DNA of 64,000 nt from Eukaryota sp. GEM-RC1 (Eukaryota): the NCBI GenBank assembly GCA_040285855.1, contig JAUFOQ010000002.1, positions 496,001-560,000 on the forward strand, read 5' to 3'. The notes below the pieces were generated by a model that searched no databases, was not told the origin of the DNA, and saw only the letters and a program-made list of their open reading frames with translations. How positions within the stretch are numbered: the first letter of the stretch is position 1; the number at the start of each line of letters is the position of its first letter. Shown one piece after another: positions 1 through 64,000 of this stretch. The translations under genes and the position numbers were made by a program.

Positions 1-1726
1 TAGGGCATAACTGATTCAGTTAAATCATTAGCAACAACAGATAATCTCTGAGCTACTTTCTGAGCAGCAATTCTGACCTGTTCAGAAGCATCCTTTTGGC
101 CAACAGAAATCATTTGAGAAATGAGAGAAACATCACCAGAATTACCAGAAACTCTTCTCTTTCTAAGGGCGGTTAAAGCATGAGCACGAACATCGCTATC
201 TACACTGGACACACCAGCCATTAAGAAGTCCTTGATATCATAAAAGTTGATAGCATCACCAGCATTTCCAACGGCAGCTAGAACAATCTCCTTGGGCAGA
301 GAAGACTTGAAGAGAGCAACTAAGTACTTGGCAAGTAAATTTCTAGTTTCACCGTCTACTTTTTCAGCTAACCCACCAAGAGCTAGGATAGAGTTGAATC
401 TGACAGTCTCATCATTGTGAGAATCAGCTTGTTGCATTAAAGCTTCAACTAAACCAACAGTGGGAGATCTGCAGTTCATAGCAACAACGACAGCTTCCTC
501 AACAACAGAGACGTGCTCATTGAAAGGAGAAGAGACGAAGGCGGCCAATACATCACTACTAGCTGAGGTTTGAGCGGCGGCAAGAGAATAAAGACCCATT
601 CGAACAGTTCCAATAGCTTCCTCCTTGGCAGCTTCGTTGACAGCCTTGAATACTGCCTTTAACAAAACATCTGAGTCTGTAGATGATTCAAGCTCAGAGA
701 CCAAGCGCTGAACACGAAGCATTGGGTTGTGCTTTTCTGATTCAATGTTTCTGGCGGAATCAAAGAGGATATAGGCAACGTCAGCAGGTTGAATTTCAGA
801 AGGACGCAGGGTTTGAGTGAACTGGACAGCTACGGCCATATCAAAGAGACCAGAGGCAGTGAGGTTTCCTTCTTTTCCAAAGCAAACACGTGATTGTAAC
901 CAAGGGCATTGGAGGGTCCGGCGTTGAAAGACTTGGCAAGTCCTAGGGTAAGTTCACCATTGGTGTTGAAGTTCACGGAGACGTCACCACTGTTGGCGGC
1001 TTTCAAAACAACGAGGTTGTGGAGGACTCTTGTGGCTTGATGTTTTCCAGAGACGACGGTTGCATGACCTTCACCTTGGAAAGAGATCATGTTGGCAGAA
1101 ACACGGGAATCAGAGAATTGCTTGAAATCAGTCTGACGGAAAGTTTTTTTGAGAGTCAAAGAGGAAGATGAGGAGGGAATTCCATTGACATCGGAGTAAT
1201 GAATACCCAGGGGATCACTTTCCAAAACTCTGAGGGAGGAGTCGGTGAGGGTGACATGGAAGGAGTTGATCACACCAAGTTTGATGCGGACGAGGCGATC
1301 GTCGTCTTTGGTGTATCTCCAAACGCGGAGGACTTCTCCTTGGGCGTTCATTTCAAAGAACATGTCAAGACCGAGGGAACCAGCGTTGATGGAAGGGAAT
1401 TGCTTGTTTCCAGAGACTTGGGGGCTTTCAAGGGGATACCACTCGGCTGTGTTGGCTCTGTCGGTTGCGGATACTTTGGTATCGAAGCAGTTGAATACAA
1501 ACATGAACTTTGCAGTGCTGCCAGATCCAGCTTTTTCAGTACATCGCATAGCAGCGAGTGATCGAAGGTGTCCTTTGGCTCCAGTGTATGTAGCCTTGTC
1601 ATCAACAGGTTTGGTAATGATTCCAGATTCGGTATCGTAATGAAGTTCATCACCCACGTTGTAGGTGAGAAAAGGTCCGGCAAAGCATACAGAGATGCAA
1701 ATCGCTATCAGTAAAATGAGTTTCAT
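1..1726 (-). CDS. Secreted large lipid-transfer (vitellogenin/MTP-like) protein; runs off the window start
   Basis: Signal peptide MKLILLIAICISVCFA, then FFEMNAQGEV...ESDPLG. After a homopolymer frameshift near 870 the frame continues to base 1 with helical repeats containing ILALGGLA and LAAVGNAG. Confidence 0.55.
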
Positions 1727-3238
1727 GGAGGAGAGAATATGGACTTTTAGTTCGATCTAATTTAATTGCTTCATATCTCAAAAAATGAATCATAAAAATA
1801 TGATGTACTTAATATTCAGCATGTTCGACGGTTCAGTACAGCTCATAAACCGCTTTAGTTCAAGGGTGAATGAACCAAAGTGAACGGATTGAATCTGTCT
1901 TCTTCAGAAATCCAAATATCTTGTAAGTATTATCAGATTCAAATAGAATGATCAGTCACCCCATTTCATTGGACGAGTACGTCATGGCCCAATTCACATT
2001 CGAACTGCCTTAGAGGTATTTTCTATTAGTAGTTGGCGTTAAAGCCCACAGGCTCGGTGAGACAATATAATTTGACAATATATACTTATCGTCGAGGTCC
2101 TAATACAAGCGTAGTAGAGGGTATGCTTGTATTGTTTCACAAAATAAACTCACATACAATGTACTTCTTTTTTAAAAAACACTGATCTCTATAAATATAA
2201 CCGGAGAGAGTCATATTGAAATTTTTCACAGATTTTATTTACTAGTCCCGAAAGCCCTTAGCCCTTATAATTGGTGTAAAAACTGGAACACCTGATGGAC
2301 AAGTCTGTAACTCAAGAATAACTAATAGTCTAGAAAACAATGCTACAATGAAGTTTCTCGATTTTTGACGGCAATTATATTTGTTCTACAGACACTAGCC
2401 TTAGGGAAGCGTTTGATTTAACGGCGGTCGATAATTTACGAGATTAACGAAAACCTTGTTTGACCACGAAATTGTAGACGTGTCATATTTTGATGTTTGT
2501 TTTGATTCGATTGATCGACCTGTCTGTTCGGATTGATCAGCATAATGAAAAGCAACTGATTGACGTTTATTTAAGTATCCATTCCAATGTTTGTGATCTT
2601 GTAATGATACAAATTGCATTATTGATACAAATTACATTATAGATCTAATTACATTAGAGATTTAAAGAGCCCTAATCAATGTTGATAAAATGGGCCATTA
2701 TTACAATTAGTTTAGTATATACATGTACACATGCATTAACGCTGGAAGAACTACGTACATGTATCGTAGATGTAGGAGGTAAATAGAATTGCTACTACTT
2801 AAGACAGTGATCGCGTCCGATGTCATATATACTTGTCAACAGTTGCAGAACAAAAGCCTCGTTCTTAACAATGTATATGATAGCAATAAACACTTGGAAA
2901 TGTAAAATCTTAATACATAATTGAATAACACACCAATCACGTCACAAAACCGCACAAATGTTTGACCTTATGATAATAGATATCACAACAATCAATATAT
3001 ATTGAGAAAATTGAATTGTAGGTCTGAGTAAGTGTCAACACAGTGACACTGCCTTAAACAGTAATCGAAATTGCAGTTTAGCAATAATTGCGATTACGGA
3101 TATTTGAATACTACAATCAGTTGCAACTGATCCCTGGTTCTATTTTCAGTGTTCAAGGTTGTGAGAGACCAGTCCTTTTAATGGATTTTCAATCCACAAA
3201 CTTTTCTCAAACTTTTCCCGCCTTTCAACAAATTACAA

Positions 3239-3922
3239 ATGGAATCTAGAGTAGACTATGACTTTCTCTTCAAAGTTGTGCTAATTGGTGATAGTGGCAG
3301 TGGTATCTTTCCATTACTTCATACCAATCTCAGGTAAAAGTTGTCTTCTTTCTCGCTTTACTCGTGACGAATTCATCCGTGAAAGCAAAAGCACTATTGG
3401 TGTTGAGTTTGCCACCAGAAGTCTTGAAATTGATGGAGTAACAATCAAGGCCCAGGTCTGGGATACTGGTATGCATCTTTTCCTCTTATCTCAGCTGGTC
3501 AGGAGCGATACAAAGCAATTACTTCTGCTTATTACCGAGGTGCTGTCGGTGCTCTTCTTGTATATGACATCACGAAAAGAGAGTCTTTTGAAAACGTTGC
3601 ACAATGGCTTGAAGAACTACGTAGCCATGCTGATTCGAACATCGCCATAACCCTTATTGGTAACAAGTGTGATCTAAAATTCGCTAGAGCTGTGAGCGAA
3701 GAGGAAGCCATTGATTTTGCACGACGTAATGACTTGAGTTTTCTCGAAACCTCTGCACTTGATGGAACAAATGTTGATAGGTCTTTCCAAGATGTACTTA
3801 CGTTCATCTATCGTGCAGATTCTCAAAATTTACTTCTTGATGGAGACAATAGTAAAGTGGATGAAGGCGAAGTTATGGTTGATGGAGACTCATCTCAAAG
3901 ACCCGGATGCAGATGTGGATAA
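3239..3922 (+). CDS. RAB11: Rab11-family small GTPase with introns 3303-3333 and 3469-3494
   Basis: Spliced product [18 protein letters not shown]...STIGVEFAT...WDTAGQERY...GNKCDL...ETSA, ending in C-terminal CRCG. Confidence 0.9.
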
Positions 3923-4030
3923 TAGCAGTTTTGTGTACATAAACAATTATTTGAACATGGTTTATATCACTAAAACCCAAAAAAAAACAATAACGAAAAC
4001 TCCCTGTTCGATCAAATTAATGTGTTTAAT

Positions 4031-4748
4031 TTAATCATGTCTTCCAAGCCTGTAACCTCGACCACGTGCCATTGGTTGATAAGGAATTGGATGGAAAAGA
4101 TTGATAAGAAACATGGGGGTTTGAATATAAAATCGCCCCGTTTGTAGAGGCAGTACATCAGTAAAATAATAGTAAATGTGTCCTACAAAAAGACCAATAA
4201 GATGTGGAATGATATTGGTTCCCATAGCTAAATTTAAAATCAACATAGCGAAAGGCAAGTAAGGTGCAGGCATAGGAATGAACAAGAGATTTACACGTGC
4301 ATGAACATTACGACGGGCCCAAATATACATGAGGTAAAAAAAACAAGGAGTAGAAAAGAAAAGGTAAAGAAAGAAACCAACCGGCCGTCAGGAAGGACAT
4401 CATTCCAAGGATAATCATATAAGCCATGTCCTCAGGCTTTCCATGAAAGGATGACTGTTCCAGTTCGACACATGTTCGATAAAGAGTGATGAGGGAGAAA
4501 AAGACAGATATCAGATCTGTTCCCATGTAAGTAAAAGCTGTGACTACCCTCCACAATTGGAAGTGTTTAAAAACACGGGTAGCATCGAAAAACAGATCAT
4601 ACGGAGACACCACACTGGTAATCAGAAGAACAAAGGTTCCGATCAAAAGAACCAATAGTATTCTTGTCACAGGAGGGATTGAATTTACCAAAGAAAAGAG
4701 TGGATTCGGTGGTTGCTGAGGTTGTAGACGTTGTTGATGTGGATACAT
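4031..4748 (-). CDS. DER1: Derlin (ERAD Der1-like); frameshift in an A-run near 4340
   Basis: IPPVTR, QLWRVVTAF, YIWARRN, APYLPF and GHIYYYFTDVLP motifs. Confidence 0.85.
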
Positions 4749-6008
4749 TTGTTTAGGAAGATTTGTAATTCAAATTACATTTCAATTCAAAAAGGGATCC
4801 ACGACCCATATGCTCGTAAAAGTCTAGACACTATTATTTAGTGAGAACATTTGCTGCACATTATTTTCTTTGATACTGTAAACGGCAAATGATTAAGCTC
4901 AAGAAACAGATTTTAGACCGAAAAACCCTTTGGACTAAAGAGTATCAAACCTGGATTGAACATAAAAATGTTTCATCCATGATTTGAACAACTGCATTAG
5001 TAACTAGCAAAAATTGCAGTGGACAGTAGAGAACGCCTTGTGTTCTTTAACAATTAATTTGTGCAAAACAAAGCAATTACACTAAGAAATTATGATCAAC
5101 TCACTCAGCTTAGTTCATGGTGGTTTGAAATCAGTTTCTGTTGTTCACGACTGTTACTGAACTGAACTCATTAACATTGATAAACTAGTTCAGAACCTAC
5201 AGTTAGTAAGTGGAAAACACTATGAACATAAAGTAGCTGAAAGTTCCCAAATATGAAATTTGGACCTGAATGAGATTGATAATTGGAGTGTTCTTGGTCT
5301 TACATATAAGTTAGTTATTTGCAAACAATACTAAAATGAAAAAAAAACAGTAGCTACCTAGACAGCTAACTTACAAAACACTTACAACCATTGTCACACT
5401 ACATTCAACAGTAGTAACTCTATTAACTGATGTTATAGTGGGTTGTTCTAGAACCCCTGTTGGAATATACTACGCTGATTGAACTTAGCTAGTATACTGA
5501 TGGAATTTGTCATGGTCTGAATGCTTGGAGTTTTTTGAGTGGAATTTCATGATTCAACAATTCAGTTGTGTTCTTTCGTACATCTCACGCTTTAGAAGTG
5601 TGAAGCAGTAGACCATAAGAGGTTCGACCATGTAGCTGCTAGATTAAAGTTTAATCATTAAATGCAAACAGGATAAAGTGAATATTAGGTATTTAAGCCT
5701 GATTTAGACTTGTTATCAACGAAAAAACCATCACAACAAATCATCAGGTCTATCATTAATCGTGAATGCTTGATACAGAAGATGTAGAAAATACCATACG
5801 CTTTCTGAAATTGTGCAATATTTTGCGAACAATGTAAGTACAGGACAAGTTCACACTCAATCGCACGGCATCAAACATTCCATTGGGTAACATAGACCAA
5901 TCTGAGGGTTGGATGGCAGAGCCACCTCTCTATGACTCGAATCGACGTGGCATTTCAATTTCATCTGAGAAACGTCTCCCAACATGCTTTTCATCTGACT
6001 TTTTTCTG

Positions 6009-8127
6009 ATGCCCGAAACCTACGAATTCTCCGTTGAGATCAACGAGCTTCTTCAGGTTTGTGTATCCCATTCTCTCATCAAAGCTTATTATCAACACTT
6101 TTTATAGCGACTCCAGCATTTTCTTGAGAGAACTGATCTCCAACGCTTCCGATGCTCTTGATAAAATCCGCTATGAATCTCTTACTGACAAATCTGTCCT
6201 CGATTCTCAACCCGAGTTGAAGATTAGTATCATCCCCGACAAGGAAAACAAACGCCTCATCATCCAAGATACTGGTATCGGTATGACCAAGACTGATCTC
6301 GTTAACAACTTGTCCCAAATCGCTCACTCCGGAACCAAATCATTTATGCAAGGTATCCAATCTGGTGGTGATGTTTCTATGATCGGTCAATTCGGTGTCG
6401 GTTTCTACTCTGCTTATCTCGTTGCCGACAACGTGACCGTTGTTACCAAGCACAATGACGATGATCAATACATCTGGCAATCCTCCGCTGGTGGTCATTA
6501 TACCATTGACATTGATACTGAAGGTGAACGCATCGGCCGTGGTACTCAGATCATCCTCCACATGAAGGAAGAACAACTCGAATATCTGGAAGAAAAGAAG
6601 ATCAAGGATATTGTTAAGAAGCACTCTGAATTTATTAACTATCCCATCTTCCTATTTGTTGAAAAGGAAGTCGAAAAGGACGCTCCCAAAGAAGAAGAAG
6701 AGGAGAAGGAAACCAAGGAAGGTGAAGTCGAAGATGTCTCCTCCGATGAAGAAGACGAAAAGAAGGAAACTAAGAAGATCAAGGAGAAGGTCAAGGAATT
6801 CGAACAGCTCAATACCCAAAAGGCCATCTGGACCAGAAGCCCCAAGGACTGTACCGAAGAAGAATACACCTCTTTCTACAAGGCCCTCACCAACGACTGG
6901 GAAACCTATCTCGGTGTAAAGCACTTCTCCGTTGAAGGTCAACTCGAATTCAAGTCTATCCTCTTTGTTCCCAAGAGAGCTCCATTTGATATGTTTGAAC
7001 GCAGTAAGAAGCAAAACAACATCAAGCTGTACATCCGCCGTGTTTTCATTTCTGATGATGCTTCTGAGCTTATCCCTGAATGGTTATCCTTTGTTAAGGG
7101 TGTTGTCGATTCTGAAGATTTGCCTCTTAACATCTCTCGTGAAATGCTCCAACAGAACAAGGTCATGAAGGTTATCAAGAAGAACTTGGTCAAGAAGTGT
7201 ATTGAACTCTTCACTGAATTGGCTGAAGACGAAGAAAAGTATAAGACTTTCTATGAAAACTTCGCCAAGTACATCAAGCTCGGTATTCATGAAGATGCTA
7301 ACAACCGCAAGAAGCTTGCTGATTTACTCAGATACAAATCCACCACCAGCAAGGGTGAAATGACTTCTCTCGCTGAATACGTTACCAGAATGAAGGAAAC
7401 TCAAAAGAACATTTATTTCATTACTGGAGCCTCCATTGAAGAAATCGAAAACTCTCCTCATCTTGAAATCTTCAAGAAGCGCGATATTGAAGTTTTGTAT
7501 CTCTGTGATCCTATTGATGAGTATGCCGCTCAACAATTGAAGGAATACGAAGAAAAGAAACTCGTCAATGTTACCAAGGAAGGTCTGGAATTGGAAGACG
7601 AAACTGAAGAAGAGAAGAAGGCCAAGGAAGAACTTAAGGCTGCCAATGAATCTCTTTGCAAAACTATGAAGGAAATTCTTGGTGACAAAGTTGAAAAGGT
7701 TGTCATTTCCGATCGTCTTGTTGATACTCCTTGCTGTTTGGTCACCTCTGAACACGGATGGTCAGCTAATATGGAAAGAATCATGAAGGCACAAGCTCTA
7801 CGTGATAACTCCATGTTTGGTGTCATGAGCTCAAAGAAGATCCTAGAAATCTCACCGTCGCATCCAATTATTGCCAATTTGAAGAATATTGCTGAAGAGA
7901 ACAAGGAAAACAAGACCTTGAAGGACATGACTGTTTTACTTTTCGAAACAGCTTTGTTGAGCTCTGGTTTTACTTTGGAAAACCCTCGTCGATTCACCGA
8001 TCGTATTTATCGTATGGTTGCTGTTGGTATGGACGTTGGTGGTGATATGGAAGCTGATGTTCCTGAACTGGAAACCCCTGCTGTAGAAGAAGTTGAGGAA
8101 CAAGGTGAATTAGAATCAATTGATTAA
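6009..8127 (+). CDS. HSP90: Cytosolic Hsp90 with intron 6057-6084
   Basis: Spliced N-terminus [52 protein letters not shown] and [17 protein letters not shown]. Ends in LESID. Confidence 0.97.
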
Positions 8128-8145
8128 ATTAGTATAAATTTATAA

Positions 8146-9926
8146 ATGTTTTTGGATCTCTTATCTGCAAAAGACATTGACTTAGAAGACCCTGACAATG
8201 CAACACTTGAAACACTAAATAACATCTGCACCGCAACTTTGCATGATCATCAACTGTCTTCATCTCACAATTTGAAGAGAGACTCATGTCCAGAGGAAGA
8301 GGAGGATCAGTTAGAATGGTTTTCCGCCTTCATCAAGTTCTGTGAAGAGTGTCTTCACGACGAGATTCCCTTGTCAGCTTCCAGTGTTTTTTTCTCTTTC
8401 AGATTGTTTCGAAGACATCATTGGATGCTTCTCTTGTGCAGTTGCTACTAAGATCCTTGTGCTTAGGTCCTTAGATCAATTACGTGTGACTTCCTCCTCG
8501 CACTCAGTCCCAATCTCCATGTCCGATTCCATGGTTAAAGACATTTGTAACCAAGCCTTGCAGTCATCTTTTCCAACACTTCAATCTCTTATTGCTTTTC
8601 TCACTGTCTCCAATAGATTCTCTTCAGTTTTTTCTTTCTTCTCTCTATGATTTCTCTCACACCCACCCTTTCAATCTTGGAAAGTCTTCCTTCAAGGTCC
8701 ACTACAAGACGGAGATAAGTGGTGATGAGATTATCAAAGTGTCTGACCTTGACATTATAGAATTAGTTGTTGTTCCGGCTCCCTTGTTTATTTCTTCTTT
8801 TGAAGAACTTTCTACAGTTGAACGTCTTAACTTAGTGCCGGAAAAATCATTGCAAATATCTTCTCTGAATAATTCGGTCAAAGTACTGCGCGTGGAATTT
8901 GGAGGTCGTGATTTAGAATGCAACATAACATCATCTAATTACAACTTGCAAGAGTTCTATTGTTCTGGATTTGAGTCCACTGAATCTGTCTCTGGTATCA
9001 ATAATCTCCTGAATCTTCAGTTACTAGAATTAACTTCTGTAAAGCTTCATCAACCAGATATCTGTCAACTGTCATCTTTGTCTGTTTTACGACTAATCTC
9101 TGTTGATTTACCTGCCAATCTGAATTTTTCTCAAAATCATCATTTGCAAAACTTGGTTTTATTCAATGTTAAAAGCGACGTTACCATCTACTTTGGAAAC
9201 AAGAGTCAGCTGAAGTCATTAGACATCAACTCATCCAATGACGTCATCATTGAAGATCATTCTCTACCACAGTTGACCACTCTCAAAACTAATCGTACTA
9301 GTGTTTTTAAAACTCTTATGCCTTCACTTTCAGTTCTCACTCTGTATTATTTTTCAGAAGAACTATTTGACGAAGTTCCACTCATTGAATCACTTCACTC
9401 ATTGGTATTGGTGAACCAAACAGGAGAAAATCTCAATGTTTCAAAATTTCCAAATTCTAAATATTTGGAACTTCATGAATCTGTTCCTTCTTTTTCTGAA
9501 TGTTTCCCTTTTTCAGAGCTCGCTTTAGTTAGACCCTTGCTGACAGAGGATCATGTTGAGAACTTAGTTCAAATTATTCCTCAATTGAATTTAATTGTGT
9601 GTGATATTTCTGCCTTTGTAGGATTGTATTTAGCTCTGATTGAAAATGAAAATTTAAAAATTCTAATCCACAGTCAGCAGAAGAATTCTACTGGGAATGT
9701 TACTTCTTATTTAAACGGACCTCTCTCTAACTTAGCTTCTCGCGTGCTCAAACATGAAGATTTAGCCAAAATTGAATTATTACAATATCTTATTGACACT
9801 CCAACGATCGAATTTTATCCAATATCATGCTGGTTAAACATTTTACATGATGAAGGCTTTGAAAACAACTCAGAAATTGAAGAATCCATTTCAAACTTAG
9901 CTGATGTATTTGAATTCGATTTTTAA
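8146..9926 (+). CDS. Leucine-rich-repeat-like hypothetical protein; probably one gene with two homopolymer frameshifts
   Basis: LxxLxL repeats (LQLLEL, LSVLRL, LKSLDI); the ORFs overlap at T-runs. Confidence 0.5.
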
Positions 9927-10023
9927 TTTGTATATAAATAATTGGGAATTTGCAAACAATAAGAAATAAATAACCACCTTTGAAACGTAATGAAACCAAT
10001 TATTTCAATATTTAAATATTTCA

Positions 10024-11009
10024 CTATTCTGACCGACTACTCTTCACTTCCCCCTCACCTCCTTTCTTCCTCTTTATACACGAGCTGATATCTTTTCCTT
10101 CCTCAGCCTTCTTCTTCGATTCCTCACTGAAACCAATGCTGGTTACATCCTGCAACATCCCCTTTTCATAACCATCATCAACAGTTTCCTCCACTTCTTC
10201 GAGTTTCTCCTTCAACTGTGCAAGTGTCTGGTCAACTGAAGTAGCTTCGGTCAACAAAGACTCATGTAACAAAGTGAAAGATGCAATAGCCCTGGAAAAA
10301 GACTTAGACATTATTTCCTTTTTCGCTCCCAGAAACTGCAAGGCCATTCCTTCAGTGTAAGAAAGTCCTGCTTCTTTCCTCAGAATAAATCGAAGTCCGG
10401 AACTGTCGTTACTATCACTGTAGACCTGTTTCAGTCGTTGAACATGAGAAAGAGCTACTTTACAATGAGCTACACACATTTTGAAATCTTCACGTTGTAG
10501 CTCAAAAATCAGCTAAGCGCATGTGAGTCAAAGTGAGGTATCTGCAGTTGTCAATAGATTCACACCCTGGGCAATCCTGGAATACCTTGTCCTTGTCATT
10601 GAAAACCTCTTTGTTTAGAATAGTAAGTGAACAATGGAGATGTTCCCAAGCAACTTGAACTAAAGGGGCTTCATTGGAATCTTCTTGTTCATCAGAGGAA
10701 GATTCCTGGTCAACACAAGAGGTTTCCACAAGTACATTACCGCTAGGAGCTTCAATTTCAGGTGAAGAAGGGGGATCATCAGCTTCCTCTGAGAAAAGAC
10801 TGTCAGCAAAAACATTGGGGTCGCATTCAATCATTCTAACATTAATGGAACCGGCTAAGAGATATAGAGGAACACATTCAGGGGAAAGTTCTCCGTATTT
10901 AGAGACGGCAAGTTGTAGAGCTTCTTGTACTTTATCAAGTGCTGCATCACAGTCATTAGCTGCCAGGGAGGCCTTCGGATTCAAGACGAAGAGATTCAAT
11001 GGATGACAT
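10024..11009 (-). CDS. NASP: NASP/Hif1-like TPR histone chaperone (frameshifted)
   Basis: SKYGELSPECVPLYLLAG, an acidic insert, QVAWEHL and THMRLADF match SHNi-TPR architecture; basic C-terminal tail. Confidence 0.7.
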
Positions 11010-11030
11010 TTTCGAGTTTCTTTCTGGTAA

Positions 11031-12611
11031 ATGTTTCAATGTCATCAATGTTCTTTAACATCTCTGCCTTCAGATCTACCTGATGATTGTTGTAACATTG
11101 ATGCATCAAAAAACCATCTTAGAGATATTTCCATCTTGTCTCGTTTCCATGTTCTTGGACTTGTAGATCTATCCTATAATCAACTAGAAATTTGTCATCT
11201 TCATTGTCTGTCCTCTTCAATCATCCTTAATCTACGTCTACAAGGTAACTTTTCCCTCCCTCCCTTTGCCCAACTGTCTCACTTTCTTCCTTCCACTTGG
11301 TCTCTAAACGGAGTTTACATCACTCTAGCTGATCGTCTATCCTCATTCTCCCCAAGTGTATGTGTTCCACTACCTACCACTACAACCCCTTCTCTTCACA
11401 ATTCTTTATCTTCTTCCTTTACTTCTTACAGAGCTGGTCCACCAAAGAATCTTAAAGAAGATAGAGCTAGGCTTTCTAAGCTTTGTCTACATTATCATCC
11501 TGATGTGTTGTCTAGTTTTGAGCTTTTCTTTAAGAAACTTTCCTATTTTGAACGAATCGATCTTTGTTTGATTTTTGGACTAATTGGTCGTGGTGTTTTC
11601 TCATCATCAAATGTGACTACATTACTCACTTTATTTTGCAACGATTACTCTACACTTCTACACAATGTAGAACTCTTCCTTTACACTTTCCTATGTCGTT
11701 CCATGAAGGATTCAATCAGCACGTGGACCTTCTCTCAGTACCTAGGAGATGATCCTTCCTATCAGTTTCTTGAGTTTGTAACCTCTACTACGATACCTTC
11801 CTTGAGTTATTCTGCTCTTCTTAAATCTGCTCTAGAGCGACTTCTTCTTTTGTTAAGATCTAAATCCTCATCACCTCTTCTTTCGGAGTCTTCCTTTAAC
11901 TCCCTTTACAATGAAACCTTGTTACTGGTTAATCCCAATGCCAATCGCTCTACTTCCACCAAACCTCTCTCTTCCCTCTTTGAACCACTTCCTTTTGATT
12001 CAATGGAAGTTACAGGGGGGAGGTTGTCTTTAGGTGATGTAGTTATGATGGCTAGGAACTCAACTGCAGCCGTTGTTCTATTGTTTGTGCATATTAACGG
12101 GGTTAACTTTGTTCAATTACAAGTTAATGATTATGAGACTCTAATTGCCAACAAGAAAACCAAGCTAGAGTTCTTTATTTTAAAACTAGACAATGTTCGT
12201 TACTTTAATGGTAATTTCTTCGTCAATGAACCGATTGTTTCCCCCACTGATTCTACTCACCAGTCTTTAGTTACTGTCTTTACGGAAACTTCAGGGTTGT
12301 TTCCTTTTACTTATCTGTTTTCTTCAAATGATTTTTTAAAACACTTGCCAGGCACTTGGAAATCAGTTGGAATTGACTATGATAAAAAGCTCACGTTACA
12401 ATCTTTGAAGAAGGCCAAATCTAAAGATTCTTTAAACAAACAAGTTGGATCTGGATTCTTCCTTACCGAACAGTCAACTCCTTCATTTACCACTTCTACT
12501 GCTAATTGCTCCACTCCACCAGCTCGTCCTTCAAGTAGATACAAAGGATCAGCCAAAGGATCAGTGAAGGGGAAACTGATGGTTAGAGGGGTGGGGAGTC
12601 CTGGTGTGTAA
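11031..12611 (+). CDS. Protein with N-terminal leucine-rich repeats
   Basis: IDASKNHL, VDLSYNQL and LRLQGN in a 526-aa ORF. Confidence 0.6.
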   Translation: MFQCHQCSLTSLPSDLPDDCCNIDASKNHLRDISILSRFHVLGLVDLSYNQLEICHLHCLSSSIILNLRLQGNFSLPPFAQLSHFLPSTWSLNGVYITLADRLSSFSPSVCVPLPTTTTPSLHNSLSSSFTSYRAGPPKNLKEDRARLSKLCLHYHPDVLSSFELFFKKLSYFERIDLCLIFGLIGRGVFSSSNVTTLLTLFCNDYSTLLHNVELFLYTFLCRSMKDSISTWTFSQYLGDDPSYQFLEFVTSTTIPSLSYSALLKSALERLLLLLRSKSSSPLLSESSFNSLYNETLLLVNPNANRSTSTKPLSSLFEPLPFDSMEVTGGRLSLGDVVMMARNSTAAVVLLFVHINGVNFVQLQVNDYETLIANKKTKLEFFILKLDNVRYFNGNFFVNEPIVSPTDSTHQSLVTVFTETSGLFPFTYLFSSNDFLKHLPGTWKSVGIDYDKKLTLQSLKKAKSKDSLNKQVGSGFFLTEQSTPSFTTSTANCSTPPARPSSRYKGSAKGSVKGKLMVRGVGSPGV

Positions 12612-12673
12612 TGTAGAAGAGACTTAAAAGAAGTATAATTTTATTTACAAGAAGAAGAAAAGTTTGATCAAGA

Positions 12674-13822
12674 TCAAAACATATCAAGAAAATCATCATC
12701 CCCTTTTACAACGTAACTATCCCGAACCTTCTTCAATTGAGATTCTATATCGTCATCCTCGCTAATTTCTCCCCCAGACTTTGCCTCTAGTAATCCAAGT
12801 AAGTCATCACTGTCTTTTGAGTCCTTCTCTAATGGTGATACTGTCTTTCTTCTACTTCTTGTTGAACTTGTGGATGGTGGAGCTATCTTAAAGAGATCAG
12901 CATCACTCGAAAACTCATTCAGCAAATCAGTATCAATCACTTCCTTTGGTTTGATCTCTTTTGGTGATTTAACAGAGGTCGTTTTTGGTGATGAATACGT
13001 TGAAGCTTCTTGCTTTAAAGATGGTGACAGGAACTTGTTCTCAGACGCTTCTGGTTCAATGCCCAGGTCATCTAGATCTACTAATAACTCTTGGTTTTCA
13101 GATTTGTAGTTTACTAGAACACTCAAATCACGTTTCGAAGCATGTGAGATGTCTTTTAGAACTGAAGATGCAGAATCTAAAAGATTCAGAACCTCTTCTA
13201 CTTTATTGAGAGAAGAAAGTTCTTCAAATGAATTTTCAACTCTATTTGAGAGTTGTTTTTGTGTTGTTGTGATGTCGTTTTGTAGATTTGACAATAAATC
13301 CATTGATGACTCATCACCCGTCACGATTGCAGTTATGATTTCTTTTGTAAATTGAATATGGTTTTTCAGTTGGTCTATCAACTCTGAAATAGACAGGGGT
13401 TTCTCCTGTGCAACGTTGGACGATCCAGACGAAGCAAAAGTAATTGAGGATTCAGCCATGGCTCCTTTTGCAACAAGTTCATAAGCAGCAGATGCTAAGG
13501 CAGGATATGTTTGACATAGACGAAGAATATGAGTTCGATTGGAAGGAGCCGCACTTTGGGCCAGTTCAACAAGTTTCAGAGGGATTTCAGAGAGAGCTAT
13601 AGCGTAGTGGAAGTTGTGGTTGGTGTTCATTAGGGAGTATTCTAGGACACTCAGAGTAAGACCTGTACGTTCTGGCTTCATCAGATACTTGGTAATGTAA
13701 TGACAAACTTCGTCATGACACAAATGGCTAGCGTTGATTGTGTCACATATTTGTATGTTTAAGGAGCTATTAGGGACAGAAAGTTTTGGGTCAGTTGCAG
13801 ACTTTAGAAGCGATTTGATCAT
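12674..13822 (-). CDS. VHS (+GAT) domain protein, TOM1-like
   Basis: N-terminal SATDPKLSVPNSSLNIQICDTIN is a VHS signature; helical mid-region and acidic tail ending DDDFLDMF. Confidence 0.7.
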   Translation of the reverse strand: MIKSLLKSATDPKLSVPNSSLNIQICDTINASHLCHDEVCHYITKYLMKPERTGLTLSVLEYSLMNTNHNFHYAIALSEIPLKLVELAQSAAPSNRTHILRLCQTYPALASAAYELVAKGAMAESSITFASSGSSNVAQEKPLSISELIDQLKNHIQFTKEIITAIVTGDESSMDLLSNLQNDITTTQKQLSNRVENSFEELSSLNKVEEVLNLLDSASSVLKDISHASKRDLSVLVNYKSENQELLVDLDDLGIEPEASENKFLSPSLKQEASTYSSPKTTSVKSPKEIKPKEVIDTDLLNEFSSDADLFKIAPPSTSSTRSRRKTVSPLEKDSKDSDDLLGLLEAKSGGEISEDDDIESQLKKVRDSYVVKGDDDFLDMF

Positions 13823-13867
13823 TGAGAAATTGGCCTGATGCTTTCATTTTGGTTGCATTTTCATGAG

Positions 13868-14165
13868 AAAACGTTTCAGAACTCCCAAAGCTCTTTTCAA
13901 CCCTGCCAAACCTGATTTATGATTGCTCTTAGCTATTATTTACCTGAACCTGCCATGATTGGTCTTGAATCTCCCGCTATTCATGAACAAACCTACAAGT
14001 CTATCATGAATCGACAAACGTATGGAGAAGGAAATGATCAACCAAGCTCCTCCTGCTGTAAAGATTAAGATTGTTGCTCCCCCAGAAAGAAAGTACTCTG
14101 TATAGATTGGAGGTTCCATTTTGTAATCTTTGACCACCTATGAATCTATGTGGATTACTCGTGAA
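13868..14165 (+). pseudogene. ACT: Actin C-terminal fragment (pseudogene)
   Basis: RFRTPKALFNPA, MIGLESPAIHEQTYKSIM and [33 protein letters not shown]; two stops, an internal deletion and a 40-bp insertion flanked by CCTGCCA. Confidence 0.85.
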
Positions 14166-14487
14166 CATGTTATTATACCCTCTATGCGTATTGATTGTCC
14201 GTTAGGGGATTTTCCCTGTGTTCAGTAGTTCGACTCCGTTTTAAATGATAGTTCAGATAAATATGAGTTTGTGCTGGAATAAATCACCTATATATATAGT
14301 AAATCGCAACTCAAAGTGACATTCAAGTTACAATTTTTACTACTTCGACAACTGCTCAATATCGATGAATTGCTTTAGTTTCAGATATTGGGGTCTTGTA
14401 GTGTATTCCTTGTTATAAAGATACTAGTATGTCATTGTGCTCATTTTCAACATCTTTCATAAATCATGTATATCTTATAGTTTTCAA

Positions 14488-14558
14488 CAAATGATGTATC
14501 ACCAAATGTTGTTGTAACAAATGTTGTACTACTAAATGTTGTTGTTACATATGTTGTC
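14488..14558 (+). repeat. About five imperfect 15-bp tandem repeats (CAAATGTTGT...)
   Basis: caaatgatgtatcac / caaatgttgttgtaa / caaatgttgtactac / taaatgttgttgtta / catatgttgtc. Confidence 0.75.
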
Positions 14559-14595
14559 AGTTTCAGTATGACAAGATGTCACTGTAGACAACATC

Positions 14596-14603
14596 TATAA
14601 ATA
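14596..14603 (+). promoter_or_regulatory. Candidate TATA box for the Fanzor polyprotein
   Basis: TATAAATA about 35 nt upstream of the first in-frame ATG. Confidence 0.35.
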
Positions 14604-14698
14604 GTGAGAATTTATATTTGAGTCCAATTGCTTGGAGAGATGTCTATGGATACTTCTAGTTGTGTCCTGAGATCTCTCTCCTTCTTCTTTTCATCAAC

Positions 14699-14952
14699 CA
14701 AACACGATCACGTGTTTAAGGATATGCCAAGAGAACATATTTTCTCGAGGCGTTCCTTTGTTCTACCTTTGTTGCATGGTTTGTTTACTCACTTTTCGTC
14801 ACTCAAACACGATCACGTGTTTAAGGATGTGCCAAGAGAACATATTTTCTCGAGGCGTTCCTTTGTTTATACTCTTCTTTCTAACTTTTCGTCATTCAAA
14901 CACGATCACGTGTTTAAGGATATGCCAAGAGAACATATTTTCTCGAGGCGTT
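14699..14952 (+). repeat. Three 56-bp direct repeats separated by 49- and 37-bp spacers
   Basis: CAAACACGATCACGTGTTTAAGGATRTGCCAAGAGAACATATTTTCTCGAGGCGTT at 14699, 14804 and 14897. Confidence 0.95.
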
Positions 14953-15137
14953 TCTTTTTCTCTCATGGATTCTCGAATTATTCTATGCTGTTTCTTCTTT
15001 TGTTGTTGTTAGAGAAAGTCATGAGTTCGTCTCAGTCGTTGTTTTGTTTTTACGATCATAAAGTCAGCACTTGTATGGTTTTTCTACAATCAAGTCTCCA
15101 GTCATCACAATTTCTCCGTGATTTGACTATCGATGGA

Positions 15138-15161
15138 GACATAGAGTCAAACCCTGGTCCT
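15138..15161 (+). other. 2A-like StopGo ribosome-skipping motif
   Basis: FLRDLTIDGDIESNPGP matches D(V/I)ExNPGP. Confidence 0.85.
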
Positions 15162-15790
15162 TTTGTCACTGAGGAAGGAATCACCACATTGAAGCCCTCC
15201 GTATGGCTCGATGATTCTGTTGTTGACTTTTATGGTGAGTACATCACCGAGAATAGTGAGTTATGCCAGTTTTTCCGTATCGGGAATCTTCATGCTGCAG
15301 TGAGTTATGGCAATTTTGACACATTAGCTCTTGAATTTCTAAATGTTCAGAATTCAATGCGAGAAACTGGGAAAAGGTTTTTATTTATTTTAATTAACGA
15401 TGGTGTCTTTCGTGGTACATCAACTCATTGGACTTTACTTGTTTGTGACATTGATAGTACGTCATTTTTTCACTTGATCCAATGTACACTGACAGTTCAA
15501 CTCAACTTTCATTTGACGTTTTAACTCAAAATGATCAAGTTGTAAGTACATTACAGGAATATTTGCGTCATTTTGGTAATTTTTCCAATTTAGGAAAGCT
15601 CCCAGTTATTAAACAGCAAACTTTTAATGACTGTGGACCATTTATCTTAATGTATATGCAAAGATTTGTTCATTTGGCATCAACATCAGACAATTTCCAG
15701 AAAATTATGTTTCAAGTCCAAGGTTATGTCGATTATGATGCTTTTGAAATGAGAAAACAAGTTCTAAATCTAATAGCAACCACGCATTCT
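15162..15790 (+). CDS. Peptidase C48 (SENP8/Ulp1-like) domain 1
   Basis: LKPSVWLDDSVVDFY, INDGVFRGTSTHWTLLVCD, FFH(F)D and QQTFNDCGPF give H-D-C plus the oxyanion Q. One frameshift near 15474. Confidence 0.85.
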
Positions 15791-16139
15791 ATTCCTTTTG
15801 CTATACTTGCTGTAAGTATTGTACATGAGTACTTTTCAAACAACATTCAAGCACATGTTCAAGAACACAGTGACAGAGTTCATTCTACACCTTTGCAACA
15901 ACAAATGAATAGATCTGCTGGTACTTCTGAAATAGCCGAACATCCAACAGTAGTTTCATCTCCTGATGAAACTCGACAAGTGCCATTGACTATACCCAAT
16001 CAACTTATAGACTCAAATCGTACAAGAAAAACTCGTCAATCTAGAAAATATCCTCCGAAAAAGAAGAAATTTTCTCAAAAATATCAACTTATTCAACATC
16101 AACATCGTGGAATTCTAACACAATCTCGTCCTAGACCAC

Positions 16140-16790
16140 TTTTACTAAGATCTGATCAAATTGACACACTGAAACCAAATGTACTGCTTCATGATTCTGT
16201 CATTGACTATGTTGGTCAGTACATTGCTCAAAAGAGTAATCTATGCGAGTTCTTTGAAGTAGCCAACATTCAAGATGCAAACAATCTTTCACAATATAAC
16301 ATAATGTTTGAACAATTTAGAGAGGTTCAATTATCAATGGAAAAATCCAGTAAAAGACACACTAAAAAGTGTAAGAAACGTTTCTTGTTTATTCCAATAC
16401 ATGACGGTCTTTTTGGTACAACAGCTACTCACTGGTCACTGTTAATCTGTGATATTGAAAATAAACAATACTTCTCTATTGACTCAATGTGTACAGAAGA
16501 TCAACATTCTCAGTTTTCTAACACTTTATCACGTATTGACAATGTCATTTCACAATTACAACAATTCCTGTTTGATATGGCAAATTTCAGCTACATAGCT
16601 AGAGTACCAGTTCAACAAGTCCAAACTCTTAATGACTGTGGTCTATCTATTCTAATGTATATGAATAAAATTGTCGAGAGTGAATCAAAATCAACAAATC
16701 TTTTCGAAATTCTGTCTAAAGTCTCTAATTGTGTTGTTTATAATCCATTTGAAATGAGAAAACAAATACTGTCTCAAATCGTTACTACTC
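16140..16790 (+). CDS. Peptidase C48 (SENP8/Ulp1-like) domain 2
   Basis: LKPNVLLHDSVIDY, THWSLLICD, FSIDS and QVQTLNDCGL. Confidence 0.85.
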
Positions 16791-17404
16791 ACCCTGATGA
16801 AGATCACCCTGATGAATACCGACAATATGTATGTACTCATGCCCAAGGTATTTTAAATGAGTTTTATTCTGATGAGATTGAATCACCTGTTAATCAACCT
16901 GTACAGTGTCAATCTGAAAGTTTAACTCCTGAAACAATGGTAGATGATAGTAGTTACAAGGAAACGGTGTCAAAGCTCACTTATCAAAACTTTCTCAAAA
17001 GTTTACCTGGAAATTTATCTAACCGGAAAAAGAAACGTCTTTTGAAGTTAAAAATGATTGAACAAGCGCTGGAAGAAGCTGAAGAATTATTTCAAGAAAG
17101 TTATCATAACTTTAGTCGTCCAGAGTTAAAAGATCTTCCAGAAATAAATTTACCAACTCCAAAAATAAATGTTGCTGCTTGTGAGAAACCTGATACAACA
17201 GAAACAGCAGAAACAATTGAGTCATCTGACACCACTGAACCAACAACAGCAACAGGTAATAGAAAGACAACAGTTGCCAAAAGGAAAACCACCAAACCAA
17301 AAGCAAGTGGAGTATCAAATGCGACAAAGAGTTTGAAACCTCCTAAAAAACCAATGATTGAGTTTCTCAAACATTCCCAATTACCAAATAACTCTAATCA
17401 TTGT

Positions 17405-18130
17405 TCAATATTGTCTTTTGATATTGAAACTAGAGAAATTGATCAAATTCCTGCAGAAACACTTACAGAGGAGTTGGATGATCAAAGAAAGTACGAGAAT
17501 GAATCTCTCAAAATGAAAAGTGATGCAGAAAAAGAAGTGTGGATTCAAAACCAACAAGTTTTTATGATTTCTGGAGTGTTTGGTCATTTTATAAAAGATC
17601 AATTTTACCTTCAAGACAATTTTGTTGCAACTTTAGAGTTGACTCATGAATCTGATGTTGAACTGCCACCTGATTGTAGAAACCTTCGATTTTTTGAAAA
17701 CGAAAAACAGTTACTAGAGTTTTTTGTCAACTATTTGAATGATAAAAATCCCTCAGTTTTAACTGGATTTAACATAACTGACTTCGATAATGTTGTTTTA
17801 GGCAACAGGATTGTTACACTTGGAGTCGACTTTCCAGAACCAATGCTAGATGAAACAACTAAATCTCATTTATCATCTCTATGGCAAAATGTTCGTTCTG
17901 AATGGGCTGGTAGAATTGTCTGTGATTCATACGTTTATGCTAAGCAATTTATTGTTTCAAAATGTTCAAAGTCTTTAAGATCATTAAGTTGATTTTTATT
18001 AAACGAATCTAAAGGACGTCTTCATGACGAATTTCACCACTTATTGCCTATTGATTGTGTTGATGAAAGACCTCAAGAAGTTGTAAACTATTGCTTCAAA
18101 GATAGTGTAATAGCATTGAAGTTGTTTTTA
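17405..18130 (+). CDS. Family-B DNA polymerase-type DEDDy 3'-5' exonuclease domain; no polymerase domain follows
   Basis: ExoI SFDIET, ExoII LTGFNITDFD, ExoIII YCFKD; in-frame TGA at 17990-17992. Confidence 0.85.
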
Positions 18131-18149
18131 TTGTTTCAATCAAATAAAA

Positions 18150-20425
18150 TCGTTCGTCCAACTTTTGTAACACATAAAACTACACTCAAGTCTATTGTCA
18201 AACATTTTGGATTAACGCTATTACTCGATTATTATGCTCAATTGTTTCACAAACTTAGAATGCACACTTCCTATTGTTTGAAGCCGTTTTTATTACACAT
18301 GGATAAGAATGGTGAAAAATTACCTTTAATTACAAGGAAAGAAGTAGAACATATTCAAACTCTGTTAAGAAACATCTCTGCTGAACATCATGAGATTAGA
18401 TTATGTAATCAAGGACGACCTCCTACATTTAATGAACACTTGAAAAACTTTGTTTTAGAAGAATACAAACAAGTAATGCTCAACAATGGAGGAATTCCAC
18501 TCTTTCCAGCTGCTCATTCCTCACGACTTATGGCAATGGTTGGTGAAACTATTAAATCGAATTTGGACACCAATATTAAAATGCGATATGCTCAATACAT
18601 TGACAAATTTATTAATGTTTATTTTCAAAAGACTGATCAAGAAGAAAAAATGCCAAAAAAGAACAATCTGTTTTTCGTTGGAGACTTAGACAAGTTAAAA
18701 ATGTCTTTCTTGAAGGTAACAGAAATGACATTCCAAAAACCCCTGCAGAAATAAAACAATTTATTCAAAGATGTAATACAGAAATTCTTCAAGAGGACAG
18801 TAACAGAAGTTTGAACATTGCAGGTAAAATTAAACTTCTGTGGGCAACTAACGACTATGTTGAAGGATTGTTTAGAGAGAGATATTTTATTGATGTTCTC
18901 TTTCCACCATCAATTGATATTCAAAATGCTAATGGTGTTTAGAAAAAGAAAGTCGTTAAATCTCTACTAAAAATCAGTTCGTGAACATCCTCAATCCTTT
19001 ATTAAATCTGCGATTCAAATAAATAACTATCTTGAAAGTGAAGGAGCAAGTGCTTACAATGTAATTCCGATTGTTCGTCAAGTCACACCAGGTTTCTTTG
19101 AAATAGACACACAAAGTCTTTGGGGAATACTACGTTCCACTTTGTCAACAAAGCAAGTGTATGTCAAGAAAAGACAATCTGAGTGGAATTCACAAACTGA
19201 AATTCAAAAATGTCTCCTGCGGAACAAAATCAATTCTGGTCCTACTTTTTCAACTTTAATCGTCCATTTATAAAGAAAGGTTATAAGTTTAACAATACCA
19301 TTAAAACTGATGGTTTCTCTGCCTGTGTTGAACTCACCAGAGAGGACTGTGTGGGAATGTCCTTTAAACCAGACAGTGCAAAGTTCTCTAGTAAAGAAGA
19401 ATATGTTCAAGACTATGATGTTGAAGAGTTTTCATTGAAAACAAAAGTGTTTATTGATCCTGGAAAAACAGATTTACTCTATTTTTGTTCAGAGAAAGTA
19501 AATAGGCCATTTCCTGAACAAAAAGCCCGAGAAAGAAGAGACAAAGAATATGAGTGGCTAAGATTGACAGAGACAGAATGGTCCAGATGGTCAAGGGTTC
19601 ATCAAAAGTTTAGAAGGGGAAAGAAAAAAGAATTCATTCTCCAAGATGGAAAAACAGTTGAAGAAGAAGAGAAAATTCCAAAGAAAATTCAAAATCGACT
19701 CTTTATGACACATTCTATGACTATGTGGGTTCCAAACTAACAGTTATTGAATCAACATTTGACTACTACTGTTTGATGATATGGCGCATTCAAAAATGCA
19801 AAGATACGTCCATATTCAAAAAACAGAAAGTAAGTTGTTGAAAAATATGACTGCAAAAGGATGGAATAAAAATGACTGTGTATTGATGTTTGGTGACAAT
19901 GGTAATAAGAGGCAGAACCTAAAACACCTCCGATCAAGTAGAGGTGTGGGTTGGAGAAAACTTCTTTAGGTGAAATGATTACAATATTGTTCTTGTAGAT
20001 GAGAGTTACACGTCTTCAAAGTGTCCTACTTGTTGGAAGCCAGTTAAAGTGTTCAAAGATTTCAGTAATCCAAAACCATGGAAAAGAGAGAAGAAACCTC
20101 TGGTAAAGTGTCACGCTTTGTTGAGATGTAAGTCCCAAGAATGTAGAGAAGAATGTCATGGTACACGTCTTCAAAGTGTCCTACTTGTTGGAAGCCAGTT
20201 AAAGTGTTCAAAGATTTCAGTAATCCAAAACCATGGAAAAGAGAGAAGAAACCTCTGGTAAAGTGTCACGCTTTGTTGAGATGTAAGTCCCAAGAATGTA
20301 GAGAAGAATGTCATGGTAGCGCCAAGGTTTGGAATCGTAACAAGTTGGCATGTATCAACATCAAAACCATTGTGGAGCATCATTTGGAGCGGGGTCTAGG
20401 AGTTAGACCCAGTTATTTGTCATAG
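18150..20425 (+). pseudogene. Fanzor1 (eukaryotic TnpB homologue), disrupted
   Basis: KTTLKSIV, FEIDTQSL, IKTDGFSAC, RuvC-I FIDPG, VLMFGD, RuvC-II LVDESYTSSKCPTC, CHALLRC...C, WNRNKLACINI and terminal RPSYL. Confidence 0.88.
20007..20316 (+). repeat. Perfect 155-bp tandem duplication of the Fanzor zinc-finger region
   Basis: 20007-20161 is identical to 20162-20316. Confidence 0.92.
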
Positions 20426-20790
20426 TCATAGTCATAGCGTTTTTACTACAGTGAATCTGTAGCATTATTGAATCTTAGAATTTGTTAGACATCTTCTCAG
20501 ATTCAATCATGATTCATGAGATTCAATCATTAATGTGTACAATATCAAATTATCACACTTAACTAACACTACTTTATCCCTCCATCACTCTTGTAAACAT
20601 CACAGCCAATGAATACGACTCCTTAAATCCAATCCCACAACAATATTCACACATCACTTTACGAAATTCCTCCAATATTCCTAAACATTGTTCATCACAA
20701 AACAAAATATCATTTAAATCTTGTATCGACACAACAAAAGTAGAAATTTTTGTATAGGGACAGAATTTTTAAAGGGACATTAAGGTTTCG
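20426..20790 (+). ncRNA. Candidate Fanzor omegaRNA scaffold / element right end
   Basis: Lies just after the Fanzor stop; hairpins CTACAG-tgaat-CTGTAG (20446-20462) and ATTGAATCTTAGAA...TTCTCAGATTCAAT (20467-20507). Confidence 0.4.
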
Positions 20791-20900
20791 TGTAACACTC
20801 AACTGTTTATTCATATACAGTACATACATTCAGTAACAATACATACAGCTGCATCTCAGAGGGCAGAATTAAATACCAGAGTAATACTGCTAGTGGTACT

Positions 20901-21910
20901 CAGGGGTTTGAAATATGGCATGGGCCATATTATGGATTGTGTCCAAATCAGTTGCCGCCATAATGGCCATAATCAATTACGCTTCCCATACTTATGGCCA
21001 TTATGGACCCCATAACAACAGCAACAACAATACAGTTTATTTTCAATAAAAAATAACAAGGAATCAGACCTTATATAACATATCTGAACTTTCAATCTAT
21101 AAAAACCTCTTCTTCATCATTGTCGTCTCTCAAAATGGATGAAACAGTTTCCTGGTCGCACTGGTCTTTGTACATCATTTGAAATAGCTGCCTTTCAAGA
21201 TTTGCATTAGTTAGAGAGAACCATAACAAAACCATTAGCTGTCGGGCACGACTGAAGAGTCGTTCGACTGGGTTGGGTTTACTGTCACTTGTTGAAATGG
21301 GAAACACTGACTTCTCATTTCCTTCTACACAAATTACAGTAATTAGTGTACGTAACACTAATTGTTGCAAAAACTTATGGAAAATACTTTTGGCAACAAA
21401 TAGTGTAACTGTCGAAAAAACTATGTTATAGAAAAACGATAATGTAGTTTGTTCTTCGGCTTTGCTATATTCTTGAGCAACTGAATCACTGGCTTCTACC
21501 TCTTGACTTACTTCTACTGAGGCCCAAACTTGACAACGATCAGTAACTTGGTCAAGACTCGGTATTCGAGCCTACTGTTTTGGGGGAGGTTGGATAGTGT
21601 GTTAAGATAATTAATTGACAACAATAACACCACTATTTCCACTCATCCTAGCAAAATTGATCAACAGTTTTTGTCAAGGAATATATTTTATAGGTTTTAC
21701 CGATCACAGAACCCTAAAATCCACTGTTTAAATGTATTTATTACTGCTGTTTCCCCATAAGTTGGTTAATTGAAATCTAGAAATTATGGACCCCCATATA
21801 TGGCCATGATATGGGACGAATAGCCATAATTGATTTTGACGTTCCATACTTATGGTATGGCCATTATGGGGAATTATGGATATGGGTCCATGCCGTATTT
21901 CAAACCCCTG
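20901..21910 (-). mobile_element. Deleted hAT DNA transposon
   Basis: TIRs CAGGGGTTTGAAATAYGGCATGG, flanking (A)GTGGTAC duplication, and an internal remnant PNPVERLFSRAR...SLTNANLERQLF resembling the hAT C-terminal dimerisation domain. Confidence 0.85.
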
Positions 21911-22074
21911 AGTGGTACCACATCTGTCACGTCATAGGAAATGTCCTATTCCAATATCTTTCACTTTTCTTAAGAAATGGACCAATTAAGAAGGAAACTT
22001 CAATAGAAATTCCGTTTTCAAAACGAACGATGAAGCGCCTTTGATTTTACTATTGTACATTAACCTTTGTGAAT

Positions 22075-22689
22075 CTAGGGACAGAAAAGGTGCTCATTGA
22101 ACTGCCGATCGGATGATTTCAACCTCTGGTGGTCTGAGAAATATCTGACATCAAATAACACACCATGCATGTTTGGATCGGTTATCCTGGTTTCATAGTT
22201 AAATTTATCAGCAACACAATATTCCACGTGAACAGAATCAGCTTCAGGACCAGCGTAAGGTATATCAGCTTCTAGTACTGTACACTTGTGATTTCCAGAA
22301 CTAGATTCATGAAGTTCTTCTGCATAATAAGGTGGTAAAGATAAACGTATGAAGTTCTCAATATTTGATCGCTCCTGATCCGTAATGTCTCTGCCATAAC
22401 AGATATCATCTCCTTTGTGCTTTGTGTAAACATATCCGTCTTCTAGTTTGAACATATGCTCCGCAGAGCTATCGGAACGATGTAAGATTTGTTTTCTGTG
22501 GTCCACTGAGTACCGAGTAGATGGATCTTCATTAATGATGAAGGAGACTTGCCCATGAGCCCAAGTTTGTATCAAGACAAATACCATCATAAAGTAGGTT
22601 AATACTAAAAATGGACACCAGCAGTAACAGAAGCATTTAAAAAAAGTTGATCCTAAAGAACGTTGAGTTGGGGGATTCCAAGTCGTCAA
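22075..22689 (-). CDS. Hypothetical single-pass membrane protein (start uncertain)
   Basis: Cys-rich juxtamembrane segment, hydrophobic helix and a polar ectodomain. Confidence 0.5.
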   Translation of the reverse strand: MTTWNPPTQRSLGSTFFKCFCYCWCPFLVLTYFMMVFVLIQTWAHGQVSFIINEDPSTRYSVDHRKQILHRSDSSAEHMFKLEDGYVYTKHKGDDICYGRDITDQERSNIENFIRLSLPPYYAEELHESSSGNHKCTVLEADIPYAGPEADSVHVEYCVADKFNYETRITDPNMHGVLFDVRYFSDHQRLKSSDRQFNEHLFCP

Positions 22690-23536
22690 AGGCGGCTTTA
22701 GTTAGCAGTCTGATTCATCAAACAGCGGTTTTGGATCGTTTGGATCCTGTTTGAGTTTTTGCCATTATGTTGTAGTGGTGGGGAATTTTATAAGAAATCA
22801 TTCTACAACTAGTGCTAAATGCTCTCACACTGTGTCACACATCATGTGGTGGGCCCTAGTATCTGATAGAGTACTCAAAACATCCCAAAAAGGCGCTATA
22901 AAAAACGACCTGCTGAGGATTGTTATTACAAAAATTGACTCCAACTCGATAGCCACAAGTACATTCCGCGGCAGAACAGTTCGACTAGGAAAGATTTTCA
23001 GAAGAACTTTCAGTATTGTTTATTGTGCCTTCAGAAGTGAAATGCGTCAAAATATCTCAAATGTCCACATTTCTGCGCATTTTGTTCAACTGTAATTTCA
23101 TTGTAGAAGAAAACTGCTAGTGTTTGTTGTCGATACAAATTCACGTCATAATTCTTAAAGAAAAACAGAATTCAATTGAGAATTGTACTTTAACAAATAT
23201 TTAAACATGTGTTACGTCAGTTTATAGATGATGAGGACAAAATTTAATATCACATTAATATCTATCAATTACTAGCTACAGGAACTTCCTGGTCAGTTCT
23301 TATACATTACTTAAACTTAGTGATATTGTTTACGAAATTTGGACTCCGATAGGAACCGAGAAAACATCAAACGATTTTGCATAATTGCTAAGCCACTTCA
23401 CCAATAGTACCGAAAATAGAAATATCTAATGTAACAAACACAAATTTTAATTCAGTTTAGCATCATCTCTGAAATACAAATCAATTTTACGTTTTTCAGC
23501 TTGTTTTAAGTTGGTTGATACCTTTTGTGGTTAAGC

Positions 23537-23897
23537 CAGGGCTCTTCAAAAAATAATTGCAAAATGCAATTATTGCAATAACACTGTATTGCAGTATTGC
23601 AACTGCTTGAAATATTGCAGGACGGTATTGCGTGTTGTTTCGTTATTGCAGTTATTGTAAGCAATACTCAACCAATTACCGAAACCGTTTTTTTGTTGTT
23701 TTTTATCATGATCTAGTAGTAGTGTGGTGTATTCAAAGCATAAATTATAAAATTGGCGGGTGTTGTAAATACCAGTGTATAAAATAACAGTAATGTACCA
23801 CTTAAGCAGCAAATTTGTCGTTGAAAAATACTGCAGTACAGTATTGCAGCAACATAAATTCTCACAATATATTGCAATTATTTTTTGAAGTGTCCTG
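23537..23897. mobile_element. 361-bp hAT-type MITE
   Basis: TIRs CAGG(GCT/ACA)CTTCAAAAAATAATTGCAA with a perfect 8-bp TSD GGTTAAGC at 23529-23536 and 23898-23905. Confidence 0.9.
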
Positions 23898-24547
23898 GGT
23901 TAAGCTATTAACATAAGTCTGAACACATGGATCTAATGTTGCAACAACAAGGATGGTTTGTCTGGAATCAATAAAAGAAACATGTAAGTCGCCTCGACGA
24001 GAACTATTAATAAACTAAAGACCTAACTTACTAAATAGAGGTTCACCTTTGGTATAAAATCCATGAGCTTTACACATTTCAAAATGTAACATCTCTGATA
24101 GCATTATAAAGAACATAACGAAATTGAATATTATTTGGGACAATTTAATTTAACAGAATTGTTGAGTAATTCTGCAGACAACAATCCCAAAAGTAAGCGC
24201 ATATTTAATTCCAAGCCTCATCAGATCACGGCAAACCAAAAGGACGTGGTTGTTGAGTGATTAAACAAGATGAATTCTTAATATCATTTAAGAAAGCAGC
24301 CAAAACTGGGTTTATAAGTTTTAGTAACACTAAAACGATTTTTGAAATCCAGTTTTTCAAATGCCTTCTTAAGCTTATTTTGAAGGTTATTTACGCACAA
24401 CGAGAGAGACAATAGAGATTTCTACGTACTCCACAGTAAATGACTCGGAAAACAGTTGTTCCAATTCACTAAATAGTCTTCGTTAGTGATTAAAGAGTTT
24501 AACCATCTGAAAATTAATGAGATTTTCACAGTCTATTACACATTTCA

Positions 24548-25710
24548 ATGAGTACACAGCACCTGTCAACCTACCTAAAAGACTACTATCCATATGAACT
24601 GATGTTCAACTTTCTTTCACCTCGACATGCTTGGTTTCCCTTTCGTGAAATTGCATTCTTTAACAAGAAGGACAGCAAAACATGGATGAACAGATTTCTT
24701 TCTTTCAAGAACGCAGTAGAGTGGCGCAATCATGTTATATCTTTCCTCAAAGAGGGTACCATCCCAGAACGTTTCGAAATTGGCGCCATATACAATATTC
24801 CTCTCCAACACAAACAACTAGCTGGTGCGTATCCTGTCTCCCGTGAATTTGTCATTGATATTGATACTGACGACTACGATGTTGTCCGCCGTTGCCATCA
24901 AAAGTCCTCATATTGTTCAAGCTGTTTTGCTCTTCTGTCCCATGGTGCCTATGTCGTTACCCATCTTCTCAAACACTGTTTCAACCTTACTGATGTTATT
25001 TGGATCTATTCTGGAAGAAGAGGACTTCATGGATGGGTGGTGGACAAAGGTTCTAGAAAGATGTCAAACACTCTCCGTAGCAGGATTGCAAAGTTTCTCA
25101 ATCTAGTCTCATCACGTGACCCTGGTGAGCTCTTCTCTCAACTTCCTCAGCAAACTATTCTCTCTTTGATGGACGGTTTGATTGACGAGGATGATGAACC
25201 CGGTGTTTTGACTAGTTTGTATAAGGAACGGGCTAAAGCAGATCTCTTTGACGCTGGAGTCGAAGGAACACCAATCTACCAAGACTTTTTAGATAGAATT
25301 AAAGGTAAACATGGACCATTGGTTAGTACCATTGAACGTGACGTGGCAGCTATACTTGCCACTACTGAAACTCACGTGGCTTGCAGTCAAATTCAAGCTA
25401 AGTTCGAGTCTCATTTTAGTATTAAAGAGAATCATCTATTGTATTATGAGTTTGTTTGGTGGTGTGTTGGTCCGCGGCTTGATGTAAATGTGTCTTCGCA
25501 AATGAACCATTTACTGAAAGCACCTTTTGTATTCACCCAGGTACTGGAAAGGTTTGTATTCCGATTAAATCGTCAGAAATTTTAAATTTTGATCCAGTAA
25601 AGGCTATTATTCCTTCTGTAAGTGATGTTGTGGCTGGCCAACCTATATTTAATGATTATATCGAGATTTTTTCTGATTTTGTTAGAGAAAGTAATGCCAA
25701 ATACAATTAA
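24548..25710 (+). CDS. PRIM1: DNA primase small (catalytic) subunit; frameshift near 25527
   Basis: REFVIDIDTDDY, YSGRRGLHGWV and PRLDVNVS..MNHLLKAPF(C)IHPGTGKVCIP. Confidence 0.93.
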
Positions 25711-25957
25711 GTTTTTGATTCGCTTATCCTTTTTAGTTTTACTCAAATACTTTACAATTGTGTTTATTCAAATTTAGTTGGTTTGATCTTTTCCAAAGTA
25801 CTACATTGTATAGAGTTTTAATTGAATTTGGTGATTGTAGATTGATATTTTGTGTATTAAACGGCAATACAAAACCAATCATAGAAACTTTCCCCAACGG
25901 AAAGTACTCTTTCCTACATAAATTAAACAAAATAAAACTATAAAACAAAACTAAAAA

Positions 25958-26690
25958 TCAACTTCTTTCTTGGGCCTTCGAATAGGTTTTATATATTTTC
26001 TCTATTTCTGGAGGTAGAGAAGTAGACTTCTCCAAAAACCCAGCAAATACCTGTTCAAAGGAACATCTCCTCCCTGTCTCAGTAAACTTTCAATCTTATG
26101 ACATCTTAATATTGATTCATGAAGTTGAACCCCACTTTCATACAGATCAGAGGAGATTGTGTCTACATCAATGGGTTCAGCTAGAGCCTTACCATCACAC
26201 CAAATAAAAGGGTGTTGACCATCAACTTTCTTGTCAAGTTTACTTATCAGGGGGGTGGTTTGAAGGATATTCAGGATATCGTATGCCCTCCTGTAGTCAA
26301 TGTCAAGGTCTCTATTAAGATCCTTGAAGAAGACGGTGCCCCTTGTTTGAGCAAATCGAAGAATTCTGGTGGTTGTCTCTTCTAGTCCTTCTCTTTTAGT
26401 TGTCTTCTTAGGTTCCTTAGTAACAGTGGAGTCTTGAGAGGAAGCGAGTGATGGAGTAGAGCTGGGTGAGGGTATACTTACATTGGGATGAGCTGGAAGA
26501 ATCGGATCTGGTTTGTTGATAGAAAGATCAGTAGGGAGAGGAGAACAGAGAGCATCAGCTCTGGTTGGATCAAACGGGAGATTGGAAGTGGGAGGAGCTG
26601 ACGATGGTTCAGGATTCGTAACAGGAGAGATGCTGGGCCGACTCTTTTCTGTGGTCGGAGAGATGGTAATTGACTCTTTCGATGAGACAT
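25958..26690 (-). CDS. E2F/DP-family winged-helix transcription factor (main frame absent from the ORF track)
   Basis: GLEETTTRIL...DIDYRRAYDILNILQTTPLISK...FIWCDG, with RRAYD at 26278-26292. Two A-run frameshifts. Confidence 0.75.
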
Positions 26691-26740
26691 TAGATTATAT
26701 CACTTACTGAGAAAATGCGGGTCAACTTTACAATTACTGA

Positions 26741-28154
26741 AGTCTCACTGAGACTATTTAAATGAAACTAATTTGTTCAGAGACCAAATTGACAAACTAT
26801 TTCGGACAAATCGTAAAAAATAGGATGAACAAACGTTTTGATCATGTGTTATGGTTGAATCGGATCGTTTTTACTGGTTTTACAACAATTCCCCTAACCA
26901 TCTCCAAAGCTTTGTAAGCAGTGAGTTCCTTTTATGAGGACAAAGCTCTTGTAAGATTTGATAGCGATGGGCTGTTGTTTTAATGATATCAAATTTTAGC
27001 TGTTTGATCTATTACATTTAAAATATATTAAATTTACGTAAAAAAACAAAGTATATAAAGTTGGCACTCATTGTATTGTTTCGTATACAATGGTTAATTT
27101 AATTGCCGCAAATTAAATCTTTAAGTATCAATAAATATAAAGAAAATCTCTTCCATTTATCCATACAATTGAGGCCCGGTATTCTACAAAACTCTCTTTC
27201 GAATGACAGTCAATTGAATGCGGCTCGAAAGGTCCTGTCACCATCATCAACATAACGATACATTGTGGTCATTTTACAGAAACTGTCAAAATTGCCTGAA
27301 ACGGATTAGTAGATGTTGATGAAGCTGTTATCTCACATAATCCACCTATTCTGTGTGAGTCAACAAAAATGCCTTTTAGCGATTAAAACGCTGATTAATC
27401 TTCATGGGTCTCAATAAAATGACAATATTGGATCGACCATAAGAAGAAGAAGGCCATATACGTTTAGACGAGTCAAAAACTGTCCATTATATTGGATTTC
27501 CCCTTACCATGACTTGAACTATGACATATATAAAAATATTTTGTTTTTATTTGTGTATTATTTTGTTTTAATGGTATTTATTTCACATTAATTTTTGGCA
27601 CTTTTGGATGATCAAACTATTTTAACTTATCTTATGAGAGGGCCTGTAGTACACTGTACGAGCACAGTAGATAATTTGAGCGGAATAAACCATAATATTT
27701 TGCTGTTCTGCCCGAACACATCTTTAAAATTTGATAATCCAAGTAATCTGTGTGTATCTTTCGATTACTTTTTTCTGTTTCCTTTCCTATGATGTAGCTT
27801 TAAAGACGTTCATGTCTCTTCATAGCCAATCTTTGGTTTTGTTTAAGCACTCATTCCTGGACCCCTCATCCGTTGAAGAATTTTGGGCTTCTGATGGTAT
27901 TCTGGACAGTACACGCTATGGTTAAACGTGTACTCTCTTAGCAACTGCGATGAACACTTAAACATCACTCAATCGTACATTGCTTTTGATGAATATATGC
28001 TGAATTTTGTGGTGGGACTAAGAATCCCAGTAATTAGTAGTTTTTCGCAACGAATAATAATAAGAAATGATATAGTAATCATATAATTAGTCTTTCCTTT
28101 GATGTAGTCTCAGCATCAAATTGGTCTCATCAGATAAATAGTCTCAGTGAGACT
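26741..28154. mobile_element. Candidate 1.4-kb TIR element
   Basis: About 50-bp imperfect inverted ends that start with the palindrome AGTCTCA(C/G)TGAGACT followed by ATTTA. No TSD found. Confidence 0.5.
26800..27046 (+). mobile_element. 5'-truncated non-LTR retrotransposon 3' end
   Basis: KRFDHVLWLNRIVFT resembles KVFNSAVWINRIMFA at 54.8 kb; ends in an A-run; homologous to the antisense insert at 37826-37959. Confidence 0.65.
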
Positions 28155-28639
28155 ATAGACAAACCAGTGTAGAAGGAGATACTCTTTGAGAAAGAACCAC
28201 AATTCTTGCAAGTCATTAGTCCGTATCTTAAAATAGTTGAGAATTCTTCTACATTTACTGATCTACTAGAAATCCAATCAAAGGAAAGCTTACTTTAAAA
28301 CATCTAATGCAACGTTACCCCCAAACTCCACAAATTAGGGATGGCATTCTAATGTGCTAGTACTACTAGTAATCAGGTGAAACCATGAAAAATCACTTTC
28401 TAATTTTGCAAAGGGGTCTGAAGAAATGAAGAACGTTTCTGACTTGAGTGCAAGAGGACTCAAAGATGGGTGTAATTACTATAACTAGGAGACCAGTAAG
28501 AGTAAAAAAAACTACTGTCAACTACTAGTATAATGCTTCGGAAAAGATCATTTAACTATTTGAATTTATAAAGAATTTTTTACAGCAAAATACCATTCAA
28601 CTCAGTATAATACAAGTCAAGAATTCAAACGATATGTTC

Positions 28640-30453
28640 TTAATTTCTTTTGGCCAACTGCTGTTTCAAGAAATCCAACTTCTTCTTCAGGTCCAACACT
28701 GCAGCATTGGTAGCCTTCTTTCTCAAAATCAATTCCTTTTCGAAACACTGTTTCGCAGTAAATCCAACTGATGATCTAAACCAAGCAAACAAAGCAGCAG
28801 TAGAAGTAATGAAGAACAATGGCTTGAGGAGATCTTCGACATCCGCTGGTTTCTTACCACTGAAAGGACCGCATGTATGTGTGGTGGTCACGAAGAACCA
28901 GAGAGTGATACCAACAAGTCCAACCATAAACATTAAAGAAAGAGAGAAGGAGAATCGGCTATGTTCTTTACGGTAGACATTGGTGGGCTCTCTCAGGTAA
29001 TTCTCTACGAAAACTTTCATGAACTTGGCCAATATATAGATGACAATAAAGGAGAATATAGGCAGGAAAGGACTGAATGGAAGGGCAAGCACAGTGAGGA
29101 AATAGTAATAGATTGCAGACACTGCAGAAGCATGGAAATCAAATTCGCTTCTGTTGGCAAATTTAACTTCTTCCGAAAGTTTTGGAGACCTGGTAATGAT
29201 TGCCCATATGATTTTCAACTTTTTGGAAGCCAAGAGGAACCGAAATGTCCAAGATTAAAGTGGTAAACAATAGAATAGTCAATGTGGAGGACACGGCGTT
29301 CAGAGGACAATCGTCGTCTTCAGAATTCAATAGGCGAATCACGTCAACAATAAGTGGAGCAATGGTAGCAGCTCTAAACAGAAGCATTAAACTCAATCTT
29401 TGAGCTGACTGTTTAGCTGGATCAAATGAGGCCCAACAAAAACGATCACTCTGACAAAATACGGAGACACTATATTCAATCCAGTGATCACAAAAGGAAG
29501 ACCTACTCTAAGGACGACTTCCAACCATGTCCACTTCCCATATTTTTCAACCAGATCATCGTGATTAAAGACAATATGATAGACAACATAGACAGATAGA
29601 CCAAATGTCACAAGAAAAATGAACACTGCGATGGCACGAGCAAAATTTAGATAAAATGCTCCATCCACAGACTTCTTCAAGGCCAATTCTGAGACACGTA
29701 TGTCTTCTTCTGACAGAGAAATTTTAACATCCTCAACTAGTTCAGCCTGTTGATGTGTAATAGCATCCAAATTGTTAATGCTCCAGTCCCAGGAATAGAT
29801 GAGGTTCATGAATTTGGGAGTTCCAATTGACTGTCCCTCAGAAAAAGCCTTGTTTCGATACATAAGCCGAGCAGCAAATACGACGAAAAGTCCGTTGAAT
29901 AAAAGCACCGTATGATAACTAAGGTTAGATGATGGGGAAGAACATACCCGATTGTTATAACCCAGCTCCAGTGACTCTGAAGTTCCTTTCCGATTGTGCT
30001 TGGTAAGAGGACCGCAGGATAATAATTAGAGGAAGTTTCTAATAACACAGATCTGTCGTTTTGCCAAAGATCTATAATGTGTCTAACTAGAAATATTGAC
30101 GAGTATATGGAGAGGAGGAAGACGGCACCAAGAATCGTTCTCACTAGCTTAAAATAAAAGCCAATAGTTGACCCAAAATACTTTTCAAGATGAGACACAG
30201 TGTGTTTCAGTGGGAAGAACAAGAACGAAAGGAGCTTTGTGAACGTTTCAATCCGAGAGGAGTGACGTACCGGTCCTAGCTCTCGATCATAGAGATCGTC
30301 CAGAGAATCCTTAATGTTCTTTGAATCATCTTTACCACTTCCTTCTAGATCGGCATTACTGGAAGGACTTCGATCGTCCTGTGCTGGAATATCATTGACC
30401 ACGATAATGTTGTCGTTTTCAGTCACCGAGTTTGAAAGAAATGACGATGGCAT
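28640..30453 (-). CDS. TMC: TMC (transmembrane channel-like) protein; frameshifted
   Basis: LEKYFGSTIGFYF, IYSWDWSI, PFSPFLP and TCGPFSG, with many TM helices. Confidence 0.8.
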
Positions 30454-30651
30454 TCTACAAACTGTTAAGAGTTTGAAATTTTAATTTCAGTAAAACCCCC
30501 TGGATCATACTCACAAAGTATCTCAATAGTTTCTGGCTTTCTAATGATTCTGTAGACAAGGATCTTGTTTTTTATTGGTAATTAGAGGTTTTATGTCAGC
30601 ATTGAAGCGAATTTTTCGCACAACAATTTCTCTCTCAACCAAAACCTCGAT

Positions 30652-31952
30652 ATGAGTTCTGATACTCTATTGAAATGTCGTGAGTATCATTTATGGCGTT
30701 TTAAGCGCGCTACAATGTTTGCAATTAGTGTTTCGAGAGGTCTTGACTATGCATCATACGGGATCCCTCCGGATATTGATGAAGATCCTACCATTACTGA
30801 TACTTCACCAAACAATTACCCTCCTTCCAGACCCTACATACCTCCACCACCTGGTTTTGATCATATATGTCTCGAATCTCTTCTCAATCTCCCTCGAGAT
30901 GATCTCTCCACAATCTCTAGTCTCTTCCAAACCTGTATGTCTGACGGTTTCATTGCAGGTTTGTCCATCTTCATCTTAACCTCAGAACCTTGGAAAACAT
31001 CACACGTCATTTGCATATCTAATGACGATTTCTTTGACAAGAACAAACAGGGCTCTGTCACTTATGATTTAAAGACAGAAGATCCTCATCAGTTTGACTC
31101 CTTTCACTTCGTTTTTCTACATTCATCTGCATATAGGATATTCTCTTCGATGGTTACAAAGAAGGTGGCGCGTTGTCTTCGTGACAAACTTTGTGTTTCT
31201 AATCGGGGGTTTTTCCCTTGCAATACCATTCCTGCTGCTAGACGGAGATGTAAAGAAGTGTTTGACGTATTGTCCTTCCTAAAGTCTCAACGCCAATCCT
31301 TTGCTTGTGGTCTTGTTGATCTCGGAATCGGGTATGGCTGTATTCTTCACCAACATCTCAAGATTATGATTAGAAACAACCTCTTTGGAATTCCCCCAAA
31401 TCTCCAAAAGCTGTGTGTTGATTCGATTCAAGGTCGTAATGTTGGTATGTCTTCTTTTGAGTTTCATCCTAGTCTTTCACGGTCCAGAAGGTCCTGTAGA
31501 TGACTCGTCACCGGTACCTCTAACAAGAGGTCTAGGCTTAATAGGAGGGGATCCGTTGCATCGCCTTTTGTTTACAATGATATTAGATCCGTTGTTGCAG
31601 TTTTGTTATAAGTGTAGGCCTAGGTTTGGCTTAACGTACAAAAACACTCATTTTGATCTCATGATATTTTGTGGTCAATTAATAATGATCGCTCCTGACG
31701 TGAAAGAGCTCAAAAGGCTTGTCAAACAGACTCTTGATTACACTCAATCTATGGGAATTGTAGTTCAACCCCAGGACTTTTTTTTGTTCTGTGTTTGATT
31801 GTACTGATGATGGATTTGTTAATAGGTCTGCAGATATTGAGTTCAAGAACCTTGAAAGACAGGCTAGGATTCTACCACAAATAACTAAGGGAATTGTCGA
31901 AAAGTTTCCGATAGCCCAAGGTTTGATTGATTTTGATATTGTTAAGGAATAA
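30652..31952 (+). CDS. Reverse-transcriptase-derived protein, catalytically inactive; intron 31445-31472
   Basis: Collinear non-LTR RT motifs: AYRIFSSMV, NRGF, LVDLGIGY, RGLGLIGGDPLHRLLFTMILDPL, and MIFCGQLIMIA in place of YADD. Confidence 0.7.
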
Positions 31953-32397
31953 ATTCCACCTCTATTTAAAGGCGTTTTTCCTATAATTCGTTGTTTTTCT
32001 GGTCTCAAAACCTTTACAAGAGTCAAATGGATTGTTATCGACAATTAGAGTAAACCGATCACTCTAGAAATGATCCTGATCTTGAGTCGCGTATTTGCAG
32101 CAATAAAGTAGCACATACCTACTTGTAGAGGTTGAAACCGTCTAAAGAACGGTTCTAATTGTCAAATTTAGTATAAACCTATATTAGTTGAAAATTATCA
32201 ATTTACGATGTAAAATTCACTTCAAATTTCGAACGATAAGATGCGCAGTGATCAGACATGGATTGAAAAGTTTTGTAAACACGATTATATTTGTGAATTA
32301 CAACTAATATCAATACAACAAAATTCTTCTCAGAATGTGATTCTGACTGAAATTAACATAAAATACAATTTTAAAACTACAAATAATATACAAAAAA

Positions 32398-33051
32398 CTA
32401 ATCGTTTTCACAAAAACTGGGTCTAGGTGACAGCGGACTTCGCAAACTAGCAGTCCAACACATTTCTGGTAACGATGAGTTCATTAAATGATTCAAATCT
32501 GGTGGTCGTTGAAGATGCTTCTTTGGTGGTTTGTAAGCCGTACTATTCCAAACAGAGGCATTTAATACAGGTTCCTTTCCACGAGGTGAACAAGGGCAGA
32601 ACTCCGAGATAGGTTGATGGCTTTTAGACTTGGGCCGTAAAGCATATGGGGATAGTGACAGCAGATCTAGTCTGACTGACTGTGGCTGGGGAGATTCTGC
32701 TTCAATCTGGTTGGAATCTCTCATTTGATCTAATGTGGGTTTAGGTGAATGAAATTGTGATTTGCTAATGCTAGTCTTGCGCATCAAGGGTGTCAGAGGA
32801 GGATTCATTGGTCTGGGACTCAACAGATCAGGAGGTTTTGGGGATGGTATTCCACCATGGGTAGATTCTGGAAGTAGTTTCAATCTAGGAGACTTTCCGA
32901 TAGAAGATTCATAATTGGGCTGAGATGCAAGCCCAATGTTTAGAGGAGTTACCGATTGAGTAATTCTTGACATCTGCTTATAGGTTAAGATTTTTGAGAG
33001 GAAATTAAGATCTGACAGCCAAATCTGGTTTCCGGCTTGTAGAATGTTCAT
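32398..33051 (-). CDS. Hypothetical Ser/Pro-rich protein
   Basis: 217-aa low-complexity ORF with many SP/TP sites. Confidence 0.5.
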   Translation of the reverse strand: MNILQAGNQIWLSDLNFLSKILTYKQMSRITQSVTPLNIGLASQPNYESSIGKSPRLKLLPESTHGGIPSPKPPDLLSPRPMNPPLTPLMRKTSISKSQFHSPKPTLDQMRDSNQIEAESPQPQSVRLDLLSLSPYALRPKSKSHQPISEFCPCSPRGKEPVLNASVWNSTAYKPPKKHLQRPPDLNHLMNSSLPEMCWTASLRSPLSPRPSFCEND

Positions 33052-33514
33052 CTTTGCTCACCCTCGAAGTATTTTCTGATTTCTTATGTATTTTCTACAA
33101 ACTGTTTTTTGATTCACCGAAATCATTGTTTCACTACTTGTACTTTTTACATATTGTCAAAGAAGAAACACAGATGATTATATATTCAAGTAACAGTCCA
33201 ATAGATCCTGGGAGACACGGATTCCACTTTCAATGCTCATGTTCAATTGTACTGATGTAGTAGATAAATTTTGTGGCCTGAGAAATAGGGTGGTCGATAG
33301 TGTTTCTTTCGGTTACTATTTTGCTTGATTCAAGTGTAGTTTAGTATTTGTTGATTTTGCTACTTTCCAATTTTCCAAGTTTCGAGTGGCTTCTTACTGA
33401 ACGTGTTCCCCATTAATTAGTGGTAATTAATTGTTGTATAGAACACTGACCTTGGAATACATAAATGCATTTGAAAAATTGAACTTTCAAGCTCCTCCTA
33501 GTCACAGTCCTTCA

Positions 33515-35036
33515 ATGATTGAATCTATTCTTGAGAAACATCCTTTAAAAGGAACTTACACAAAACAGTTGCTGTCGAAGCTGTCTAAAGCATCTTACTT
33601 CCAACAACTTGATCTTTCTATAGTCTCCAAAAGGATAAACTTATACTCTTTGATGCTTTTATTGACCACAAGGCCTTCGCACTACTTGTTGTTGACCCTA
33701 AAGATACACAGTCGTTTCCAATCTTTCTTGAATACCACAACTTCTATGTACCATCTCTTCAAATCTGTCATTTGTATCCCAACCTTCTTCACACAGTCTA
33801 TGTTCACCCTCCTACACTTCCCTTCCTTCTAAATGGAGCTCCTCTCTTCACCAAAGGAGTCCTAAATGCTGATGATCTTCCAGCAACGCTTCCTTTAAAT
33901 TCTCCACTTCAAATCAAGTTTCCAGGATCTTCTCAAGCTGTTGCAGTTGGGTTGTTAAAGAAAAGACTTCCCTTGACTTCTATTGAGGGAATCTTTATGG
34001 ATATTATCTTTTGTCTTGGTGATAATATTTGTAAGATTTTCCATTATTCACCTGCTTTAGCTGAACCAGAAGAACCATCAACAATCCCAACAGAAGATGG
34101 GGAAGAAAAGGAAGTGGACAACGTAGAAGAAACTCCAGAAGAAGAGACAGAATTTAATGATGATTTCAAGATTTCAGCTTTGTGCTTCTGTTTATTGGAA
34201 GTGGAGAAGCAAAAGTTGTTTCCTCTTTTGGTTTCTGCTTTTGTTGGTAATCACTACAAACGTGTTTTGCCTGAGTGTTTTCATTTTAAGAAAGTTTCCA
34301 ATCAACTCAATCAGTTGGCTGAATCAAAAATGATTGTTCTTTCTAATAACAATGGTGTTATAACTATTGAAAGTGTTGAAAAGAGCTCATTTCTGAAGCA
34401 TCACGTGCTTTTTTGATCTGGAAACGTGATCATCAACATCTTTTGAACCTATACCGTCAGCAAATGAGCCATTGTTTAGTTTAATTGAACAACTTTATTC
34501 ACCTCCATTTAATTCAGAAACATTGTTTAATTCACGTGAATTAAAACAAATATTAACTGAATTATCTAAGGAATATCGAAATAATGAGAATAAGCGAATG
34601 ATTGAAGTAAATGCAGTTCCTGAGTTGGCATTTCTTAAAGACTTGCATCAATTAAATTTGATGACAATCGAAGATTTACTGAAAATAACTAAGGAAAGAT
34701 CCAAGAAATATTTCAAAATAATTAAAGGTGGTCATGAAACTATCACAAAAGGTGTTCTATCTCCAATCAAAATTGATACAGTTTTAAAAAAAGGCCACAT
34801 GTCCACTCTAGTTTCCAATTTAGAACCATATGACGTGGATTTCGAAGACTTTTCACGACTAATCAAAAGATCATTTGGAGTTGCCGCTAGTGTGGGCAAT
34901 CATCACAATCATCGAGTAGTACAAGTACAGGGAAATTTTGTAAGTAACGTTGAGAAAGTTTTGCTTGATATGGGGATTCTAAGCTGTTATATCAATGCCA
35001 CTCCCCCAAAAAAAATCCAAGAAATCCAAAAAGTAA
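33515..35036 (+). CDS. EIF2D: eIF2D/ligatin (PUA + SUI1); frameshifted
   Basis: FLLNGAPLFTKGV PUA-like segment and C-terminal SUI1 TLVSNLEPYDVD...VQVQGN. Confidence 0.8.
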
Positions 35037-35042
35037 AAGAAT

Positions 35043-36422
35043 TTAAATTGTTGTGTCTTTTACAAATGCAGAGCAGTAGTAATTGCCTTCGAGATTGGTT
35101 AAAAGAAAACAAAAGTTTTTACCAATTTCAGGAGTGGCAATATTTAGAAATGAAATTTTTAAATTTTGATTCGTCTGGTGCTCAACAACTGTGGCACATT
35201 TGCGATGCACTTTCAAAACATTTCCCCTGGTAATAAAAACGTCAACATCACTGTTAATTTGTTCAGATGAAATACAACTTGTTTTAAATTCTGGGAGGTA
35301 TAATAGACCTTGAAGTTGCGATAAATTCCATAACTCTATTGCCATCTTTTTGTGTTTGATTGGTCTCCAAGAAACACCAATCAATGTGCCGATTGAAAGA
35401 CCAATCGTTGCTGAATTAGTGATGAAGGTCAGAGTGGAATCATTTTGACCTTTGATTGTAATTGATTGCATGGAATTGGCAGCATCTTCTTTGAGGGCGG
35501 TCAAATTAGTAATAATTCCAAAATCAATCAAAATGTCATTATTTAAGGAGATGTTCTTTTTCCAAATAATCAAAGACTGTGATGTTAGCATACAGGACTT
35601 TGACATTGCTTGATAGCAAAGATTTGAAACAAACAGATCGTCATTATTATTTAAAAAATCCTGCGCAAAACAAAACTTATTGTCAAAGCAAACATTAAAA
35701 GTATTTCCATAATAATTAACAGTGTTTGCAATGGTTTCATCAGAAAGTGCTTCATGAGGGATTCGAACTCCGCACCTGAATCTTGTATATGGAGGAGCAG
35801 TGACATTCAAAGATAAATGAGGTGGAGTGACGTTTGATATTGAGCCAATAACTGTAAAATCATCGGGATTAAAATTGATAGACGCTTTGATTGAATTGAA
35901 AAGAGAATTGTTTGAAGATAGAAATAGAATAGATGGAATAACTATATGATAATTATTGTGAGGAAAAACTTTACCAAATGACAACAACGAAAGAGACAGG
36001 TTAGAAGAGAGAAAATCTGAATGATACTGAGTTAGAAGAACAAAACGAGGATCATCTGATGTGTCAAATTTGAAAGTTGAAAGAGTTTCAAAAGAACAGA
36101 TCGCTGAAAACGTAGTCAATGGGCAGTGAAGAAGAACGTCACGGCCAAATAGCTTTGATTGAGACCATGGATCAGAAAAGTTGAAAACAGGAAGCTTTTT
36201 TTGGGGAAGATTTGTAATGCTTCTTTGAAGAACAGTGAAAGAATGGTGGATATCAGAAACAATAACAGGTAATGTTAGCCCTGTATGGTGCATTTGGATC
36301 AATTGAAGGAAAAACTGAGTTACATGATTAACAGTGAGTGCATCACTAATGGATGAATCAAAGTAACATATTGTTTGATAAATCGAATGACAAAATGTGG
36401 ATAGCACCTTGAGAAGATGCAT
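35043..36422 (-). CDS. Hypothetical protein
   Basis: 459-aa ORF with no recognised motif. Confidence 0.55.
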   Translation of the reverse strand: MHLLKVLSTFCHSIYQTICYFDSSISDALTVNHVTQFFLQLIQMHHTGLTLPVIVSDIHHSFTVLQRSITNLPQKKLPVFNFSDPWSQSKLFGRDVLLHCPLTTFSAICSFETLSTFKFDTSDDPRFVLLTQYHSDFLSSNLSLSLLSFGKVFPHNNYHIVIPSILFLSSNNSLFNSIKASINFNPDDFTVIGSISNVTPPHLSLNVTAPPYTRFRCGVRIPHEALSDETIANTVNYYGNTFNVCFDNKFCFAQDFLNNNDDLFVSNLCYQAMSKSCMLTSQSLIIWKKNISLNNDILIDFGIITNLTALKEDAANSMQSITIKGQNDSTLTFITNSATIGLSIGTLIGVSWRPIKHKKMAIELWNLSQLQGLLYLPEFKTSCISSEQINSDVDVFITRGNVLKVHRKCATVVEHQTNQNLKISFLNIATPEIGKNFCFLLTNLEGNYYCSAFVKDTTI

Positions 36423-36475
36423 TTAGATTTTAGGACGATTCAAATGAAGTGAATTGTATTCCATTCATTGTTTCT

Positions 36476-37114
36476 ATGCAATCTATTTCTCATCTTCTAC
36501 ACAAAAGAATAGACTGTCTTTCTGTTCTCAGTGATCTCCACCATACCCCTGGTTATTTTCTCAATTCTTTTAAAATTATTCCTGACCAGATTGTTGCTTC
36601 TTTGACAGAAAAAGAATGCTCTCAAAGAGCTGTGGAGTTTCTATCTCTTGGAGAATCTCTATCACCACTACTATCATCACCTAATGGATCCTCATTCATA
36701 CTATCTCTTCACCAACTGATTCACGAATACGAGTTCTACTTCTTCTACAATTATACTGGACTCAAAGTAATCCAAACCACTTCCCCTCCTTCTGTGTTTC
36801 CCAAACCTGCTCTAGCCAAGAATGGATCCACAGTTGTCCTACAGTACTTGTCTCCTCAAATGATGTCCTTCCACTTAGATTATCTAACGGTGACTATGTC
36901 TCTGTTGGAAGTGTTGAAGAAGACCTATGAGAAGATATTGTCAGGTTTATCTGATATTTCTACCGAAGCTTTTCCATCACTTAAAAAACTTGATGTAATT
37001 GTTCAAGATAAGATTATTACCAGGATTTCCAATGACTTGTCGTTGATTTCTTCAAAAGTCTTTGATTCTCAAATGGCCAATGTGTCCCTTCTTTTATTTG
37101 AGGATCGAAACTAG
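36476..37114 (+). CDS. Hypothetical protein
   Basis: About 212-aa ORF with host-like composition. Confidence 0.55.
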   Translation: MQSISHLLHKRIDCLSVLSDLHHTPGYFLNSFKIIPDQIVASLTEKECSQRAVEFLSLGESLSPLLSSPNGSSFILSLHQLIHEYEFYFFYNYTGLKVIQTTSPPSVFPKPALAKNGSTVVLQYLSPQMMSFHLDYLTVTMSLLEVLKKTYEKILSGLSDISTEAFPSLKKLDVIVQDKIITRISNDLSLISSKVFDSQMANVSLLLFEDRN

Positions 37115-37407
37115 GAATAAGCTATTTTGTTAATATTATTCTACTGACATTTGGCCAGTATTCTTGTTGTTGAAGATTGTTTTTGGTTGGTTTGACGTGA
37201 CCGATTTTTTGTGATTTGTTTATTGTTCCGATTATTTTAAATTCAGGGATTTCCGTTGAATACTAGTACAATCTTCCGGATGAGGTGCAATAAACATCGG
37301 AACAATTACGTGTTAAAAAACGACTTATAGACCGAGATAAAAACAATCTCTAAAACGCAACACTTTTGAAATTTGAACATGAATAATTTGCTATTGAAAT
37401 CTAAAAA

Positions 37408-37479
37408 TGCTCCCACAGAGGATTGAACTCTGGACCTATTCCTTACAAAAGAAGCGCTCTACCACTGAGCTATAGGAGC
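37408..37479 (-). tRNA. tRNA-Thr(UGU)
   Basis: Cloverleaf GCTCCTA..GCTCAGTGGTAGAGC..TT-TGT-AA..GAGTTCAATCCTC..TGGGAGCA, followed by a T5 Pol III terminator. Confidence 0.9.
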
Positions 37480-37649
37480 AATCATTGCTGTTTGTTTGGT
37501 TCATCTTGGACCTGTTTTACCCATCCGGTTCCACAACAAGAAATACATAATAACAGTGTACACTGGTCACAATATTAGTCTCTGAGGAACATTGAGAGTG
37601 ATTTGTGTTTTAGTTGATCAAACATTTTTGTGACTAATTCTTGAAAGCC

Positions 37650-38400
37650 TGGATTATTACTTGCCACGGCCAAGGAAAATATCACACTTTTGCAATTTTT
37701 TTAATGGATGTTTCTAATAGCTCTGCTTCATGTCTCATTACTCAAATCCCTCAAGTTTACGGTCTTTTCTTGATGATAACTCTTGGTCATTAAACATGCG
37801 TTTACGGTCATATATTTGGCCTGATTTTTTAGATATATTTGTATATTTGTATATTCTTATTATAAATGTACTAGATCAAATAACTAGAATTTGATATCAT
37901 GAAAACAACACCCGTCGCTATCAAACCGTACAACAGCTTTGTCCTCATAAAACGAACTGATTTGGCCTGATAACCTTCCTCATAATTTGAAATGCCAATG
38001 TGATCGATCTGTAAAACTTACACATGTATTGAATTGTAACAGTTGTATTTCTTTTTAGAAGTCAGGTTCATGATTCAGTAAGGGGTCAATTATATTGTAT
38101 GTGTAAATCTTATGGAATAGTTTTCTTTTTTTTAGAACCAGTTCTGGCTGGGTTGGTTGATGATTCAGATGTTGACAAATCGTTTGGAAATAGCCGTGGT
38201 GATGTCATATTTCCTGGTCTCGATGGATCTTTCATTATTGCTGATGTTATGTCTATCGACGTTTATCATGGTCCCAACAAGAAACTTGCTAAATCTAATA
38301 CTAAAAACCCTCTGTTGATTGGTGAAAAATTTAAAAAAGAACAACATGTGCTAAATTGAAATTAGTGAATTCGGTTCCAAACACGAATTACTTGTTTGCT
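37650..38400 (+). mobile_element. Degenerate non-LTR retrotransposon fragment (CCHC knuckle + restriction-like endonuclease, CRE-like)
   Basis: LKCQCDRSVKLTHVLNC...VHDSVRGQL...LEP...RGDVIFP...IADV...EKFK. Confidence 0.7.
37826..37959 (-). mobile_element. 134-bp antisense retroposed 3'-end insert with a 12-bp TSD
   Basis: ATTTGGCCTGAT at 37814-37825 and 37960-37971; starts with a T-run; its reverse complement matches 26923-27030. Confidence 0.8.
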
Positions 38401-38876
38401 GTTAAATAATTATTGCTTCAGTTTTAATAATCATCATGATGAAACTTGATCACTGATGTGATTATAAATCAACTTATTTCTAACAGTATTACAATTTCAT
38501 TACATATACGTTGTATTTCTATCACTGGTTGTCTTGTTCTACTATTACTTTCAATTGGGAGTAACTAAACATTTCGCATGTAGCTTATTACACGACATTA
38601 CACTGGTAAACTGTTATTAGCCTACTCAATGATGTATTATAATGTTGTTGCTTTTGGAAAGTTGCTACAACGGACTGATGTGTAGTCAAAGAATTACTGA
38701 TTGTTCATATAATAGGTAAAATCAGCATTAACAGTGATCAAGCCGACTTATTGACTGGCTGGCCAACACTAATATGGGCTAAAGCCGGTTGACCGGAAGT
38801 GCAAGGCTTGAGAGTAAACAGTGGATCACCAATACAGAATTTGTGTAGTTATTTAGCTTCAACTTGACAATCTAGA

Positions 38877-39254
38877 ATGTCTACTTCAAGTGATCAGTTC
38901 CGGCAACATCTCGAACGTTTTATTGTCTGCCAGTTCGGTGTTTCTCACGATGTTGCTCTCACTATCGTTCCTACAGTTCTGGACTCTTTCTCTCAAGACT
39001 CCTCGTCTAACCTTCTTTCTGTTATTCAAGAAGCTCTTGACAATCGTCTTGCGTCTAGTCGTTCCCCGCTTCAACCTCATTTTCATCTCAAGCCTTCTAC
39101 AACAACCGTCTACTCTCCAACTTCTTATACTCCAATGTCACTCACTCCACTCGCTTCAATGTCATTTTCTCAAAGTAAACGTGCTCGGAGGGAGGCGTAC
39201 ATCAATGATATCAAAACATTGACACAAAAGCACAACAAAACAAACACAATATAG
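38877..39254 (+). CDS. Hypothetical protein
   Basis: 125-aa ORF, tail-to-tail with the next gene. Confidence 0.45.
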   Translation: MSTSSDQFRQHLERFIVCQFGVSHDVALTIVPTVLDSFSQDSSSNLLSVIQEALDNRLASSRSPLQPHFHLKPSTTTVYSPTSYTPMSLTPLASMSFSQSKRARREAYINDIKTLTQKHNKTNTI

Positions 39255-39264
39255 TACTTATAAT

Positions 39265-40056
39265 TTATCCGTGAAGTGGTATTGGTTTTTGCATCCTCAA
39301 CAACACTGCTATGATGACCACAATTATACACGGAATCATGAACAGCGAAGATGAGTCTGTTAGCGACCTCATCCTACTGCCAATAGAGAATCTAACAGTA
39401 GCTGGGCTTTCTCGTTGCTCTACTGGACTTACTTCCAGTGGTCGTTCACCTGCAAATGTATGGTCAGGTGTTGGTCCTGATATGACATCTTCATCTTTAG
39501 ACATTGAAGCGTCTTCATCATCGTAACCACCGGCTTCGTCTATCTGTTGTTGCTCTATCTCCTTCAGTTCTTGTTGTACTGTTTCTCTTATGAACTTGTG
39601 GTAGATCTCCGACGTTGATGGTAATGACTCTAGTTCGCTCGTGACTTCTTCTGAAACTCCTGACTCTGATGTTTCTTCTGTGTCGTTCATCATTTCAATG
39701 TCACTTTCCCACCCAGAGTATTCTATGCCAGCAGCGGTTGTCTCTGGTGGTTGACGATGAATTGAATCTGGTGGCGCGTATTGTTTGGGACTTTCCCAAA
39801 CATCCATAATTGTATCTTCTTTTGTATATCTTCTATTTGGCCCATCTTCCCAAATACAGACATCGTGACTCTTAATAAAGTACTTGTATTCAAAGTTTTC
39901 TGTTGATGGTAGGACTATTTCACCGTACCAACGGTATTGAGAATCGTATTGAAGACCAATTGCTTTCTCAGAAGTAGACCAATCACTGAAAGAACCAGTG
40001 ATAAAGACGTCTTCACCGAAGGATGTTTGCACTTCAATCTCCACAGGGACCAACAT
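39265..40056 (-). CDS. CBM20 starch/glycogen-binding protein with a C-terminal membrane anchor
   Basis: TSFGEDVFITGS..W...W...FEYKY...WEDGPNR and a hydrophobic C-tail. Confidence 0.85.
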   Translation of the reverse strand: MLVPVEIEVQTSFGEDVFITGSFSDWSTSEKAIGLQYDSQYRWYGEIVLPSTENFEYKYFIKSHDVCIWEDGPNRRYTKEDTIMDVWESPKQYAPPDSIHRQPPETTAAGIEYSGWESDIEMMNDTEETSESGVSEEVTSELESLPSTSEIYHKFIRETVQQELKEIEQQQIDEAGGYDDEDASMSKDEDVISGPTPDHTFAGERPLEVSPVEQRESPATVRFSIGSRMRSLTDSSSLFMIPCIIVVIIAVLLRMQKPIPLHG

Positions 40057-40174
40057 TAAAGGGTTCGCAGGAAATAGATATCAGTGTTGCTGCTAATCGG
40101 TTTTATTAAAAGTAATTCTTAATGGATGACGTTTGCTGAGTTGTCAACTTGGACAAAATCCTGTCTTTTGAAAA

Positions 40175-41245
40175 ATGAATATAGACATTCAAATGACTAT
40201 TGCAGCTGGAGACTCCCTCTATGTTGATGAGGACTTCTCTGGGGCTATTGACAAGTATACCGATGCCTTAAACTCCCTCGGTCCAGATCCTGTACTACTA
40301 TCGCACAGAGCCGCTGCTCATCTGCGTCTCTCTAATTATACTTCTGCTCTGGATGACTGCGAAGCTTCTCTACGCCTTTCTCCCCAATCAGCCATCACTC
40401 ACTTCCGTAAGGGCATTTCCCTGTTTATGACCAATCGTTACTCTGAAGCACTTCGATCTTTTGAAAGTGCTGAAGATCTATCATGCCCTGCCGATGTCTC
40501 CTCCTGGAAAAAACGTACAAAACTCTTTATTCAACCTCCAAAGGAACAATCCACACCTGTTGAAAAAGAGATCCAGAAATCCACTCAACCTGAAACTCCT
40601 CCTACCGTGACTCCTCCAAAACCAGCCCCATCAACCCCAGTATGGCTTCTTCTCTTCTTATTCTAGGCTATTCTTTCTGAACAACACATTTATCCATCAA
40701 AGATCCGCTACGACTGGTTGCAAACCACATCTCATGTCTCCATTGAGATATTTGCACCTAGCATTGATCGTAATCTAGTTCACGTGACTCCATCGTCATC
40801 ATCTGTTGAGATCACGTTCCCACTTCCAACAGGATCTGATTACATGTTGGATTTGGAACTTGCAGGTGAGATTGATCCATCAGATGTTTCAATCTCTACA
40901 ACTAAGAAAAAGGTCGAAATTAAACTTAAGAAGGCCAATTCTCAACGGTGGAAAGTACTAGAAAGAGGTCAGGAGGCCACCACTGTCGATCCCAAGATGT
41001 ATCCTTCTTCAAGAGGAGCCAAGGATTGGACAAAGATTGCCAAGGAGAAGTATGCGGAGATTGAAGATGAAGAGAAGAAGAACCAGGATTTCTTAGCCCA
41101 GATATTCTCACAAGGAGATCCTGATACTCAAAGAGCAATGCAGAAGAGTTTCTTAGAAAGTGGAGGTACTGTGTTGTCTACTAACTGGTCAGAAGTTGGT
41201 AAGAAGAAGGTTAAGAGATATGGTGAGGATGAAGATGATAAGTAA
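40175..41245 (+). CDS. SGT1: SGT1 co-chaperone (TPR-CS-SGS); intron 40640-40666
   Basis: TPR repeats, KIRYDWLQT, YPSS..KDW and RAMQKSFLESGGTVLSTNW. Confidence 0.93.
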
Positions 41246-41462
41246 ACTTTGTATTAAGACATTTTTGAAATTTACAAGTGAAGTATTATACAGAATACAA
41301 GAAACAACTAGAATCGTAATTGGAATTATTTTAAATGTGGTAAACACAATCATTCTCAATTAATTAAATACAAGATCAAAGAATCATAACTAAAGAAGTG
41401 GCCCAAATGGAGCACTCATCTTAATTGTTGATTAACTGAATTTTAAAAAAATATTCAAATTC

Positions 41463-42695
41463 TTACTCAATTCGATCAAGGCAAAACTTTTTCAAAGAAA
41501 ATCCTGCTGTCAAGAGATTTCTCAATACAGCTTCAGATTTTGTATCCAACTGAAAACCAAAATTTGTATCAAATTTCAAAAGTGTTGCTTTCATTATAGA
41601 ACTTCCACAGATTTGTTGTGCCAGCTCATTAAAAACACTTGCTGAAGGAATTGAATTATTACAAATATTAAAAGACACTAAACTCGAATTACTAGTCAGA
41701 GCACCAGCAAACCTCAGAAAACTACTAGCAGTCTTTAAACCAACGTTTTCCAAATCCAAATGAGATAAATACTGTAAATGTCCAAGAACAAAAGAGATGA
41801 AGTCCAAGCCCTCGTCACCAATTTGATTGTGACTCAGGAATAGAGATCGAACATGAGAGTCAGGCAAAGTACTTGCGAATCGTTCTATTCCAACATGAGT
41901 GATTGAACAGTTTTTAACTGATAGAAGAGATAGTTCGATTCCAGAAAGTACCTCACCGAGTTCAATTATTCCACAATCACCCAGAGGATTGTTGTCCAGA
42001 ATAAGTTCTTTAATATCCACGCAGAACAGAGAGTCTAACAGAACAGAGAGACCTTCAGAAGAGATGTGGTTGTTGGAGAGAGATACATGAGAGAGAGAAG
42101 TAAAAGAAGACATCGATGTGGCAAATAAAGCAATCGATTGATCGTTGAGTTGACAGTTGTTCAACACCAATTTAGACAGAGACACCTTCTCCAAAACAGG
42201 CAGGAGAGCTTTGATTGAGTGGAGACAGATGATTGAGTTAGAAAGGTCCAGCTCACTACTCTGGGTTTGGATGAACTGTATGAAAGAGGAAAGAGGTGAT
42301 AGTGAGTCTAAAGAGCAGTTAGATTTGTAGGAAGACACGAGGATGGCACTTCCTAGAAACTTTTCCCATTGAGAGCGAAGTTCTGGTGATGCAAACACCA
42401 GTTTGGTAACAAGTTTAAATTTGGAGGAAATATCCAATTGATATTTATATGAGTCATTATCATTGTTAGGGAAAACTGATGAAGAGAGATCAGTTGCGGA
42501 AAAAGAACTTTCGGATAGAGAAATAGTTGTTGTTGGAAGATCAGACTGGTCAACAACGCTAACATCCCAGCAAACAATTGAAGCATCTTTGAGTTGGCAG
42601 AGAAGAAGTTGCCAGGAATTGGATTTGGGCAGTTTGACTCCAAGAAACGCCTGGGTGGTTGATGGTACAATAAGACTATCTAATGATGAAGACAT
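41463..42695 (-). CDS. PH-like domain + RNI-like LRR protein
   Basis: FASPELRSQWEK PH end helix; LSNNHISSEG, LDNNPLGDCG and LSHNQIGDEG repeats. Confidence 0.7.
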   Translation of the reverse strand: MSSSLDSLIVPSTTQAFLGVKLPKSNSWQLLLCQLKDASIVCWDVSVVDQSDLPTTTISLSESSFSATDLSSSVFPNNDNDSYKYQLDISSKFKLVTKLVFASPELRSQWEKFLGSAILVSSYKSNCSLDSLSPLSSFIQFIQTQSSELDLSNSIICLHSIKALLPVLEKVSLSKLVLNNCQLNDQSIALFATSMSSFTSLSHVSLSNNHISSEGLSVLLDSLFCVDIKELILDNNPLGDCGIIELGEVLSGIELSLLSVKNCSITHVGIERFASTLPDSHVRSLFLSHNQIGDEGLDFISFVLGHLQYLSHLDLENVGLKTASSFLRFAGALTSNSSLVSFNICNNSIPSASVFNELAQQICGSSIMKATLLKFDTNFGFQLDTKSEAVLRNLLTAGFSLKKFCLDRIE

Positions 42696-42765
42696 TGGAT
42701 TAAATCCTTGAGTTTCAAAGCAGAGGAGTGAAGTGAAAATGTTGAAGTAATCCAAACCTCCTCAA

Positions 42766-43371
42766 ATGCCTTCTGTTCCTTATCTAGACATCCTCAATTA
42801 TCATGGTATGATGGCGTCTTGCCTCAGTACTGCCTGGAAGGACATGACAACGGACTACAAAGAAAAAATATCATCTGTCAGCTCTGATAAATCTGAACTA
42901 GAACAACAACTGCAATTACAGGGTGAAAAACTGAATCATCTTGCAACTGAAAACACCCTCTTGAGAGAAAACAAGGCTCGGTTAGAACAACAAGTTGAAG
43001 ACCTACGATTATACATGAGTAAAATGGTCACTGAAGCTCCCCCTCAGCCTGAAGTCGATACTAGAGATCAGTACACGATCTGTCCTTTCTCTTCTCATGA
43101 GGTGGGAACTGGAACCTCTCCTATGATCCATTCTGATGATCACGATCTAGTACTGAGTGATGCCTCATCAGTCATCACGAACTTATCAACTTCTTGCTCT
43201 CCAATTGCTGTTTCTACTCCTCCAATCACAAATCAAAGTTTGAAACGAAGAGCTCCCGTCCGATCACCTACTAAAAGACAACGATCTGTTCCTCCTCGTT
43301 CTGCTTCGTCTGCTGAGGTTGACGAGTTTGTTCGAAATTCTGAGCTGTGGAAGATTTTCTGTAATAACTAG
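42766..43371 (+). CDS. Hypothetical coiled-coil protein
   Basis: Heptad-rich N-terminal half; basic NLS-like C-terminus. Confidence 0.55.
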   Translation: MPSVPYLDILNYHGMMASCLSTAWKDMTTDYKEKISSVSSDKSELEQQLQLQGEKLNHLATENTLLRENKARLEQQVEDLRLYMSKMVTEAPPQPEVDTRDQYTICPFSSHEVGTGTSPMIHSDDHDLVLSDASSVITNLSTSCSPIAVSTPPITNQSLKRRAPVRSPTKRQRSVPPRSASSAEVDEFVRNSELWKIFCNN

Positions 43372-43700
43372 ATGTTACTCTCTTCATCTTCTATTGTACA
43401 ATATGGTATCAAACAAGGAAAATGAAAATATCCTTTATTTCTTTGTTAATGTGTTACTCAACACAATCGACTCTGTTCTCACTCAGTTCTCGATTTTAAA
43501 TTTGTGAAATATAAAGAACCAATGATTAGACTTGTAATTCTCCTCATGATCAGTGAAAGTCAACACAAATCAAAATGGAACTCGAAATTCTGGTGAAGTT
43601 CCGTTAGAGATTTGGTAAAAACAATAGATCTGTACACAACAATATCAATTGTAGAAGATGAATGATCGACAGTAGGATGAACATGGCATTGAGCATAGCT

Positions 43701-44242
43701 TCACTTCAAAGCTTCACTAAGTAGTTGGCCGTCCATTTGGATTAACTCACTAACTTCTTCTTCCACAGATTCTTCCTCCTTGTTCAGAATCCTCAAGTTA
43801 TAACCAGTTTCCCTGGAAAAACAGTCTCGCTGGAAATCTTTGAAAGAAGAGATCGAAGAGAAAAAGAGATGTTGTGAATGCGACTCTGGAAAACTTGAAG
43901 AGCAAATGGTACTTGGTAAACAACACCATTTCTGATGTAAAAGTAACAAACAGTGACAGGCTTTAAAGAATTATCTCTAAAGACTTTCTGGATCACAAAT
44001 AGATCAGGAGGTTGTGAGAGATTGGCCCTTACTTCAAAGGAAGTGCCCGGCATGGTGTGTAGATGAGACATGTCCATTTGTTGGACACGTAGAAGTTCAT
44101 TGATGGAAGACGGATCATAGAATGATGAAAAATAGAAGTAATGTAGAACATTATCAAGGTTTAATCCTCCTAGAGCATGGATAAGACCAGGATCATGAAA
44201 GGATATATTTGTCTGGTCTTGATACAGGTTTTCATGAGACAT
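43701..44242 (-). CDS. MED6: Mediator subunit 6; frameshift near 43820
   Basis: ISFHD...NVLHYF..SSFYDPSSINE...LFVIQK...FYIRNGVVYQVP. Confidence 0.85.
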
Positions 44243-44463
44243 CAGGATATTAGGGTGAGGAAAATATCAGATTTTGAGTCAACACCATACTACTAGTTGG
44301 ACCTGAATCGCTCACAGTTGCCAATGAAACAACAGTCGATTCCAGTTTTTCCTGTTAATAAAGTAAACTTTGAAATAGAAGCCCCATTAAAGAGGGGGTT
44401 TCTATTTCATAGTTTACTTTTACATAAATACAAACGAATAACAAACAAGATCGTTTATGAACA

Positions 44464-44479
44464 AGTGTTGACAAACACT
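44464..44479 (-). promoter_or_regulatory. Histone 3' stem-loop (H2A)
   Basis: AGTGTT-TGTC-AACACT. Confidence 0.8.
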
Positions 44480-44488
44480 GTAATCTAC

Positions 44489-44869
44489 TTAAATCTCTTG
44501 AGAACCAGACTCAGCGGTATCACGAGATCTGGAACCTTTAGGTAACAAATCTGAATGAATGTGAGGCAAAACACCTCCAGAAGGAATCATAATATGAGAC
44601 AAGAGTTTGCTGAGTTCTTCATCATTACGGATAGCCAAAAGAATATGACGAGGAACAATACGAGACTTTTTGTTGTCTCTAGCAGCGTTACCAGACAATT
44701 CCAAAACTTCAGCAGTCAGATACTCAAGGACAGCAGCCATGTAGACAGGAGCTCCGGCACCAACACGTTCGGAATACTTTCCTTCACGGAGATAACGACG
44801 GATACGACCAACAGGGAATTGGAGTCCAGCTTTGTAGGAGAGAGTACGGGCACCAGTTTCTTCAGACAT
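44489..44869 (-). CDS. H2A: Histone H2A with an H2A.X-type SQEI tail
   Basis: [28 protein letters not shown] and C-terminal SQEI. Confidence 0.97.
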
Positions 44870-45020
44870 TAAATGAGACGAGAAAATGAATCTGTAGAAA
44901 ATGGTCTAACAAATGAACACGACAATTTCGGTGAGGCAGAGATTCTCGTGGTGGTGCGGTTCACCTGAACGGAATCTTTTTCTCACTTTTCAATTCTTGA
45001 AACAACAAGTTCTATCGTCA

Positions 45021-45449
45021 ATGCCCGGAAAGAAATCTGTAAAGTCTACCAAGTCTACCAAGTCCATCAAGGGAGTTCCCGCTAAAGCCCCTTCCAAGGC
45101 TCCTGCCAAAGCTGTAGCTGAAGGAGCAGCTCCTACTGTTGTCAAGCGCAAGAAGGCCCGTAAGGAGACCTGGGCCACCTACATTTATCGTGTATTGCGT
45201 CAAGTTCATCCCGATACTGGTATCTCAACCAAGGCTATGGGAATCATGAACTCTTTTGTCAATGATATTTTTGAACGTATTGCCACTGAAGCTTCTCGTC
45301 TTGCTAGAATCAACAAGAGAAACACTTTGTCTTCAAGGGAGATTCAAACTGCTGTTAGATTATTGTTACCCGGTGAACTCTCAAAGCATGCTGTTTCTGA
45401 AGGTACCAAGGCTGTTACCAAGTTTAGTTCCTCAGGGGAAGCCGAGTAG
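45021..45449 (+). CDS. H2B: Histone H2B
   Basis: [16 protein letters not shown] and [27 protein letters not shown]. Confidence 0.97.
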
Positions 45450-45459
45450 GTTGTTTGAT

Positions 45460-45475
45460 GGTGTTTTTCAACACT
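45460..45475 (+). promoter_or_regulatory. Histone 3' stem-loop (H2B)
   Basis: GGTGTT-TTTC-AACACT. Confidence 0.8.
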
Positions 45476-45789
45476 TTATAAATGTTTTACTTTCTTTGAT
45501 TTTTGTTTAATTCAACGTTTCTCCGCACCGTTTGTTTTATTCATTGTGACTGAATATCTAAACAACAATATCCACTGTTTTAAGGAAGACTATCAGGAGC
45601 GTATATTCAAGACACACATCGTCTGGTTCAACACAACATTAAGTCAATATTTGCTCCCACCAAAGACTCCAAGGCAAAATAGTCCAGTCCTAGTCAAAGT
45701 AAAACACGAGAAAATATTCTCAGCACGACAATTTCCCTGCATGTTGAAATGTCAACAATGTCATCCCACTACCACAATATTCATCACAA

Positions 45790-46197
45790 ATGGCCCGTAC
45801 CAAGCAAACTTCTCGCAAGACTACCTCTGCTAAAACTCCCAGAAAGCATTTGGCTCACAAAGCTGCTCGTAAAGCCGCTCCCGCTACTGGTGGAATCAAG
45901 AAACCCCATCGTTATCGCCCAGGAACTGTTGCTCTCCGTGAAATCAGAAAGTACCAAAAGTCTACTGAACTTTTGATCCGTAAGTTGCCATTCCAACGTC
46001 TAGTTCGTGAGATTGCTCAGGAATTCAAGGGAGAACTCAGATTCCAGGCTACTGGTATCTCTGCTCTTCAAGAAGCCGCTGAAGCTTATCTCGTTGGTCT
46101 GTTTGAAGACACTAACTTGTGCGCTATCCATGCTAAAAGAGTTACCATTATGCCTAAGGACATGGCTTTAGCTAAGAGAATCCGTTCTGATTTCTAG
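45790..46197 (+). CDS. H3: Histone H3
   Basis: ARTKQT...[16 protein letters not shown]...[16 protein letters not shown]. Confidence 0.98.
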
Positions 46198-46215
46198 AGA
46201 AGGAGTGTTTTTATC

Positions 46216-46231
46216 GGTGTTTTTCAACACT
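46216..46231 (+). promoter_or_regulatory. Histone 3' stem-loop (H3)
   Basis: GGTGTT-TTTC-AACACT. Confidence 0.8.
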
Positions 46232-46484
46232 TTTGTTTTCTTCTCATAAACTGTTTTCTATCTTTATCCTTGTTATTCACCTGATTGATTCATCTTGTAG
46301 ATTTTAGAGACTCTTCAATGTTATAAATTGTTTACTGGCATATAATTCTCGAACACAAATCAATTAGCCAGATTACAATTTCCCAATCAAAAATACACAA
46401 ACGACAAAAATTCGAAGCACAACAATCCAGGTTTCACCTCCTCAAGTAAAAAGTGGAATCTTTACCCTTATAAAATCTTGTTCA

Positions 46485-46796
46485 ATGGCTGGTCGTGGTA
46501 AAGGTGGTAAAGGTCTAGGTAAAGGTGGAGCCAAGCGTCATCGCAAAGTCCTTCGTGAAAACATCCAAGGTATTACTAAGCCTGCTATCCGTCGTCTTGC
46601 TCGTCGTGGAGGTGTTAAACGTATATCTGCGCTAATCTATGATGAAACTCGTACTGTCCTCCGTACTTTCTTAGAAAACGTTATCCGTGATTCAGTAACC
46701 TATTGTGAACATGCTAGAAGAAAGACCGTCACTGCTATGGATGTTGTCTATGCTTTGAAACGTCATGGACGTGTGCTGTATGGATTTGGTGTATAG
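46485..46796 (+). CDS. H4: Histone H4
   Basis: [19 protein letters not shown]...KRISALIY. Confidence 0.98.
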
Positions 46797-46813
46797 GAAG
46801 CCACTTTCTCTAC

Positions 46814-46829
46814 GGTGTTTATCAACACT
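46814..46829 (+). promoter_or_regulatory. Histone 3' stem-loop (H4)
   Basis: GGTGTT-TATC-AACACT. Confidence 0.8.
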
Positions 46830-47005
46830 TGCTTGTGCAACAATAAACTATATCCTTAAGTTATAGACTTAAAACATATTCGAAATTCAAACAATCTACA
46901 CTAACAGCCTGATATGATGATCAGTAATTCAAGTTCATCCCAAAACAAGGGTCAACACAAGATCACTAGTATAATGTAGACAGATCGGAATTTTCCAACT
47001 TTTCG

Positions 47006-48063
47006 ATGACTCTCAATTGTATAACAGGATCTGAAACGGGATGGATCCACTCTTACATCTCTGGGTCAACCAGCCCTTCTAAGATACAACCAGACCCTTT
47101 GAAGTCTGCACAACCCCTAATGAAGGGTATTTCTTCTCTTTCTTTCATACATTCCGATGAGGGTGTTTACACAGAGTTTGATAGACCGTTTTTGTCCACT
47201 TCCTGTGATGGATGTGTGTCTATTATCTCTCCGTTATTAGTACAAACCGAACAATTCTTTGTACCAACTACTTCTCCTCTCATCGCTGCACATGGTTCCT
47301 ACTCTCCTCTTTCTGACACTTATGAGGTCGTTTCTTTTTCTGGTGATGGCTCCATCTTCAAGGGAGAACTCTTCATCACTCAGTTACCAGTTGATCTACA
47401 AGGAGCTGTTCCCATCCTCCCTGGCCTCCAACCTCTTCCTCGTGCTACCATTTCCCAACAATCTTCCTCTTACTCTATTGCTTTTGGTGCTTCCGCTCCT
47501 ACCCTTGCTAAGCTTGACTCTTCAGACTCTAGTGTAAGTACTGCTTGGTCTGGTATGCCGGCAGATCGGGACCCTCTGTACCACACTAGACCAGAACAAA
47601 ATATCACTGACATCAAATTCTTCAGTCAAGCTCAAAAGAATTAATTGTCACGTCATCATCACGTGGAGGAGTCTTTCTGTACGACCCTGAGACGAGCAGA
47701 TCTCCTGTTTCAGTGCTCTTGAACAAAACCTCTTCATCTCGAGTCAATTGCATTTCTTCCATTGGTAATTCCCTCCTTTCAGGTGATGCTAATGGTACAG
47801 TCAACGTCTGGGACTTGAGAAAGACTGACCAGCCAGTTAACAGACTCAAGGGAGCTGTAGGATCTGTTAAAGACATTGCAGTAGTAGGGGATTCAGTTAT
47901 GGCGGTCGACTTGGACCAGAGATTGACTATTTGGAATGACTTGAAGGATCGTAAGCCAGTTTCTGTGTTTGTTCATGATCGGTTATGTAAAGTTTTAGGA
48001 TATCCTCATCTTTTGGCTGAAAAGAAAGACGGAGAGCCAAATATTAAAAAAAGGAGGAATTAG
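47006..48063 (+). CDS. NSA1: WD40 ribosome-biogenesis protein NSA1/WDR74-like; frameshift near 47637
   Basis: ITGSETG N-terminus, GDANGTVNVWDLR, LKGAVGSVKDI and DLDQRLTIW. Confidence 0.65.
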
Positions 48064-48263
48064 TAATTTATTGATGGAAATTTTTTTAGACTTGAATTGT
48101 TCAAACTTTTTTGTTGAAGATTTTGAATCAGCATTTAGTTTTTTTTAGTTTTTGTTCACAACTTTGAAATCGTTCAAAGTTGATTGCATTGTTGTTCTCG
48201 ACTATTAGTAATTAAGAACAATATTTTGTGTCATAATATCGTTGCCATAAAATGAATTTAGAA

Positions 48264-49679
48264 TTAAATTTTCTTTTCCATTTGTTCAATTACCTGCATC
48301 ATTCCCTTTAATCTGTTGACTTTTGAAGAATTCTTTTCATTTGCAACTATTTCCTGTAAACAAACCAGCAAATGATGTGAATTGAGATTATTCCTTTCCA
48401 TTATTCTTAAAATTTGATTCGCTATAACTTCTTCGTCCATGAACAGACAACAAGACAACAAATACGACAGAATTATTGAAATGTTGTCAAATATTTCTTC
48501 TACATCAGTAAGTATTACTCGATCTACTTCAGAAGCAGACGTAGAGTAAGTTGTCAATTTCCTTGCATAATACATGTACAAGTCAACAATATCATAAGGA
48601 AAAGAATCTTGAAGAAGTCTCGAAGAAACTAATCTGGCAAACTTGCCTTTTGCAAAAAGCAAAACTTCAGCCAGAATATTTGAAAAATGTAGATCAAAAG
48701 AGATTGGAATTGAAGAGGGAGGTGATGACGCAAAAGGATCAGAATACTTCAAGATTGTACAATCACTCGCTGACCTACGAGGCAAGAGTTCAAAAATGAT
48801 ATCCACGCCTGAATTTTCAACAAATATTAGAACACTGGAATCTAAAGTTATTAAAAAATTCAATAAACGAAAAGCAGCTGACCAAGCTGTAGTAAAATTC
48901 AACACAGACTCTGTTGATGCAGTAATTAAACGTTTTTTACAATCTGGATAAGTATTAAGTTCCTCGTTAATTGCAAATTGAGATAAAATTGAAACGACAT
49001 TCTCAATACATTCTAACTGCAATAGCCGAAGTTTAATTTCTGCTCTAATTTCAAAAGCAGTGCAAAAGTAGCTGATATAGGATTGGATTTCATTTTGACT
49101 CAAATCGAAACAATGTGATAGAAATTCAAATATTTGTATCGACAGTGGATCATATAAACTATTTTTAAGGAAAAACTTGTGTGTAATGAATTCTGAGACA
49201 AATGAGAAAAAACTAGTGTTTTTTAAAATTGATTCTGCTACAGAATTGTCCATTTGAGTGATTGTAACTAGCAGATTAAAGATAGTTTCAAATAACAACA
49301 AATTATCAAAGTTTTGAACGTCAAAAGACTGGAAAACGTGCATTTGATCGACAATTTCCTTAGCATCAAAAGGGATTGAAGTCTTGTGATCACCTTCCAA
49401 TTCCGATATAATCGAATCGTGGATAAATTGGGCAGTAATCTGAACAATATCTTTGTTTGGATGAGAGAAAAGAGAGAGGAGATCAGAAAGACGTCCAGAC
49501 GATTTAAGTTCCAGAAGGATTGGATGAGAATCAGGAAGAGTTGGGATTGTTGTAAGAGAAGTTAAAGCATCAAAGAGAAGTAATTCAGTGTCGTAGAAGT
49601 CCGTAGCAGAAGTAGATTTACCTCTGGCATTGACATTGGTTTGGAAAGCATCTGCAAATTGCTTTAACAAGGAATGCAT
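48264..49679 (-). CDS. CTNNBL1: Beta-catenin-like protein 1 (Prp19 complex)
   Basis: FYDTELLL...LTTIPTLP...LLSLFSHPNKDIV, followed by an ARM-like body. Confidence 0.7.
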   Translation of the reverse strand: MHSLLKQFADAFQTNVNARGKSTSATDFYDTELLLFDALTSLTTIPTLPDSHPILLELKSSGRLSDLLSLFSHPNKDIVQITAQFIHDSIISELEGDHKTSIPFDAKEIVDQMHVFQSFDVQNFDNLLLFETIFNLLVTITQMDNSVAESILKNTSFFSFVSEFITHKFFLKNSLYDPLSIQIFEFLSHCFDLSQNEIQSYISYFCTAFEIRAEIKLRLLQLECIENVVSILSQFAINEELNTYPDCKKRLITASTESVLNFTTAWSAAFRLLNFLITLDSSVLIFVENSGVDIIFELLPRRSASDCTILKYSDPFASSPPSSIPISFDLHFSNILAEVLLFAKGKFARLVSSRLLQDSFPYDIVDLYMYYARKLTTYSTSASEVDRVILTDVEEIFDNISIILSYLLSCCLFMDEEVIANQILRIMERNNLNSHHLLVCLQEIVANEKNSSKVNRLKGMMQVIEQMEKKI

Positions 49680-50049
49680 AAAAAAATGAATTGTATAGAC
49701 AGAAATCTTCTACATCTGGATTGTAATTCTTCGATTCAGTTTGGATTCAGTTTGGAACATCTTGAGATCGTGATCGTGTGATCCTGAAGTAAATGTTAAA
49801 TTATATTAAATCAAGACTCTGGCTACTAGTAAACGCACATGTCAAACTCAAGAACTTCACGGTCGCTAAATTCTTGTTCATAATTTCAAATAATTTAAAT
49901 TTATGGATCTTTTAAAACTTTAGTTCCAGTCAATTAAAATAGAAAACTAAGAAAAAGTCATTTACTTAGTTCTCATCTAGATATCTTCAAAAAACAACAA
50001 CAATCCCAACCAATTAAACTTAATAAAATACAAACAAAACTCAATTAAA

Positions 50050-52185
50050 TTAAATAGCTGACTTTAACAAATCCTTGTCAACCATCCGTTTAGCCTTCAA
50101 ATAAGTCAAACTCTCAGGATCATTCTCTAACGTCTGCTGATCTTCAATCACTTCCGCTTCCTCCTCTTCATCTAGAATGTCTCCTTGTTTACCAGCAAGT
50201 TGAACTGAGGGAGGAGAGAACAGCTTGGCATACCAAATCTCGAAATCATAGACAAGCTTCTGTCTAATAGCTTCAATATTGGTCGTAAGAGAGTTGATCT
50301 CAGCCTTTGCCGCATTGAAAAGATCATGTACGGATCTATACATTGTCTTAACTTGCTCAAGCTCATCCACTTTCTGCTTCTCCTCACTGCTAATTTCATC
50401 TGAATACTCCACCACAACCTCTCGCAACGACTGAATCTCCTTGTTTAAGTCATTAAGCTTGATAGCCATGACCTTAGCGTGAGCAGTCTTTTGTTTAAGC
50501 AAAACCTTTAACTGGTTAAGTTTCTGACTTAAAGCAGACCCATCGCCCTTTTTAAAGTCAATAAAAGCCTCCTTTTTAGGCTTTATACCTTCAACTCCAC
50601 GTAACGAAGCCACGTTAGAGATTGAGACGGGTCTGTGGAATTCATGAGACTGTTCCATTGACTTCTGAGGACTAGAAGTTCTATCAAATGATTGCGGGGG
50701 GAGGTCGTGACCAAGGGAAAAGGACAGATTGTTAGAATCTTGGTCTTCATCACCTACAGCTCTAGAAGAAGATTCAGGTGATGACTCATCGTCTTGCGGT
50801 TTAGCTGTGGAAGGTTTGGTACTGAAGGTTCTAGATGGCTGTTGACGTGTGTGGACACGTGAAAGCTCAAAATCACGAGTTTTGACTTGTTGCTTGAATT
50901 GTTGTAACAAATGATGCATGAACGTCACTGATTTGAGCTCCACATCATCAATCTCATCATCAATAAACCTTTGCACCATCTCTTTCGCTTTCTCTCTCAT
51001 ACCAGCATCATCCAAAGTAACTGCAACGTGATTATTAGAGTTCATCGCGTCATACATTGCCAATTCCTGCTTCAACAACTTCACCTCTCTCTCCAACTCT
51101 TTCACTCTAATTACCGGATCCACCGTCTTGTTCCTAGTCAGAGTAGTCTTCAATCTCTTCACTCTAGCAGCAAACCTCAAAGTACTAAGAGTTTCGTCAA
51201 TAAAGTCCTTCTCTCCACTAATCGTAGCGATCATTGAGGTCTTACAGTTTCCCCCAAGAGAGTCTTTGAGGAGAAGGCATAGTTTTGATTGACGGAAAGG
51301 TACGTGTACCTTCTTCTTTTCAAGTGATACAATGACTTGTTCTAAATAAGATAAACTCTGGTTAATATACTTTGCTTCGTCCATTACCACCCCAGTAGCT
51401 TTAGTCTTCTTAACTCTCTCACTTCCTGCTAGATCAACTAGGTTCAACTTAGCATTGGTGATGACTTGAGGAGATTCATACCTGGTTCTAGTCTCGACGT
51501 GGATTGTGAAGATCGCGTGACCCCGAGAAGAGCACTTGTTTAGGACGTGTTCGGCAACTTGCCTATTCTGAATTCCAGTGATTAAAACACCTTGAGCTAC
51601 TTGTTCACTCTTGGCATGAATCAAATGCTGACCATCGACAGAAATGACGTGGTCTGAGCTTTCTTGGATTTTTAAATCAGTCTGGGAAGGGTCGTTGATT
51701 GGAAGGTTTGAAAGGAGATCAGAGAGTTCGTTTTGATAGATTTCTAAAAAGCCAAGTTTAACAGAGATTTCTAACTCTGGGTGGGTGTCAATGAGCTTGT
51801 ATAGAGTGTTGAGAGTACGTGGGATGAGACCAGAAGAAGCAGAATAAGAAGAAGTGGTAGTACCACTAGGACCAATGATGGAATAGGTTTTTCCACTTCC
51901 AGTTTGTCCGTAAGCAAAGACTGTACCGTTGAAGCCATCAAGAAGAGGAGCTATTAGAGGAGCTGTTGTTGTTTGAAATACATGTTCCTGACTGACGTTG
52001 TCAAACACAGAGTCAAAGGTAAAATCAAAGGTTTCCTTTTGATTTTGAGGACCATAAGTGCTACCTGTATGAGGAGAATGCAGTTGAATGGATTTGTTGT
52101 CCTGGCTAAGAAGAATATTTTCTTGAGCAAACTTGGTTGTTGGTCGTACCCTTACAATGACATTGATATTTTGCACACTCGACAT
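50050..52185 (-). CDS. KIF9: Kinesin-9 family motor (KIF9/KIF6-like)
   Basis: GQTGSGKT, VAEHVLNKCSSRGH, LVDLAGSER, NQSLSYLEQVI and LKQELAMYD. Confidence 0.85.
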   Translation of the reverse strand: MSSVQNINVIVRVRPTTKFAQENILLSQDNKSIQLHSPHTGSTYGPQNQKETFDFTFDSVFDNVSQEHVFQTTTAPLIAPLLDGFNGTVFAYGQTGSGKTYSIIGPSGTTTSSYSASSGLIPRTLNTLYKLIDTHPELEISVKLGFLEIYQNELSDLLSNLPINDPSQTDLKIQESSDHVISVDGQHLIHAKSEQVAQGVLITGIQNRQVAEHVLNKCSSRGHAIFTIHVETRTRYESPQVITNAKLNLVDLAGSERVKKTKATGVVMDEAKYINQSLSYLEQVIVSLEKKKVHVPFRQSKLCLLLKDSLGGNCKTSMIATISGEKDFIDETLSTLRFAARVKRLKTTLTRNKTVDPVIRVKELEREVKLLKQELAMYDAMNSNNHVAVTLDDAGMREKAKEMVQRFIDDEIDDVELKSVTFMHHLLQQFKQQVKTRDFELSRVHTRQQPSRTFSTKPSTAKPQDDESSPESSSRAVGDEDQDSNNLSFSLGHDLPPQSFDRTSSPQKSMEQSHEFHRPVSISNVASLRGVEGIKPKKEAFIDFKKGDGSALSQKLNQLKVLLKQKTAHAKVMAIKLNDLNKEIQSLREVVVEYSDEISSEEKQKVDELEQVKTMYRSVHDLFNAAKAEINSLTTNIEAIRQKLVYDFEIWYAKLFSPPSVQLAGKQGDILDEEEEAEVIEDQQTLENDPESLTYLKAKRMVDKDLLKSAI

Positions 52186-52297
52186 AGTAATGAATATGCA
52201 AGAAAATTAGATCAGTTGACAACTAAGTAGGTTATGAAGAAGCAGAAATTGTTTGACTTGAAGACCAATGGACTGCTTGTAGTAGTACAGTAGTCTT

Positions 52298-53074
52298 TTG
52301 ATGCCAACGTTCTTACAACTAGCTCAGCAACATCCTCTATATCCACAGTTTCAACATGATCTTCATGTTCTTTTCTCCTCTTTTTCCTCAAAGTTCTCTT
52401 TTCTAGCTGGAATATCATCAGGAGTTTCTGTATCTCTTGCTACCTGGATACGCTCTGGAAGTAGAGTTATAAACAACCAGCGCCATTCCCCTCTTGGTGT
52501 TCCGATTTCTCCTGTTTCTTTTGATCCACCAATCCTATCTACCTCCAAGTCTCTTCAGCCTGTTAGATCACCAGTTAATCCATTTCTTTTCCTCTCCAAA
52601 CCCCTACTCCACCTATCTCTCTACCTTCCAAAACAGTTGTCATTTCTCCGTTTCTCTTCCTTCTCTTCTTTCCGTGCCTTTCAATCTGCTACAATGGACT
52701 CTCACAACATCTCTCTCTTCTCTGTTCGTCATTTGTTGAGGTCAGCTACTGCCAGTCTAATCACGCAATCACGTCAGCACACGTCATCAGGTATATTAAT
52801 AGGGGAGAACGCTGCAAGATCTATAAGTTCAGTCTTTAAGGAACTCAACTTGATTTCTTCCTCCTTCTTTGTTGAGCCAGTTCGATTCGTGTCTTCTTCA
52901 TTTGTCACAAAGAGCTCAACCACGTCAGTTCCTACTGTTTTGGGAAAGTCTTTTGTCGACATTAAATCAGATAAAGGTCGACATCGATTAGAGTTCTTTA
53001 GTGCACTACAACCAAGTCAATCTGGAGATTTGTATTCATTTGTTTTATCTGATTGTTTGATAAATAAGACTTGA
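52298..53074 (+). CDS. Hypothetical protein (5' end uncertain)
   Basis: 258-aa ORF with no recognised motif. Confidence 0.45.
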   Translation: MMPTFLQLAQQHPLYPQFQHDLHVLFSSFSSKFSFLAGISSGVSVSLATWIRSGSRVINNQRHSPLGVPISPVSFDPPILSTSKSLQPVRSPVNPFLFLSKPLLHLSLYLPKQLSFLRFSSFSSFRAFQSATMDSHNISLFSVRHLLRSATASLITQSRQHTSSGILIGENAARSISSVFKELNLISSSFFVEPVRFVSSSFVTKSSTTSVPTVLGKSFVDIKSDKGRHRLEFFSALQPSQSGDLYSFVLSDCLINKT

Positions 53075-53162
53075 TTCGATTTAATTGAATTGTATTCAAT
53101 CAATTAATTGGAAATGTGATTATCTTGTAATTGTAACAAATCAAATCCAACTGAAATATCAA

Positions 53163-54403
53163 TTATTTTTTTATGAAATAAATGTGATGTAGCTTGAGTT
53201 TACCGTTAACTACATTTTGTTCTACATCAACTGTTCCATCAAAGTCAATCAGTCTTGCAAAGTCAACAATCATCGACAATGAAATGTTGTTGGGGACTGA
53301 TAGCACCAAAATCTTCCAGTCCACGACTCTCATCATTGACGCTATTTGAATCAAATTTGGTTTGAAAAAGGAAGGTTTGTAGACTGGAAAATCAGAATAG
53401 GAAGGTCCACACCACTCAGGAGCAATGAAGATCGCTTCAGTGTTTCTTAGAGTTGGTACGACGACACAACAATCACCCAGAATACAATCAATATTGGAAT
53501 CACAATCATAAACGACAGCATTATTACGTAAGCAGAGCAGCTTGACGTCATCAATATCAATAGCAATCACAGGTCCTCCCAAAGCAAAAGTCAGAGAATT
53601 TCCTCCAATCGAAGCCGTACAGTCAACAATTAGACCATCATTGACCACAGATCGAATCTTCTGAGCTATATGGTGTGATACAACTTCAGGACAAGCTGAG
53701 AAGAGCCCCTGTCGGTCGGTCATGACTCCCTCTTCAAATCTAGAGAACAACGAGAAACGTTGGTACCAATACTTTGTGAGACCGTGTTCTGACGTTGTTC
53801 CTTTCGTATCTTCACCTGGTTGACAGAAGGGACACTTTAGATCAGGGTATCCCACGGCGATTGAGAGGTCAGGCCTTGGTTCAGAGAAGACAGCTCCTGC
53901 AGGGATGACAATGGGAGTGGAAGAGAGGAGAGCAGTACTTGGCAGTACTTCTGGGATCTCTGAAGGACAGAACATGGTTCAGGTTTTGTAGTAAAGGGGT
54001 TTATGGCATAGACATGTTCACTGACAGGTGAGAATCTCTCCTCAGGTCGGTTGAAAGAGTTTGTGAAGAGTTTCCACTTCAGCGGTGTACATGGGCCGCA
54101 AAAGGGAATTAAACATGATTCAACGTAACGTTGAGCAAATAGTTTTTTCGATTTAAAAAGAACAGCAGCGGACGATAGAGCATCAAGAGGTGGATGAAGG
54201 TGTTCCAGAGTGTCTTCTTCATTGTTGAGCACTGCCAAGACAGATCGGATGAGATCGTCGCGATTATGGAGCTTTTCTTCTTGTATTGAAGGCCTATAAG
54301 AGTAATGATTGAAGTCTAGAGGGTCTCTCTGGGTTTGTAACGAACGGATAGGTGAACGGTCATCTAAATATGTAACTGAACGGTGGAGAGTAAAAGTCAT
54401 CAA
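53163..54403 (-). CDS. TGS1: Trimethylguanosine synthase; N-terminal part joined through a frameshift near 53972
   Basis: KYWYQRFSLFSRF, FSACPE..SHHIA, IGGNS, AIDID and IAPEWCGPSY. Confidence 0.85.
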
Positions 54404-54455
54404 ATTTTACTTCAAATTTTTTACAAGAAACAACTAAAAGATCAATCTGAAAAAT

Positions 54456-54995
54456 TGAACCTCTTCTGAAACATTATAGTGACAATAACGTGTTTGATTC
54501 TCGGCGTGGTGACTTAATTGCTCCTTTCCTGGATTCATCTCAAGTTGTGGTTGATTTTACTACAGTTGACCCGTTTGCAAAAGTCTACCAAGACTCCATA
54601 TTGATTGATTCGAATGGTCATCTGGAAAAGGCTGAACAACGAAAGTGTTCAAATTATGCGGATGCTTTGCAGAAGCTTAATGAAAATCTATATTCAAAGT
54701 TTTCATTTGTTCCATTTGCCATTTCAATTAATTTTTGGTAATATTGGTCCAGCCGGTTTAAAGTTTTTCAGTGATTTTAGTCTTTTATGTCGTTCTAATG
54801 GCAAGGTGTTTAATAGCGCTGTATGGATTAATCGAATTATGTTCGCTCTTTTAGAAGCATTCCCAAGTATTTATGTTCCATTTATTCGAAGTTGTATAGG
54901 GACAATTCTCGTGTTGATGTGGAGAATTTAACTTCTTTCATTTTCTGAATTAGTACATGTATGTATTAATTTATTGTTGCAAATAAACTCTTTAA
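54456..54995 (+). mobile_element. 5'-truncated non-LTR retrotransposon (restriction-like endonuclease C-terminus)
   Basis: IEP...RRGDLI...VVVDFT...AEQRKCSNY...FVPFAIS.FGNIG; AATAAA near the end; possible 9-bp TSD CTGAAAAAT at 54447-54455 and 54996-55004. Confidence 0.75.
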
Positions 54996-55239
54996 CTGAA
55001 AAATAGAAAATACTAGAATTTAGACGGGATTTGAAAAATCAAACTGAAGTGATGATAATTCTTTGTAACAACTTGTGACACTAAAAGAAACAAAACAACT
55101 AAAATTAGCTCAATAACAACAGAAACTAAATCAATCAACATATAAGGGAAAAAATAACCAAAACAGAAAGTATAAGGATTGGAGGATCAGAGTCCTAGAC
55201 CAAAAGACAAAAAGAGGCGAAAAGGACAAGGTAAAACAA

Positions 55240-55680
55240 TCACTGGTCTTCTTTGGCCATGAGTTCACGTAGTTTTCCACCAAAAGTCACATGAAGAAGG
55301 TGTCTTTTCCTAGGGAATCCAACCTTAGGATCATTCAATGTCTTTATAACACGTTTACTTTCAGCTATTTGTTGCTTAGTCGCTTCAGATCTCCTGTATT
55401 TGATTCCTAATTCTAACTGATGAATAGCCCAGTTTTTCTCACGTTCAAAGCGGATCATTGCATCATTCTTCTTGTCCTCATCAGATACTTGAACATGTGA
55501 ATAATTATGAGAATGATCAGATTTGGGAGTTAAAGCCGAAAGAATTGCAGTGGGAACTTCAGGAGTTGTTTTTGATATACTAGTGGTCAAAGAGGCAGCT
55601 GTATCAGAAGCTTCTTTTCGACGGAGTTGTTTCAGTCGTTCTTGCCGATTTGCATGAGTTAATTTAGATAAGGATGACAT
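55240..55680 (-). CDS. UPF0488/C8orf33-like protein
   Basis: FEREKNWAIHQLELG...RKRHLLHVTFG..RELM. Confidence 0.7.
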   Translation of the reverse strand: MSSLSKLTHANRQERLKQLRRKEASDTAASLTTSISKTTPEVPTAILSALTPKSDHSHNYSHVQVSDEDKKNDAMIRFEREKNWAIHQLELGIKYRRSEATKQQIAESKRVIKTLNDPKVGFPRKRHLLHVTFGGKLRELMAKEDQ

Positions 55681-55952
55681 TTGAAATGCAGGAGAGGCAA
55701 AGATAGGAAAAAAATACAAAAAAATGCCACCATTGAAATCCATTGGTACAGTCGCTAGACGTTTAAGAAACTAATATCGACGGTTTGTCTGTTGAAGAGT
55801 ATGTAACATATTTGGATTTATGAAGGGAATTAATAAAATTACCGGCACAGAATCAATCAATAGTTTTAATCTGGTAATCCATACTGTCCCGACATTCATG
55901 TGCTTAAATAATTGCAGAAGTAAGCAAAACAATTGTTGTTCAAAAATAAAAA

Positions 55953-56024
55953 TGCTCCCACAGAGGATTGAACTCTGGACCTATTCCTTACAAAAGAAGC
56001 GCTCTACCACTGAGCTATAGGAGC
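55953..56024 (-). tRNA. tRNA-Thr(UGU), identical to the copy at 37408
   Basis: Same 72-nt cloverleaf and T-run terminator. Confidence 0.9.
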
Positions 56025-57006
56025 AATGAAAACGTTCTTTTCTGTACGAAATGAACAATCCGAAGATTGCATCCGATGATATCCAGGGAAAACGCGGCAC
56101 TGCCAGGAACATCTCTTTGTGTTTCAATTTGAAGCTTTCAACAATTAGTCTTTATGTGGTAATATCAGACCCACTGTACAAGGTTATATATCTTCTTTTG
56201 GTAAACTGTGTTAGGAATACTGTACGGTTTTCAATCAAAATTTTTGCTTGAGTAGGTTAGCGTTTGTACTGTTTCGATCCATGCGCAGATACTTTAGTTC
56301 AGAACGTAACATTTTTGAAAAATTTAATCAATATATACTATACTAGTAAACGTTTACTTATGTATATAGAATCAGGGACCAAATAACATTGATTGAAACT
56401 AGAATTACCGCTTTTTAATATCCACATAATTTGGAAGTTCACTTAGATCTCCATTAGTCACAATCAGACTACATTTGCCGAACTAATCGTTACACCAATG
56501 TTGGGGGAGATAATTCTATTCAATCCATCACTAGCATGGTAAGAGATCGATCTAATATGATGCACATTTCGAAAATTGAAAAAATACTACAGTGTAGTAG
56601 TAACACCACACCACTGTAGAATTTTGTATAGTGACATCACTTTGGGATTCAATAATTATCCTTTCTGTGTCACTTTACCAAAAGAAAAAAACACCAAAAA
56701 TCAAACTGTTACCATGAATAAGAAGAAGTTGGTGGCAAGGAAACGAGTGTCGATAACAAGCGCGTTTTTGTTCAATCCTAGATAACTTTTAAAAAAAGAT
56801 GTATTTGGATTTTATGTGTTGATAATAAATTAATGAGTACATACGAATAAATCTTTCTTGGAAACAATTCTTTTAATATACTTACAGATGCTAGGTGAGC
56901 TTCCAAAGCAACAATCAGAAGGATAAAACAATTGTGACACCAAATTTAACTGAAAACTCTTCGGAAAACGCGAGTTTCCACTAAAAAAAGGTACATGTAC
57001 AAGATA

Positions 57007-57057
57007 CAGTAAACTCTCTCCATTCACCAAGTCGTTTCAATTAGAGAGAGTTTACTG
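57007..57057. mobile_element. 51-bp Tc1/mariner-type minimal MITE
   Basis: TA-CAGTAAACTCTCTC...GAGAGAGTTTACTG-TA. Confidence 0.7.
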
Positions 57058-57115
57058 TATTATTAACTCGAAAGATTCTACAAATAATCACGTGGTGTTG
57101 ATTTTCAGAAATCAG

Positions 57116-60100
57116 TTAGGAATTACAGAACAAACAAAAATTTACATTTGTACAATTTACATGTTGAAAATGTTGACATTTAAAGGCCACGAGTTCCTCC
57201 GATCCAGAAAGTTTCTTCCCACACACTTGACACAAAGTGTCCCGGTCAATCACGACACCAAAATGATGATCTGATTGATTAATTAAATGATCAATTTCAA
57301 TGTTAGGAACGGAATATGATTTTAATTCTCTTAAATGTTCAACAACAAACCTCTTGAACAAATCCTGTAACTGTGATTTCGAATCAAAAAAGGAACTAAG
57401 TTCAGGCAATGGTAAAATTGAAGAAAGAAATGAAAAGAACAGGGCCTGTCAATATTAAACATTTGTTCCTGATCAATGATATTTGAAACAAAATGTTCAA
57501 TAAACTGTTTTGTGGGGGACAATGAAAACAATAATTTTCTTGTTACATCGTGTAAACCAAGAAAAAAGAAAGTGAAGCAGAGTCGTTGGAAAATGATAGT
57601 GCTAGGAATTTTAAATGAAACAAATTCTAAAATATTCAGAATTTCATTAAACCGACCATGTTGTTCCAGTACACGAACCAAACTTTCCAAAAATTTAAAA
57701 TTGTTCTGTAAAAGCAATAAACCAAATTGAACTAGGTCAGCCTGCGGTTCTCCTGGAGTAGATGTAGGGAAATAAAACAACTCTAATTCTCCAAATTTCA
57801 ATTTAAATGTTTTAATATCAATAGGATTTGAAATTAATTTAATTATAAATTGTGACGGAAACGACAGGCCCAACAGTGGAGAAATAGTAAGAGAAGAATC
57901 AGACACAACCAAAGATTCATCCAGAAAAGAATCAAAATGATCCGGGGCCAAAAGATTAGATATTTGAAAATTTGAAAAACTGGAAAGTAAAGGAGCAATT
58001 TTCAAAATTGGCACTGTATTAAACAACAACAGTTTGTTCAATTGAAAACATCTTATAAACCCAATGTTGGAATTTTTGGAAAATTGAGAATTGAAATTTT
58101 GAGAATGTTTAATTTCACTCAGTTGCTGGTATTCTGAACTACTTAAAAATTGTTCAAAATCAGACGATAAATACTGAACCCCATGTGGGTAACCAAAATT
58201 CAGCAAAAATGAAACAAATTTGAGTATTTGTTAAAACAACAAAAATCAAATAAGAGATAAAGATTAATAAATTTGAAGGAACTAGAAAAATTAAAATATT
58301 CCTTCAGAGAATACAAGATCTTTTCCTCACCCAACAGTGTACATCCACCCCCGATAAACATTGAGGACAGAAACAACTACCACTAATTAAAATATCAGTA
58401 AAAATGGAGAAAATTCTAGGACAAAATCGAAACAAATGATTAATCGTTGAGTGACTGTAGATATTTGGATTGTCAACACTAACTAAATGACTCAAAATAC
58501 ACTCAATGGAGCGATGTTCATCACTGAGACAATCAAATACACCACTCAGAAACTTTGCAACTAACCCTTGATTATGAACCTTATCCCAATCAAATCCTTC
58601 ACTATTAAGCTTCTTCAAAACTCTCTCCAACTGATCAGTCAAAGGCTCATCACATTCCTTGCCCACGTCATGGTCAAGAGAAGTCATGAGACTTTGTTCT
58701 ATAACATGAACTGCCTCACTTGGACAATCATCATCAACTTCATCAATCGAAGTCCTTGAACTAGGCAAGTGAAGATCATCATCATCATCCAAATTCAATA
58801 ATCCCAACGACAACGAGTCAAAATCAGAATCAGTCCACGAGCTCTCCTTTTTGACTGTCTTCCTCCAATCAACTGTCTTCAAAACCCCTTTATCAACAAT
58901 AGAGATGGAAGCTGTCCTTTTCTTCCTTCGAGATCTCCTGGAAACCCCCGTGAAGAGGTGTGTATAGTCTGGTACTGAGGTAGGACTGGAGGAAGGTGAT
59001 TGGCGGTCAATTGAACTGGTGATTGGAGGGAAAAGCTCAGAAGAAGTTAAGTTCAAGTTCTCAAAGGAAGTTGTTAGGTCATCTTGATTGATTGGTGATT
59101 GGTCAATCACATCAAAATCTAAGTCAATCATAGTCTCGATGTTAATCCTTCGCTCTAATAGAATGCCACTAAGTTTTTCATGAAGAGATTCGAAAAACTC
59201 AAGCTGATGTGACTGAAAATCAAAGGAATTCAAACTAAGAAAAGTTGAAAGTAAAGAGAGAACTTCTTCATCAGCGATTTCTTTTACATCTTGAAGATAA
59301 TCGTAAACTATTGATTGATGTCCTTCCCTAACCAAAGATAAACATTTATCAACTAACGACAACTGGCTAAACCTTAATACTTGATCACCAGAATCAGAAA
59401 GACCAAAGAAACATTGAGAATCAGGATGAGCAGCAACTTGAGATACAGATCCTTGAAAGTAACCGCAGAATCCCTTTCCAAAGGGATCAATCACAAAGAG
59501 CTCACCTTCTCGAAACGACAGAAGAAAGTGACTGTCATGGATCATCAACTTCCCAAATAGGAAAGAGGATTCAGTGACAGTCTGTAAAGAAGATTCAGAT
59601 TCCAAAAAGTTAAACATTGAATCGCTGGTCAATTTGATCTTCTTTGCTTTTCCTTCTTCATTAATGAAGAAGAGACCAGATCTTTTGACACAAAAGCACG
59701 TAAAAGGTCAGAATCAAAAGACAAAACCAGACCTCCATTGACTTCTTCTTCTCCGTGATTTTTTTTGATCAGATTTTTTAAAATTGACCGTTTTGTGAGA
59801 AAAGCTCACAGATTGAGAGTCAAAATCAAAAGTGATTATCATTAAATCAGTGATTTTCAAAGGATCACGTATTTTGACATTCTTTTGATTGATTCCGTTC
59901 CTAACAAAAGAGAACATGATGGAGTATGATAAGAAAGAACAACGGGCCGAGCTCCAACTGAAATTGTAGTAAGCAAAGTTGCCCAATTGTTACGGAATCT
60001 GTAGACGTAGACATTGGTCATTGAAGAGAGAAAGAGAAGAGATTCATCAGAAGACCAGGCAATGCAATGAACAGGAGAAGGAGTTTTGATTGTTGAAAGA

Positions 60101-60407
60101 TGCTTTAGAGAGTTTTCAGAAGATAGCGAAAAGATGGATAGAGAATCTACTGAAGAGGCAGCTGCGAGATAGTTTCCAGAAAAGAAGGGGTAAGAACAGA
60201 AATAGATCCTCGTAGAGAAGGGTGAGCAACAAAACTGATGAGAGAGTAGGTATTGACAGAGAACTGGTAGATTGATGATGTGTTGGTACCAAGAAAAATA
60301 TAGGAAGAAGACATATTGAGACATGTGAATCGGGTTCGTTTTGAGCCCTGGAAGACAGAGGCGAATTCATGAAGAGGTTTTGCTTCAAAGAGCGCTGGTA
60401 GAGACAT
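57116..60407 (-). CDS. HPS5/TECPR2-like beta-propeller + alpha-solenoid + C-terminal RING protein; several frameshifts
   Basis: N-terminus LFEAKPL...RFTCLNMSSSYIFLGTNTSSIY, WD-like repeats, and C-terminal CQVC...FKCQHFQHVNC...CLFC. Confidence 0.55.
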
Positions 60408-60446
60408 TTTGTTGAAAATTCCAACAAGTGAATCAACACAACCTTC

Positions 60447-62215
60447 ATGTTGACTGGAGAGAAACGTCTTTCTGGGAGCACACCACTTACGAGAAAGCGG
60501 CCTAACACATCTCAAATCCCAGAAGAATCTTCCAGTGATGATCTCAATACATCAACTTCATCATCAGCGCATTTACTAAATCAACTATCATCAGCATTAA
60601 CAAATGCCACAGCTAATGTTAAACACACTCAAAATGAACTCAGCGATTTGACAGCATCTCACAAACGGCTAAAGTTATCACTACACTCTGCCTCCAAAAG
60701 AATCCGATCACAACAACTTGTCATACACACCCTCAAACGACGATCGCGACTTTCTTCAACTGCCTTTCAATCTAAAAAGCAACAACAACAACAGAAACTC
60801 AAGGACGAGTCACGACGATTCTCCACAACCACCTCACATCTTCTTTCTATTATATCAAAGTACAACCTCCAGGGAGAAGTCGATCCTTCCATTCTCTCTG
60901 TTGACAGTCTTCCAACAAGTAAATCTTTCAAATCTCCAAAGGTAGTAGACCATGCTGCCCTCTCTGACCTTCAAAAACAACTCTCTTTCCTTCGATCCTC
61001 GTTCAGTTCTCTAAAGGACTCAGCTCAAGAGATTTCATCTCTTCAATCTCATTTAAACGCAATTACTTCTTCTTTCTCCCAACTTCCTTCCTATAACCAG
61101 ATGACCATCGACATTGAGAAACTGAGGTCTCTTTTATCCTTGGAACAATCTAAGCGAAGAGCAGCCTATGATAAAATATCTTCTTTAATGGGCAATATTC
61201 GTGTGGTGGCTAGAGTTCGACCTTGTTTGGCTTCAGAACATGATTTAATAGCAGTTAAAGTTGAAAACGGGTCTGTTACTGTAGCAACTAAAAAGAAGGA
61301 GCTCACAGGTGTCGTTAATACAATTAAAAAAACCTTTAATTTTGAAAGAGCTATTGGACCTGAAGATGGTCAATCAGAAATCTTTGGAGAAGTCGAACCA
61401 TTGCTATACTCTTTTGTTAATGGAAAGAATTGTTGCATATCAGCATATGGTCAGTCATCTTCAGGTATGATTGTCCTTCAACTTAGCTCACCTTAGGAAA
61501 AACCTACACACTATTAGGCAATGGTACAACTGAAGGTGTCGTTCAATTCTCAATTGCTTATTTATTTAAATTTATCGAGGAATCTGTGTTAGAAAACACG
61601 TCGTTGACACGTGATGATTTTGTATTGTCACTTTCTGTTATTGAGATATACAATGAAGATGTGTTTGATCTTCTAAATGATCAAAGGCCTATAGCAGTGC
61701 AAACAAATCAATCAGGTGATGTCATTTTGACTGGCATAACGACTCATGAGCTCAACTCTGTTTCCCAATCAATGTCGTTGATTGCAGCCGCTACTAAACA
61801 TCGACATTCCAGTAGCACGGGACTTAACTCACAATCAAGTCGATCACATTGTCTCTTCATATTCACTCTCAACAAGTTTAAGTTAGTTCTCTGTGACTTG
61901 GCTGGATCTGAGTCTTTCTCCAAGGCTGTTACTAGTAGTTCTGGGGAAGGAGTGGTTAGAGAAGGAAGTAACATCAACAAAAGCTTAAGTGCTTTTGCTG
62001 ATGTTCTGGCAGCTAGTAGAGCTGGTTCAGGTCATATTCCTTATAGACGGTCAAAATTAACTCATATTTTGAGTGATTGTATTGGAGGTGAGTGTAAGTT
62101 TATCCTACTAATCACAATCAGTCCTTTTTCTTCTAATGCGATGGAAACTCTACAAACTTTGGAGTTTGGATCGCGGGCAAGTATAACGAGCTTCAAAAAT
62201 AAAGTTAAAAGATGA
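60447..62215 (+). CDS. Kinesin-14 (C-terminal motor); intron 61465-61496
   Basis: Coiled coil, neck LMGNIRVVARVRP, spliced GQSSSGKT, NSQSSRSH, DLAGSE and HIPYRRSKLT. Confidence 0.9.
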
Positions 62216-62329
62216 TTTAATGGACCAAATTGTTCCTATATTTGGGATTTTTGTGTGTATATAAGTTGGTCTCGAACTTCAAAAAAAACTATTTAAATAA
62301 AAACTAATGTAAATAACAACTCTAAAACT

Positions 62330-64000
62330 CTACTTACGCCTCTTTTGCTTGGCTTTTGCTCCCTTCTGGGCTCCTTTAATCAATCCAGCAAACACATCAC
62401 TCTTCTTTGATCTCTTCTTCAAATGAGCAGGATTCAATGCCACGACAGCAACTGAGCTGTTATTGGCAATCACACGATGACCCTTTGAGTCTCGTTGAGT
62501 TTTTTTACTTGATTGACCGTCATCCTTACGACGTTTCCGATTTACTTTTGATTCATTTTCAACACTACCAGCTCTAATTACTTGAGACAAATCAAGTCCA
62601 TCATCTTTGCTATCCAAAAACGAACTCTTGATTACCAACTTACCAGAATCTTCTTGAATCATTGGACCTGGAAACGTGTTTTCTCTTGAATTCTTCTGAC
62701 TAACTTGAGTTTTTAAATGAACCTGTGTTTGATTGTCATCAAGTAAATCCAATGACGTTGGCACGACCAAATCACCTTCCTTTTCTGTTTTTGATTGATC
62801 TCTATTCCTGTTCTTTTCCGCTTTGTCTTTTCGAGTCTTTCTTCTGAGAGATTTATCAACTGCATGGATAACTTTAAAGAAATCAGAAAGATTATCATTT
62901 GCCTGACAAGCTTCAGAAACTGTAGTTCCACCAAATTTCTTAATAAACTTCTCAATTAAATATCTGACATTCTTGGCACTCTTAGCTGAATGATTGTACC
63001 AATATTTAAAAAATACCAGTATTTCAGTTAACAAATAGTCACGTACTAACTGACGTCCTTTTCTAAATGAAACCATTCTCTTAAGTAAAAGAAGAACAGA
63101 TCGAGAACATTCTGAGGTCATTGACTCTTTAGGAGAAATTAAAATTTGATGAATGAATTCGCCAATTTCTTCGAAAATTTCAGTATTCAAGTACTGCTCA
63201 AACTCCAAAATCAGTGAGCTAAAAGCGGTAATCAGTCCAGAATCAATCACAATTGATTGACCCCCACGGAAAAGTGATCGCAACACTCCATCAACACCTC
63301 TATCATGGGCAACTGAATCGTGAGCAATAGCAGACAACAATCCCAATACAGACTTTCTAACTTTAGCACTACCAGTTTTCAATCCAATCACACAATCACC
63401 TACCCAATCAGTCAATAACAAATGCTGTGATGACGATATAAAAGGAACCAACGCAGTTAAAAGCCTGAAAAAGATCTCTTTGCTCCATCTGCCACTGTAG
63501 ACACTGAACAAGACTTTGCCAAATTAAAAGCTTCCTGTTTCATTTCGTCGTTAGAAATGGATGCAAGATTCGCTGCCAAACGGAAGATCTTGTGTAATAA
63601 AGCAGAGTCTCCATAGGGGAGAAGAGATTGCAGACATTTTAATACTAATACTCCGGGATCTTTGATTTTGGCGGTATCTTGGTTTTGGCGGCAGATTGTT
63701 GCTAGAGAGAACACGTGGATTAGGTCAGAATAGACGTGTATCATTGGATTTTGACCATCTGATGGAGACGCCTGGACCAGAGCAAAAGTTTTTTTAATTG
63801 TTTCTGATAGGAAATTCATAACTCCCTGGAAAGGTGAAATTAAACTCAAAACGTAAACTGTTTCTAAAATTTGTTTACGGCACTCACTTTTGAGTTGATT
63901 TTGATGTAGTGAAACCGATTTAACACTTGAACTGAAAAGATCAAGAAGAGCAATCAAAAGCTGTCTACAGTGAGGAGCAATGATTGATTTGTTGATTTTG
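62330..64000 (-). CDS. RRP12: RRP12-like HEAT-repeat protein, C-terminal part; frameshifted and runs off the window end
   Basis: VRYLIEKFIKKFG, LDLLD and ALNPAHLKKR...LIKGAQKG. Confidence 0.7.

Follow-up and report, generated by a model that had tools for sequence, protein, structure and literature searches.

A Fanzor1 nuclease fused to a PolB-type exonuclease in a 2A-led, C48 protease-bearing element of soda-lake skoliomonad protists

Described Fanzor1 nucleases (SpuFz1, PpFz1 and GtFz1) are stand-alone proteins of 600-800 aa with a WED-REC-RuvC-zinc finger layout, and two stem-loops follow the stop codon. SpuFz1 cleaves the displaced strand after base 16-17 (PMC10432273); in GtFz1 the triad D-E-N is active, and D606N increases the activity of SpuFz1 (PMC11423790). 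The Spu-1 element is multicopy and encodes no transposase. For bacterial TnpB (IS605, IS607), restorative homing has been proposed, in which the empty site is cut and recombination restores the element (PMC13565253); such homing presupposes excision. Other mobile elements carry accessory domains of the kinds considered here: MULE and CACTA elements often carry Ulp1-type domains (PMC2528002), DEDDh nucleases are found in P and piggyBac (PMC3627910), and 2A-like sequences of the form GD(V/I)ExNPGP lie near the polyprotein N-terminus in L1Tc, Ingi, CR1 and Crack (PMC3708506). The literature searched yielded no description of a 2A/C48/exonuclease/Fanzor architecture, as the initial annotation of the present locus had supposed, nor did it mention an end-trimming enzyme belonging to a TnpB or a Fanzor.

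The window analysed, 64,000 nt of contig JAUFOQ010000002.1 of Eukaryota sp. GEM-RC1, carries, collinearly on its + strand, a 2A motif followed by a pair of C48 proteases, then a basic linker, and finally a DEDDy exonuclease of PolB type ahead of a Fanzor1; the domains stand in the order originally annotated. A variable leader whose frame stays open between the ATG at 14640 and the 2A (14640..15113) contains three copies of a hairpin unit of about 77 nt (14687..14961) and ends at the 2A-like StopGo motif GDIESNPG/P (15114-15161, in the part 15114..15164), a motif match with predicted activity. C48 (Ulp1/SENP-fold) protease 1 (15189..15763) and protease 2 (16169..16768) follow, with catalytic His codons at 15426 and 16430 and Cys motifs at 15614-15637 and 16622-16642, respectively, so that protease 2 has both its catalytic His and Cys. 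A low-complexity linker (16769..17405) holds Lys/Arg clusters which, like those at 16025-16072, are likely nuclear localisation signals. The 3'-5' exonuclease (17406..18136; ExoI at 17414, ExoII at 17765, ExoIII at 18089) is recognised by a PF03104 match, and Fanzor1 (18137..20425) by alignment to sister proteins, its start KTTLKSIV being at 18176, RuvC-I at 19450, RuvC-II at 19995, RuvC-III at 20330 and the stop at 20423-20425. Pfam searches of 15458-17989 returned DNA_pol_B_exo1 (E 2e-13) and Peptidase_C48 (E 3.6e-12, two stretches), supporting the annotated domains; the broken Fanzor pieces gave a TNB match only, below threshold (E 0.003), and the piece 19201-19737 by itself had no significant match in a PDB search.

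This copy is a decayed member of a multicopy element of soda-lake skoliomonad protists, and it has more breaks than first stated. Frameshift-aware alignment to sisters located seven single-base frameshifts (about 15462, 18653, 18970, 19208, 19675, 19791 and 19961) and three premature stops (17990, 18940 and 19971), which together with one 155-nt duplication make 11 breaks; six of the frameshifts, two of the stops and the duplication fall in the Fanzor1 part. The duplication, an exact tandem in the zinc-finger region (20007..20316), represents either decay or an assembly artefact. The frames 15458-17992 and 17993-18754 are identical and are separated by the single TGA at 17990, which interrupts the exonuclease as had been noted from the ORFs at 15482 and 18044; the sister P0002 has a sense codon at this position. 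The frameshift near 15462 splits protease 1. Its first half, together with the 2A, lies in another frame than the remainder, so the fusion cannot be read from the window copy alone.

The fusion is settled by gene models from three skoliomonad protists, to which the window pieces align at 55-100%. These models read through the breaks, and in them the exonuclease, the Fanzor and optional C48 domains form one polyprotein in intact relatives, in line with the initial annotation. P0241 (1846 aa) has the layout of the window, 2A-C48-C48-exonuclease-Fanzor, with the caveat of a 9-residue gap at an apparent frameshift bridged by a predicted intron; P0014 (1571 aa) is 2A-C48-exonuclease-Fanzor, and P0229 and P0242 are 2A-exonuclease-Fanzor with no C48. 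P0014 aligns gap-free with P0013 (834 aa, 95%) and with P0011 (1143 aa, 98%), and P0033, 93-94% identical, reads through the protease 1 frameshift region. ExoIII is also present in 12 of the 22 collected skoliomonad models longer than 900 aa that extend to RuvC-III. The exonuclease-to-Fanzor junction is without a gap in all 13 divergent examples picked, and the catalytic motifs are kept at 24-50% identity; this junction recurs in three species and many subfamilies. The whole family occupies at least 13, at least nine and at least five contigs of distinct length in the three species, with many near-identical copies; among the gene models of the closest species, no full-length fused model was found. 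Since the proteases number zero, one or two per protein and are exchanged between subfamilies, the earlier picture of a fixed multi-effector has to be given up: the constant core is 2A plus exonuclease-Fanzor, with optional proteases. The upstream modules recur in the skoliomonad relatives; none of the 132 other Fanzor1 proteins examined carries an exonuclease or C48 domain. A giant-virus locus (L001) encodes a plain 650-aa Fanzor1 without exonuclease, none of 399 pattern matches in metagenome contigs was confirmed as a related locus, and no fused cluster was seen in the ESM Atlas, where matches with scores of 0.76 and 0.83 are leads only.

The nuclease belongs, by sequence and fold matches, to Fanzor1, as annotated. 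The intact sister P0003 matches SpuFz1 (E 5e-24) and PpFz1 (E 2e-20), and its Foldseek matches reach E 5e-28 with TM 0.79-0.81 of the target, the top seven being Fz1. The spacing and the zinc finger agree with the Fanzor motif D-X(125,275)-[TS][TS]-XX-C4 zinc finger-X(5,50)-RD (Bao and Jurka 2013), and the catalytic Glu is found in VDESYTSSKC at 19995, six residues ahead of the zinc finger, where it is defined to lie (PMC13565253). Of 16 skoliomonad rows, 13 have Asn in place of Asp as the last motif residue (one Asp, two not scored). A dead nuclease was considered for this replacement and dropped, because the element shares its D-E-N triad with the active GtFz1 (PMC11423790). The Fanzor is likely RNA-guided. 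It shares the WED-REC-RuvC-zinc finger layout of known Fz1 and differs from them in that a 240-aa exonuclease is joined directly to the first WED strand and that a 2A and optional proteases stand in front, bringing the total up to about 1,850 aa.

The exonuclease shares ExoI DxE, ExoII NxxxFD, ExoIII YxxxD and PF03104 with the proofreading domains of Pol delta and bacterial/archaeal PolB, confirming the proofreading type; it matches Pol delta in the PDB at E 3e-6 and PolB proteins at E 2.5e-13 and weaker. Unlike in PolB, no polymerase domain follows (no PF00136 match in sisters), and the partner is an RNA-guided nuclease. ExoI-III are complete in 25 of 29 full-length domains, with pairwise identity down to 24%, and the catalytic residues are invariant in all seven subfamily representatives (31-49% identity to the first), which indicates selection for catalysis in lineage A. 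The ExoIII helix continues straight into the Fanzor WED strand, and in the AF2 model of P0003 (pLDDT 88) the pTM of 0.82 exceeds the Fanzor share of 0.74, suggesting that the exonuclease is held in a fixed position. The nine intact-exonuclease Fanzors tested form a single clade with support 100/100. In a second lineage (lineage B: P0035, with a 23-member cluster, and the P0036/P0060 family), the exonuclease-like domain is degenerate yet many near-identical copies exist; spread in this lineage thus does not depend on catalysis. On a separate origin of lineages A and B the trees disagree, FastTree placing them apart and IQ-TREE joining them at 73/82. The activity would be 3'-5' on DNA. PolB exonucleases act 3' to 5', opposite to recombination-type end resection, and favour single-stranded or frayed 3' ends. 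The end resection first proposed thus runs in the wrong direction, and the clipping of a 3' tail is the better fit.

Across the six frames of the window there is a single 2A motif, against none in 200 shuffles, and 35 related proteins from all three skoliomonads carry it in 15 variants. The window sequence conforms to GD(V/I)ExNPG/P, whereas some subfamilies deviate (HPNAGP, HKNPGP); moreover, the motif alone is insufficient, skipping being dependent on proper upstream context (PMC3708506). Since it precedes all domains in the window, it would release them from the leader and not separate them; P0232 is the only case with the 2A between a C48 and the nuclease. The N-terminal position is shared with L1Tc, Ingi, CR1 and Crack, but here neither APE nor reverse transcriptase accompanies it, and scans of the window pieces and of skoliomonad relatives gave no reverse transcriptase match. 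Within the literature searched, this is the first putative 2A found in a Fanzor element. The leader is stop-free for 175 codons up to 15164; 4 of 20,000 base shuffles are equally open, a comparison which overstates the significance because of the repeats. The sisters do not conserve it, and tblastn of 258 related proteins against 13844-15116 gave no convincing match. Each repeat is a two-hairpin unit with a first stem of 7 bp (folding z -3.6 to -4.8), and the three are separated by unique spacers of 28 and 16 nt. Kinship of these units with the 3' candidate omegaRNA was rejected, as none of the 27 matches of their model, to E 10, is a 3' hairpin; this is a weak test with three near-identical rows.

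The C48 domains show the His-Asp-Cys triad with Gln and the CE-clan fold. His and Cys were scored in 41 of 53 domains, ten misses being the Cys-to-Ser second domain of one family. Protease 1 has SENP8 as its top PDB match (E 1e-5); the AF2 model of protease 2 (pLDDT 71.9) aligns with NEDP1 at Z 16.3 over 188 residues (rmsd 3.5), level with XopD, SENP3, NopD, Ulp1 and SENP5, six rows within 1 Z. SENP8 was top in three of three single-sequence searches and both fold searches, but the profile search put SENP2 top. The nearest solved relative leans to SENP8/NEDP1, as annotated; the substrate would be NEDD8, SUMO or ubiquitin, and the removal of silencing marks first proposed is conjectural. As in KAONASHI-MULE and CACTA-ULP, C48 here is mobile-element cargo, and it is sometimes in tandem, as in P0040, a LINE-type protein that combines a pair of C48 domains with an RT; the partner in these elements is a DDE transposase or reverse transcriptase, and here it is Fanzor.

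The candidate omegaRNA scaffold (20446..20507, + strand), detected by folding, begins 21 nt past the stop with a 6-bp stem-loop followed by a longer one, a layout resembling SL1+SL2 of SpuFz1/PpFz1 (PMC11423790). Its fold has z -4.09 (0 of 200 shuffles), with window edges picked after the fold was seen, and the region is the third lowest of 230 windows in 13800-23000; Rfam gave no relevant match. The ORF contains no transposase, which is shared with Spu-1, and neither terminal repeats above chance (the longest left-right repeat, 11 nt, equals that of shuffles) nor a target duplication was found. A nearby hAT-like remnant was considered as carrier and rejected, its inverted repeats spanning only 20898-21913, with the Fanzor outside.

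We lean towards the reading that, in intact relatives, an RNA-guided cut of the empty site is followed by clipping of the cut end by the exonuclease, whereby the element is retained in the genome. Translation would begin in the fast-changing, repeat-rich leader, from which the 2A would free the working protein, and the Fanzor would take up the omegaRNA from the right end of the element, the 3' part of this RNA being flanking DNA sequence. It would cut the element-free allele about 16-21 nt beyond the insertion point, like SpuFz1, leaving on the TAM-side strand a displaced 3' tail mismatched to the donor that bears the element. The exonuclease is linked to the first WED strand, which grips the TAM duplex, and could then cut the tail back; host homologous recombination would copy the element into the break. 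Yeast Pol delta proofreading removes short unmatched 3' tails, and the T4 polymerase exonuclease is used in intron homing. Recombination likely dominates because metamonads studied, skoliomonads not among them, lack classical end joining (PMC8516963). The C48 domains may be optional cargo removing NEDD8, SUMO or ubiquitin from proteins nearby, and movement to new sites likely requires a transposase in trans. Restorative homing has been shown only for bacterial TnpB; here it is inferred for a Fanzor element. Against the favoured reading stand the dependence of such homing on excision, with neither a transposase nor terminal repeats nor a target duplication found, the many copies of lineage B despite its degenerate exonuclease, and the reduced editing seen when a T5 (5') exonuclease was fused to SpuFz1 (PMC13434818).

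The same conserved catalytic motifs and tether might also be seen as rendering the cut destructive, the ends being chewed without rejoining, with deletions or the killing of element-free chromatids, competing elements or viruses as the outcome. TREX2 fusions serve to alter how breaks are repaired, and the reported lack of classical end joining in the host group agrees with this. Engineered exonuclease fusions are likewise employed to shift the outcome of repair (PMC13434818). However, the preference of PolB for single-stranded or frayed 3' ends fits limited clipping, and no guide match to any target was found within the 64-kb window; we regard destruction as unlikely. The exonuclease could instead be a passenger or a DNA-binding or structural add-on in ordinary Fanzor transposon cargo, with C48 as the usual accessory, for which the degenerate domain of the abundant lineage B and the cargo precedents in MULE/CACTA (PMC2528002) and in P and piggyBac (PMC3627910) speak; the invariance of the catalytic residues in seven of seven representatives and their completeness in 25 of 29 domains make this quite improbable.

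Action elsewhere, on the omegaRNA 3' end, which would be trimmed to guide length, or on a single-stranded transposition intermediate, seems improbable to us to a high degree. Other DEDD enzymes are RNases, but the closest relatives here are DNA polymerase proofreading domains. Ordinary Fanzors obtain mature guides without an exonuclease domain, even though the guide 3' end has to be trimmed out of a transcript that reads through (PMC13565253). That the fusion is an artefact, produced by nested insertions, by a chimeric assembly or in gene prediction, might be suspected from the 11 breaks of the window copy and from the frameshift that the key model P0241 seems to bridge; given an identical gap-free junction in three species, many subfamilies and the many contigs listed above, and fused domains that are predicted to fold together confidently (AF2, P0003), this is extremely improbable. 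We regard as quite improbable the more ambitious scheme of a self-sufficient, transposase-free homing element, in which Fanzor cuts, the exonuclease prepares the end, C48 clears ubiquitin-like marks at the break and host recombination spreads copies of the element, new sites included, while the leader array supplies CRISPR-like extra guide RNAs and inter-copy recombination explains the module swaps; the unique stretches between the leader units and the possible right flanks matched nothing notable within the 64-kb window.

The in-host role of Fanzors is still open (PMC10432273). Under the favoured reading of tail clipping, the natural exonuclease fusion predicts the very step that a homing model calls for, in which the unmatched tail from the cut to the insertion point is removed; the lineage with a degenerate exonuclease offers a natural comparison for intact copies. 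For genome editing, the fusion would provide an evolved nuclease-exonuclease joint of a kind that engineering has attempted to construct artificially. Meanwhile, predicted 2A recoding is thereby placed in a Fanzor element and in metamonads.

The element copy at 14640-20425 (+) consists of a variable leader, a 2A motif (15114-15161, +; its only occurrence in the window, found in 0 of 200 shuffles), two C48 proteases, a basic linker, a PolB-type exonuclease and a Fanzor nuclease. The order proposed in the initial annotation was borne out on a single strand, and Pfam recognized the exonuclease (E 2e-13) and the C48 proteases (E 3.6e-12) in the window translation. The lone TGA said to divide two same-frame stretches between the catalytic motifs ExoII and ExoIII lies at 17990, and no stop separates ExoIII from the Fanzor start, as had been claimed. 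The copy is indeed decayed, with seven single-base frameshifts, three stops and an exact 155-nt duplication. By our reading, five frameshifts fall in A or T runs of at least five, and the one at 19791 is shared with P0005, a relative. Because the assemblies of the named relatives are Nanopore-based (bioRxiv 10.1101/2023.05.03.539051), some of the breaks may be sequencing errors if the window data are similar; errors of that type do not account for the three stops. Just upstream of the leader ATG lie 15-nt tandem repeats (14486-14545) and a TATA-like box (~14596). In addition, a fragment of an actin pseudogene (13860-14170, +; Pfam E 3e-14), disrupted by stops and frameshifts, immediately precedes the element, either as captured cargo or unrelated to it.

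A search for the exonuclease-Fanzor junction recovered six proteins from 5,889 candidates. All six belong to Eukaryota sp. GEM-RC1 or TZLM3-RCL, classed in bioRxiv 10.1101/2023.05.03.539051 as skoliomonads, metamonads that live freely in soda lakes. The nearest relatives are 91-97% identical to the window across the protease and exonuclease parts, which makes such a skoliomonad or a close relative the likely host; P0033 is uninterrupted where protease 1 of the window is frameshifted, and P0002 is uninterrupted at the TGA. The gene model P0241 (1,846 aa) has exactly the layout of the window, and P0014, P0229 and P0242 are likewise fused, supporting the claim of a single polyprotein; GEM-RC1 itself yielded no full-length model. 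When 1.84 billion representatives were searched with a profile, 1,748 matched; of ten name-checked among the best 150, nine were skoliomonad, adding TZLM1-RC as a third. With the exonuclease only, 22 of 7,999 scored candidates matched, namely 10 skoliomonad element proteins followed by 12 ordinary PolB proteins. Among the 22 collected skoliomonad models longer than 900 aa that reach RuvC-III, 12 have ExoIII of the intact type, and the other 10 come from a lineage in which the domain is degenerate.

The exonuclease-Fanzor joint is the constant core of the family. All 13 picked examples are free of gaps at the junction, and the alignment to SpuFz1, a characterised Fanzor1, starts at the end of the ExoIII helix. 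ExoI-III are complete in 25 of 29 full-length exonuclease domains, at identities down to 24%, the exceptions being a copy with Glu changed to Lys, a model that is truncated and two that are divergent. For the relative P0003, the AF2 model (96-row alignment; pLDDT 88, pTM 0.82) has Fz1 as its top seven structural matches, with Cas12 and DNA polymerases next in rank. In a 40-row tree, its rows picked from a 142-row tree, nine Fanzors with an intact exonuclease group as a single clade with 100/100 support. Their third RuvC residue is Asn, which is the triad of GtFz1, a nuclease active in vitro (PMC11423790). Pfam PF26935 (DUF8286) marks Fanzor1-type proteins, this family included. A stand-alone 650-aa Fanzor1 is encoded on a giant-virus MAG contig (L001:563-2515); its neighbours are presumably a CMP-sugar synthetase-like gene and PDZ-like genes.

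The interpretation given in the initial annotation is partly supported. The proposed multi-effector is not a fixed one, the exonuclease-Fanzor joint being constant and the 2A-C48 front exchanged between subfamilies; P0014 has one protease, and P0229 and P0242 have none. P0014 and P0023 are 91-100% identical at residues 421-1260 and 26-50% across the 2A and protease, whereas P0014 and P0245 share 83-85% in the protease and just 13-45% in the nuclease part. In P0021 (RCL1_001071; 2,027 aa), a DEAH helicase replaces this front ahead of linker, exonuclease and Fanzor, a fusion that may be a prediction join in this one model. The 2A motif is kept in 35 collected proteins (15 variants), behind leaders that range from 32 to 311 residues and vary with the subfamily, and in P0232 a C48 precedes it. 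In the P0035 lineage (a 23-member cluster), 2A and C48 are accompanied by an exonuclease-like region that is degenerate (hhalign E 2e-4, probability 46%) and by a D-E-D Fanzor, scored in P0035; a related family matches PF03104 at E 8e-7. In the P0036, P0037 and P0060 family the exonuclease is degenerate and the second C48 carries Ser in place of Cys in each of the 10 scored, likely leaving an inactive ubiquitin-like binding domain. As to the suggested SENP8-like proteases, searches by single sequence and by fold put SENP8/NEDP1 at the top, though tied with SUMO proteases. Two C48 domains also precede the reverse transcriptase of P0040 (JGI; 1,318 aa), a non-LTR-type protein.

Two stem-loops at 20446-20507 (+), 3' of the stop, with z -4.1 and the third-lowest rank among 230 windows, form a candidate omegaRNA, matching the two-stem-loop layout described for SpuFz1 and PpFz1. 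Fold analysis placed three units of ~77 nt in the leader (14687-14961, +), each with two hairpins and a first stem of 7 bp, separated by unique stretches of 28 and 16 nt with the reading frame preserved; they resemble promoter monomers or a short array of guides, and a model of them did not recover the 3' hairpins. No terminal repeats of the element exceeded chance. A separate element at 20898-21913 has inverted repeats of 29 nt and a flanking duplication of 7-8 nt; its remnant ORF (21095-21571, -) has no Pfam match but by motif resembles a hAT C-terminus. Elsewhere in the window, translations indicate a histone-type cluster (44492-46793), presumably H2A, H2B, H3 and H4, and two dispersed pairs of ~100-nt repeats (37388-37482/55933-56027, 95% identical; 26924-27025/37858-37958, 88% identical) are possible small non-autonomous elements.

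In SpuFz1, cleavage of the displaced strand follows base 16-17 (PMC10432273). Under a homing model, the end on the TAM side would consequently be left with ~16 nt of right flank, interrupted by the element in the donor, and this 3' tail would have to be removed before synthesis could enter the element; a proofreading exonuclease held on the TAM-binding WED domain would be suited to removing it. Precedents come from Pol delta in yeast and from homing in phage T4. Classical end joining is absent from the metamonads surveyed in PMC8516963, skoliomonads lying outside that survey. Homing with exonuclease clipping of the cut end is the best explanation and, in our judgement, somewhat probable; the chief objections are the lineage whose exonuclease is degenerate and the lack of a transposase.

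The exonuclease might instead make the cut destructive by end-processing, which we think unlikely, and we doubt more strongly that it is a passenger. Processing of RNA or of a transposition intermediate seems slightly less plausible again. All fusion relatives are gene models, and P0241 has a 9-residue gap resembling a bridged frameshift; P0014 and two sisters align gap-free over residues 226-1569, and we consider an artefactual fusion very improbable.

The initial annotation knew of no description of the architecture, and none was found in the papers searched. Neither 'exonuclease' nor a natural Fanzor fusion occurs in the accessible parts of PMC10432273, PMC10530073, PMC10711439, PMC3627910, PMC11423790 and the 2026 review PMC13565253 (section 5.5 included), and searchable supplementary files of the first three gave no matches. 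Full-text search found no literature on Fanzor in metamonads, and the main text of PMC12338488 mentions neither Fanzor nor transposons. The 2A, C48 and exonuclease each have precedents as mobile-element cargo (PMC3708506, PMC2528002 and PMC3627910). Their fusion to Fanzor is without precedent in the open full-text papers searched, though Repbase, subscription journals and bioRxiv supplements may bear on this, and our own profiles found an exonuclease or C48 in 0 of 132 other Fanzor1 rows. With the best 150 of 1,748 matches covered, more distant fusions may exist elsewhere. By sequence, fold and motifs the family belongs to Fanzor1, with predicted nuclease activity, and represents a new architectural variant that, among the best 150 of the 1,748 matches, is so far confined to skoliomonads.

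Follow-up and report, generated by a model that had tools for sequence, protein, structure and literature searches.

A likely functional 2A peptide heads the protease–exonuclease–Fanzor protein of a multi-copy Skoliomonas family

Among viral 2A (StopGo) peptides, those of motif class 4 carry the upstream hexamer DLTxDG, with D at p12 and S at p15. According to the available part of PMC12846837, a tested example of this class reaches almost 100% StopGo in reticulocyte lysate, most of its upstream mutants lose nearly all activity, and H at p14 is a rare variant that is ~90% active or more when tested. For two iflaviruses, the available part of PMC8623073 gives ~99% for the 9-mer GDIESNPGP. As described in the accessible text of PMC3708506 and PMC3894237, APE-type non-LTR retrotransposons (L1Tc, Ingi, CR1, L2, Rex1, and Crack) have one long ORF with a 2A near its N-terminus, just ahead of the first enzyme domain, and some 2A-bearing non-LTR ORFs carry deubiquitinase domains (bioRxiv 2026.06.17.732966, accessible part). 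Ginger1 and Mutator DNA transposons have captured an Ulp1/C48 domain on the element protein, where it accompanies a DDE transposase; no 2A is described there in the available part of PMC2836005. The Spu-1 and SfAV Fanzor elements contain no transposase, as far as their accessible descriptions go.

Here we analyze a 64-kb stretch of DNA (hereafter, the window) from Eukaryota sp. GEM-RC1, which the accessible part of PMC11316075 describes as Skoliomonas sp. GEMRC, a free-living soda-lake metamonad with a Nanopore R9.4 and Illumina genome. The window carries a copy of an element that shares the long ORF and the N-terminal 2A with the APE-type retrotransposons, and its Ulp1 domains recall the deubiquitinase domains of some of them and the captured domain of Ginger1 and Mutator. 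Unlike the non-LTR elements, the Skoliomonas chain has Ulp1, an exonuclease, and an RNA-guided nuclease as cargo, and reverse transcriptase and APE/RLE endonuclease are absent by Pfam from its intact relatives P0195 and P0219; in this respect it does not fit a non-LTR retrotransposon. Like Spu-1 and SfAV, it has no transposase by Pfam, either in the element ORFs or in the intact chains. Unlike known Fanzor1 proteins, it has a PolB exonuclease joined in frame at the N-terminus, together with Ulp1 domains and a 2A, its chain is 1800–1900 aa long versus 600–750 aa, and terminal inverted repeats are not found. No report of a natural 2A in a Fanzor element is found among the papers listed by open full-text searches, nor one of an exonuclease–Fanzor fusion, although supplements of Fanzor surveys or subscription journals could list such proteins. 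In the accessible main text of the Fanzor papers searched, the word 'exonuclease' is absent and 'protease' appears in methods only. The available and possibly incomplete supplements of two 2A surveys make no mention of the Skoliomonas genomes or the searched peptides.

The 2A 20-mer SSQFLRDLTIDGDIESNPG/P is encoded at positions 15102–15161 (+ strand), and skipping is predicted between the Gly codon (15156–15158) and the Pro codon (15159–15161). It lies in an open + strand frame (14622–15524) that reads ...SSQFLRDLTIDGDIESNPGPFVTEEGITTLKPSVWLDD..., with coding frame on both sides, namely a 173-aa open leader (predicted to be translated) before it and a protease after it. NPGP, and with it D(V/I)ExNPGP, occurs once in the six frames of the window. 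The chance expectation of the core D(V/I)ExNPGP in the window is 3.5e-5, falling to 1.2e-6 with the preceding G and to 1e-11 with RDLTxxG. DIESNPGP (15138–15161) has the 2A core (D/G/C/N)(V/I)ExNPGP, and the upstream hexamer DLTIDG, with D at p12 and S at p15, is that of motif 4. Upstream of the hexamer, F occupies the site where motif 4 prefers W, and some family copies deviate further (H for R/K, or E for D), which may weaken the case for skipping. The window 2A is thus a canonical member of a StopGo class, from which skipping at G/P is predicted; no StopGo test on a metamonad ribosome is found among the papers listed by a literature search. The first protease domain begins ~3 codons past the Pro by tblastn and HMM, in line with the first-pass annotation, which placed the 2A immediately before this domain.

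Viral peptides are among the closest known counterparts. The Skoliomonas 2A has the core octamer, G at p11, DLTxDG, D at p12, and S at p15 in common with the motif class 4 peptides in the available part of PMC12846837, and one contig sequence of this class, RDLTQDGDIESNPGP (L067), differs from the window 2A at one of 15 positions. Unlike the viral peptides, it sits in a chromosomal multi-copy element and has F instead of the usual W. Scans with DLTxDG-class patterns yield 62 viral and 49 metagenome loci, all on contigs shorter than 10.5 kb, and HMMs detect Ulp1, exonuclease, or Fanzor at none of these 111 loci. An RNA virus is a plausible donor of the Skoliomonas 2A.

Downstream of the 2A, the window encodes two Ulp1/SENP-family proteases, a PolB-type 3'-5' exonuclease, and a Fanzor1, all on the + strand. 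Protease 1 (15168–15769) has the triad motifs THWTLL (His, 15423), SLDP (Asp, 15470), and QTFNDCG (Cys, 15617) and is split by a frameshift near 15471. Protease 2 (16148–16774) is a diverged tandem duplicate in which the His, Asp, and Cys motifs are present. The peptide QSRPRP (16121–16138) precedes protease 2 much as ESNPGP precedes protease 1, in almost the same register, and may be a decayed 2A duplicate. The exonuclease (17402–18214) has the motifs DIETRE, GFNITDFD, and YCFKDS and an in-frame TGA at 17990. Pfam recognizes two stretches of Peptidase_C48 (E 3.6e-12) in the window, and DNA_pol_B_exo1 with E 2e-13. The Fanzor1 (18150–20425), which is joined in frame to the exonuclease in relatives, has RuvC residues D (19450), E (19992), and N (20330) but contains six frameshifts and two stops, and shares 87% identity with P0008 across 247 columns. 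An exact 155-nt tandem duplication in its zinc-finger region (20007–20316, +) is either a lesion or a mis-assembly. Two hairpins after the stop codon (20426–20540, +) are a candidate omega-RNA scaffold, placed there by analogy with known Fanzor loci; their folding z is -1.8, and 5 of 200 shuffles fold equally well.

Compared with stored relatives, the window copy contains seven frameshifts, near 15471, 18653, 18970, 19208, 19675, 19791, and 19958, and three in-frame stops (17990, 18940, and 19971). An apparent break near 19100 is left uncounted, being seen against P0018 and absent against P0008. All seven frameshifts fall in A or T runs of 4–6 bases, so they fit Nanopore error or slippage; P0001 carries an identical shifted tail at its end. 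The nonsense codons argue for real decay. The window copy is decayed or mis-assembled, and the full chain cannot be produced from it as assembled. After a skip, its sequence would yield a truncated protease piece of ~120 aa only. Because this copy is broken, the functional claim applies to the family rather than to the locus as assembled. The protease–exonuclease–Fanzor chain proposed in the first-pass annotation accordingly stands as the family design, intact in the species RCL, and fails for the window copy, which is interrupted from 15471.

The family set comprises 97 proteins from the genomes of three Skoliomonas protists of soda lakes, collected by homolog searches, phmmer with P0008, and cluster look-ups, and mapped with purpose-built HMMs; these relatives are automatic gene models at the protein level, in which starts, introns, and leaders may be mis-called. 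A query with the 2A-protease region gives five matches at 81–93% identity, all from Eukaryota sp. GEM-RC1, and a protein encoded by the window falls in one cluster with GEM-RC1 2A-protease matches. A common design is found in all three genomes, namely a variable leader, a 2A, one or two Ulp1 domains, a PolB-type exonuclease, and Fanzor1. In the species RCL, P0195 (1846 aa) and P0219 (1905 aa) are predicted as uninterrupted chains with the order leader, WIRNLVLDGDVEANPGP, Ulp1, Ulp1, linker, exonuclease, Fanzor, so the window design recurs in a second species. P0172 and P0207 carry a single protease. In one subfamily (P0119, P0204, and P0205), WIKDLTADGDVHKNPGP stands immediately ahead of the exonuclease. 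Two S. litria proteins, P0185 and P0182, have LLTEHGDVEANPGP behind a protease tail and ahead of the linker-exonuclease-Fanzor part.

Two more GEM-RC1 subfamilies have PFPKDLTADGDIESNPGP, Ulp1, and a diverged exonuclease; HMMs detect no Fanzor in their models, which end early. High-copy subfamilies of GEM-RC1 (P0194–P0200 and cluster members) combine 2A-Ulp1 with a diverged exonuclease in which the DIET motif is missing. By eye, the terminal stretch of P0231 looks like a Fanzor N-lobe. Some members speak against a universal 2A. P0031 and P0187, of one exonuclease–Fanzor subfamily, show no 2A in the 59–92 residues predicted before the exonuclease. P0169 (RCL1_001071) has the same linker-exonuclease-Fanzor part, with a DEAH-box helicase in front of it in place of the 2A-Ulp1 module, by its predicted sequence either a cargo swap or a fused gene model.

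The 2A is present in 38 of the 97 proteins, exactly once in each, the rest being mostly fragments; the counts are biased, as two of the homolog searches had 2A-containing queries. The 2A-free queries and the clusters still give seven 2A-bearing proteins of four subfamilies (P0014, P0119, P0172, P0182, P0185, P0204, and P0205). Conservation among copies, which had been suggested as a check on the 2A assignment, is strong both within the GEM-RC1 genome and in two other species. Of the 34 proteins in which the first-listed Ulp1 starts intact behind 30 or more residues, 33 have the 2A within 30 aa of it, the sole miss being the second protease of the window. Among 8 subfamilies, with one representative taken from each, average pairwise identity reaches 0.83 in GDIESNPGP and 0.57 in RDLTxD, versus 0.08 in the leader and 0.07 in the next 29 aa, and the proteases after the 2A share 19–42% identity. 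In the predicted proteins, the 2A is the only conserved island between the leader and the first enzyme domain. Part of its sameness within a genome may stem from recombination rather than selection.

The FVTEE body is paired with several leader types, and two leader types are each found on both the LSKD and the VTQE bodies. Judged from these predicted proteins, leaders and bodies are shuffled, and their meeting point is the 2A. The predicted leaders of the relatives are 32–247 aa long, with in-frame repeats in 17 of 38 (units of 27–58 residues). By sequence, the 5' region is open and in frame with the 2A, forming a leader that differs in length, sequence, and number of repeats from copy to copy and between subfamilies.

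In the window, the T-rich leader (40% T) extends in frame with the 2A from the ATG at 14640 to 15101 (+), with seven in-frame ATGs; 154 codons are open from this ATG, or 173 aa when counted up to the Gly. The leader has no in-frame stop, versus three and six in the other two frames. Stop-free sequences arise in 6 of 20000 shuffles, or in 176 of 20000 once the repeats are collapsed. A TATA-like box, TATAAATA (14596–14603, +), lies 44 nt before the first in-frame ATG and might act as a promoter, although the octamer occurs four times in the window with both strands counted. A 15/30-nt tandem array (14486–14557) upstream of this box may be part of the left end of the element. Three copies of a repeat of ~80 nt (14680–14957, +) are spaced by 105 and 93 nt, which preserves the frame. 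Each is predicted to form a double hairpin, AAACACG-N4-CGTGTTT followed by a long stem, with folding z of -5.4, -3.6, and -5.8. Rfam gives nothing near the gathering score over 13900–22100 and assigns no ribozyme or IRES to the repeat. A second leader type (P0002–P0004) keeps KHxxVF, which is compatible with the same palindrome (AAACAC-N6-GTGTTT), and differs in the stem after it. A protein-inferred 17-bp stem is possible in P0003 and P0004 (0 and 2 of 150 shuffles) and at chance level in P0002, P0009, and P0001 (138, 20, and 31 of 150). The KHxxVF leader type hints at a conserved structured repeat, with mixed results at the level of the inferred stem.

We conclude, with a probability of roughly two in three, that a likely functional 2A heads the protease–exonuclease–Fanzor protein of this family and would serve as a universal joint, separating the enzymes from any leader upstream of it. 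A ribosome that starts at any in-frame AUG would, as expected from the 2A class, release the leader at the Gly and go on. Whatever the start codon and leader type, the product after the skip would be an Ulp1(-Ulp1)-exonuclease-Fanzor protein that begins with Pro. This reading agrees with the first-pass annotation, which inferred release of the repeat leader and a defined Pro N-terminus. The 5' end would thereby be free to gain, lose, or swap repeat modules while the enzyme stays unchanged. In the S. litria subfamily, the other 2A, seen after the protease, would release the protease itself; leader release is therefore not the sole use of the 2A.

The defined Pro N-terminus is a mechanical result of the skip, and nuclease rationing is a live alternative purpose. 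According to this alternative, the 2A skips but is kept mainly because ribosome drop-off limits the amount of a genotoxic Fanzor–exonuclease. Rationing has been proposed for L1Tc and other non-LTR elements in the accessible text of PMC3708506 and PMC3894237, and 59–70% of tested retrotransposon-linked 2A-like peptides lowered protein abundance (bioRxiv 2026.06.17.732966, accessible part). In line with it, the downstream cargo is a DNA nuclease whose active sites look intact. However, the tested example of the DLTxDG class scored almost 100% StopGo, and rationing leaves the shuffling of leaders and bodies and the post-protease 2A of S. litria unexplained. We regard it as unlikely to be the main purpose, but it is compatible with the joint as a second role.

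The hydrophobicity of some leaders raises the question of whether the leader is a signal-like or membrane peptide, so that the 2A gives dual targeting or membrane-docked translation. Such 2A-linked dual targeting reportedly occurs in sea-urchin NLR proteins. A hydrophobic stretch lies 30–60 residues before the skip site in four of the ten leader types, the window included, with a maximum 11-residue Kyte–Doolittle mean of 2.55–3.0. However, when the T-rich DNA is shuffled and kept free of stops, 24% of the resulting sequences match the window value, the other six leader types stay below 2.0, and two sister leaders of the same body reach 1.05 and 1.45. Neither a common start motif nor a fixed distance is seen. 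A targeting leader is distinctly improbable.

After the joint, the exonuclease and the Fanzor are assigned by both sequence and predicted fold, and the proteases by sequence. The proteases have a His-Asp-Cys triad with Gln and a family match, as expected for C48. A profile of eight Fanzor1 relatives finds PpFz1 (8e-50) and SpuFz1 (6e-46) as best PDB matches. The AlphaFold model of the exonuclease–Fanzor P0170 (pLDDT 80.5, pTM 0.69) matches SpuFz1, PpFz1, and GtFz1 first and PolB exonuclease domains next, with E 2e-27 and TM 0.82 over the target for SpuFz1. The relatives fit a split RuvC with a zinc finger by sequence and by predicted fold, and resemble SpuFz1, PpFz1, and GtFz1. Among skoliomonad members whose end is intact, nearly all have Asn as the third RuvC residue and one has Asp, the residue seen in 50 other matches. 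A catalytically dead Fanzor on account of this Asn is rejected, since the same D-E-N triad is active in GtFz1 (PMC11423790, available part) and D606N raised SpuFz1 activity in the accessible text. Self-processing of the chain by Ulp1 at Gly-Gly was also considered and dropped, as Gly-Gly before the exonuclease is seen, by eye, in one subfamily only.

The exonuclease fusion appears confined to this group in our searches. When P0008, an exonuclease–Fanzor protein, is compared by phmmer with 1.84 billion representatives, the exonuclease is present in six of the best 150 of 218 matches, all six skoliomonad, and a 2A-type motif in one of the best 150 (P0119). A tree built from the C-terminal half of Fanzor (43 rows and 400 columns, with three rows less than half filled) has a branch that separates 13 skoliomonad-type rows, of which three are unnamed, from 30 other Fanzor1 rows (100/99, with the bootstrap not fully settled). 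The ESM Atlas gives generic Ulp1 and PolB-exonuclease clusters and nothing else.

C48 proteases and PolB exonucleases are both present in DNA viruses or Polinton-like elements, and Fanzors are known in large DNA viruses. Since all three parts occur in such viruses, the element could be a relic of one, with a maturation protease, a polymerase fragment, and a Fanzor, and with the 2A as a passenger. However, the proteases match the cellular SENP2, Ulp1, and SENP8 about equally well (E ~1e-13), versus 0.32 for the viral pS273R, and Pfam detects neither a polymerase catalytic domain nor a capsid, ATPase, or integrase domain in the element ORFs or the intact relatives. A search with the Fanzor alignment finds no relative among the 369 metagenome and 39 viral pattern matches scanned, and the 2A is retained across deep subfamilies. 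A viral relic is thus very improbable. Chance resemblance, or a dead motif spread by copying, is hardly credible, for although the window locus itself is decayed, the 2A is a conserved island over three species whose changes fall mostly at tolerated positions.

A search for the ends of the element finds no match of at least 12 nt between 13900–14700 and 20420–20900, with shorter matches at chance level, and a search for a target-site duplication is negative. By analogy, our default guess is that the element would be mobilized in trans, as other non-autonomous Fanzor elements. The neighbors of the locus are ordinary eukaryotic genes, such as those for HSP90, a VHS protein, and kinesins. A decayed actin fragment (13961–14165, +) with an internal deletion and two stops lies to the left of the element; insertion into an actin gene is rejected, as the fragment has no continuation on the right. 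Just to the right of the element, a non-coding element of ~1 kb (20898–21913) has 29-nt terminal inverted repeats (93%) and near-duplicated flanks of 8–9 nt, and is presumably a hAT-type MITE. Inverted-repeat pairs at 23531–23903, at 26741–28154, and at 26924–27025 with 37858–37958 could belong to further small transposons. Two near-identical tRNA-Thr(TGT) genes are located at 37407–37480 and at 55952–56025 (-).

A broader picture is possible but doubtful. The family might be a Fanzor element that has no transposase and is expressed in the manner of an RNA-virus polyprotein, with the 2A as a joint behind exchangeable structured repeat leaders that drive a single protein. Its RNA-guided nuclease would cut, its fused 3'-5' exonuclease would trim at the break, its proteases would act on SUMO/NEDD8 to lift silencing or steer repair, and the element would spread through break-induced copying instead of a transposase.

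With skipping as predicted, natural StopGo recoding would no longer be confined to RNA viruses and retrotransposons, but would extend to an element that bears a Fanzor and, judged by position, to metamonad ribosomes. The family has eight natural 2A variants, including the rare DVHKNPGP of subfamily RCL-C, which matches the p14=H variant that is active at ~90% or more when tested. It also brings to light a Fanzor1 clade in which an exonuclease is naturally fused in frame, the active site is D-E-N, and the N-terminal modules can be swapped. The intact predicted members (KAL0227605.1, KAL0211769.1, and KAL0226007.1) make it possible to test directly what Fanzors do for their elements, whether repair turns out differently with a fused exonuclease, and why elements keep N-terminal 2As, for a clean N-terminus or for dose control.

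Follow-up and report, generated by a model that had tools for sequence, protein, structure and literature searches.

A PolB-type exonuclease fused to Fanzor1 in a broken skoliomonad polyprotein gene copy: a possible role in trimming Fanzor-cut 3′ ends

Introduction

Why would a 3′-5′ exonuclease of the family B DNA polymerase (PolB) type run directly into a Fanzor? The question is raised by a stretch of 64,000 nucleotides from Eukaryota sp. GEM-RC1 (assembly GCA_040285855.1, contig JAUFOQ010000002.1, positions 496,001 to 560,000, forward strand), which we call the window and number from its first letter. An earlier note on this DNA described a stand-alone PolB exonuclease joined to the Fanzor N-terminus, and proposed that it could trim cut ends, as a natural analogue of engineered nuclease-exonuclease fusions. 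What Fanzors do in nature has been described as unknown (PMC10432273). GEM-RC1 and two further isolates considered below, TZLM3-RCL and TZLM1-RC (NCBI names), are treated as Skoliomonas, a metamonad (PMC11603281; 10.1101/2023.05.03.539051).

Results

Exonuclease and Fanzor1 meet in one frame

We located three exonuclease motifs in the window translation: ExoI (SFDIET, 17414-17431; D 17420, E 17426), ExoII (GFNITDFD, 17765-17788, with its final D, 17786, as the conserved one) and ExoIII (YCFKD, 18089-18103; Y18089, D18101). They share one frame and have the forms D-x-E, N-x3-F-D and Y-x3-D; every DEDDy residue listed in the earlier note was found where it had been placed. Pfam DNA_pol_B_exo1 matched the region with E 2e-13. 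No polymerase domain was found in the 64-kb window, where eight PolB queries matched the exonuclease region only. The palm, fingers and thumb domain (PF00136) was also absent from the window and from all proteins scanned of the family described below, and we rejected a whole family B DNA polymerase for that reason. The exonuclease thus stands alone in lacking a polymerase domain, but not in its protein, where two Ulp1 domains and a 2A-like motif precede it (Table 1).

Similarity to Fanzor begins at about 18158, six codons past the last exonuclease helix and in the same frame, that is, directly after the exonuclease, where the polymerase domains would follow. The junction of the window copy is one uninterrupted frame. 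As a single sequence, query residues 244-438 matched SpuFz1 weakly (E 0.036); a family profile search of the PDB returned SpuFz1 as its top match (E 5e-19). The remnant retains the RuvC D (19456), E (20001) and third residue N (20339), and a zinc finger from 20022, but the RuvC residues are spread over broken frames.

Table 1. Parts of the element in the window, in window coordinates
Feature	Position	Strand	Basis
~60-nt core, three times, each two hairpins, with variable U-rich stretches between	14700-14759, 14805-14864, 14898-14957	+	Repeat and folding analysis
2A-like ribosome-skipping motif ending GDIESNPGP	15120..15161	+	Translation; fits GD[V/I]ExNPGP
Ulp1/C48 protease domain 1, His at 15426, Cys at 15632	15186..15770 (end approximate)	+	Pfam, translation
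Ulp1/C48 protease domain 2, His 16430, Cys 16637	16166..16790 (end approximate)	+	Pfam Peptidase_C48, translation
Low-complexity linker, partly basic	16800..17400	+	Translation
PolB-type DEDDy 3′-5′ exonuclease domain	17405..18139	+	DEDDy motifs, Pfam match, fold of relative P0012
In-frame TGA at a Trp position conserved in relatives	17990..17992	+	Translation, frameshift-aware alignment
Junction, six codons, last exonuclease helix to first Fanzor strand	18140..18157	+	Translation; P0086 model; fixed spacing
Fanzor1 remnant	18158..20425	+	Frameshift-aware alignment; family model against Fanzor1 structures
Exact 155-bp tandem duplication within the zinc-finger region	20007..20316	+	Repeat analysis of the window
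Candidate omega-RNA region, in the usual place behind the stop codon	20426..20520	+	Folding z-scores

The window copy is broken

As assembled, the window copy cannot make the exonuclease-Fanzor fusion protein. The in-frame TGA falls between ExoII and ExoIII, and the Fanzor half has at least five frameshifts (near 18653, 18970, 19202, 19675 and 19791), a stop at 18940 and a further break near 19965. A frameshift-aware alignment with a relative placed 947 residues side by side, 47% of them identical, with the TGA opposite Trp. Because of the TGA, the five frameshifts, the further stops and the 155-bp duplication, this copy is either dead or mis-assembled. Most of its frameshifts coincide with runs of A or T, the TGA being a base substitution, and the shift near 19791 is also present in the sister protein P0092; both the A/T-run pattern and P0092 fit long-read error as well as inheritance of the frameshifts. 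Reading TGA as Trp was tried and found unlikely, given that the element frame has TGG four times and TGA once and that many host ORFs end in TGA.

Behind the stop codon, the hand-picked candidate omega-RNA stretch folds with z -3.2, compared with a best value of -1.7 in fixed 100-nt windows over 20250-20800. TCATAG occurs three times at the Fanzor stop codon (20420-20437), possibly as a short microsatellite tail.

The fusion sits at the end of a polyprotein

Upstream of the exonuclease, a frameshift near 15460, in a run of T, interrupts Ulp1 domain 1, and domain 2 matches Pfam Peptidase_C48 in two stretches (E 3.6e-12). The 2A-like motif fits the published consensus, although by itself such a motif is insufficient for ribosome skipping (PMC3708506). 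Among the 91 proteins of our set, NPGP occurred in 10, all of them family members. The consensus GD[V/I]ExNPGP fits the window, P0057, P0081, P0085 and P0087; P0048 fits without the G, four proteins have H for E, and P0039 is degenerate. P0085 has the order of the window (2A, two Ulp1, exonuclease, Fanzor1) in a single protein of 1846 aa. One Ulp1 domain is found in P0016, P0081 and P0087, and none lies between the 2A motif and the exonuclease in P0015, P0039, P0048, P0057 and P0075. The whole unit, as predicted from these proteins, is a polyprotein in which a 2A-like peptide is followed by none, one or two Ulp1 proteases and then by exonuclease and Fanzor1. Since the number of Ulp1 domains differs and the junction spacing does not, the N-terminal cargo is variable and the exonuclease-Fanzor join is constant. 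No transposase or reverse transcriptase domain was found in the family proteins scanned, the window or the flanking ORFs scanned. In the predicted protein P0007 (KAL0221217.1), a DEAD/DEAH helicase lies N-terminal to exonuclease and Fanzor, as captured cargo or through a chimeric gene model.

Ahead of the 2A-like motif stand the three ~60-nt cores, which fold with z -5.96 (none of 200 shuffles was equally stable) and have these three matches only within the window. Both substitutions inside the cores preserve pairing through G-U wobble, which is weak evidence. Rfam held no family for the repeats and yielded one chance-level match, viral contigs gave no exact match of the core, and the spacers had no match in the window at up to 2 mismatches in 16 nt. 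The repeats may be leader repeats or a candidate guide-RNA cassette. N-terminal repeats, 31 or 51 residues long, occur in relatives as well.

Several other features neighbour the element. Upstream of the leader ORF are 15-bp tandem repeats (14486-14545), and directly upstream of the element lies a decayed fragment (13955-14165) that we take to resemble the 3′ part of an actin gene. Downstream is a ~1-kb, presumably hAT-like element (20898-21913), which contains a decayed ORF, has terminal inverted repeats of 29 nt and is apparently flanked by an 8-bp duplication. A MITE (23531-23903), which we assume to be piggyBac-like, has inverted repeats of 35 nt and TTAA at either end.

The junction recurs in divergent skoliomonad subfamilies

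We scanned 1.84 billion representative proteins with HMMER, using the exonuclease plus junction as a query. Of 63 matches, eight span the junction, and all eight come from the skoliomonad isolates TZLM3-RCL, TZLM1-RC and GEM-RC1. Summed over clusters, TZLM3-RCL has 43 predicted family proteins (12 clusters), TZLM1-RC has 5 (4 clusters) and GEM-RC1 has 5 (5 clusters); the sums include fragments of one copy, and three clusters were counted without a listing of members. Five proteins (P0001, P0007, P0008, P0085 and P0086) are predicted to be full length, reaching ExoI at one end and the final RuvC motif at the other and keeping every catalytic residue. Intact relatives are known as gene predictions, and some of the models (P0081, P0092) pass over breaks. 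Near-identical members on separate contigs suggest recent spread, and the gene family is multi-copy and likely mobile in these anaerobic single-celled eukaryotes.

Viral contigs yielded no relative of the fusion. In metagenome contigs at least 23 loci matched the exonuclease part only, with a Fanzor match in none of those listed; protein searches seeded with words have little sensitivity for distant forms. The ESM Atlas gave no usable match for the whole protein, and for the domain only generic PolB exonuclease clusters (0.84-0.85). Three of the metagenome loci (L011, L015 and L020) carry ORFs of ~260 aa with the exonuclease profile only, possibly stand-alone PolB-like exonucleases.

The catalytic residues are conserved across the family. 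In alignment A4 (36 rows, many of them near-copies), the ExoI D and E are kept in 17/17 rows that reach them, the ExoII D in 19/19, and the ExoIII D and Y in 17/17 and 16/17, respectively; the P0081 gene model skips ExoI. In the same alignment, skoliomonad rows reaching each RuvC site have D in 11/11, E in 7/8 and N as the third residue in 8/8. Exonuclease identity among seven subfamily representatives is 18-49%. In 19 of 20 proteins, 54 aa separate the ExoIII Asp from the first residue conserved in the Fanzor half, which is His in 16 and Asn, at the same offset, in 3; the P0092 gene model lacks the junction. The junction is thus not peculiar to the window copy, a weakness that the earlier note had foreseen for its reading: it recurs without indels in divergent subfamilies and in three isolates. 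Nor was a separate polymerase gene, the other weakness foreseen, found in the two places covered, the family proteins and the window.

Each half of the fusion forms one skoliomonad clade (support 100/99 for the exonuclease, 100/100 for the Fanzor), and both halves have the same basal split. Single clades with a shared basal split point to one old exonuclease-Fanzor fusion event. Ten close stand-alone Fanzor1s have no exonuclease domain, so the exonuclease is dispensable elsewhere. Judged from these sequences, the fusion is real, old and restricted to one lineage, with conserved catalytic sites and a function that is predicted.

These comparisons weigh against two of the alternatives. An assembly or annotation artefact, or chance juxtaposition, might be suspected of a copy so full of breaks whose relatives are gene predictions, but it is largely refuted, and in our view negligible, given the identical junction in three isolates and many subfamilies and the uninterrupted junction frame in the window. 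A non-catalytic or neutral passenger, be it a DNA-binding add-on or a frozen capture, would suit the stop inside the exonuclease of the window copy; the invariant catalytic residues in subfamilies so far diverged make it very improbable.

The exonuclease has the fold of RNA-primed family B polymerases

We compared the AlphaFold model of the exonuclease of P0012 (pLDDT 80) with 48,161 chains. The best match was a PolB exonuclease (Z 16.7, rmsd 3.0, 184 residues aligned); family B polymerases took ranks 1-18, with RNA-primed ones at ranks 1-17 (Z 12.7-16.7). Others scored lower: DnaQ 10.2, RNase T 9.4, REXO2 9.7, TREX1 8.9 and phi29 7.7, with ExoI, DnaQ and TREX at most 10.4. The family shares with the RNA-primed PolB exonucleases (Pol alpha/delta/epsilon, ASFV, HSV, RB69/T4, archaeal B and Pol II) the ExoI-II-III DEDDy set and the fold (rmsd 3.0-5.6, 165-194 aligned). 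Unlike them, it lacks a polymerase domain, has a conserved insertion of two helices behind ExoI and sits on a long branch.

The earlier note left the PolB origin between host Pol delta and giant virus or Polinton, and suggested a phylogeny. The best exonuclease profile match in the PDB was Pol delta (E 1e-12). In a tree of 52 rows the family lies on its long branch outside the Pol delta clade. With 16 delta-like or 18 archaeal-like rows as sister, AU p was 0.12 and 0.44; neither is rejected, and the tree names no donor. It was built after dropping 23 PolB-like rows (partial or without detectable ExoI, including the only Pol alpha) and 5 near-duplicates, covers no epsilon, zeta, protein-primed or Polinton rows, and consists mostly of unnamed rows, "delta-like" and "archaeal-like" being our labels. 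By the modelled fold, a protein-primed (Polinton-type) origin is disfavoured, with phi29 at Z 7.7 against 12.7-16.7; a delta and a viral or archaeal origin are both allowed.

The same fold comparison bears on the proposal that the domain trims the 3′ end of an omega-RNA precursor instead of DNA. Many DEDD enzymes are RNases, DEDD/RNase-type folds score Z 8-10 against P0012, and the domain is fused at the first WED strand, SpuFz1 WED residue K25 being a contact to RNA. However, the nearest folds are the DNA-proofreading PolBs, well above RNase T and REXO2, and other Fanzors mature their guides without an exonuclease. We consider such a role in guide maturation quite unlikely.

The nuclease half is a Fanzor1

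The C-terminal D...TS-C4 zinc finger...RD motif (Bao and Jurka 2013) is present as DPG, E-x-x-TSSKCPxC and WNR-N, with N for the final D. Foldseek matched the family model to SpuFz1, PpFz1 and GtFz1 (E 9e-23 to 1e-16), and the top seven PDB matches are Fanzor1 chains. The AlphaFold model of P0086 (pLDDT 78, pTM 0.58) retrieved Fanzor1 structures first and PolB exonucleases next, and in a viral structure library viral Fanzors led. At the junction, which the earlier note had wished to see modelled, P0086 is predicted to pass from a helix (220-242) to a strand (247-257). The third RuvC residue is D in four full-length stand-alone relatives (A4) and N in the skoliomonad family. A D-E-N triad is active in GtFz1, which shares it with the skoliomonad family, and D606N raised SpuFz1 activity (PMC11423790). 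With Fanzor1 (SpuFz1 8gkh/9ceu, PpFz1 9cf0, GtFz1 9cer; PMC10432273, PMC11423790) the family also has in common the fold, the TSS-C4 zinc-finger motif and a late RuvC-II Glu. The skoliomonad Fanzor1 is likely RNA-guided. Known Fanzors are 400-700 aa (PMC10432273), whereas here an exonuclease of ~240 aa is attached to the first strand, in a polyprotein of up to 1846 aa.

Discussion

Our preferred reading, held with moderate confidence, is that the exonuclease of this broken skoliomonad polyprotein gene copy and its relatives likely trims the Fanzor-cut 3′ end, so that the empty site would receive a copy of the element during repair. TnpB-type elements insert at a point marked by the TAM, and proofreading domains usually act on single-stranded 3′ ends. 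The Fanzor would cut empty sites 14-21 nt beyond the TAM, like SpuFz1 and GtFz1, the cut position of Fanzor1 lying there (PMC10432273). Given an insertion point at the TAM and a distal cut, the TAM-side fragment would end in ~16 nt of displaced non-target strand, mismatched to the element's left end, and copy-in repair could be completed only once this stretch is gone. The tethered exonuclease may then remove this ~16-nt tail, whereby re-ligation would be blocked and homologous repair would finish from the element-bearing copy. The 2A motif may release a leader peptide, and the Ulp1 domains may modulate silencing or repair that depends on SUMO. There is precedent for such trimming: T4 intron homing relies partly on the gp43 (PolB) 3′-5′ exonuclease (PMC2988022), and in yeast the proofreading activity of Pol delta trims invading 3′ ends and clears non-homologous tails (PMC9477423). 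Against end-trimming, a processive 3′-5′ exonuclease would oppose the 3′ overhangs required by homologous repair, close stand-alone Fanzor1s do not have such a domain, and editing dropped when exonucleases were fused artificially to a Fanzor2. From the one copy analysed with its flanks, no omega-RNA, TAM, element ends or empty site emerged.

The exonuclease might instead degrade the cut DNA extensively, so that the target, for example viral DNA or that of a competing element, is deleted or destroyed, with no homing. This would use the same conserved chemistry, giant-virus contigs and predicted viral proteins are among the closest Fanzors that stand alone, and the variable-spacer repeats (14700-14957) could supply several guides. 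We nevertheless think destruction of targets unlikely, as no spacer matched within the window and the many near-identical copies suit a selfish element.

It is also possible that the exonuclease helps the element to transpose or to escape host surveillance, by trimming ends or flaps or clearing free DNA, independently of Fanzor cuts. DEDD and DnaQ-like exonucleases are known in P, piggyBac and LTR elements (PMC3627910; PMC6338049), Ulp1 is a common cargo (PMC2836005), and 2A motifs mark non-LTR polyproteins (PMC3708506). Nevertheless, the exonuclease-Fanzor spacing is fixed, in contrast to the number of Ulp1 domains and the linkers, which vary by subfamily, and the scanned proteins and flanking ORFs lack a transposase or reverse transcriptase; an accessory role of this kind seems to us improbable.

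Trimming of Fanzor-cut ends, the reading we prefer, can be set beside known systems. Engineered fusions of TREX1, TREX2 and T5 to evoMmeFz2 likewise tether an exonuclease to an RNA-guided nuclease, but they are artificial and impaired Fanzor2 editing (PMC12923547), whereas the skoliomonad fusion is natural, directly joined, of PolB type and co-diverged with its nuclease. A natural fusion of the kind proposed in the earlier note thus exists, and the analogy is weaker than proposed. In homing of the T4 td intron, with the gp43 exonuclease and DexA, a PolB 3′-5′ exonuclease also affects homing after the break, but there it is part of phage replication and a protein of its own, and the nuclease works without an RNA guide (PMC2988022). 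Ulp1 cargo is shared with the DNA transposons Ginger1 and Mutator (PMC2836005), and an N-terminal 2A-like motif with APE non-LTR elements (PMC3708506); unlike these, the skoliomonad element was not found to have an integrase, transposase, APE or RT domain. For the known superfamilies (Helitron, Mariner, MuDR, non-LTR), the window and proteins showed no transposase or RT, and no defined ends or target duplication emerged from the one copy compared.

We found no published description of an exonuclease-Fanzor fusion in the open literature searched; one may be listed in Repbase or a subscription journal. Such a fusion did not appear in the excerpts of PMC3627910, PMC10530073, PMC10432273, 10.1101/2023.08.09.552727 and 10.64898/2026.06.03.729735, and the word "Fanzor" was absent from the main text of the skoliomonad genome preprint (10.1101/2023.05.03.539051).

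In a bolder and rather speculative version, the whole unit would be a transposase-free element that spreads by its own RNA-guided cutting, trimming and copying, its polyprotein supplying nuclease, captured exonuclease and SUMO proteases and its 5′ repeats a small guide array. P0086, known as a predicted protein, is a natural exonuclease-Fanzor of ~940 aa. The fusion is a co-evolved template for end-trimming editors, a task at which artificial exonuclease-Fanzor fusions failed (PMC12923547). For the family itself, an end-processing enzyme is joined to a Fanzor, with both active sites kept through deep divergence, which makes the selected repair outcome directly testable.
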